Source: Klebsormidium nitens (taxonomy: Eukaryota > Plantae > Klebsormidiophyceae). From it: DNA of 64,000 nucleotides. Where the stretch lies: contig DF237319.1 of NCBI GenBank assembly GCA_000708835.1, positions 27,340 through 91,339 on the forward strand, read 5' to 3'. Below, piece after piece: positions 1 to 64,000 of the stretch. Under the pieces are notes generated by a model. It was not told where the DNA came from. It saw nothing but the letters and a program-made list of their open reading frames with translations, and searched no databases. Numbering within the stretch: position 1 is the stretch's first letter; each line of letters opens with the position of its first letter. A program made the translations under genes and the position numbers.

Positions 1-289
1 TTGAGGGGCTTTGAGGGCTGAAACACCCGGCGGGAATTAGGGTCCAGTTGGCTCCGACACTCGCATTTACGAGCAAGCAAACCATCCGCTTGATTTGATA
101 CCTTGCAGAAAGGGTCACTTTTAGAACGAGCACTCTTTGACGGGCCTCTTGGCTTGCCATAGCGTGACCGACTTTTCCCCAGTCGTCTCCATAACCCTCC
201 CATCACTGAGCAGGAGACCAGTTCACTCGCCGATGATCGAAGATTCTGTGCTATGAGCCATGAGCCATTCCGTTTGAATCGTAGCCCCA

Positions 290-3200
290 TCAAAACCCGA
301 GGATTTCACTAGGAGAGACAGAAAGGCTACAGGAAGCAGCCGGTGCGGAGATCGTCACAAGAAAAGTTTGAGAACGAGGGGGAGCGCAATCCCACATGTG
401 CGGTGTCCAGGCGGGCAGCTTCTGTGTGAAGTCGCCCAGGATGTCGCGCACGGCCGGGGGGGTGTTGAGGCTCAGCTGAGGGGCGCCGGGCGGACCGCCG
501 CCACGCTGAAGGGGGAAGCGGACCTGGGAAAAGGAAGAGCCCGTGTTCAAAAGGGCGCCTGTGACCCGTAACGCCTTGGCGACCAGACAGCCCGTATACC
601 GCAGTTCGGGTCGCTGAATCTGGTATCACGTCGTGCCGGAATTCGGCGACACAAGGGCAGAATGTTATGCGAAGTAGCTGCCGCGGGTACAACGTGGTTA
701 GCCGCCCTCTTTAAACTGGAGGTAGGAACTTGACGGACGACATCCACAAAAGCGGACGGCGTCGTTTCCCTGGTTGATCACAGTCTCGGACGGCATCGAC
801 AACCCTGGAAAAAGAACACCCTGACCCGTCCGATCGAGCTGGCAAGCACGCTGGCGAAGCCTACTCTGATTTGCAACTTTTTGAAAGCATTTGCCTCTCG
901 TGATTTGTGGTTTGTAGTTTGTTCTTCTCCCCCTTCCCAAACCACCGAACGCGTCCAGCCGTTTCGTTGCCTTCCTTCTCCTGATTGCAAACGGTTTCTG
1001 ACATGGAAAGCAACACGGAACACATGCAGAATGTCCAAAATGTCTTCCGTCGGCAAACTTGCCGGATCAAGAAAAGGATTGGCATCACGGACTGCGCCGC
1101 TTCCATACCGCACTCGTTACAAGGTGCAATCAAAGCGTGTTCGACTTGACTTACAAATAGTTGGACACGTGGGGTGGGTTGACTGGGGAGCGACAGCGCG
1201 GCAGCTGTTAACCTTGCGTATTGCTCTGGTTACAAAGTGTGTACTACAAGTCAAAGTGTGGGTCGCCGCACTTACAAAAAGTTGGACGCGGGGCGTGGGC
1301 TGGCCGGGGGGCGAGAGCGCGGCGGCGGTTGCCGCTGCGGGGCCATCTCGGCCACGAAGGAGGGCCTCAGGTGAGAGGTCGATGCCAGGTAGGGGGATCA
1401 CCATGTGCACCTCCTCTGGCTGCAATAGAAAAGGAGGGGTACGATCAGTAGTGAAAATCACCCCCGAAGAAAGAGGGCCTCGAGAGTAAGGTCGATGTCG
1501 GGGGAGGGGGATCACCATGTGCACCTCCTCTGGCTGCATTGGAAAAGCGGGGTACGAGCAAGAGCAGGAAATATCCCCCAACAGAGGCCTCGGGAGAAAG
1601 GTCGATGCCGGGGAGGGGGATCACGATGTGCACCCACGGTGTTGTTGGGGGGGCATCACGGGCAAAGACCACCCCCCTCTAGGTGATGGGAGTCCTTGGG
1701 CGGGGGGAAAGAATATGCACAGGGCGTCTAGCTGTCGTAACGAGTGCATTGCTTCTTTGGGATGATGCCAGGAAGGGGGGAGTAAAAGATTTAAAGGAAC
1801 CGGTGGCTAAGAAGCGACGGATGGGTGGGGTTCAGAAGGGGAGATAATTTCCTAGCCAACACGAGCTTGAAGAGATGTCCACAGCAACTTTGGATCACAG
1901 ATAACACGTTTTGAAAGAATGTTTACAAGTTCTCACCCGGTCGGGGCCCTCTGCCAGGCAGACCTCGAGGCCCTGCGAATAAAACAGAATCTGCGTCAGC
2001 CTAATCAGACCAAAAATGAGCGGAAAGAGAGCATGTTGGGTAATTTTGCTTCAAAGATGAAGATACCAAGTGAAGCTGAAGAATCCGAGTGTAAGCTACT
2101 CGAAAAATTCAATGTGGGATCGAGCTCTTGTTGAGGCGAAATGAAGAGCTTTCATTATGGGCTCTCTCGTGACAAGGCCTGATATTTGCCACCCTTCTAA
2201 TCTACTCGACCTCGTTTTCAAAACACGAGCCACCGGAAAACGTCTCTACATTGGGGAGCCCTGTTAGGCATTCTGTGATGAGCATGCCTTAACCCAGCCT
2301 AAAGTCACCCAGTAGACAGGGGCGCTCACTCACCTCAAGGTGGCCTATGGTGCTGATTTCGAACTTTATTCTGTCGTCCTGTAGTGCCTCCACCTTTCGC
2401 CGCTGGTACTGAACGTACAGCCGCCTGCAGTCACGTTCGTTCCATTGTAAGCCTTGGTACCGCAGAGTTTCTGGCGCATCCTTCTATTGGGAAGTCCCCT
2501 TTGGAGCCAAAACGTTTCTTTCAGGCCGTAGATGACTGGCTTCGTTGTGAGACTTTCTTTCTCGCGCAAGTGCTTGACAAAGCTGGAGGTTCGTAGCTCT
2601 GGTTGGATGACGTACGACTAACAGTTTGCCCATCATCCTTCCTCGCATATTTGACCAATGCTCTCAGCCGTGGCCTCGGCCTGAAGAGTCTGCCAAATGA
2701 ACGCTTCCTGTTGGACAATCCCTGCCTTTTACCAAATGACGGAGGTGGGTCCTTCATCATAAACAGCGGGTCTGCAGAGCCTAGGCTGCATCAGCTGCGG
2801 ATTTTCCCTGCGACTGAAATGACGTTCTTGAGGGAAGGGGAAAAGGCACTTCCCGCAGCAAATGCGAAAGAAAGTGAAATCCTGACGCTGCCCATGGCTG
2901 CAATTCAAAGATCTGGTTCAAAACTCCACGGCCAATCATCATTGTCCTTATTCTTGCACAAGTTTTCTTTCCTGCTGGATTCCTTTTTGAAAGAAATGCG
3001 CCAGTTTCTTAAAGGATGTGAGTGCATCTCCGTCCCTCACCTCAGAGCTAGGAGCATCCCCAGAAGGTTCGCCTCTTCTGGCACGTGTGGTTTCGAAATC
3101 ATGTCCACGTAAGGAACCACTCTGGGGGGATCAGTAGAGGCGTTGTCTGAAGGGGGCGGCAGCAGGGGCTGGAAGTCGCTGTTTTGGGGGGGGAAGACGA

Positions 3201-4573
3201 CGTCCGGGGGCAGGTTTGGCTGAGCTGCATTGTAAAGCACGTGCCCTGGTGGGGAGGGTGTGCAACGATGTCAGCAACAATCATTTCAGAATCAGAATCA
3301 GGTTTCACAGCCGCGCCAGGAAGGAGAAACTAAAGTCGCCCGACTTTTGGAGATTTTTGCAAGGCGTTGATCACTGCGCTGTTTATTCTAGTCCCAGTAC
3401 GAGCGACCTGTATGTCACATCCTGATACGCGTTTGCTAGACCACCCTACGCGCTTTGACTGGGTGGATGATTGACTACTGATAAGAGAGATACTGGTCTT
3501 TCTAGGAAGGGGCAGAAGTAAAAAGCTTACATTGCACGCTCTCAAGGCCGCAGGGGATGTGCACGATGAACCGGTCTGCGTATTCTGAGTGGGGGCTGCC
3601 CCTTCGTATCTTGTCAATCTGCACAGCCATGACAGAATGCTTACACTAAGGTTTCTGTCAAATTCCTCGTAATCTAGCCCTTGTCTCACGGCTGATGCTG
3701 CCCTGCCTCAGAGATGGTGCACAGTATTGTCAAGTTGGCTCTGTCAGTGACACAATGAAGGGCTCCGTGGTTTGAAGAGATCAAACATCTGCTTTCAATG
3801 CGTTTGCGTAGCATTCGAGGGACTCTGTTGGAAGAGCACTCTTCAGGACGAGACTCATAAGCGGCCGAAAGTGACAGTGGTACAAAGTATATCAAATCAG
3901 AGCCAAAGCACTTTGAAGGCTGAATGGATCACACCAGGAGTTGCTGCTCGCACTGTACCTGCTCATAACGCTGTCTTTTATCTTGCACTGAAGCAGGTCG
4001 GATAGAAAGCAGCCACATTTTTAAGCAGCTGCGGCAGCCTCCGTAATCACAAGCGCATACGTTCAGTGGCGCAGTTTAACCAAAGTGCCCTTAAGCTGTC
4101 CCGCAGTACGCCCAAGAAGAGGTGGTAATCAGAAGCCTACCACTATCGAAGGATCAGAGCCACCCTTCTTACCTTGAAGTGCAGGTCCTGATAGCTGCGC
4201 AATGCTGCCACTTGCACCGCAATCGACGGCTCCAGGCTGTCCATTGCGCCCTGCTTCGGCGAGACACTGCCAACGAGGCCCTTTTGCCGTGTTCCCGAAT
4301 TGTCCCTGCTGCAGAAGTTAAACATAAGGCGTCCCGGCCCTTGAGGCTTGAGAGACGAGAATAAGGCGCCCTACTGCGGTACTAGCTAAAGTTGACCTCA
4401 TGCTCTTTAAATATGCTCTGAGTGCAGGCTGCCTGAACTGCATTCCCCCCGATCGCACCGTAAGAAATTACCCAGGACTCCCATCGCATGTTTCCGATGA
4501 ATATTGCGAACGACTGGGTGATATAGGCAGGGTCCGCCTTTAATAAATCTGTGACTGGGGGGTGATCGAACAC
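290..4573 (-). other. Unresolved, probably decayed or poorly conserved multi-exon locus divergent from ProRS
   Basis: Several exon-like minus-strand segments end in good GT donors (e.g. MRWESW|gtaatt near 4.47 kb, YQDLHFK|gtaaga near 4.17 kb, FEISTIGHLE|gtgagt near 2.33 kb, CCAACTATTT|gtaagt near 1.15 kb). Neighbouring segments contain stops and frame changes. No family recognised. Confidence 0.25.
1361..1636. repeat. Three imperfect tandem copies of a ~110-113 bp unit
   Basis: Shared core ggcctc..aggtcgatg..agggggatcaccatgtgcacc; copies start near 1361, 1474 and 1585. On the minus strand the core encodes VH(M/I)VIPLP, in different frames. Confidence 0.9.
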
Positions 4574-4915
4574 GCTCGAATCACCCCCTGGGAAGACACT
4601 AAGGACTAGCCTACCCTACATAAGTCATCTCTAATCAGGTAGAGGGCGGGTGGGCAAGCAAGACTCTGCAAGTTTTCTAAGTTGGCGAGTTGGAATGAGG
4701 AGTTTCCAACTCCGCCACAAGCTATTTATACTTTATTTTAGAGGGCTGCGCACACTCCTAAACATTATTCGAAAAGTCTTATCGAAGTATTCACCACTAT
4801 TATCGGACCTAAACCTATTCGATAATAGTCGACATACTTTTCTTCGGTGCGATTCAAAGGGACACCATCAGATTGAAAGAAGCTAGCCAGCACATTGTCA
4901 TTGTCAGATTTTTGA

Positions 4916-13183
<8,268 letters not shown>

Positions 13184-13611
13184 GTTCATGGGAGGCGCGC
13201 AAAGGTTAGGTACACGAAAACGGAATATAGTACACGTCGATTGCTCAATCTGCAAAAGTTTTCACTTCAAGTCGACGAGCTTGATTCCAATTGGCGAGGA
13301 GTTGGATTGTCAATGCTTACAAGGTTAGAATCAGGCTGTGCGCTATATGCATGTGATTCGTTGCTGTGTGCATGACTATGATTTCGGAGTACTGTAGTAT
13401 ACGAGGTTACGAGAACTGCCTCGTTGAACTAAGCCAAGTCATCAACAAGATCGACCGATCGTCACTAATGGAATGCAACAGACGCTCGCCTTCCTTGTAG
13501 GTAGGCATGCAATTTACCTAGCATGCGAAACGGGCTTCAGATTTGCAACACTCATCGATCACTCGGTATAATCCCGTGATGCAAGGCGGCAAAAATGATG
13601 AAGAAGGAGCT

Positions 13612-13688
13612 GCATGGTGGCATGAGATCGAGTTGGAGCCCCATGGTGGCATGAAATCGCACCAGATCGCATGGTGGCATGAGATCAC
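13612..13688. repeat. Three copies of catggtggcatgaRatc
   Basis: Direct repeats about 28-30 bp apart in the intergenic region downstream of ProRS. Confidence 0.8.
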
Positions 13689-14476
13689 CGGATCGCAGCC
13701 TGCCTACAGTCTCTGGTGCCCTCAGCTCGAAGATTGTTTTCCGTGACGTGCATTACTGGTACGGTTCGCGTCGTACAGCAGTTGTAGGTAATGGGTTTTG
13801 ATTGGTCAAACTCGGCTGAAGCGCTGAAATGCGCTGTATGAGAGGCAGATGCCCGTACAGTAATAAATAATTTGAAATCTATGATTGGATTTCTCAGATC
13901 AACGGTATCAAGGCTCAAGCACGTAGCTTGGCCGCGATCTTGTTACGCGGCACGCTCAGATCGCGATACGTGGACGGTTTGCCCAACCGTCGATGACCTG
14001 GACAGCATATGGTCGTTTCGAACTTTGGATGGCTGAGAGCTGCTGGCAGAAGATCGGACGGTCGTAAGATGGTCTTGGTGGCGCCAAAAGCGTCAGCAGC
14101 GCCGCTTTCCACCTCGGACTGGCACGGGGTGACAGGTCACACCCAAAAGCTCATCATGCAACTTGCAAGCTGCTCTTCGTTCTTGCAGGCTTGCAATTCT
14201 GAAGCTATGCATGGGCAACTGTGCAGCAAATGTAGGAGGTGGTGAAGTGAAAGAGAAGGAGAAGCAGATCAGGGAGCCAGGAAGGAGGGGAAGCTTGGAC
14301 GAGCTGCGATTTGCAGGAGTGCTTTGGAGTGGTTGCTGATTGAAGTGGTTGTTGTGATTGCTGCAGGCTGCAAAAGCAGATCAGGGAGAGCCAGCTGTGG
14401 AGCTTCTTAGGTTTGATCTTGGCGACCACTCTGGTGATCTACTGATAGTTCGATCAGCCAGAGTTGTCCTGAAAAC

Positions 14477-15639
14477 ATGGAGTGCACAGCAGCTGCAACA
14501 AGTCTCGGGGCCCCCCTTTCTTGCTTGGGAGGGGCGCAGTCAAGGAAGCTGGCTGCCCCATCACATGCATCATGGATCCTACCTGCATCTCTTAAGTCGT
14601 TCACCGGTACCCCTTTGAGCAGCTCAGCCCAGTCTCCAGCACTCCGATACAGATCAGGACAGAAGTCAGTTGTAGCAGTGATGGGAGGAGTGCCTCCCAG
14701 GCACTGCACCTTAAGAGAGTTTGGGGAAGGTGTTGACGATACTCAGCTTATGCTGAGACCAATCAGGGTCAGGGCTTCAAATGGAGGTGGAGAGGCTCCC
14801 CAGGCTACGGTCCTGGAGCTGATTGCAGCGAACGCTGAGGCGAGCGCGCAGGTGTCCAGTTTTGAGACAGTGGCGGGAAGGGCAGCGATGGTGGGTAGCA
14901 GGTCCTCTTGTTGATTGATCTGATTGCTTATGATCCTGGGAAGGATGTCTTAGCTTATGATTCCTGACAGGGGTCTGTGTGGATCTTATGATTTCCAGAA
15001 TTCACTTAAAGTTACAAGCGGAATCTGCTAGGAGGCAATCTATTGTGCAGGGCGCTTCTATCATCTACAGTCAAATATGATCCGTGTAGACCGATCTTGA
15101 TGGTTTGGTGGTTGATCTCTTCAGACGGCTTTGATGATGCCCATTGGTGTGATTCAAGTATGCTGTGTATTCTTGATCCAATCAGCTGTAATCTATGCAT
15201 AGCTGTGATTTATGCACCTCAGATGCACCTCACTAGGCTGCTTTGTTGATTAAACCAACAACCTGCCATTCTGTCACAGTCTTCTTCGGCCATCCTTTGT
15301 CTTCCATTATTTTGCTTATCCTGATCCGATGCTCCCTGTCATTTGCTTGCCTTGCAGATGGGCTTTCTGATGGCCACAGTGGATGAGTCTGTGACTGGAA
15401 CCAGCCTGTTCCAGGACATTAACGCGGACGCTCTTGTCCCCTTTTTGATGCTTCTGGCTGCGGTCTGCGCGGCAGCAGGGTCAGCGGCCTTGGCCTGGCG
15501 GGCATCGAACCATGTTGCTGGTATTCTGCAGAGGGGTTGTAGGAACATAGTGGACACTGCTGTTGACAATATCATCGAAGGGTTGTTCTTTGAGTCATCG
15601 GATGCTCAAGCTTGGGACTCCGAACAGAAGCAGGGCTAA
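14477..15639 (+). CDS. Hypothetical protein, possibly plastid-targeted, with one C-terminal hydrophobic helix
   Basis: Exon 14477-14890 (Ser/Ala-rich, transit-peptide-like; donor ATG|gtgggt) joins in phase 0 to exon 15358-15639 (acceptor cttgcag; LVPFLMLLAAVCAAAGSAALAW hydrophobic stretch). No family recognised. Confidence 0.55.
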
Positions 15640-16754
15640 TGGGGGGGTTGTCCATGACCTGAACACAAGTAGAGGCTAGTGCGAGGGGTTTTGATCATTG
15701 GCCAGAACACTACCAGGGGTACAGGCAACGAGTTGGGGACTGTAAATAATTTTTTGTACAAAATAAATCCAGGTACAAGGTGTCAAACAGCTAGAGACTG
15801 CAGATCAGCTTTCGATTGTCAAGGTTGCAGCATATGCGTGCTAGAGTGTAGAGTACTGCAGATTATGTGCATAATAATTATGGTGACAAAGCAATCATTT
15901 AGATGCAGCTTGTGACAGTAGAGCCACAAAGGAGCAGATGTTGTCTACATAACATAGTTAGTCATTCGAACACTAAATTAGAGTAGAAGGCTTGGATTTG
16001 GCTTTGAGTGCACATTGCTTACTGTTTGAAAACAGCAAACCATCAGTCTGAGCAAAGCAGCTAATCAGCTGCAAAGTCTCTTGGGTTCTGCTTTCTCTGC
16101 TCAGTACCTGGGGTCAAGGATGCGAAGTTTCTTGATTTATTTTTTGTTCATGTCTTGGGCTCTCAGTCTTGGGTATTCAATTTTACATGTGCATATCATG
16201 GAGAATTCGCCCATCAATCAATCAAGTGATTGGGCCGCATTGCTAATCATGTCTAGGTAGGCGGAGACTTGCTTGATTTGTATACAGATCGGGGTATTCA
16301 TGTATGTTGGTAGGCAAGAAATACCATGGGTTAGTTTGTATTGGTTATCCTGAACAATTTAATTTCGACTGCGTGGCAGCGTGATTGATAGTAGTACGTT
16401 TAAATATGGTTCTGGTGTAACATGCCAGCTTGCAACACCAATGGATTGCATTGAATCAATGAGTCAGAAACATCAACCCGTTCAGGTGCTTCGAGTGGAT
16501 AGACAAGAGTCGATTTAAAGTATGTAAGATAGTTATGTATGCGGCACCCGTTACTTAGTATGATAATGTGGAATCAGTAAGCGCATCATTATGAGACTTG
16601 AATTTCTCAATGTTGAACGGAGAGCACATGCAGACCACAGTATCTATGTACATTTCTGATCCTCCTACAAGGTACACTTCTCAACTAGACGTTTCTTAGG
16701 AATCGTACCTTGGAAGCAATAACAAAACACAACTATCGCTAGCAGCCATCGGAC

Positions 16755-18409
16755 TCAAAAGCTTACAGCCATGGGCGCGATTGAGATGCCAGGGGCGTTT
16801 GACGACCGTAACCTAGGCCCGTTGTCGGGCTTGCCCATGCCTGATGCTAGGTCGGCGTCAAGTTGCGTGTGTGGAGCTTCTTTTGCCAGAAGCTTTACCC
16901 TGAATGACAGCAAGTGCACAAAAACGTCAACCAGGAAGATCAACTAGAAAGAATCGGGCCATAAGATGGTTCACTGTTTGAAAACCACAGCTCTAGAGGA
17001 CTGGTTCGCGTGTTCGAGAGTTCGAGTGCCATACTCAACAAGGCTTCCAAAAGCATTATGGTGGTCAATCTCAAAGTGAACTGTGCCCGGCAGAACATAA
17101 ACGTACCTCCTTTTATGTGGCCGTGTTTCGTTGTGTTTCTCCCTTACATCAGCCGAAGAAAAGTGTCGACTGCAAGGACAAGAAAATTAAATCAGCCGAT
17201 GAAAAGCGTCGACTGCAAGGACAACAGAACGGGTGACGAAAAGGCTTCTTCTTCTCGGAACACAAGGATGGAAATCATGAGTTCAGTTTAAGAAGCTCGA
17301 AACCCTTCGTGTTGCAGGTTTGAAACATAGTCAATTACATACTAAATGCGCAGCAGTGTTGAAGAAAAGGGCTTGCAAAATGCATTGTGATTTGAGAGAT
17401 CAGTTGCTCCCCGTCTTCCTGACCCCCTTCTTTCAAATCTCTCAACGCAAGCAAGGCAAGTCTAAGCCCAAAGAGCCCCGAAGACCGTTGCAATCTAAAC
17501 CTGATGCCCTTCCAGATCACCCTGTGGACTACACTTCACAATCCGTCATGCCCCTGCCAAGCTCGCTCACCCAAGCATTCGAAACTCATATTCTGAGTCC
17601 ACAAATATTAGCACCCCATGCCCTACAATACCTGCAATCGGGCCCAAGCATTCTCAAAGATAGACAGCAAAAGCAAACCAACGATGAAAGTCAGTCACAG
17701 TGGGCAGAGTACCGCGCAAAGATGAACCCAGTGATAGTCTCACTCGCAAAGGAGGCAATAGTAAGCAAAATCAGCGATGAAACTTACTCGCAAGACAGCA
17801 ACAGCGGGCATGGAATGAGGAAACCAGAAATGGCACTTACTCGCAGTGGACGCAGTAGTGCTGCCCCATACCCGGCAGGTCCTCGTCCTTGTCATGGGCA
17901 ACCTTGGCGCCCGTGTCGGTCGCAGCTTTTAGGGCGTCATAGATCATATCGTCACGTGCAGTGGCGTCAAGGTGGGAAGCAGGGGAAAATAAAAGAGCGC
18001 ACAAAAGCCAGCATTTGATGCAGGCCAAACGGAACATGAATGATGCCTTTGACAATGAAAGTCTGCTTCACTTTTGATCCACATGCCAGAATGGAATCTA
18101 TTTGTCCTCCCCCAGAAGACCACCTTTCAAAGTGGTTCTAGCATCACGCTAACAGACATAGATGATTACGAACCCATTGGTAGCCTCTCAAAGTCGAAGT
18201 GATCAGCTTACAAAAGCTACCAAGAGCGGCTTTCATGTCGCACAAGAAAGCATTGTGACATCCAAGAACCAAATGGCAGGTAACAAGTAATCACAAGAGA
18301 GACAGCTTTGAAGGATATCTTTCCGCAGAAACTTCCCCCGGCTTGCTTGCTTGTGCAGTAACCCTTTCCCCCTCTTCCCTTTGTTTTTGTTGTTGGGACA
18401 ACGCCCCAT
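16755..18409 (-). CDS. ZNF593: ZNF593/BUD20-like C2H2 zinc-finger ribosome biogenesis factor
   Basis: Exons 18409-18319, 17955-17841, 17169-17107, 16899-16755 give MGRCPNNK...KFLRKGDDMIY...DEDLPGMGQHYCVHCDRHFSSADVREKHNETRPHKRRVK...APHTQLDADLASGMGKPDNGP. This matches the plant family signature (MGRCP, DEDLPGMGQ, C-x2-C-x12-H-x5-H). Confidence 0.95.
17956..18318 (-). other. U12-type (minor spliceosome) AT-AC intron
   Basis: 5' end ATATCCTT (18318-18311), branch site CCTTGAC (17972-17966), terminal AC (17957-17956). Removal restores K-G-D-D in frame. Confidence 0.92.
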
Positions 18410-18609
18410 ATTGACACTGCTGGCTTGCAACGCTCTGCCCTTTAGATTTTGGGATCAAGAAGGCTGGCAATAAACTCTGTTTCAAATTTGCGCGCCAAAT
18501 GACGGGCGTTTTATGGCGGTGCAAGCGAAGCTATATAGGAGTTGATGAGGGTCCGTGCAACTTCTCAAAACTGGTGGTGGTACTTTTGATGGCTTCTCTT
18601 GCTGCCTTT

Positions 18610-20550
18610 CTACCAGTGGGCAACAGTGTAGAACGGTTTCACCCTGAAGGCTATGTCCAGACTAAGCAGTACGGAGTCAGACTGCTGGTCAACTCTCCAT
18701 GGTAATGGTCTTTGACAGCGGTAAAGGTACTTGAAAGCCCTACCGTGGCCTACGTATGCAGGGGGATCCCGCTGGAGCGCGCTTTGCATGAAGTTTAGAG
18801 TGTGCGTGTGTTCTGCACCCGTTCTGCATCCAGGAGGTAGATATACGGCCATGAAAGAGCGCCTGATACAGTGGTAGAGAATATCCATGAGCTCATCGAT
18901 TCGCTTGCATCTGCGAGGAAAAACTAGCAAGTAGGCCTCAAGATTGTCAAGCTGCCGCTCAGGTCCAACAGGATGGACGGTGCACAGGAGCCAACTCGCA
19001 TGTCCGAAGCTGGCAGAGTTTAAGGTAGCGTGAGACAAACAGCGCGCAGGCGCCATTAGCTGATTGAGTAATTCATCCGCGCTGGTGCAAAGTATGACCC
19101 TTTTGTTTCTGCTTGATGGAGTTAGTGGCGGTGGCCAGTGCATCAATGGATCTGAAAGTTACTTAGATGTGTATGAAGGAAGGAGAAGTTGACCAAGAAG
19201 AATGCAAACAAGCGCAGCAACTCTGTGAGACCTAGAAGCACTGAGCTGCAAGAGGGGGAAGGGATTCAGAACGGCATAACATGGCGATATATGCCGCGGC
19301 AGCTGTTACAGTGTCGACTTGCCAGCGGGCACCCAGAATTTGCAGAAGCAGACTTCACTCTCTGCACAGCTCGTAAGCCACCCTGCTTTCTAAATGTGGT
19401 CCTTTGATAGGAAAGGCCCCATTATGACAATAAGTCCTTGCATGAGATTGAGCCCCAAGACTTGGACAGTTTTGCCAAGACTGATCCTCCTTGTCAGATG
19501 CTTCTCTTGCGCGGTTTATAACAGTCAGAGGTGCATTACCCTTAAACGGACCAGTATCCCCCTGGTGCAGCTCCTCTTGCTCCTGGTCAAAAGCGCACCG
19601 CGCGCCGCGCAAGCATACACGTCCAGTGACTCGAGACCGAGAGAGGGTCCAACAGCAGGCGGTCATTGTCATGCCGCCTGTGGCGCTTATAGTCCCTCTT
19701 TGGCCACTTGAGTGTTCTCCAGGTTGGTTAATCTTACAAAAAAGCCAATGCAATTTCGCGCAACATCAAGGACTTTCTAAAATCAGAGAAGGAAAGGTTG
19801 CGGGTTGCCGCTTGAATGTTTGCAACCAAACTTGAGCGGGGTCTCCCAGGTTTCTCCTGCCCCTTCCGGTCAACCTGCCAAGAAATTGCTTATTTTCGCG
19901 AAGGCTGCACTGTCGGGTCTTGGTCCGTAGCGGGGCCGACTGCGCGCCACATGTGTGCCCTGTGGTACCTTCGACCTGTCCTGAATGCACCCCTGGTCCG
20001 CATTTGCAAACGGCTCCGAATGACGGAAGCCCCGCCGTCGCGCTTAGACCTGATAGATCAGGAGATGCTTTGGCCAGACAAACCCGGAAGGTTTTCCTCC
20101 ACCGACAGACAAAGCTATGTCGAATGTGCAACCAGGGCTTTTAACAATAAAGGCGCCATGTTCCTACAATAAAGGCGCCATGTTCCTATATGGCCCATGA
20201 AACAAGACCCTTGAAACAAGACTCCGTTGAAGGGGTGGACCTTGTCAAATGCCACGCGCAGGAGCAGGACAAGACTGCAAAGCGGTAGAACAAAGGTAAG
20301 GATTCAGGGCTGCACTGAGTCTGGCTGCTGGGTCTGGTGCGTAACTGAGTAATTGTGTTGTGTTGAGAAGAGTCCCGCCAAATGCCTGGACGCGGTTGCT
20401 GGGCTGACGGCTTTCAGGGCCTGGAGGATTGTGTTCACATGATAGCAAAGGAAGGAGTGGTCAAGGGATAATAACGACGGGGAAGGTAGGCGGGGGATCG
20501 AGGGAGACGGTGATTTACGGGCTGAGGCAACAAGGCTGCCGGGCAAGAAG
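18610..20550 (-). pseudogene. Possible decayed coding sequence of unknown family
   Basis: A 178-codon open frame (18610-19146) with protein-like composition, plus upstream frames broken by stops. No recognisable motif. Confidence 0.2.
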
Positions 20551-22633
20551 CTTTCGGTTCAGAGAACTTGGAGGGTCCTTTCTGTTGCCAACTAAACTAG
20601 ACGTGGTGATTGAAGCGACTGATCAGCTTGAAAATAACTTTGCAGAGGTACATCTTATGACTGCGAGGAAGGTTTGCAGCGGACGAGTTACTGCAGTTTG
20701 CAAGCGGAGGGCTCCGGCGGCCCTCGAAGCAACTGCTGCCTCTGCTGTATGTTGATCTGATGGTTTCGCTTCTTCAGGTCTGTCTGAGATGAGAATGTTA
20801 ACGCCTGCTCAGAAGCAATCTTTCCTGACTAAAATTCGAGACCAAGTGTTTCGTTCTTCTTGTCGTTGCCAGGGAGGACTAGAAGGGGCGACGAGCTGCC
20901 AGGATACAACAAGCGCCGCCTGCGAAGTATTCTGTCAGGGGAGGCTAAGGCGCTTGGGCAGTCGGAGAGAGGGAGCGAAGTCTGGCTCCAAAGACGTTCC
21001 GCTCTTGCCCTCTGTAACGGGTTTCAACACATGCGAGCGCACATTAAAGGCCCTTGTTTTGATGGACACCAGTGTTTGAGGACCGCGTATTCTGTGTTAG
21101 TCAGTAGCTATCGGTTGTAAATTAACGAACATGTCGGTTGCATGGTCAAGCTGACATGGTGCTAGCTAGTACCTATCTTTCTGCACCGAAACTGAAGGAC
21201 GGTAATGCAGAAATATGCGGCGAGAGGATCAGAACTGGTAGCTGCCTGATGTCACGACTCGCTTTCACTTCTCAATTGGGAATTTATGTTGCAGCGCAGA
21301 ATCAGCTCAAATGACATGAGAGTCAAGGGCTAGGTTGCCAGCTTTCTTTACGGAAGCAATTGGAGCAACGTGCGGCGCATTGTATGGAACGTCGGAGCAG
21401 ATTGAGTCTGAATCCCGGGCGCCCTGGCATGTGTGTGACCATGATTTAGATGCGGCATGGCACGCAATCGGTTGACAATATCAGTCAGTGCGAATAACCC
21501 ATAGCTTCAGAGTAGTTCGTGACTCTCCTTATTAAGTGCCTGTCATGTCATAGGTATCTCAACGTACGCTTTGCTATACCCGGTGCACTTGCGGATGATT
21601 GATTGGATGCATGCCTATACTCCCATGAGTCCAAATTTGAAGGCAGTACGTTGAATCAAGGGCGGCGGCCCATGCAGTTTCAAATTCAGTCGATCGTATG
21701 TCACTGACTCGGCGGGCCAGCTGCTGAATAATTTCTGCTTGTAATGGAATTGCACATGTCCAGTATCTTGTGCCGGAGCTCGATTCTTTAAGCTTTAGGG
21801 CCTTTCGCGCGTCGACTTTTTGTCATTCTTCATGTCTTCATCTCACTCGTCAATCATGGGCGCTTCAACTGACCGCTCTCCTAAGACCTTGATTCCAACT
21901 TGCTAGCATGGCGCGCGGGGGCTCGAAGACCCTCACGGAAATTGCGCCCTGCATGTATTCCCGTATAAGCGGTTTGTGAGAGCCATGAAATAAACGCTCC
22001 ACTAGTTGCGACATTGCATTCAACCCGAGCAATCTCCGCGCATACAATAAATCTACAGAGCATTCCCATCTTAAGCGATTTCTGGGGTCTCATAGCATGA
22101 ATCAATATGAAGGCATGTTCCATCACTGGTGTATATGCAAGGTCCGCTTGTGAAGTGATATTGCTTAGAAAGCTTGAGACCTTCAAAAGATCCGACGTCG
22201 CTGGATTCTATCCTGATTCTATCCGATCCCGGAATCATGAGTGACTTCGTTAGCTTATATAGCCCTGCCAGATCTTGATCGGGTCACTAAGTTGTCACCA
22301 AACTTATTGCCAATTCCTGTGCACTTCTACTACCTTTCTATTTCTGCACTGACAAGCCTGCATTGACCGCGGGACGGGCCCTCGACGGGCCCAGGCTCTT
22401 TCAGTACGTCCGCCAGACTTGCCCCGTACCATGAGAAACCTATGTTCGAATTCCATCAACGGATATATATTGTGGCGTTCTTATACTAGGAAGGTTCTGG
22501 ACACTTCATTTCCCGTTCGCCACACCATCATTTCTTCTTCTCACTCTCAGCCTATTCGCGTCTGCCGGTCTGCAAAGTTGTTCCAGCTTCTGGAACTCGA
22601 GCTGGCTCGTCATCACCTGGATTCACCAAGGGT

Positions 22634-24509
22634 CTAGCCGATCTTGCGCTCGCCGGGCGCCGTTTCATCTCTCCCGCTTCCTTCGCTCGGGTATCCCCGC
22701 ACGCACATCCACGGCGCCGGGGGCAGCTTTTGCGGCCTTCGGAACCCCCTGCCGCAGCTCCAAGGGTTCCTCACCCCTCTGGAAAACCGCTGGCTCCGGA
22801 ACGCCATCGAAAACCGTCGTGGTGGTAAACGCTTCCGCAACGTCACCGCCGCCTCTAGTTCCTCACTCCCTCTCGCTTTCCTCTTCTTGTTTGCACCTTC
22901 CAGCCAGTCCGCACCCGGGCCCCTCTTTCGTTCGTTCCTTGCGGGGGAGACCGTGGCGAGAATCGCCTTTCGCAGTGAAGAACTCGTCCTCTGCTGGGGC
23001 CCTGAAATAGTGCGTTGCAGAATCGCCTTTTGCAGCGAAGAAATCGTCCTCTGCTGCTCTGAAATCGCGCGTTTCAGAATCGCCATTCGCAGTGGAAAAA
23101 TCGTCCTCTGCTGCTCTGCTATCGTGCGTTGCAGTGTCGCGATCGCGACGTGGGCCTTGTTGGCCGACGTGTGGGCTTCCGCGATCTCGCCTTCCAGCCT
23201 GTTCCTCAGCGACTCGTAGAGGCCCCGGGCCTCCCGCTCGGGTTTCTCGACTGCCGCCTTCCGCGCCGACTCGTGAGCCTTTGACAATCTGCAAGATTTG
23301 GACTACACGCTCAAGTTTTTGGTCTCCGCTTGCACAGGTTTGATTGCAGCTCTTCGGGACACGTCAGACTGATTCCAATGACGGTCGATGGTTGTTGGGA
23401 GACCGTGGCTGTGTTGTAAGCTAACGGGTTTTTGACTTCCTTGTAAGAGCGCACGCACAAGTATGTTGCCGGCTTATATTGAATTTAGGTACTCGACTGT
23501 GGTCTACAGGGTATACCGTTGTTGGATCACAAGAGCCCAATGAACAGCAAGAATGCGTTCCACTGACGCGGCCGGGCCGAAAGTGGAAGGAAAAAGTCGG
23601 CAGCCCAATGAGAATCTGTTAGCTGGGCAGAATCAGGCGCTTTGGAGCTGACGTAAGTCTCAAGACGTGACGAGTTCACAAAATCAACCTTCGCCGCTTA
23701 TAGATCTAGTGTGCTCGGAATCATTGAGAACGTTCAAAGTCGCCAGCACAGCTGCGCCGCTGGCTCCAAGAATCAACGACCCTCACGAATCAAAACCCTT
23801 GCAAGCCAGCACTGACAATCATCGTAATTTGTTCGGCGACTCACTCCGTCTGTTGGTCAATTTCCCGTTGCAGCGCCTCCTTCGCCTCATTTGATTCCGC
23901 TCGCAGCTTCTCCAATTCCGCCCTGAGACCAGCGGACACTTCTTCCGCCTCATCCTTCTGGCGCTCGAGTTTGATCTTCCCGGCCTCTGCTAATTCTCTG
24001 TTGTCCACCTCGAGTTCCGCGATCCTCGCAGCAAGCTCCATTCTCTCCGCCTCAGACCGTTCCTTTTCCGCCTCTCTTTCCGCTTCCGCTTCCGCCCTTG
24101 CCGTTCTTAGCTCCGTGCTTTCCGCCGTTAGGTTCTCTTTCTCCGCCTCTAGCGTCCTGTTTCTCGCCTCCAATCTAGCCACATCCTCAACTTCAATGCC
24201 CAGCGTTAGTGACGTCAGCAGCCCGTCAGCGGGCGCGAGCGCATCGTCGGTGACGATCGCCTGCGGCGGGAGGCGGGGCGACGCCGGTCTGACGGCAGGA
24301 GCGGCGATTCTGTCGTCAGCAGATGGCGATTTCACCATGTGTGCTTGATTCTTCTTACCTTCTGTTTGCTGGATAATCAGGGACACGCATTGGTACCACC
24401 GGTCGACGAAGTAATACTCGTCAATGCTCCTCTTAGTCCACCTAAGAGCGTCAGGATTGAGGCACCCAAGAGGCACCAGCTCTGCGGATAAGAAAGACGA
24501 TATTGACAA
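22634..24509 (-). CDS. Hypothetical coiled-coil protein, 3' exons of a larger minus-strand gene (upstream exons probably extend to ~26.8 kb, unresolved)
   Basis: An E/A/R-rich heptad ORF ending at donor GA|gtgagt (23845) splices in phase 2 to acceptor ttgcag|A (23288) and continues in frame to the stop at 22634. Further exon-like segments with donors lie near 24.79 kb and 25.5 kb. Confidence 0.5.
22959..23132 (-). repeat. Three in-frame 57-60 bp coding repeats
   Basis: Units start at 22959, 23019 and 23076; they encode LQRTIAEQQRTIFPLRMAI / LKRAISEQQRTISSLQKAI / LQRTISGPQQRTSSSLRKAI. Confidence 0.85.
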
Positions 24510-27215
24510 ATATTATCGTCAATGGTCGGAAATTCGCAGGTCGAAGGGGCGCCCCTTGTTCGACCTACTCTGAGTACTGGGCGTAGGCCACTTTACTGGC
24601 GGCACTATCTCCAAAACCGTCTCTTACTGCGGATGAGAACAGCAAAGCTTGTGCAGGACCCCTAGGTACTACTATGTCACGCTGTCAGCTTCAAAAACGT
24701 CACTACCGGTCAAAAACGTTACTACGGCACTCCAACCTAGACCGTGCGCTCAAGGAGATTCTTAACCCAGACGGTAGAACGAAGTCACTTACCCGTCTCG
24801 CAAACGTTGTAGAACGGAGACTCCGCTGAGGGCCTATGGAATACTGGGCTCCGGGCGGAACTACGTATACAACCTCCGTCAACTTGATTCGGGCTTTCGT
24901 ATTCACAATGATTTCGTCCTCGTCAGAAGGACGCCCGTCCGATTTCTCCGATTCGCACCCCTTCGAGTCGTCCGATCCAATGTAACCTTCAAACTTTCTG
25001 TCGCCCCAGTAAGCGGTGACTGGCGGCCTCCCAGCCTCTGTCTTGGCCTCTGTCTTTCCCTGACCTCTGACTTTGCGAGCCTCCCCAGATAGATCTTGAG
25101 TTCAGTGGAATGGCGTGACTGCAAAGAGAGGGGCTGGCTTTAAGAAAAGAACTTGAAACAAGGACTCAAGACGAGAGGACACCGAAGAGCTCGCAAGTGG
25201 CCGAAGAGCTCGCAAGTGGCCGTACGCTGAAGTTTTCGACTAGTGTATAAGCAGACGGAGGACAGTGGGACTATATCGCTGCACGGGCGTGTCTTTAACG
25301 TCAGAGGGACAAACTTTCTCACCACGATATGCGCTTGCATCCTGACAGACCGGAATGATCGCTCCTCGTTGAGCCAGACCCTAGTTGATTCCTTTGACCT
25401 AAGATGTGACCGTCTATCAGATCCTCAAACACTAAGAAGAGGTCAACGCCATGATCAGCGGCATTCAGCACCTGTACATATCTTTCCTTTGTACTCACCT
25501 TGGCCAAAGCTTGCCCCAAGACATGAACCGCGGTCTTGTCCCGTCCTTCCAGCTTGTTAAACAAAAGGTTCTTCTCACTGTCTCTGCGTCGAAGAGGCAT
25601 CACTAGCTTCGACGGGCCATGTGGGTCCCGAACCCACGCCGTAACTGACTCTACGACGTCCTCAACAACCCCCTTTCTCGTCAGGCAAGAGTCTGCGCCG
25701 TCTCGTTCTCTCGTCAGAGCGCTTAGGAGGCGCGCCCTGTAGTCAGTCCTTTGGGATCCCCCTGCCATTTGCAGAACTCTTTGCTGCACGAAAAGAGTTC
25801 AGATTCTCGGTTTACAGTGCAAAGTGGGGAAGAAAAACATATGACACACTAGTGTATGCTTCAGCAAGCGGGCGCCTTCAGCCGACCTTCGTATAAGAAC
25901 CACTTCGTCTTCCCGAAGTTTTGTTCCTCGAGCTTTAAATCCAATTCTCTGGGCCTTTGCTGCACTTCTGTGCAAGTAATGGAGTGAACTTTCACGAATC
26001 GGCAGCAGCTGCCAGTACTGCTCGAGCTCTTTCCGTGAACGCGACTTAGACGTGACTAGGATGTGAAAAACTCCACCTGAGGTCTCAGGCAATCATGACA
26101 CGCACTCAGCGTTGGATGTGACTACAATGATTGGTGCCGCTCGAGATACACGAGGCCGACCTTTTCGAGCAACGCATTCCGATTCCTCCACAAATTTGGA
26201 AATTGGGTCTTCTTCTGAAAGTCTGACCCGTACGGCTGTCGGAGCTAGGGGCCGAGGACGCTTCACCTTCCGTTAGAAGGAGAACGTTGACTTGTAACCT
26301 GTGGGCGCTGGTCAGTGTGGCGGGGTAGCATATGAAGCAGAATAAAAGTGACTCGTAGTTCAGACGCAAAGACGATCGAGGATAACGGCACGTGACGTGA
26401 CTAGAACTTTTGTATGAACAGTTGATAAGTTTAGAACGGCTGGTTTTGCCCAGTCGGACGACATCGATTATGCAGCCTTGCAGCGGCAGGCAGTGCAGGC
26501 ATGGCTTGTCAAATTTGACCGGCAGGCTCAAGCCCTACATTGAACGACTGGAACTTACATGCAATTTGCCAATCAACTCAATACGGACGATTGTGACGGT
26601 ACAGATCGTGTACCAGTTCCGCATTGGGTACTTCATGGCATGCCGATTCCTGGCAGGCCCCCGCGCGCGGAACATGGGGGTACGGTGGCCGGCTGACATA
26701 TACCGTATCGAAGTAAGCTCGATATGCCCTCTCAGGTTCTCCCATCTGCTTCTCTAATTCTCCAAATGGAGTATTTGTCAATGCGCGCGTGACACGCACG
26801 CCTCGCGCACGGCGGGATCGCTTTGTGGACATGCAAAATGGACGACTCTCAGTGGGATTTAAATCGGGATGCGTAGGAAGGTATTGCTTTCGCTCTGAGG
26901 CCGCGTATGTTTATCCATCATCGACCTCGACTTTGCAGTGTTCCGATGACGACGGAACACAGAGGGTGACTGGACAAAAGCTCTATACTTCAGGTCTCCC
27001 TATCGCGAGTTTTAACCAACTAGTGACGGTCGACCGAGTCTTTTTCTTATTTTCGTTTAGCAGATGTTTGGGGCCCTTTTGCACTTGGATTGTCAATTGG
27101 ATCAAACCTGGGCCCAGTTGCAGAGCTTGTCGACCCTGCAAAACGCTGCTCCACATAAAAGTGTAGAAGCACGCATTCAAAACTTCCGAGCGTGACCCGT
27201 ACCTTTATCAGTCAG

Positions 27216-29302
27216 TCATCGATATCGTATATTGTGGCGTGCAAAATCTTTCAACAGTACACTGATTTGGATGTGAACGGTTCCACCTGCTCGTGTCCGT
27301 AACCGAAAGCGGTCTCCACTATTGTAGACCGTTTCTTCTACTTTCAAACGAGGTCCACCGCCAATGAAAAACGCTGCACAAGAGTCGATGGTTCTGTCAG
27401 CATCTTTGAAAATCGTCCACCGGAATAGTCGGCTTATAACCTCAACCTTCTGACAAAGGAAAATTCTCACACTTGATAGTATTTCAGCAACCGTCCATCC
27501 ATGAACGATCATTTCTGACCGCCACAATTGCTCGTTTCCTGGGATTCGGTCATAAGCGTAGACTTTGTCAATCTTGCAGGTTTTGGAACGGCTAAGGGCG
27601 GCTTCGAAGCTGGATCCGCAATTTCGGGTTGTAGATCACTACAAGCGTGTTCGAGATCTGCCAACCCTCTTTTAAAAATGACCAGTTAATACCGCAGGCT
27701 TTCTGCAAGAAACCGGAATAACATAACACTCAACCTTGTCATGAAAGGGGGACGGACTCTTCCACCGAAGACTAACTCTCATATGGAGCCTTTTTTCCCC
27801 TTAGAAATGTATCGTTCCCTAGTGGCCACACAATACGAGAGTTCCTGTCCTGCATGGACGAACCTGTCGAAGCATGGACGTACTTCTTTTTGTCTTATGC
27901 CACTTTCAAGGCTTCGTCTTGACGAATTCGTTTCCTAGGAACGAATCAGTAAAACAGAACCGATTTTGCACCTAGAGCCACCGATCCCGTACCTGATATT
28001 CGCTCCAGCACTGAGCCCTCAGGTAACCACGTGACACAGTCGAGGTCGAAACAGCCAGCTTCCGTTGGTACATGACAAAAGCCATAGCCGCCTGGAGAAA
28101 ATGGAGAATCAGATCTACTGTTGGAGGACGAAGGACCTCGTTCAGCACAGAAAGAGAGGTCTGTGCATTCTGCGCAGTCTGAACAAGCAGCTACACCATT
28201 GGGTAAGCGTCCTCCGACCTTCATCGTTCTTTCTTTTAAGCGAAGCTAAATCCACTGGATAAGGACAATCCAAGAGTTTCAGGACTCCAAAGCTGGCTCC
28301 CCTATTTCCATCTGGAGCTGATTGCGTCCAAAATGAAGAGAGTCCGAACCTTGCGCTTGATGAAGAGGACTCGAGTCCGTGTCCACATGTCGTTCAACAC
28401 GGCAAGAACATGGGATGTGGGCTTCCTTTTCGCTGACTGAGAAAGCTCAGGAAAAAACAGTTTCTTTGAAATTGAAGAGCGTCTGACTCACAAATGTCAT
28501 TCCGCCCATGTATGTCCTGGTGCCAGACTTGGAAGTACAGCTTGGGCCAGCCGCTCAGGCCGCGGCAAGCGTAGTGGACATCAATGGGGTGGGACCAGAC
28601 CGCATCTTCGCCCTCCTAAAGGAACACAGAAGCACATCAAAAGATTAAGCGACTCGAAGATCAGAATCTGTCGGATGCCAGCTGTGACCAAGCTCTGAAT
28701 GTGGTTTTCAATGCTGCCTACTGTCGTAAGGCTCATAGCCTAGTGGCTTGTCTTGACAGCAGGCTTTCATGCTGGCTATACTGGGCGAGAAAGGCTTCAT
28801 ACTTTTTGAGTAAAGCACACTGTTCTTGGACTGTCCTTCACATACTCCTTCACTGGAGGGGATGAGGTTCCAGGGGGAAACAAAGTCCAGTTGAGGGCCA
28901 GAATGAGAGAGCTTTGAAGAAAAAGTATGACAGCTGCCCTTGGCACAGACTTGACCTTGTGGCTCATGCTTGCCCAGCTCACGTTCCATGTTTACGATCT
29001 TCCTCATCCTTTTCAAGCTTCTTCCTCAAAGCTCTATTTTGAGGGGCTTGCAATGATCACATGAGCTCAACAAAGTGTCCTCATAGAAAGTGGCAAGTCC
29101 CCAGCTCTGGCTGCCATGAAGTGGTAACAAGATACTCCAGATATTGCCTCACCGGAGGGTGGTCCACTTGTGTCTGCCCTTGATCCGTCCCTTCAAGGAG
29201 GTCCCAATTCGAGCCAGCCACAATGCCCCACTTGCAAAACACGTTTCGATCTTTGAACCCTTCTGCTCCCAGAATCTGCCCAATGATGTGAACTTCTGCC
29301 AT
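27216..29302 (-). CDS. B9D2: B9 domain-containing protein 2 (ciliary transition zone, MKS module)
   Basis: Exons 29302-29153, 28615-28492, 28091-27993, 27373-27216 (GT-AG, phases 0,1,1) give [10 protein letters not shown]...GQTQVDHP...WSHPIDVHY...[13 protein letters not shown]...GYGFCHVP...FFIGGGPRL...[17 protein letters not shown]. Confidence 0.96.
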
Positions 29303-30121
29303 TCCTCTCTTGTGAAGTCGAAATCAGCTCATGATGCCGATTGAGCTAAGGGCTGAAGTTTTTTCCCTGGGATTGTTTTGGCCTCCCGACCTCAACAACG
29401 GGAATCCTGCTCGCCAGCTGACTCAAGCCTTCTCAGCTGCGTGCAGAGAAAGTTGAGTGGCAGCTGACCAGACAACCTGGCAGAACAAGGAGGATGAGCG
29501 CCCTATTACCTATTATGCCTCATGCGAGTCAGCAATCAGAGCCAACCCTAATTCTGACTTGGACTCGGAGTCGGAGCCAGTCGAAGCTGGCAGCCTGAGC
29601 AAGACTGCGCCGCCAAATTTGAAAGCAATATGCGATATATTCATACGTAAATTGCCTCGCACCAACAAAGGAATAATGTCCTATCATGAACATTCCAACT
29701 CCATTTAGAGATCGAGTGGTGGGTGTTTCAGTCTTGAAGCGACTGTGATCGCCTGTGATCGCCTCTGGTGATATTGGCCCTGTAATCTCCATTCTAGCTC
29801 CGTATGATCCGAAACAGAGCCAAAATTTCGCAGAGGTCATGAAAAGTCTGGAAATGCACACATTGACAACGACTCGGATGCACCTTGGCCAAAGCTGAGC
29901 TGCCACTTTGACCGAGGAGGCTTTGAAAGGGCAGTTCCCTGCTGTCAACAGCTGCCATCCTCTGCCAGTGCAGGCGCCAGGACGCCCTGGGTTGGCGTGC
30001 CTTTTGTGATCAGCTGGCTGCTCAAGCAAATGCTTTCTGCTGAAATTAGAAGATACTGATTGCGAGAAGCTGCCGCTGCGCCTGCAAGCGGAGGCTCGGA
30101 AGGGATAGGGTGCTCGCAAAG

Positions 30122-36158
<6,037 letters not shown>

Positions 36159-38157
36159 CACGGGGGTTCCTACCAATTGTACAGCGGCGCATACCAACCA
36201 GGATACCACTCGGCTCCAACAAACTGCAATCTTCCAGGCCCTTGGCGGGTTCACATGTTGTGAAATTCTCAACTATCCCATGGTCATGTTCCTCGAGCAA
36301 TATACTGTGGCATGGCCATAAATGGACCGATTCTATATGTGCGGCGGCGTTGGCACCGCGCGGGTTTGAGGACTTGGTCTGCGGATATTGCGATTCAATT
36401 ACCTACATGTACGTGGTGGATTATTTCCAGAGGCATGCTTTCACACGGTCATGCAGCGCATCAGATCATCATACTTTCGTAATTGTGGATGCTCGTTGTT
36501 TTGCAGTCGTCTCAGGGCATGTGCCCCCGTCGTTTAGGTAACATGCTCTTCCGCCATTGAGTTAGCATTCCGCTCAAAACACCATGGAAAATCTTGTCGA
36601 TATCATGTAGGTACATAAAATATGCAAACCCCAAATCACCAAGAATGCGGGTAATTGCACTTGGCAACGACGTATCATGCCGCATAGCTTATCCACATTT
36701 GTATGCTTAGTGCCGGCCCGGCCGCAGGAGCAAGTATGCAATCAAGCGGGGAGACACTACTCATTACAGCCCCTGCACACTTTGCTAAACAGGTGCCATG
36801 CCCACTAATTGAAATTGATAGTATGCTGAAGCAATCAATAGAACATGTGATGACAGTCAGAATAAAAACACCTCTGGTTCAGACATGCTCCACTTCTCCC
36901 TTGTATGCTGGCCTTGTAAGCCTATGGGATCTACTCTGTGACCAGACCCATTGACCAGACACCTTTGAGAAAAAAACAGCACAATATAACTAGGAAGACC
37001 AGTGATCTGCGAAGATTAGATTACTGATCCCAATAGCACAAGATTTGATCTAACCAAGTGCGGAAAACACGGCATCAACAGACATACAGAACAGTCTAAG
37101 TGTCTCATGCAGAATTGCCGCAGATCTCAAGCTCGATAGAGAGACTGGAACTTTCAATGACCAGTGGGGCTTTGCCTTCAATTAACCAAGCCAAGTCATT
37201 GAGGCGCATTTCAACACCCACTGCAAGAGTGCTGCCACAAGCGCAATGGTGCAGACCTGGTCACGCCAAACCTTCAACTTTCTTTTTACAAAACCAGAAT
37301 ACTGGAGATAACTTTGCAGTAGTGCATTGGCCTGCCCTGCCCCGCCAGACTTTACAATAGATCTCCTGCTTCGAGACAAATGAACCGCAAGGGTACAAAA
37401 CTGCCAACAACAACAGACTGCTAAGGGTGCTGGAAAGTATTCAACTTGTTACCAGTTCAGGACAACCTATCTCCTCCCATATGTTTGAAGGCAACCCTAA
37501 TCACTCCTGCCCAGCTTTTTTGTCAAACTGTCCAATGTTGGGCCAAGTTTCAAATTGCTCATAGTGACAGCAAAAACCCTTGCAGAGATGCATCCATAAT
37601 GATCTCCTAGGAAAAGCCATAATATGAAGACTGGGAAATACTTAGCGGATGAAGGCGCCAAAATGGAATCCGGAACAGCAAACCAGCAGTTTGACATATC
37701 CTTGAAAAAGTAAAAACTGCAAATCCTGGTGTCAGGAGTCTCAATCAAGCGGACTATCCGAAAAGTGCACATGTCTCACACCAGAAAGGAGATCCAGACC
37801 CTATTCATGAGCACATACATCAAAGCCATGAAAGGAGCCACAAATTCTCAGAAAGCGGCATCCAACACAATGCAGGGCATAGTTACTTGTAAAAAAGCAA
37901 GCGGCACGCTTGGCTTGGAAAACTTCCCAATCTGGTCAACACAAGGACAGTGCATATATGACAGTGTACAGTGTACAATTAAATGTCCTACAAAGCTCTA
38001 CTCAACCCTATACTTGGCTGCAACGTCGTTGTTAGCATTCAGCACCAGCCTGGGCAACAAGACTGACCTCTCTCTCGCGCCGCCAAACCCGACCTGTGGG
38101 CGGGCTGATGCATTTGCATTATGCTGTAATTGCTTTCCCGCCCCTACGCTAACCCCT

Positions 38158-38997
38158 CTACTTGTTCTTGGCCAGTGCCTGCTCCAGTTGTCTTAGCGCC
38201 GGCTTCAGGATGTTGAATGCAACCCAGCCTAGGGCGGGAGCCAGAACCAAGAGGAGGATGAGTGGTCGGGAATCAGTCCCCTCCGCCAGCTGAGCAAACT
38301 CCTGAGCGGCATCCGCTGATGACGGCCCTGCGAGAGCGGACGCCACCGCCCCCAACCCGATCGCCCCGATCACGCCCTTCTTGTTTGTCATTTTCTTGAA
38401 CTGGTTAAGAGCCGGCTGCAGGATGTTGAACAGCACCCAGCCAACCGCAGGCCCCAAGACAACCAAGAGGATCAGGGGCCGGTAGTCGGCACCCTCGGCC
38501 AGCTGTGCGAATTCCTGAGCGGCATCAGCAGAAGGGGCAGCGAACAGAGACGCAGCGGCGCCAAGCCCCAAGCCCCCGACAACAGCCTTTGCGCCCCGCA
38601 TTTTGTTGAACTGGTTGAGACCGGGCTGCAGGATGTTGAAGAGAACCCAGCCAATGGCAGCTGCTAGGGGGAAGAGCAGGAGGGCGGGACGAGCATCGGT
38701 TGCGATTGTCATGACTTCTTGGGCGGCGTGGGCGGAGGGAGAGGTGGCCAGCATAGAGAAGAGGCTGGCCGCAAGAGCAGTGCCTGCGGAGGCATGGAGA
38801 GACTCGCTGCTCACTGCGGGGGTGACAGCCCGGCACTCCTTAGTTTCTAGGGAGGCACGGACCCCAAACTTTGACACATTTCTCCTGGGGAGGACCACAG
38901 GCCTGACGGCGGCCTTTGAGGAGGCGCCGATGGCCGCTCCGCTCGACAGAGCGAGCTGCGAGAAGCAGACCTTTGACGCGGCGATGGTGGCAGCCAT
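38158..38997 (-). CDS. psbY: Photosystem II PsbY polyprotein precursor with three PsbY units, intronless
   Basis: Transit peptide (MAATIAASKVCFSQ...), then three D-x-RP...GWV(L/A)FNIL(Q/K)P(G/A)L(N/R)Q units, each preceded by a hydrophobic signal ending in an A-x-A site (SAHA, SADA, SADA). Confidence 0.95.
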   Translation of the reverse strand: MAATIAASKVCFSQLALSSGAAIGASSKAAVRPVVLPRRNVSKFGVRASLETKECRAVTPAVSSESLHASAGTALAASLFSMLATSPSAHAAQEVMTIATDARPALLLFPLAAAIGWVLFNILQPGLNQFNKMRGAKAVVGGLGLGAAASLFAAPSADAAQEFAQLAEGADYRPLILLVVLGPAVGWVLFNILQPALNQFKKMTNKKGVIGAIGLGAVASALAGPSSADAAQEFAQLAEGTDSRPLILLLVLAPALGWVAFNILKPALRQLEQALAKNK

Positions 38998-39743
38998 TGT
39001 GCTCTTCCAGACACACCTGACGACAGCAGAGGGCCGAAGGTGAGAGGAGGCACTTGGCGTGCGACAGGAATGCAATGGAGGGGCGCAGAGGGCAGATTCA
39101 GCACAATGCAGGGAACCACATTCGCTGGGAAGGTGGTCAGAGCACCAAATCCGTCTTCTCCAAAGACTTATACAGCTATCTCTGCTCGGACGATTCGATT
39201 TCGATACCGATCATGGCACTGAAATTTATCGGAATCGAAGGCTTGGGGTAAGTGATTACGCCTGCAAAAACCAGACAAAAAGCACATGCGATCCGAGGGC
39301 TCTCGGAACGTGTGGCTCTGAACGGACGGCGCAGAGGCGGATAGGAAATCCTGCCACACATCCGATTTGCATTCGTGTCTGCCAGAAACGAAAGTTCGGA
39401 AAGTTCCAGAGGGCCGGCAGTGGGCACCCTTGGTCGAACCCCCAACGACCTTCAAACTACTTTGGACGTCGACGTGCCTGCTAATGAATGCAAGCTGTAA
39501 CAAAAACTTCAAAGTTTCTGCACGAGTCTAGTTTGGCGTTTATCTAGTACCGTATTTTTTTCCTATACCCACGGTGGCGCTCTCGTACAATCGAACAGGA
39601 AGCTGCCTGGAGAAAGGAGGAGTCGTCCACCTTGCAGTGCGGTTTTGAATCGATGATCCCTCATTGCACTTGGTTGAGCTGGATTCAGGGTTTGTGGTTG
39701 ATGTTGGCTTGCTGGCGGTGGTGTAGGCTTCACCACTGTAGTT

Positions 39744-42700
39744 ATGGAGGATGATCCGCAGGCGCAGATCTTTGCGGTGGAGAGTGCCTTCTACAGCAAT
39801 TGCCTGCTTCTGGGGTATGATGCTGCGAAGACAGGGGTAGAACTCGCACGTCACATGTTCCGCCACTCCAACCCTAAAGGTGGAGAAGCTGTGCTGTACT
39901 TCCTGCTGTCATGCATTCGGCCCCTGCAATTTCAAAAGGTAATGTGGCCACCCCTCTATCTTCTTTTCTGATCCAGTGTCCACCTCGCTCTTTGAGATCA
40001 AAATGGTTTTCTAGTCAACATCCATCTTGTAGCAGCCACATTGGTGGTGCCCCCTTCAAATCAGTGAACGGTTTTTCACTCTGGTATTGTGGAAATTGCG
40101 GTGATTCACGAGATTTCATCTGCATTTAAGCTGTGCTCTTTTACAGGACAGGATCAAAAGGCTTGAACATATTTCGATGCCAAGAAGAGCATCTGACGGT
40201 GCTATCTGTGCAGGACTTCCATGGAGTATGGCCAATCTTTGACGCAAGACAAGCTCGTGACTTCCGCAAGGTAAGACCTGGAGCAAAGCTCTCAACAATA
40301 TGACAGAGCTTTCTTTCAGACGGCAACACTCGAGTTAGACCGTCAAATCTGCTTCAGGGTGCCTCAATTTTTATCCCCCTAGTCAAGTTGGAATAATTTT
40401 CGACGATCTTGGTGATACAGGTTGTACAGAACTTGCTGGCTGAACTGGAGGCATCCAAAGACCTTCCACGCAGCAACTCACGACTTTCCTCTCTGGCAAC
40501 ATGCTGCGGCGAACGGTAAGTTCTCGCTGGTATTACTATTAAAACCAAAGTGAAGACTTAATTCCTCGATCTTCTCACATTGAGCTTTTCAGCGATGCGC
40601 GACCAATCTCTGTGGAGGAAGATCAAGGCGATCATTTCTCTGCCCCACAGGTAGTACGTCAGTTTGTACCACTCCACAAGAGTGATGTGACGAGCGAGAA
40701 TGAATGCAGTATTGGAGTGTTGAATTTCCACTGACTTGCATGAGGGGCACAGACTCGAACCTCAGAAATTGGTTATGTCGTCTTGACTGGTAGTCAGAAT
40801 CAGCAACTGTCCTTCTCAGGTTCATCGAGTTGGTCTGGCAGCTCTCGGCGCACGCGCTAAGGGAAGTGCTTCTGCGGATGTCTGACGTTCGTCAGGCGCA
40901 AGTCCCTGTCCCATTGACCGAGGTAGCACAGCAAGCCGAGTATGCCTCGGCTCTCTTACCCATTACAAAGGTACGCCCCTTGCGACCATGGACAAATTGT
41001 GATTGCACCGTCTGTATTCTTACATGACTTGAGCAGGCATCACTGATCTGGATGATATATGTCGGAAGAAGTCTCCTAAGAAGCAATGCCTTGAAAGCCC
41101 CTTCTGTTGGCCGGTGTTGACTAACTCGAGCCTTGTGAAAGGCAGTAGACCGCATGAAAGCGTCTGAATGCCCATTGCCACACTCAGAAACCTCACTTGC
41201 TCAAGGGCTTGCCTCGCAGAAAGTTGCACTCCGCACATGCCGGATGTTGTCATGTCCTGCAGGCTCGCATTGCGTTGCAGCGCAAAAAGTTTCTGACCTC
41301 CGCAGCAGCGGCTGTGGAGCGCCAGGACGAGTGGGCCGGCCTAGCAGACGAGATCACAGCAGAGCACAGGGCCCTCACAGCAGAGCAGGTGCGTGAGTCT
41401 TCCAAAAGGCAGGGTCTCGATCAGGGGGATATCCAGTACGATGTGCACAATTAGGATATGTCGTTTTGGTCATACTTGAAGGCCTCCCCGGCGTTACGAA
41501 AGGGCTTACGATGGGAAGTACAAATATGGACGAGTCAGTTGTTTTGATATCTTCAAAACACGATCGTGTTGCCTTGGATATCTTGGTCTGGGCTTCCTAG
41601 ACAAAGTCGAAACCCCAATGTTCACAGGCTAAGTGCTGAATTACTGCCGCCACTTCGGATTACATCAGAAGACGCCTCTGGGCCATCCTGAGTGTCCCGG
41701 AGTGCTTCTCAAAAACCAGCAAACATTTCTTCGTCTTACCTCGCCCACGAGTTGGCAAAAACCTCCAGATGCAAACGGCAATCAAACCTGTCATAATGCC
41801 TTTCTACCAAGTACTAATTGCGTCTTTTCCACAGGCGTTACTTCAGCAGCAACTCCAAGCAGCATGGCTGGCTGCCACGGGGGGCCTTGCCTCTACCGTT
41901 AATGAGAAGGTGAAGCTGACAGTGAGGGCCAAGGAGGTGAAGTTGGCAACCGGCCTCTGGGCGTCCCTGATGAAACACACCGGTGAGGGGCGAGTTGTAG
42001 TCCGTCTCTGCTATTCGAAACAAGGATCTAGAAGCCTGTGTAAGTCCGGAGTATGCTCTTGGCTTGGATGAGGGGTTCGAAGTATCCTTTGCGACTGGAA
42101 CGATTAAGCGTGGGTTGTTGCTCGTGCACAAAAGGAAACGAGACCGAGTACTTCCCGTCATTAGACCATCCAACGTGCCATCGTTTAGAAAACATGGAAC
42201 CAATCTTTTGTCTCAATTTTCGACACAAAGAGGAAATTGGAAGTCAACAAGCGACAGAGTCTGCTTCGAACCCGTCCTCGTACCTATTCAAATTTCCTTT
42301 TCTGCAGAGGAGAGCCAGAGAATGACGTCAGGTCATCTGCAAGATGTGTTGACACTGCGGGAGCATAGGTACGCTTTCCTTAGGATACAGAAACCCATGT
42401 GCTTGCGAAATGCTGTCTTCGTGAACGAACAACTGTCCTTTCTGCTTTTACCAACGTCCGACTGCTTGTCCCACGTCCGTACCCAATCAACTTCAGCGGC
42501 TGTGCTTTGCTGGGTTGATATCCATAAGGTTTTCCTTTGGCTTTATCTGGGAACCCCTTCTGTGTGATGAGACTAAGGCTCGCCTCCTTTCTGAGACTCC
42601 TCACTCTTTCCAACTAGATTCCTCCAGTATAGCTTCTCGTAGAGCCTCAAACAGTATTTACTGAGCCATTGCATACAAATGACCAACAAAAAGGTAACAT

Positions 42701-45700
42701 TCTCGAGAACCCTCTGACAGAAGTTCCGAATCTTGTTTTGCAATAAGGCCTACGTTGAAGTGCATCACTTCCGCCGGCTGGTAGATACTACATCAAACCC
42801 CCAAAAAAGTATATCACTCGGCCCCTGGGCAGTGATCTATTCAAAGTAGCGTAGTTTCACTGGAACATGATACGGACAACAATTCCTCTGACGGTTCTCT
42901 TTTTCTTACCGGAAGCCTTCTTGGAATGTCCAGGTATCGCATCGATGGCGCCGCTCTCCGAGAAGCCATGCAGTCCAGCGACCAAGCTCAGCCCTCCGAT
43001 TTCGCTCGCCGGAACGACCCTTCCGCCACCGGACGTCCGGAACACGATACAGTCGGACACGTGGCTGGCGTCCGAAAAGTTGCGGCGGAGCCTTTGGACG
43101 TGGTGGACATGCTGCAAAGCTGGACGGGTGCGCTGCAGGCGTCGCAACAACAGCTGCAGCAGGTGAGGGGCCCTTCTGCATTCCGTTTGTGCTCGAAGCA
43201 CCCCAGCCGTTGGGATTCTGCTTGGAGCTTTCCAGCCGTTGATTTGTTTTTCGAGCATCCCAGCCATTGGAGCCTTGATTGAAGCATCTAGCCGTCGGAT
43301 TGCATTCAGAGGTTCCCTGCCGTCGGATTTTGAGTGGAGCATCCCAGCCATCGGAGTGTGATCGAAGCATCCCAGCCCCCGAGGTGCAGTCAGAAAGTGG
43401 ACTATAATTGAGGCCCTCACGAGGCGTTTTTCCTTGGATCGATTTTCCGTGGTCCCGTCTACTAATGGTTCGTCGAAGATCAGGTGGGACTTGCGTGAAA
43501 CTCGTACGCTTTTGTTCAGCAGCTGCATGTGTTTCCAAGCGAGATCTTATATGTGTTGGGAGGCGGCGGTCTTCAGACGAGAATCGTTAAAGTCATCCCT
43601 TCAAGGATAGGTTTGTTCGTACTTTTTGCCCTAAACGCCAATACCGGCAGCTTGCGTAGACCGCTGACGACGATGCCAGGATCCGATTCATTTCCATCTT
43701 TTCTTTCATCTTCAGGTCAGGTGCATATTTGGAGCGGCCAAGCCTCTTCTGGATCACGCGTTCCAACCGTCGAAATGTCCGACCGTAATCCATCATCTCC
43801 TTCGACACTCCCTTTTTTCTATTATTTATTAGAAGACGCCAAAGCTCGTCTTCTCCAACCGGTCCGACATTGGAATCTCGTCGGTCTCTGCAGGGCAATG
43901 GCGTCGGTCCGATCATCAGCGACGGCGAGGGCAGTCACGGCCAAGCACTGGAGAATGCCCTGGCCGAGCACAAGAAGCACCTCGCAAATTTGCAGGCGAG
44001 AGCGCGCACTCTGCGCTTTTCTTTTTGAAAGGAGCAAACACCCGCACGCAAAAACTATCCCTAAAGAGAGTGGCGTAGACCTCATTAGCGTCAATATCCG
44101 TTAAGATTTTGTGCTTCGACGTGACTATCCTAAGGCACTTACTGCTACGACTTTCGTCCGTACCAAATATTTCTCCAGCCATGTGCACGAGGCTTCGCAT
44201 GTCCTCATGCCAGGTAACTTTGTGTGCCGGGGGAGCTTTTGGACTAGGGGCTTTGCAAATCCAATTGCAGCTTATGCATAAATCCGCGACAATCCATGAA
44301 GTTTTCTGCGGTGGAACGACGGTGGGATTGACTTTCGGTGCGTTTTGCAGGCTCTTGTTTCTGCCCTGAAAGAGCAGACACCGAAGTCGGAGAGCACCGT
44401 GGACCTTCTGCGGGAGCAAGTGGCAGAGGCCATGGCCGAGTCGTCGCAGGTAGGGGGGACTCCTTTCCTCTTTGAATCTGCTCGTTTTCGACTTCGTTAT
44501 ACATTCAGACCCCGGGCGAAAACCAGGGCAGAGAAGCAGACCTGTAGCTTTGGAGCAAGGTCGAAAGGCGGCGTAGGTTTCTTGCCATGTCGTGATTGAA
44601 GAAAGTGCTGTCGACGGGAGCGCGATTGTTGAACCCTTCTGTGAGTGCAACATAATGGGTTCGTCATGCGCTGATTCTTTATTAGGATGGAAAGGAAGAG
44701 AAGTGATTACGGCCCTCTTTTGTGCCCTCATCTCTCTGTTGCCGTGTCGATGAAATGATTCCCCATACATTGCTGCTCAAGTAGTGTCCTTTCCTTCTGG
44801 CCACAAGAACTGAAAATTGTTCGCTCGTTCAATTACCGCCCAAAATCGCCCAGGAGTCGCACGACGAGTCTGGTGCAATCCCGTCCCAACCTTTTCCCTT
44901 CTTGCAGGCGGGCGGTCCCCTAAGCGAACCCCCCTTCACTCCGGGTCGCAGACCGGGCGCACGCCTTCCGGACGAACGCTCCAAAAGCGCCCGGTTGCAG
45001 CTTGTACCGCCCACGCCTGCTATGAAGCTCGGGGGCAGACAGCCGTCGGGAAAAGTTGCTCCGGGCTCGCTGAGTTCCCTCGATGAAGCTGGTAATGACC
45101 AAGAGGACAAGGAGGCGAACGATTCGGAAGGGGCGAAAGGAAGGAGCCGGGTCGGGACTCGAATGCTCGGGAGCCTTTTCGAAAGCGAACCGGGCGCTTC
45201 AGGGAATCTGCAGAACGTCGACGAGTTGAGGCGTTCGATTCGGCATGCGGCGGCGGCCCGGCAGGAGGAGAGACACGTGGCAGCAGCTGCGCCGATGACA
45301 GCTGGCAGCCGCAACCAGCCGTTCGTGACCCCCGCCGCGGCGCTGCACAGCTTCAAAACCCCGCGCTTTGGAAGCGCGGTGACCGGTAGTTCGCGACCCG
45401 GGGTGGTGGCTCGGCTGGACATGGACAGGGGAGTGCCCGGAGGGAGAGCAACCGGGCAGTCTAGCGCAAGGGGCATGCCGCCGCCTAGAGACGTAACAAC
45501 CGGGCGGCTAAGAAACAGACCGGTGGGTTCAGCTCAGCCGCACCAGGAACTAGGTCGAGCGGGAAAAGCGCAGGTTTTGCGGAGAGATGAAAACGATGCC
45601 CGCAAAAACAGCAGTAGCATTGCGCTCGAATCCAGCGGGGCGCAAGCGGCTGAGAGCTTCCCGCAGCAGCGAGGGGGCCCAGCGTGGAGTTCTGCGGATG

Positions 45701-46478
45701 ATGACGTCATGTCCGAGCGGCCGAGGAGCGCCCCGTTCCGCCCCGCGGGTCAGCCGGTTGTTTCTCAAGCGGAGCACGGCTTCGACGAGGACCGGTCGTC
45801 CGAGTATTCGGGGTTAGACACCGGTTTAGGGCAAGGGTTAGATGACCGGGGCTTCGATGGCTCGGGTCGGAGGCCTCGGGAAAGCAGCGCGAGCCGGCAG
45901 TCGGTGTCCGGGTGGCCGCCAGAGCGCGTTTTGTCGCCGCCGCTGCAGTTGGAGGTGGATATGGCGGGAGATGACCCGGATGACATCTTCGATCTTCTAG
46001 GCGAGTTTCTTTCCACTTTTCTTGAGCAGACCGTGTTCTTGCTAGACAAGCAGATGCCTACATGGATGAAAGGGGTCACTCAAGACAAAACAATGCCGCT
46101 GGCTCCTGTTTTTTGCCGCCTGCTCCTATCTGCTGACAGTCATCTCCGTTCTCAAGAGAACGGAGATGACTCGAGCTGCCTTGAAACCAAATCGAAATCT
46201 GAAAGGGCAGAAACTTATTCGGATGCACCGCAGCCGTCCTTGAGCATGTGTCAATATAGACCTTCTTACTACTTTTGGACAGCGGTCCGGGTAGTGCACC
46301 CAAAAGCTGACCGGCTGCGGCGTCCCTATGCTGGTTGCTTCCTGCACTGAAAACTTAATAGACTTCGTCTGACTCAAATTTTCGGTTGTGCGCAGCTCCT
46401 CTGAAAGCTCAAGACCTGAACTTCTACAGTCCACGCGGCGCACAACAGACTGGGCGCTCGTCGCCCTCTGGTCCGTAG
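39744..46478 (+). CDS. AUG6: Augmin subunit 6 (HAUS6/AUG6)
   Basis: Exons 39744-39938, 40214-40270, 40421-40515, 40820-40970, 41263-41388, 41835-41982, 42308-42368, 42934-43162, 43894-43995, 44351-44449, 44908-46000, 46396-46478. Motifs [78 protein letters not shown]-terminal DLLAPL. Confidence 0.93.
43195..43378. repeat. ~28-29 bp minisatellite, about 7 copies, in AUG6 intron 8
   Basis: Recurring core gagcatcccagcc(g/a)t(c/t)gga with variable tails. Confidence 0.85.
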
Positions 46479-47572
46479 ACACCACACTTGACGTCCTGGG
46501 AACTTTCGAGCAAGAACCTGTACTTTGAACGCAATGATCATCGCAAGAGGTCTAAGCACACAGTGCAAGCTCTTCAGGCTGTTGAATGCTGGACTTTCGA
46601 TCACAGCAAATATCAGGTGCTGGCGACCCTTAAGTTCGCCTAACGTGCTTTCTCGATGAGCTCAACCTGCTTTGACAGGGCTTGCGAATGGTACGCGTGG
46701 CTGTACGTTACGAATGAAAGAGGTTAACCTGGAAGAGCAGTTGCTAGGGCCGGGTACGCTTGTTTCGTGTGCTCACTACACATAACATGTTGCCAACAGC
46801 TGGAAACTGCAGCAATGCAACAGCTTCGGTCTGATTTGGTGATCTGGCCGGCGCTGCGTGCATTCGCTTAACTGGCAAGCCTAGTGTGGTAGACATACGC
46901 GGACGGTAATAAGTTACGAATCATCTAACTGCAGTACTAGTCGCACAATAAAGCATGACGGGGTATGTACCCCATGCGGCCGCCATTGCAAATCGACGAT
47001 CGCCGCTATGAATTATCGAACGTGCATACATACAGTGGTACACGCCAGGTGCATCATACCGCGAGCATGTGGTCTGCAACCATGCACGTGCATATCTGGA
47101 CTTTACTCGAATGATTAATTAGAGCTGAAAAGCAAATGTGCAAGTAATATTCAACTTGTACAGGTCAGTTCATGCCATGTGGTCGGAGACTTTTTGTTGT
47201 CTGACAAGAGGGAGGGCTTAAGTACATTAATTACGCTACTGGGTACTCGATGGCGGATCCATACAGGAAGATGTAAGGGTCAGAAGAAAGAAGACTAGCC
47301 TCACACCCAGATTCCACTTAGCAGAAAAGTTCCCTGCTGATCGTCGCCTGGGGCCATCTGGTTCAGATCTGGCCCGTGACTTGCATTGCCAGCCTACCGT
47401 ATCCTCGAACCATGACTCGGAACATCTACAGTAATAGCAGTCAAGTAGCCTACTCAAGGTGCTGTTTTCAACGGTCATCAGATCGACGGTCTGTGTACAC
47501 AAGAGCTATGTAACATCCTCTCAAAGTCGCCAGAGACTTACAAACAACTAGAGTCAAGAGTAACAAGAGTTC

Positions 47573-49780
47573 CTAGTTGACCATCCCTTCCTCCTTGTGC
47601 CCTGCGCACCGGCTCTTCCCCTTCTGATCCGCGTACTTGTACCGCGCCACCTTGGCACATCCCGCGACTTCGCACACAGCGGTCTTCATCTCCCACATGC
47701 CCGGAGCCTTGTGCACCGAACACGACTCAGGAACCAGCTTTGCCTTGCCCTCCTGCTTGCCGTATCGGGCTGGGTGACGGCAGCCCTCCACGTGGCACGG
47801 AAGCGGCCCTCGAATCAGGAACTTGCTCGTACGTTCGCCCCCTCCTTCCGTCTCTACATCGGCTTTCTTATCCCCAGGCTCAGCATAACCCCCGTTGAGC
47901 CGCTTTTCCATCGCCTTGTCCGCTTCTTTCTTCTGCCGTTTGCTTTCCTTCTCTCCATTCTCAGCGCCTTGCCGCCCGTTTTCCCCTCCCTCGTTTCCGT
48001 GTCTCGCTTCCTCCCCCCCCTTCCGTTTCACTCCACCGGTGGAATAAGCTGCGGGGGATCCCCCAGGCCCTGTAGTTGGTCGCCAGAAGCCCTGCCACCG
48101 CCCTTCAAAGTACTTGCCCCAAAAGTCAAACGGGGCCTCGTCCCTCCCTTTCTCCGCTGCCCCATCTGCCACTTTCTTCGCCTTGGCCTTTCCCTCGCCC
48201 TCCTTCTTGGCACCCGCTTTCTTCGCCCGCCGTTTGACGGGCTTCTCCTCTGCTCCCTCGACTTTACCAGACTCGACCTCAGCCCCTGACTCCGGCTCTC
48301 GCTTGCTGACATCAGCGCTCACGTCATCTGCTTGCGCGGGCCCGCCGCCTCCGGCTTCTGCCGCAGCAGGAGCTTTTGGTGGCTGCTCCGCTTCTTCCTT
48401 TCTCTTCTGCCCTTCCGTTACCTCGTTCTCCCCCTTGTTTTCTAGCTTGCCCCCCCCATCCTTTTTCTTCTTCCGCTTCTTCTCAGGCCGTCCTTCCCCT
48501 TCCGGCCCTCCCTCCTGTTCGACCCCTTTCTCCGCCGCTTTATCGCTTCCCTTCTGTTGTGACTGGTCAATGGCCAGCCTGCGGTCCTCCGCACCCCCCA
48601 GCGCCGCTCTTCCCCTTCCTCCGTCCTTCCCCTTGTCCTCCCGCTTGTCTCCTGCCTTTCCCTCCCCTTCCTTTTTGTCTCTCCGTTTCTCTGTCTTTTT
48701 GATCTTGCCCCCCCCTTCTTTGACCCCTTTCTCCGCTGTCATTTCTACCCCCGTTTGCTGGGTCTCATCAAGGGCAAAACTGCGACCCTCTGCTCCCCCC
48801 TGAATCGCCATTTCAGGTTCTTTTCTATCCTTTTTATCTTTGTGTTTTTCTGGCAGACCTTTTTGACTGGGAGGCGTTGCCCCGTTTTCAATGGGGCCTG
48901 TGGCTAGACCGTGTTCCTCTGTCCGCTCTCTCTTTTTCTTCTTCTTCTTGTGTTCCCTTGCGGCTTCGCCTGCCCGTGGAACAAGATAGAAAGAATCGAG
49001 TGAATGGCTGATTGTTTCAAGCTGGGGAAGCTTTGTGATCCTGGGCCATCAGCGAGTGAGGAAGAGAATCTGGCAATAAAGCACAACAAAGCTCAATGAA
49101 ACTGGACGGGTAAAAGCACGGGCTCAACAAGGGGTTTGAAGCAACATTTTCGGGTCTTGCTTAATTGCAGGAGGCGATTGAATTGTAGAAGCTGAAGTTG
49201 AGCAAGCAACGCCAGGATGAAGCCAGAGGGCGGGTCAGGGCTGCTGACGATCGAGCAATGCCGAATGTCAAAGCAGTTGTGCTGGGTGTGTACCAGAACT
49301 GACTGCAAAACGTGGGCAACCAGACTGAGTTCTTCAAGTTTCGATAGAGTCTGCTTCTGTGGATGTTTTAAGAGAGGGTCAAAGCTTAGGACGTGACTGG
49401 TAAAAGCGGGATAAAGCCTGCTGTAGAACCAACACAGGTAGTCCAGCTGGTAAAACGACAGCCTCTTACAAAAGGGCGGAAATGCAGAGTTACCTGACAG
49501 GGAGCTAAAGACAAAAGGTAGTCCCGAAAGCTCCTATTATTGGAAGGGAAGGACGCGAGTCACTCTCCTTTCAAAAGCCAAGTCTCGTCATGTGGTGAGT
49601 TTTCAAAACAAGCAACCATATTTTAAAAGACTACATCAAACTGCCAATTTCAGGGGCTTTGGGACGCTTACCTATGTCATTGGTCATCACATCCTGCCGC
49701 CTCTGCTCCGCCCCCACATCCTCCTTGCCCACACCCCCTTCGCCCCCAGATAATGCCAGGCTGTCTCGCTTCTTCCCCAT
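47573..49780 (-). CDS. EsV-1-7-like Cys/His-repeat protein, copy 1 (W-motif type, two repeats)
   Basis: Exon 49780-49672 (MGKKRD..., in-frame stop upstream, donor G|gtaagc) joins in phase 1 to exon 48969-47573. K/E/G-rich region with KKRKKKK, the motif FWGKYFEGRWQGFWR, then FLIRGPLP-C-x4-C...C-x2-HK-x2-GM twice. Confidence 0.75.
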
Positions 49781-51708
49781 CAGACTTCTCAAACTTTAGT
49801 AGTCTTGTTCCTTCTGTAGTCAGAGGTTCCTCTTATCAACTGGAACAAACCCTGATCGCAATGCCTTCCACGGAAGTCTGCATGGGGGAAGGTTTTGGTA
49901 AGAGACCAATGCATTACAAAGTCACCTCAGTGCCCCTTAACGGTTGTATTCACTGCAGAGAAATGACAAGGTGTGCCACCGTTCTGGCTGACAAATGCCG
50001 AGGAGGTAAAATGGAACTTGTCATAGATGGTGCAAGTTTCAAGGTCCGCAGGAAGGAATGCACTTGAGAGTCCACAACATAACCCATTTTTTACTTCTGA
50101 GATGCCACCCTGCTACTGGGTTCACGTAGAACCGCAGAGTCTCTCCTTCCAGGCATTCCTTTCAATGCCATCTTACCTGATATGTCCCGGGCATTGCTTA
50201 TAGACCATTCTACAAAGAAGCACAGGCATTCAAGTGGAGGGCAAAATAATCGCTTGCTGTTACTACACGAGTCATTGTGTTGACCCAAAAACCTGTGCAA
50301 AATGCCGCTCGCCTCTGAAATGCCTAGGCCCGTCGATCACAATGTGGCGAGATGCCTTGCGTCTCACTCCATGTCTAATGCAAACTTGTATTGGAGGGTC
50401 ACCAAATTGGGCGCCCTGCAGAGTGTGAGCAATGACACAGACACAAGCCAAGTAGCAGAAGGCCTTACTTACACCAAAGTCACGAACGACAGCCCTCCCT
50501 TCAGACGCCTCCTTTGTGCCCAATTGGAATTTGGAGCCTTCAAGTTCTGGATTGAGGCGCCAATTTCTTTGAACTTGCATGGACAATCCAACTTCCAAGT
50601 TTCAAGTTTCTGCAGTCCTTGCAAAAGGCTGCAAACTGACCGTCCTAGCTCACGTCTCTTCAACTTGACCAAAGCGGGTTCCAAGCGGGGTTTCGATGCG
50701 TTGTGCAGTGTACTGGTAGCACTCTACTGTGGTCTAGCTACAGCACGTTGTGTGCATGTAGGCCCTAGCCGGGGCGCTAGCCCACATTGAGGCTGGACTC
50801 TTGTTAAGGGAATCTCAACCGTAACCTGGTCCACTATAACCCGCTTTAAAGTGGCGTTCTTCTTGGACAAATGCAGCCTGCATGAGCAAAGCAAATGTCT
50901 GTTCCTTGAAGCTTTGAAAGCTTGGCTGGAGGAAGCACAGGATAAAACCCTCTCCCATTGTGCGTGGATTACTGTTCCGAGCAGCTGGAGATGGCGCAGC
51001 CTGTGCGGCAAGAAGTCTTCTTCGTCTTTGTCCCTGGGCGGAATGGGGAGGAGCATTGCCTCCCTTGCTTAGGAAAGCCTGAGGCTGATAATGTGCGCAG
51101 TCTGCGCAAGTCCATCGGGGTGAGAGGCCAAGCTTGTCATCTTTCTTGAGCCCAAACGCGCAGGAATCAAGGAAGATCAAGAATGCTGTTCTCCAGACAA
51201 GCTTTCTACCTAATGTGTCGTGGCGGGGTCAACGTGTTGTTGGTGTGCACCATTTGGCATGATCTTGAATGCGTTCTGGTTCCACACCACTATCTAGAGA
51301 TTATCCGCGCGATCAATGCTGAGACCACCATGTTATGAAGAGTCACTTTTCTCTTCAACTTCAATAAGTCCACAGTGGAGCAAGTGCCTGCAGAACATGA
51401 ACTGGGATCCAAGTGGCGCTTCATTGTTGTATGGCAGTTTAGCATCATACCATGCAGTCTGTATTGAGAACATGTGGCTAATGCTGGTTGGTGTGTGAGC
51501 TGCCAGCTCTCAATCCCATATGCTCAAAGACTCTAGTTCCACCTGCTAAACGTACTTCCTGTCATGCTTCTGTCACTTGGACAGTTTCTTACCGCGTTCA
51601 ACAGACTGCTCCCTGTCCAGGGCTTCAACTCAAGAGGTCATAAAAGTTTTCAGAATCATCTGTCTTGAGGATGCACTTACATGTGACCCGTCCCTTTCCC
51701 CTTTGCAG

Positions 51709-54052
51709 AAAAAAGCACGTTCGGCTGGCGCTCTTGCAAGAAGCCACCGCGTCAGCGCCCTCAAATTGGTCTTTGCAGACCAGCTTGCAGTAGAACTGGT
51801 CAACAGCGAACCTCTCACGGTCCTGACAACGATCTTTCAGAACACTTCTGGAGAGCAGTGGCGCAGGCTAGGAAGCGGAGTCCAGCCTAGGCTTGTTGCA
51901 GTTGTGAAAGAAAAAGGCGTGCAGACTCCAGAGACGAGGGGGCCACCGACACAGACAGACCAGGCGGTGCAGACTCCGGTGAGGGACACTGAAGGGCCAG
52001 TCCGGAGACCAGAGAAGAGGCAGCGCGAGGAGCGTGTCAGTGCGTGTGATGGAGGTGAGGTTCCATGAGCTGTGTATAGGCTGCCCCCCTTTAATGAAAG
52101 ACTGTGTTCATATTCAAAGATCCTCTAATGAAGCGAAGTTGCGGGGTCCGTTCTCAGAGTCGGCTTCACTGCAGTCATGACGCAGCTATCACAAGGAGGA
52201 ACTTTTTCTCATAGTCCAGAATGGTTTGTGAAGGTTTCTGTTCAGATATGCGTTTGGGGATATCTGAACTTCTTAGCCACTTGTCAAATCTGAACCAGTG
52301 GGCCCATGCGTTTTGCTTCCAGAGAAAGAACGAGACAGCGCTTGAAATCCTGAGTTATCGGCTGCTGCTTCCCTCAATTCGTGCTGCAGTGATGAATCAA
52401 GTCTTGCGGTGCCAGAAGAGCTGCCTTGCGATTGATTAAGATTGTCACAACTTTGTTGCATGTCACTTCTGAGCAGCAACTCTCAATACGAAATCGTTTT
52501 AAGAATGACGGACGATCAAGGTGGCTGACCTGCCTGATCATTTCCGCTATTGTCAGGTCCCCAGGCGAAGCGGCCGAAGTCAACAGGTGCTGACATCAGC
52601 GGCAAGGCAAACCAGGAGGGCGCACCACGAGAAAGCAGACCCAATGATGCTAGTCAGGAGCGAGACGGGCGGAACACGGAGAGCGGGGATGGCGTTGGGG
52701 GGCGCGAAGCGCAGAGACGGTCTGTGGGCAACACCAGCGGAGCTGCGGCAAGCAATCTTGCCGCTGGGGTCGAGGGAGCGAAGCCGGATATCAAGCGGAA
52801 GACAGTGAAGAAGGTGAAGATTGAATTGAGCGAGTCGTCAGAGAGTGAGCATCCAAGCAGGGCGGAAGGTGGGCGGGGGGGCAGTGACGTGGCTGGAGAG
52901 CCGCAGCAGCCGCCCGGGAAAGCTCCGAACGAAGCGAGGGCGCCGGAGGGACGGTCAGGACGTGCTCGTGATGTTCAATCGGATTGCGGCGTTCTGAAAC
53001 AAGAGGAGGGAGTCGAACGAAGGGGAGTGGTCCGAGGTGAGGGGCCAAAGGTTGACAAAGGTGGTGGCCGAGGGATTGGAGGGGGTGCGAGCCGGGAGCC
53101 AAAGCGTCCGGAGGCGGCGGTCTCGCATGTGCGAACGAAGGAGATGGAACCGGAAGGTTCTGAGGTGGATGCGGACGCATGTGACGAGTGCGGCAATGAG
53201 GAGAACCCGGAGTTATTAGTGCGCTGCGCCGAGGCAGAGTGTGCCACTGTTGCGCATATCTACTGCATAAGCGAGGAGATGGACGAGGTCCCAGGGGCAG
53301 ATTGGTTCTGTGATGGATGTGAGGAACGGAATGAGGCGGACAAAACGGGGGGGCACCAGGAAACAACTTCGGCGAGACGGGGTGTAAAAAGAGGCGAGGC
53401 TGAATCTGTTGAACGATTGGGCCAGAGACGGACAATATTTCGAGATGGAAGAGGTGGCGGCCGAGGGGAAGACGTGCAGCGGAATGGAGGGGGGTCGATC
53501 CACGGGAAGGTTGCACGGGGCGGGAGTGGCGTGCAGGGTGCGAAACGAAAGGCATATCTCATCGGCGGACCCCCAACTTGCCAGCATGAAGGTTGTGGGC
53601 GACGAGCTTGGTACACTCTTCGTGGTGACGGAGTATACCCTCGAGTCTGCCACAGCCACAAGTTACAAGGGATGGTGCAGAAGACTGGTTCAACATGCGA
53701 GATTCTCAATTGTCAGCAGGGAGCAGGCTACAACTTTCCGGGTCAGAAAGGAAGGCGTCGCTGTGGGAAGCACAAAGAGGAGGGAATGTTCACGCTGTCG
53801 TCCCTGTGCGAGGTTTCGGGCTGCCATTGTGTGGCTAGTTATCGAAGCAGCGAGGGCCAAAGATTTACCCGTTGCTCCCTACACAAAGTAAAAGGGACCA
53901 TGATCCCCGCTCGTCGATGTAAACAACCTGGCTGTTTAGTTACGGGCCATTACGGGTATGCAGGAAGGGGCAGAGAATTCTGCAAGGAGCACTCAGCAAG
54001 AGGAATGGTGCACCATCCACTTGTAAAACGGGGTCCAAAACGGAGAAGGTAA
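51709..54052 (+). CDS. PHD finger plus four EsV-1-7-like repeats, copy 2 (start exon unresolved)
   Basis: Exon 51709-52054 joins in phase 1 to exon 52557-54052. C4HC3 PHD CDEC...C-x4-C...H-x2-C...WFCDGC at 53180-53320, followed by four C-x4-C-x(~15-18)-C-x2-H repeats ending near HK-x2-GM. Confidence 0.85.
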
Positions 54053-57000
54053 TCCAAAGTCATGTCCTACGCCTTCAACGTCACGAACCTGGAATGACAA
54101 CTGACAATCTGATGTACAGCTTTTTGGAATCCGAAAGGGGCATATTGGCGGCAGCAAGTTTTTGTTTCTCTACAAATGCTTCAGATCTCCTCAGGCATTG
54201 TTTTCTGACTACCAGTATATGTTGAAATATGTGCAAGATTAGGCAAACTCGCATCCTGCTGCCAGCGGTCCATATCCAAGTTCTAAGAATTTTGGCAGCC
54301 GTTTAGATGCTCATGTGCAATAATGTTGCAGATAAATTATCATGAGGCCGGGTCATTAAGCTTGCGACTCAGACATTCGTCTATCACCCGCGCGTACGCA
54401 TTCAGCTCAAGACTCGAACCGTTCGAGTCACGCCGGGTTTCGATCAACCAGTATAGGAATAGCACATGTCCGGCCCGCGGCTGGCAACCATGCATGCATG
54501 CATATAGGCGCTATATAGCCGTCACTTATATATGAACAATCATTTGAAGATGGCTCAATTCACGCACGCACGGCACGTCGAGTTGTATAGATTGTCCATG
54601 GCCATTTGCCATGTGCCAGGCTAGGTGCACCTAGCTGGCAGTGACCATCACATGCACATGCTTAATTCGATGCAATGATGGCCCGGTCATTCCTTTGTCA
54701 GTCAAGGAAACGACTTGGCTTATAAACAAACAGCGCGGGTAGATCATTGTGCACATGTTTGCAATACGGTCACGCATGTCACGCGCGGCCCAACTCAACA
54801 CAATTGTTTGCTGATTGAACGAGCTGCAAGCCCTAGCGGCAAGGCCGGCATCGTTGGCTGGGGTTGGCACGTTCAATATCTAGGTCTATGTACTTCACTG
54901 CCTAAGCAGCTATGCATGTTTCGCCCTGGAAGCTCCTCAAAGCTGCCGCTCGAAGGCAGATGGACAGGCCATGCATCTGGCAAGCGACGAACAAATGGTT
55001 GACAACAGTAAATAAGGAAGGTGACTGGCCTGCCGAAACCAATAATATGTGCTGCAGTGCATTCAATCTCCTCGACCTCTGCGGACGTTGGAATTCGCTC
55101 GCTTAGCGTTCGCTTAGGCCCGAGCATGAAGAAGCGCCAGGATCACGACCTGTGTCCAAAGTTTCTCTAGCCCGGATGGAGAACAAGTAACTCAGTGCTG
55201 CTCGTTCTATGATCACACCGACTTCCCCGTGTTTACATTGTAATCTGCGGAAGGCGGATTCGCTGCAAAAAGCTATAGAAACGGGTCTTCCTAGGCTTGG
55301 AAATCTTGGCGTCCAATCTTGCAGATACTCTAGGCACGCACTTCGGGCCTCAGCCTAGCTTTAAAAGGAACTCTGAGCTGAGTCCAAAAGCTGAAGCTGG
55401 TGATGGTGAGAAGAAAATGTGCTTCCAACTTCCCAACGCCGGAAATCCTGCTGATCAGGCCGGAACACTCTGTAAGCAAGCGGCTAATCTTCAGATCGCC
55501 CTTCCCTTGCAAGCGGATGGAGAATGCGACGCTTACAATGGCGAGGATGGTCGAGACTGTCCCCCTACAGAGGCCGAGCGAAGAGCCTAACGTTCTTGTA
55601 TCGGCTTTGCTACTTCATTTGCAGAACTGCAAGGAACGTAATCTGATTAAGACTCTCTTGGGTCGATCAAATGCCCAGCGTGAAGCTAAGAAGGTAGTTT
55701 GCGCGACTTGCCAGCAGAAGGCTTCACCTCCCATACAACCGACACTCAGTGACCTCAGGAAACGAAAACATTGTTGTGGCCATCTGACAAAGTGGCCACC
55801 CGACTACACGGAAATATGATGGGGCGTTTTGAGGGGACAATGGGTGAAAGTGGTTTCAACAATACTGAAGGAGGCATGTTAGGCAAGCGCCTTTGACCTG
55901 TTCTGACTTCCCAAGGCCAGCGAATACCAGGTCGCTTCGCTGCCTTGTCCACAAATTCATCTGTAGCGGAGAGACATGCACTGCATCTCCAGAGAGCTCG
56001 CTAGTCCCTGAGCGCCAGAGCTGTCCGCGTCGACATTACGGCTGGACCGATCCGCAACATACCGTTTTAGTCTCTGTCTCGTCAGCACCTTCAGAACACC
56101 CAAGCAGCCAATGCCCACAGAACAGAGGTGATTCAATCAGAGCCAGTTTCTTCCAAAGTTATGCCCGAGCTTTTGTCCCTTACCTCTATCTGCCTTGGTC
56201 CATGCGAGACCCTTGCCGGCGAAGCCTTCGACCGGCGTTCTCTCCTCTCTTTTTCTACCGTCTCCCCAAGCCGCCAGGGGCCCGGGCGTCCGATGTGGAC
56301 CGCTCAGCGGCGTTCACGGATCCTGCGTCAGATCCTGCACAGCAGAGTTCTAGTCAGGACTCATCCCTGGAGCGCGACCACCCGTTTGGACGTCCGAAGT
56401 GCAGGCCTCGAGGAGTTTTGCCAGGACGTAGCTCGGAGTCCGAGCTCCGGACGGTCACCACTTTCGAGCAAGGAGCAGGAACAGTGCTCAAAATCGAGCT
56501 CAACTGAGGCTTTCTGTTGGGTCATTCGCAACGGAAGTGTCGAGAAATCCACTTCTGGGTTGTTCGACCCAATCGTCCGTACAATGACCTCAGAGGGGCA
56601 GCTAGGATTGTGAGAAAGGCGAAAACATGTGAGAAGGTCCCGAAAAGTAAGATTGATGGACACAGCAGTCTCAGACATCGCAACCGTGATAGTCTGAGGT
56701 CCACAAAGAAAGATCAACGGACACAACCGCCCCCACACGTGACAAGCTCTGCTCGTGAGTCAATCCGAAGGATGTCAACTTGTCGCGGAGGTCTCTAATT
56801 TTTGCTCATGCGCACTTTCTCTTGGGCATTACAAGCTCGTAGAAGCACCAGGACTAAGAAGCTTACCCAGGAAACGAGGCATGTGAACTTCTTATATGAT
56901 GTGGCGAGAGCAAACATGCAGAATTACTTATTGCAGCGGTAAAACGATGCTCCAGACGCTGGTAATGCGATGCTTGAAAGCGGAGGCATCAAGCCCCCAA

Positions 57001-57116
57001 GAGGAAGGTAAGACAAAGAGACAAACTTGAGAGAAACTGCAGCTCAATTTTAGGCACAACTCGCTCGAAAGCTCACAAGGCCTCACCTGAGCCTCCTCCC
57101 GGCCAAAGTACCCGAG

Positions 57117-57878
57117 TCACGCCCACTGCATCCCTTGTTCTTTATGCTGGGTACAAAATCGAAGCCTCTTGCCGCACCCAACAAAACCCCACCTGGCACG
57201 GATGGAGCAGTGCTCTACTTCGCAAAGGGGCCTATTACTGACCATCCCCTCTTGTTTGTGGGCTCCGCACCTTGTGGCTTTCTGCCCGCGCATAATCGTG
57301 AAGCTGGATTCCTTGCCGCAGCCCCTCACTTCGCACAAACCAGCGACACCGACCATCCCCGGTTCTCTATGTGCGCCACAACGGACTCTGCCCTTCCAAC
57401 TGTTGAAATTAAAGCTTGCTGTAAGTTTGCAGCCCAGGACTTCGCAGATTGCACCGCTTTGAAACTCCATCCCGAACGACTTGTGTTTGCTGCAAGCTTC
57501 GGGAAAGACCGTCTTCCCTGGCTGCTTGACACCATACCATGCTCTCTTTCCGCACCCTGGCTGACAGCACTTCGGCGGGCCGCGGATAACGAACCCGTTC
57601 GGCCCTCGCCCCCCCCTCTCCCCATCTCTAGTTCTTCCCCCGTGCCTCCCCTTCTTGCACTCGCCACACAGCCAGGCGCCAGTTGGCATCTCGTCCATCT
57701 CCTCTCCGCAGCAATACACGTGCACGGTCGTAGCGCACCCCGCCCCCGCACACCGCAGCAATAACTCCGGGTTCTCCGCACTGCCGCAGTCGTCGCACAA
57801 GTCGGCATCGTCCTCAGAATCCGAAGCGAGACTCCCGGCGCCACTGCCCCTCTGCACACGCGACCCCGCCGAGTACAT
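57117..57878 (-). CDS. PHD finger plus four EsV-1-7-like repeats, copy 3 (compact single-exon ORF)
   Basis: 253-aa ORF. PHD CDDCGSAENPELLLRCAGAGCATTVHVYC...WLCGEC (57797-57657) is clearly paralogous to that of copy 2; FVIRGPPKC is followed by four repeats. Confidence 0.85.
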   Translation of the reverse strand: MYSAGSRVQRGSGAGSLASDSEDDADLCDDCGSAENPELLLRCAGAGCATTVHVYCCGEEMDEMPTGAWLCGECKKGRHGGRTRDGERGGRGPNGFVIRGPPKCCQPGCGKRAWYGVKQPGKTVFPEACSKHKSFGMEFQSGAICEVLGCKLTASFNFNSWKGRVRCGAHREPGMVGVAGLCEVRGCGKESSFTIMRGQKATRCGAHKQEGMVSNRPLCEVEHCSIRARWGFVGCGKRLRFCTQHKEQGMQWA

Positions 57879-57900
57879 ATAAAGGCCTTGATGCTGATCA

Positions 57901-57942
57901 ACACGTGACGTCAGAGCGTCGCACGTGTAGCAGACGTCACGC
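57901..57942. promoter_or_regulatory. Cluster of ACGT elements (G-box/C-box-like) just upstream of the copy 3 ATG
   Basis: acacgtgacgtcagagcgtcgcacgtgtagcagacgtcacgc contains two CACGTG, one TGACGTCA and one GACGTCA within 42 bp. Function is inferred only. Confidence 0.4.
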
Positions 57943-60181
57943 TAATCTCGTTTGATACATGACTACCGCCACCGTATTGGTCACTGCACTGGCAATTTGA
58001 AGTGAGGGACTGCGATGGCACATGTGACTGATCAAGGTTGTGGCAAAAAACAGATTGTCGCAGGTCCAATGGTTGCGCCAATCATGATCATTCATCATCT
58101 ATAGTCCAGTCAGGTGCCATGGGATGATCCTCAGAGAGTCTACCATGAGCCTCACAGAATCACGCTGTATGCATTCGTGCAGAGTTCTGCTTGACATGAC
58201 TGGCTGCGCGGCAAAGCCAGCTGGATGAGTCGGTTTTGGCGGATGTCCATGGCATGATGATGATCTGTGCACTGCTTCAGTGAGGCAGATCGACAAAGCT
58301 CCGACTCAAGAGGGTACGGTCTCAATTCTGCTGCGACGTTCGATGCCAGGACAGGAACTGGTGCACAGTCTGAACGTTAGACAAGGTTGCCGGCCGGGCA
58401 TATAAGGTTACCGCCCGGCATATTGTCATATGGGCTCGCCCAATCAATGCCTTACCGAGCCCCATTCCATCATTGGCCCCGTTTGCGGTCTCCCGAAGCA
58501 TCTTCCCCCAGTCCTGGAAAAGCGTCAAGTTCCCAACACCAATTCCAAGTCGACACGATGCATGATGGCATATGATCTGCGACGCCCGGCTGCGCCGGAT
58601 GAGACTCGCAGGCCCGATGACTACATCCGATCTGCAACTTAACGCTACAATCTCTCCACCTGGCCGGCTGGATCACGGTCAAGACCCGTCCCTAGCGCCT
58701 CCCAAACCACGACCTCGTGTCCATACGTCAGGCCGATTTCCATATCTGTTGCCCACCATTCCCTTCTCCATTTTGGATCTGGCGTCCGCTTCAGACTCTG
58801 AGGGCGCCCAAAGGACCAAGGTTCGGGCGGGCCGCTGGGCGGTTTGGGTTCTGGGATTCTGGCCGCCGCGGCCAGCCGATATCGTGCTGTCAACCACGAT
58901 CTAGTAAGGCAGGACTCGCATCCGTTGAGGGATTTAGAACTCGCATGCCCTGGTTCAGTTGTACTGGTTATCAAGCCGGAAGTAATTCGGTTGAACCGCT
59001 TTCAGGCCGGTCCGCTCCGGCGACCGGCCGCCTTGCTGCACCGGCTTTGTGGTCGCCGCTGACGAGCACGCAGGGGTTTGGCCTGGCGCAGGGCCCTTGC
59101 CAACAGTTCGCTCAATCTGGCCGCGGGCCGAGCCTTGACGTAGAGCGCTGGCAGCGTCAATATAAGTCGACCGAGATGAAGGGCGACGCTTCAGATTCAT
59201 GGCCGGACACGACTTGTTGAATAGGCGGGGCCTCTGGCACCGCTCTCGCTTTCAACTCGCTTCTGCAGAATGCGCAAAGATCGTGCGAGCTGTTGTAACT
59301 CATGTAGGACCGAATGGATGACTTGCTTTTCTGCATGGAAATTTATCAGACAGCATTGTTTTCTCAACAGTGTTTTATTGAGGTACTTGCACCAGCGACG
59401 GCCAGGCTTTTGAATTGGAGATGATCGTGAGACGGATATAGTATTCCTACAACTACGAAAGCGAAAGTTAAAATTTCAGAGGCGGACAACGCGATGCGAG
59501 GTGACGAGGTTTTCAATCAATTCGCCAGATATTTTTCAGAGCCAGACTAAGTGGAATTACCCACTCGATGACCCAAGCGTGCACAACGCACTAAAGTTCG
59601 ATGGTGCATATGCAAGGACGGTTGCAAAGATAACGATCGCGACTGCGTGTAATCCGGCGTTCGCAGAAAGCTCTTGATGGTGGGCACTTAATGCAGAATC
59701 CATGTCTCGCCGTCAGCATGCTCGCGAATTAAATCTGAAAGCTAGCAAACTTTTGCCAATTTGCAATGCAGAATGCCATTGCGTATATATCGGATATATG
59801 CGATTTGAATATGAACTCCGGCCGCTCTCAGCAGGACAGCAGCGTCCGATCTGGACGTTTTCACATGGAAGTATAATCTCCAGAATTTCCAAGAGTTTGT
59901 AGCAAAACGCAAAGTCGCAAAGTCGGATCGGGCGTGATCGGACCTAGCGTCACCCTGCCGTCGTCCAGTCACTGGAGAATCCAATAATAAGGAATCTCAG
60001 CTTGAGAATATTGCCCGAAAATCGAATTGGCAGCGCCGTGGATTTGACGCTTGTCTGCAGCCAAGTCAAAAGCCAGTGCGAGACATGCGCCAATGTACCG
60101 ACAAATGACGCTCTCAATTGTGAAATTCCCCTATACGCAAGCTTGACGGCCTCAGGCCTCGAACCTGCTCACTACCACACC

Positions 60182-62003
60182 TTACACCATCGAGTCCGTC
60201 TTGTGCTTCGTACAGAAGCTCTTGGCCTCATCCTGATGTCCAAAGCGGGCCCGCCGAGCGCAGCCTTCATTTTCGCAAAGCTTGTATATATTCACCATGC
60301 CAGCCTCTGCGTGCGCTTTGCACCGCGTCACTTTGCGGCCCCGGCCTTCGGTGAAGCTTGCTACCAGGCGGCATCCGCTGATCTGACACAGCCTGTTAAT
60401 GCTCTCGACATGCCGGCCTCTCGGTGTCGCGCGCACCTGCTCCTTGTCTTCTTTCCTGGAAAGTCGTAATCCGCACAGGTTGTGCAACCTTGTACCTCAC
60501 AGATATCATGTTTTTGCATCTCCATGCCTGGTAGCTTATGTGCGTTGCACACTTCTGGCACGAGCCGCCTCCTCTCTTTCCTGAAAGCATAACGGGCATG
60601 CCCGGAGCACCTCTGCTGGGAGCACGGCAGGGGTCCGCGAATGACGAAGCTAGACCCCAGGGTTACGTGCCTTCCTGCCTCCCCTTCCCCTGACTGAGCT
60701 TGTTGGCCTTGAGCCACTTTTGCACGTACCGCAGAATCCGTCCGACCCCCGGCGCCTGTCGGACTGCTGGATTCTTTCTTGACCCGCTTTTCCTGCTGTC
60801 CCCTTCGGCCCTTCCTGCTCTGCATCTCGGTTGCTATCCCCTTTTCCAAGAACGAAACTCTTTGCTGCCCCGGGCCCCTCCAGAACCTCTGCCACCGCGC
60901 CTCAAAATATGCACCCCACCCATCGTACAAAGACAGCTGGCATGCATTCTGTACTACCCTCCCTGATCCTAGTTTTTCGGTCGCTGCTGCTTTTGCGCCC
61001 GTCCTTTCTGGCTGACCTGCGCCCCCCATTTGCGTCTCTCCTCTCTGATCGGCAGTCCCATCACAGGCTACCGGCCTCTTTCTCCCGGTCTTCTGCTTTG
61101 AGACCCCGCTTTGCTGGCCGCCTTCCTCTGACCGCTGAGGAAACTCTCCATCGGCCTCTGCCTTTGCGCTCTTGGTCCCGCTCGCTTTCCCTTCCACTCT
61201 CTCTTCCTCTACATCGTTTTCCTCGTTGCGGTGACCTCTTTTCTTTCGCTTCTGGTTCGGACTCCCCTCCGCCCAATTCTCACCAAACTCTTGCTTTGCA
61301 TCCTGCCTTTTCCCCGCATCCTCCCCACCCCTCTCCTTCCTCTTCTTCCGCTTGGCATGGACTGGAGCCATGCCTTCCGAACTCTTGCCTTCCGCAGCAC
61401 TCTGGAATGCTGACTGGCCTTCGTCGACTTTTTGGCTGCCTTGAACCCCGTCGCGACTCTGATGTGCATCGGCCTTGAGGGTCTTCGGGGCTTGGAGGTC
61501 AGAAACTTCCTGGCTTTGGTGCTGCTGCTTCTTTCCCTTCTTGCGCTTCCGAGGAGCCTCGTAGACTTCTGCATATGAACATAGAGCCAGGATCGAGGAC
61601 AGAGCAGAGGAAATCTTAAGGTTGATCTCACCCAAGAAATCTTGAATTAAGTAATGTGCACTCAATAGACCCAAGCTGCATTAGGCAATGCCCTAGGTGA
61701 TTGGGTTTGTTGGAACCCCAGTTATGCTACTACTAAGATACTAGGGGAGCTTTGCGCGATGCTGCTAAGGTGGCAAGCAAAGAATTCTAGAGAGGTCGTC
61801 GAGAAGCTGTCTGAAAGAGAAAAAGAATGCTAGTACCAACTCTTAAGTATGCAAAAGGAAGATGGACCGTCCGGTAAAGTCTGAGGGGCGGAGTCAACCA
61901 AAGGTGGTTCAACACAGTGACCACATTTTGCAATTGAGACTTGCTTACCTTCTGGGTTCATGCTATCATCATTCTGCCTCTTCCTCTTCTTCCTTTTCTC
62001 CAT
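60182..62003 (-). pseudogene. EsV-1-7-like repeat protein, copy 4 (W-motif type, four repeats), frameshifted after repeat 2 (pseudogene or sequence error)
   Basis: Exon 62003-61949 (MEKRKKRKR..., donor G|gtaagc) joins in phase 1 to an exon starting at 61568. Motif GWGAYFEARWQRFWR, then FVIRGPLPC and two repeats. A missing base near 60409 (ATGTCGAG rather than ATGGTCGAG) shifts repeats 3-4 into ORF 60182-60487. Confidence 0.75.
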
Positions 62004-62698
62004 GTTTGTGCCAAATGATGCCGCCGTTTACAACTCTTCTACTGCAGAGATCAAGCAGAGAGTAAGCGCAAATGTGCTTTCTCCCCATGCAATCCCCATC
62101 CCAACTTTCGGCGAAGTTAGTGAAAACTATTGAGAAAGTTCCCGTGAGTCCTATTTAACAGCATGCACGGCTGCGGTCTTCAAACCAACAAGATGCAGGT
62201 CACTAAAGTTGAAACTCAGCGTCCGCGTTGAAACCACTCTGAAGCGCTTCAGCAACTTGCTTCTTAGATTGGAAAACCCAAAATTCGCATTTTGCATTTG
62301 AAGAGCAGTCTGCTGCCCGTACTCATGGAATGATGGTGGCAGTCATTGCACTATCTTTGTGTATTGTCTGCCACCCCAACCTGACAGGTTTCAAAGTTCA
62401 TATGGAATTCCGTCTCAAAACCTGCGCCAGAGTTGCCTCAAACAAGAAAGACTTGCATAGTTGAACTGACTGCAGCGCAGCTTTTTTCCAAATTAAGAAC
62501 AGCAAGTGGCGAGTTACATGTTTGCTGATCCATCTGGCACACAGACGTGCCCAGCAAGCGACAAGTGTGCCTGGTGCCTGGACGTACGCCATTTGCATTG
62601 CTGGCTCACAAAACCGCCTCCTGAACTGATATGAAGTCAACATCCAGCAAGATGATGGCTTCTGCAGACTTGCACCGTAGCGGCAGCACTTAAGAGCA

Positions 62699-63338
62699 CC
62701 GTAGTCCAACGTGATGATTCCGAAGTTCCGAAGTGTTTCCCCTGAACTTTTTAGATTGACGGCCGGAGGGCCACCCGGGTCTTTCAGTTGGTGGCCCAAC
62801 GGGCCACCCGACCATGACCATTGGTGGCCCAACTCCACCGCAAATTTAGGATTTTCGACCGCTAGCTTGAACGATCAGACTTGAAATTTTGAGAAGATAA
62901 CAGAGCGCATATGCCATGTCTGTCGTAGTGCTATACTTCACTTGTTCTGGACCCCGGGCTGAAGTTTGGTGGTGTTACAGAAGGAAAACAGCCCGGCTCG
63001 AACGGGTTTTCCTTCAAGTATAGTGTATCATATGCTCTTTTGACAGTAATTTTTAAAAATGTTGTGAAGATTTCCAGCGTATACGCCTTAAAAGTTCTAA
63101 GATAGGCCAGTTCGGTGCATTGATTGATGGCCCACCGGGCCACCTTGGCCCTCCGTATGGTGGCCCGTTGGGCCACCTCCACCCCCCCATTGGTGGCCCG
63201 TTTGGACCATTGATGGTCATTTTAGCAGGGAGTGGGCCACCGGGGGAAACACTTCGGAAGAATCCGAACGGATTTTCCCAGAAATATTTTCCAACAATCC
63301 GACCATTATTTATTCGGAATCATTACCTTGGACTACGG
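62699..63338. mobile_element. Non-autonomous foldback/MITE-like element A
   Basis: 26-bp terminal inverted repeats, 24/26 identical (ccgtagtccaacgtgatgattccgaa / ttcggaatcattaccttggactacgg). Perfect internal inverted pairs at 62726-62742 / 63243-63259 and 62791-62807 / 63160-63176. TA on the right flank, CA on the left. Confidence 0.75.
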
Positions 63339-63413
63339 TAGTAGATTCCATGCAGCAGCAATTAGGAATCGAAGTTTTCTGAAGGTAAATCTCAATACTG
63401 TGCCATGGTCATA

Positions 63414-63735
63414 CCGTACGACCAAGGTATGATTCCGAATGCTCAAAAAAAGCAATTATTTTAGCGAATGCGAGCCCAAATCATGTATTATTTTCCCTTT
63501 TCCTACCCTAAATCCGAATCGCCTACAGGTACCCCGGTACCCATGTTTTTGAGGCTTTTAACGGTAACCGGTACGTACCTTTTTGTCATAGGGCCTTTGC
63601 AATCACTTTTCGAATGGGATTTAACAATTATTTTCAGTTTACGAAAAAGCAGAATCCGACTGCTTATCCGGAGTTTCCAACTTTCCGAATGCAAATAATT
63701 ATTTATTTATTCGGAATCATACCTTGGTCGTACGG
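63414..63735. mobile_element. MITE-like element B with TIRs related to element A
   Basis: Perfect 27-bp inverted repeats ccgtacgaccaaggtatgattccgaat (63414-63440) and attcggaatcataccttggtcgtacgg (63709-63735). TA immediately to the left; G then TA to the right. AT-rich, non-coding interior. Confidence 0.8.
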
Positions 63736-64000
63736 GTATGGTTGCTTGTACGTGGGCAATATGGGTCCAATCTTGATTGAGGGCTGGAACTCCGGAAGTT
63801 GAGCCCGGAGGTAAGTCTGTGCTCGCATTTGACCTTGATTTTAAGGCCTTATAGTCCAATCCGATAAGAATATACTTCCCTTCTGGTTAGGGGGCTCTTA
63901 CAGACCCATCCCGGCGATCTGATTGGTCGAGTGACGTAAGCTTAACGCCGTCGCCGAGGTTTCCGACTCCGCGTAAACATTGCAGCTGAGGTGGTGTTAG

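Follow-up and report, generated by a model that had tools for sequence, protein, structure and literature searches.

Organization of the gene cluster

Klebsormidium is a streptophyte green alga near the origin of land plants. The window analysed here, a stretch of 64 kb of nuclear DNA of Klebsormidium nitens, contains a tandem cluster of four paralogous genes, c1 to c4 (Table 1), whose open reading frames were found at the places originally predicted and on the predicted strands (-,+,-,-). The public genes at this locus are KFL_003700120 (c1), KFL_003700130 (c2) and KFL_003700140, all of which are annotated as "hypothetical". It is nearly certain that the locus is a tandem cluster of EsV-1-7 genes with two architectures, class A (c2 and ancestrally c3) and class B (c1 and c4). 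The two pieces of c4 and every exon were analysed separately and not as joined sequences.

The same four genes are located in identical order and orientation on a contig of a related species, and a phylogenetic tree places the split between c2 and c3 before the speciation event. Synteny and tree indicate a local duplication that gave rise to the cluster and its two architectural classes before the separation from the related species. Local duplication and diversification into two classes, as originally predicted, are borne out at the level of architecture. The description as "swappable modules" was overstated: both classes are old, members of a class are collinear along their length (33% identity between c1 and c4 over 323 amino acids), and there is no sign of a recent exchange of modules. 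Word-based protein searches with c1, c2 and c3, whose reach ends short of distant relatives, gave matches only in K. nitens and one related species. Clean full-length genes are limited to c1 and c2 in K. nitens; c3 looks 5'-truncated, and c4 is frame-broken in this assembly.

Table 1. Features of the EsV-1-7 gene cluster of K. nitens (positions in the 64-kb window).
Gene	Feature	Position	Strand	Evidence or remark
c1-c4	Tandem cluster	47573-62003
c1	ORF	47573-48811	-	ORF list
c1	Last large exon	47573-48969	-	100% match to public protein; exon checked against model
c1	EsV-1-7 repeats	47582-47797	-
c1	Trp-rich motif FDFWGKYFEGRWQGFWR	48080-48130	-
c1	Phase-1 intron	48970-49671	-	Donor G/GTAAGC, acceptor CAG/GC
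c1	First coding exon	49672-49780	-	MGKKRDSL...MTNDI plus 1 base; translation is a substring of public protein
c2	Exon 1	50991-51119	+	Translation matches public protein
c2	Exon 2	51709-52054	+	Translation matches public protein
c2	Phase-1 intron, GT..AG	52055-52556	+	Joint from 52052-55 to 52555-57 in spliced RNA contigs
c2	ORF	52550-54052	+	ORF list
c2	Last large exon	52557-54052	+	ORF list, Pfam, RNA, public model
c2	PHD finger	53180-53320	+
c2	EsV-1-7 repeats (4)	53579-54007	+
c3	3' untranslated region	55000-57116	-	Last exon ends near 55000
c3	3' UTR alternative introns	from 56183/4 to 55446, 55469 or 55626	-	CT..AC joints, 4 runs
c3	3' UTR intron	56334-57085	-	CT..AC joints on + strand, 4 runs
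c3	ORF	57117-57878	-	ORF list; 253 aa
c3	EsV-1-7 repeats (4)	57129-57569	-
c3	PHD finger	57657-57797	-
c4	ORF	60361-61674, plus second piece 60182-60487	-	ORF list
c4	Frame B, EsV-1-7 repeats 3-4	60182-60412	-	Stop-free, omega 0.32 vs orthologue
c4	Large exon, frame A	60361-61568	-	Stop at 60361
c4	EsV-1-7 repeats 1-2	60409-60624	-
c4	Trp-rich motif YDGWGAYFEARWQRFWR	60877-60927	-
c4	Phase-1 intron	61569-61948	-
c4	First coding exon MEKRKKRKRQNDDSMNPE plus 1 base	61949-62003	-	Matches N-terminus of public protein P0018

EsV-1-7 repeats

The EsV-1-7 family owes its name to ORF 7 of Ectocarpus siliculosus virus 1. The assignment of the repeats to this family was confirmed, as the Pfam profile EsV_1_7_cys (PF19114, IPR043822; gathering score 25 bits) matches every copy above the cut-off, with 40 bits for c1, 71.5 bits for c2, 83.5 bits for c3, and 38.5 and 61.2 bits for frames A and B of c4, and a shape search of the Atlas agrees. 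Two repeats are encoded by c1, four each by c2 and c3, and two plus two by c4. A six-frame scan with the pattern C-x4-C-x(10-24)-C-x2-H-x(2-3)-G[MTLIV] yielded 13 matches in the 64-kb window, all of which (13/13) lie inside these four genes, and zero to one match in each of 20 shuffles; a 14th, degenerate unit is found at the end of c4. The 14 units share the arrangement Cys-x4-Cys ... Cys-x2-His with a period of approximately 37-41 amino acids, and their Cys/His columns are invariant or near-invariant among paralogues and orthologues and when 61 sequences are aligned with members of the family. The leader (F/Y)(L/V)I(R/G)GP-x2-C, which had been claimed for all copies, is present in 4/4.

Zinc binding by the Cys3His ligands of each unit is presumed for the family. 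The arrays have a pI of 9.3-9.6 and a net charge of +6 to +16. The AF2 model of a four-unit array (158 amino acids) has a mean pLDDT of 92, and its nearest shapes in the Atlas are all PF19114 clusters; the predicted structure of the c3 array matches viral PF19114 clusters with TM scores of 0.36-0.50 by query. No solved structure in the PDB was matched in sequence or fold searches with the array (Foldseek E >1, VIA Z <=2.2); since arrays of small zinc modules are poorly suited to structural alignment, this is not read as evidence of a new fold. Two other hits were set aside: BANP as a PDB relative (E 0.03) was taken as a chance match, and the weak Pfam match to Zf_WRKY19 (E 0.1) was dismissed.

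Class A genes: a predicted ubiquitin-like domain and a PHD finger

The first two exons of c2 encode a predicted N-terminal ubiquitin-like (beta-grasp) domain of around 115 amino acids and the start of a disordered region. The last exon encodes, in this order, the NLS-like sequence PQAKRPK, a disordered region, the PHD finger, a linker, the four repeats and the basic tail KRGPKRRR. The PHD finger and the repeats of c2 were thus correctly predicted, but the two 5' exons with their additional domain had been overlooked. The N-terminal domain gave no match in Pfam at E up to 10. Its AF2 model (mean pLDDT 85) has the element order E-E-H-E-E-H-E, and the best 50 Foldseek matches are all ubiquitin, SUMO, NEDD8, RA or RBD folds (E 3e-3 to 1e-2, TM by query 0.33-0.54); the Atlas matches are RA and PB1 clusters. 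The predicted beta-beta-alpha-beta-beta-alpha-beta topology resembles that of ubiquitin, NEDD8 and the RA domains of RalGDS and Rgl2, and the resemblance to RA/RBD domains, PB1 domains and the N-terminal domain of TDP-43 is at the level of the fold, without detectable sequence similarity.

In c3, the phase-1 intron of the other copies is missing. A tblastn search with the N-terminal domain found nothing upstream of c3 in K. nitens, whereas the c3 orthologue has these exons; c3 appears to have lost its 5' (ubiquitin-like) exons in K. nitens. The long 3' untranslated region of c3 contains no sizeable ORFs, and no conservation was found in the related contig L001.

The PHD fingers predicted upstream of the repeats in c2 and c3 match PF00628 (gathering score 24 bits) with 25.1 and 24.4 bits, respectively, marginally above the cut-off, and the relatives P0014, P0015 and P0116 score 27-32 bits. 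The C4HC3 ligands C28, C31, C43, C48, H53, C56, C71 and C74 and W69, the conserved Trp two residues ahead of Cys7, do not vary among c2, c3 and their orthologues, and a PHD regular expression matched only these two sites in the 64-kb window. The best match of the PHD profile among solved structures is BAZ2A (E 2e-6), followed by ATXR5, BAZ2B, DPF2, PHD1 of KDM5A, PHF21A and AIRE, up to E 0.1. The PHD fingers of BAZ2A/BAZ2B, ATXR5, DPF2, KDM5A (PHD1), PHF21A/BHC80 and AIRE bind the unmodified N-terminal tail of histone H3. Like the fingers of c2 and c3, they have the Cys4-His-Cys3 ligands, the conserved Trp and an N-terminal edge of acidic character. In contrast to these proteins, which have no EsV-1-7 repeats, c2 and c3 combine both domains, and their third and fourth Cys are spaced C-x4-C instead of the usual C-x2-C. 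The nearest solved relatives and the acidic pI of 4.1 suggest that the PHD fingers of c2 and c3 may bind the H3 tail.

Class B genes: a conserved Trp-rich motif

In c1, the last exon codes for a low-complexity region that is rich in K and E and contains NLS-like clusters, followed by the Trp-rich motif, a linker and two repeats; frame A of c4 codes for NLS-like clusters, the Trp-rich motif and repeats 1-2. As predicted, this motif takes the place of the PHD finger in c1 and c4, and it is conserved. The N-terminal and Trp-motif regions had no match in Pfam at E up to 10. The original account has to be corrected for c4: a frameshift at around 60400-60409 disrupts its reading frame immediately after repeat 2 (...RHREAGM), and two more repeats follow in the other frame. 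In the orthologue of the related species, all four repeats are encoded in a single frame, and the frameshift has either arisen very recently or is an error of the assembly.

Expression and selection

Transcription and splicing were observed for c2 and for the repeat-coding part of c3. The intron joint of c2 is spliced in all four RNA runs, which come from four studies, and the expression of c2 is thereby confirmed. RNA contigs cover the 3' end of c2 exon 2 (51901-52052) and extend 464-708 contig bases further upstream, and the transcript reaches approximately position 54150-54175 at its 3' end. For c1 and c4, each exon translation agrees with the public protein model; the phase-1 intron before the large last exon, which had been predicted for three copies, is shown by spliced RNA in c2 and supported by the exon-model match in c1 and c4. 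For c3, the RNA depth is 52-137 over the unbroken stretch 57086-57601 and 0-19 over the PHD-coding part; thus, the main product of c3 in K. nitens may lack the PHD finger.

Comparison with the related species gave an omega of 0.03 for the Trp motif, 0.13-0.26 for the PHD finger, 0.19-0.49 for the EsV arrays and about 1 for the linkers, which indicates purifying selection on the domains and neutral evolution of the linkers. The predicted fusion of the repeats to a PHD finger is real: it is conserved in the orthologues, and its PHD finger is among the constrained parts.

Distribution of the fusion

Of 4584 relatives, the 150 best include only seven that combine a PHD finger with EsV-1-7 repeats; their sources are K. 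nitens, the related species and two metagenome contigs. KFL_004750060 is a third PHD plus EsV-1-7 gene of K. nitens and shares the c2-type N-terminal domain. An Atlas feature search with c3 returned only generic PHD clusters with scores <0.8. A scan of IMG/VR with a PHD plus EsV profile gave 179 pattern matches, none of which was confirmed; the patterns were derived from the PHD part, and the scan does not probe viral EsV-1-7 repeats as such. The EsV-1-7 family itself is already known; for the combination with a PHD finger and a ubiquitin-like domain, or with the Trp-rich motif, no description was found in the literature searched.

Proposed function

The explanation that we favour, with confidence slightly better than even, is that the locus is a conserved four-gene nuclear cluster encoding nuclear, zinc-dependent, chromatin-associated regulators. 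Class A proteins would consist of the ubiquitin-like N-terminal domain, an NLS-rich disordered region, the acidic PHD finger, a linker and four basic Cys3His modules, and class B proteins of a basic N-terminus, a K/E-rich disordered region, the Trp-rich motif, which is strictly conserved, and two to four modules after a linker. NLS-like K/R clusters are visible in the sequences of the cluster proteins, and nuclear localization is proposed for the products. The ligand of the basic array would be a polyanion, DNA or RNA being the most likely, and the PHD finger of class A would anchor the protein to the N-terminal tail of histone H3, since its nearest solved relatives read unmodified H3K4. The ubiquitin-like domain of class A and the Trp motif of class B may recruit partners or drive self-association. 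This mechanism on chromatin or nucleic acids is more tentative and falls somewhat short of probable; the term "chromatin-reading system" would apply by virtue of the PHD finger alone.

Proteins of the ubiquitin pathway often contain ubiquitin-like domains and cross-brace fingers of the PHD or RING type. It is conceivable that the repeats and the PHD finger neither read chromatin nor bind nucleic acids but mediate protein-protein interactions, the proteins acting for instance as adaptors, scaffolds or E3-ligase-like factors. The ubiquitin-like fold of c2 would fit such a role, as would the only, and very weak, fold neighbours of the EsV array, which are the RING domains of IDOL and BIRC7 (Z 2.0-2.2) and the IBR domain of Parkin (E 1.9). 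However, these structural matches are at noise level, the PHD sequence is nearest to histone-tail readers and not to RING fingers, and the strongly basic arrays and many NLS-like clusters are better suited to nucleic-acid binding, which makes this role unlikely.

Less likely still is that annotation or assembly has produced part of the architecture, with c3 and c4 being in truth a single gene or pseudogenes, so that only c1 and c2 are real and there is no "system of four" in this species. The public model KFL_003700140 indeed joins c4 to c3, c4 contains a frameshift, and c3 has very low RNA depth over its 5' part and lacks the 5' exons present in its orthologue. KFL_003700140, however, is a chimera of the two genes: it places an intron in 57086-57601, where the RNA contigs run unbroken, and the related species has c3 and c4 as distinct genes, 9.4 kb apart, with the four c4 repeats in one frame. 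In addition, c3 and the post-frameshift piece of c4 are both stop-free with an omega of about 0.2-0.3. It is highly improbable that an integrated giant-virus (Nucleocytoviricota) element is decaying here and that the cluster is a viral relic instead of a functioning host system. Nucleocytoviricota are rich in EsV-1-7 repeat proteins (Atlas clusters and literature), and c4 is frame-broken and c3 5'-truncated, but the GC content is host-like, the neighbouring PsbY polyprotein gene is a host gene, GT..AG phase-1 introns of the spliceosomal type interrupt three of the four genes, a second species has the cluster in synteny and under purifying selection, spliced transcripts occur in four studies, and no viral contig with a PHD plus EsV relative was found in the IMG/VR scan with PHD-derived patterns.

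Relation to known EsV-1-7 proteins

The EsV-1-7 proteins include IMMEDIATE UPRIGHT (IMM) of Ectocarpus, a developmental regulator (Macaisne et al. 2017, as cited in later papers). EsV-1-7 is among the most strongly expanded gene families of brown algae and is common in giant viruses, and land plants are reported to lack the family. According to published accounts, the brown-algal genes tend toward tandem genomic arrays, the repeat presumably represents a novel zinc-finger class, and no biochemical function is known for it, including that in Ectocarpus IMM. The K. nitens cluster shares with IMM and the other brown-algal proteins the tandem PF19114 Cys-x4-Cys...Cys-x2-His repeats and the tandem arrangement of the genes; however, Ectocarpus is a stramenopile and K. 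nitens a streptophyte green alga. Proteins of the Nucleocytoviricota contain the same repeat family, whereas the K. nitens genes are intron-containing, syntenic host genes. The domestication from a virus that was originally proposed is not supported here: the introns are spliceosomal, and the neighbours are those of the host. Furthermore, the genes of the cluster encode two to four repeats, compared with a median of about eight in the best database matches. None of the Ectocarpus EsV-1-7 genes encodes any other Pfam domain (2026 preprint), whereas the K. nitens repeats share their proteins either with a PHD finger plus a ubiquitin-like domain or with the Trp-rich motif.

Because the repeat never co-occurs with another Pfam domain in Ectocarpus, domain context gives no clue to its function there. 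In K. nitens, it is stably joined to a PHD finger and a ubiquitin-like domain, in a fusion that is conserved and under selection and hints that the EsV-1-7 repeat works on chromatin. In the most far-reaching form, the fusions would be "Rosetta-stone" evidence that the repeat is a chromatin- or nucleic-acid-binding class of zinc finger, with one class of proteins tethered by the PHD finger to unmodified H3 tails, the other docking via the Trp-rich motif, and the shared array acquired through exchange with giant viruses; in this full form, the proposal is speculative and probably goes too far. The fusion nevertheless yields a concrete hypothesis, that of a chromatin-associated zinc finger with a PHD finger reading the H3 tail, and offers compact constructs for binding and structural work, namely the 253-amino-acid c3 and the 158-amino-acid array. 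The cluster also documents the EsV-1-7 family in the streptophyte lineage.

Gene models and domain content of the cluster

Four EsV-1-7 paralogues, c1 to c4, lie between positions 47573 and 62003 in the strand order -, +, -, -. All four genes match the Pfam model EsV_1_7_cys (PF19114) with 38 to 84 bits against a cut-off of 25 bits, which identifies the repeats as EsV-1-7, and the arrays contain 2, 4, 4 and 2+2 repeats, respectively. A six-frame scan of the 64-kb window found 13 strict repeat-pattern matches, all of them inside these genes; each of 20 shuffled controls gave 0 or 1. The original prediction placed a PHD finger upstream of the repeats in copies 2 and 3 and a Trp-rich motif in copies 1 and 4. 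Indeed, the PHD model (PF00628, cut-off 24 bits) matches c2 with 25.1 and c3 with 24.4 bits, and the window holds exactly two instances each of the PHD pattern and the Trp-rich motif. The leader (F/Y)(L/V)I(R/G)GP-x2-C, which the original prediction listed for all copies, opens every EsV-1-7 array, and classical NLS-type K/R clusters occur several times in each of the four proteins.

Exon models were obtained by exon-by-exon translation and comparison with public proteins. At 100% identity, c1 corresponds to 'hypothetical protein KFL_003700120 [Klebsormidium nitens]' (P0002) and c2 to KFL_003700130 (P0004). A phase-1 intron ahead of the large last exon, ascribed to three copies, is present in the exon translations of c1, c2 and c4. 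Spliced contigs show the last intron of c2 directly in four runs that come from four studies; these runs are thus RNA, and c2 is expressed. The 900-bp block between the divergent genes c1 and c2 is conserved beyond the expectation for a spacer; it may be an exon that has gone unrecognised, a 5' UTR or a promoter that both genes share.

In the public model KFL_003700140 (P0018, 547 aa), two genes have been merged: c4 as far as position 60436 is joined to a short exon (58459-58509), a c3 portion and a frame-shifted tail. The last intron of this chimera conflicts with the RNA contigs, which continue without a break across 57086-57601. The frame of c4 itself is broken just after '...RHREAGM'. The c4 orthologue on L001, a 23-kb Logan contig of a related species, encodes all four repeats in a single frame, and the c4 piece downstream of the frameshift is stop-free with an omega of 0.32, which points either to an assembly error or to a break of very recent date.

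Features of the window and their coordinates
Feature	Position	Strand	Remark
PsbY ORF	38158-39075	-	305 aa
Largest ORF outside the cluster	44902-46350	+	482 aa
c1 ORF	47573-48811	-	ORF scan
c1 coding exons	49780-49672, 48969-47573	-	translation vs public protein
c1-c2 block	49599-50516		71% identical to L001:15378-16284
c2 coding exons	50991-51119, 51709-52054, 52557-54052	+	translation vs public protein
c2 ORF	52550-54052	+	ORF scan
c2 intron	52055-52556		GT..AG
c2 transcript 3' extent	~54150-54175		RNA contigs
c3 3'-UTR region	55000-57116	-	retained-intron contigs
c3 3'-UTR intron	56334-57085	-	RNA contigs; 31 nt after stop codon at 57117
c3 alternative 3'-UTR introns	56183/4 to 55446, 55469 or 55626		RNA contigs
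c3 ORF	57117-57878	-	ORF scan
KFL_003700140	57567-62003	-	public model
Inverted block	57886-58588		~700 bp; L001:1966-2670
c4 ORF	60361-61674	-	ORF scan; second piece 60182-60487 in other frame
c4 frame break	~60400-60409		
c4 coding exons	62003-61949, then from 61568	-	translation vs public protein

A predicted ubiquitin-like domain and the probable 5' loss in c3

A conserved stretch of about 115 amino acids, encoded by c2 exons 1 and 2, forms a further domain that had been overlooked by the original prediction and that has no Pfam match. Its AF2 model (mean pLDDT 85) shows the element order of a beta-grasp, and each of the best 50 Foldseek matches is a ubiquitin, SUMO, NEDD8 or RA/RBD structure, at modest E-values of about 3e-3. 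An Atlas search agrees with this assignment; the domain is therefore predicted to be ubiquitin-like in fold. The same domain heads KFL_004750060, a third K. nitens protein with a PHD finger and four EsV-1-7 repeats, which is encoded on another scaffold.

The c3 orthologue on L001 is also preceded by ubiquitin-like exons (L001:7757-7882 and 8504-8779), and nothing similar was found upstream of c3 in the window. The gap between c4 and c3 measures 2.3 kb in the window versus 9.4 kb in L001, where about 7 kb of extra DNA includes the ubiquitin-like exons of c3, and the gap includes a block that is inverted between the two sequences. Judged from these sequence differences, the 5' exons of K. nitens c3 appear to have been lost through a rearrangement between c4 and c3. 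By RNA contig depth, a crude measure, c3 is covered 52- to 137-fold over 57086-57601 and only 0- to 19-fold over the PHD-coding part; the main c3 transcript may thus start near 57600 and leave out the PHD finger. Downstream of the stop codon, RNA contigs reveal a 3'-UTR intron, alternative introns and intron retention; this 3'-UTR region is not conserved in the related species. On L001, the PHD part of the c3 orthologue is cut off from a 167-aa low-complexity ORF by a lone in-frame TAG (L001:9944-9946), which may be a lesion or fall inside an intron that was not recognised.

Conservation, duplication and origin

Gene content, order and orientation of the cluster are the same on L001, whose proteins share 64-69% identity with their counterparts in the window. 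Omega values, computed region by region against the L001 orthologues, are 0.03 for the Trp motif, 0.13-0.26 for the PHD finger, 0.19-0.49 for the EsV arrays and about 1 for the linkers; selection on the four proteins is modular. c1 and c4 are collinear paralogues with 33% identity over 323 aa, and the identity between c2 and c3 is about 38%. In a tree, c2 and c3 each cluster with their own L001 orthologue, so the duplications are older than the speciation.

The EsV-1-7 repeat is common in giant viruses, according to the Atlas and the literature. A viral insertion is nevertheless very unlikely, since c1 to c4 are ordinary host genes with host-type introns in a syntenic block. In keeping with the green lineage, the window also encodes a nuclear PsbY polyprotein with three PsbY units (PF06298, E 1e-42). 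For the 482-aa ORF, the longest beyond the cluster, no Pfam match was obtained at E up to 0.01.

Distribution of the PHD fusion

A search of 1.84 billion representative proteins with a profile of the PHD finger and four repeats retrieved 4584 proteins at E up to 1e-3. Among the best 150 of these, seven have a PHD finger: three K. nitens gene models, two L001 orthologues and two proteins from eukaryotic JGI metagenome contigs; the remaining matches in the best 150 contain the repeat only, with about 8 units as the median. Further PHD fusions may occur among the lower-ranked proteins. One metagenome protein, P0014 (696 aa, four repeats), is encoded at L002:10001-12091 and L003:4024-6114 (metagenomes 3300060284 and 3300060285), and fragments of a sphingolipid desaturase adjoin its gene on the eukaryotic contig. 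The other, P0015 (407 aa), also combines a PHD finger with four repeats and lies on a 3-kb contig.

Published work reports that animals and land plants lack the EsV-1-7 family, which is expanded in brown algae, and that no Ectocarpus member has another Pfam domain; in contrast, K. nitens c2 and c3 have a PHD finger fused to the repeats. A literature search for papers tying Klebsormidium or PHD fingers to the EsV-1-7 repeat found none.

Proposed function

The AF2 model of the four-repeat array is confident, with a mean pLDDT of 92 and a pTM of 0.66. No meaningful match was found among solved structures, and the nearest predicted shapes in the Atlas are PF19114 clusters of Chlorophyta and Nucleocytoviricota. 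The arrays are strongly basic (pI 9.3-9.6, net charge +6 to +16), and the PHD finger is strongly acidic (pI 4.1). By sequence, the PHD profile is nearest to the fingers of BAZ2A/B, ATXR5, DPF2, KDM5A-PHD1, PHF21A and AIRE. These fingers bind the unmodified H3 tail.

We infer that c1 to c4 encode putative nuclear zinc-finger proteins. Nucleic acid or chromatin would be the target of the basic EsV array, and the PHD-bearing class (c2 and, ancestrally, c3) would be held at H3 tails by its PHD finger. Partner binding or oligomerisation would be the task of the ubiquitin-like domain and of the Trp motif. A serious alternative is that the role of these proteins, arrays included, is purely protein binding. 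The sequence observation of the original prediction holds. Its interpretation, of a virus-related repeat that was domesticated, fused to a histone reader and diversified by local duplication into a candidate chromatin-reading system, is supported in part, for the fusion and the local duplication. The PHD and EsV-1-7 fusion in this streptophyte alga is a variant within a known family, and its domain context offers a first hint at what the large, biochemically uncharacterised EsV-1-7 family does.
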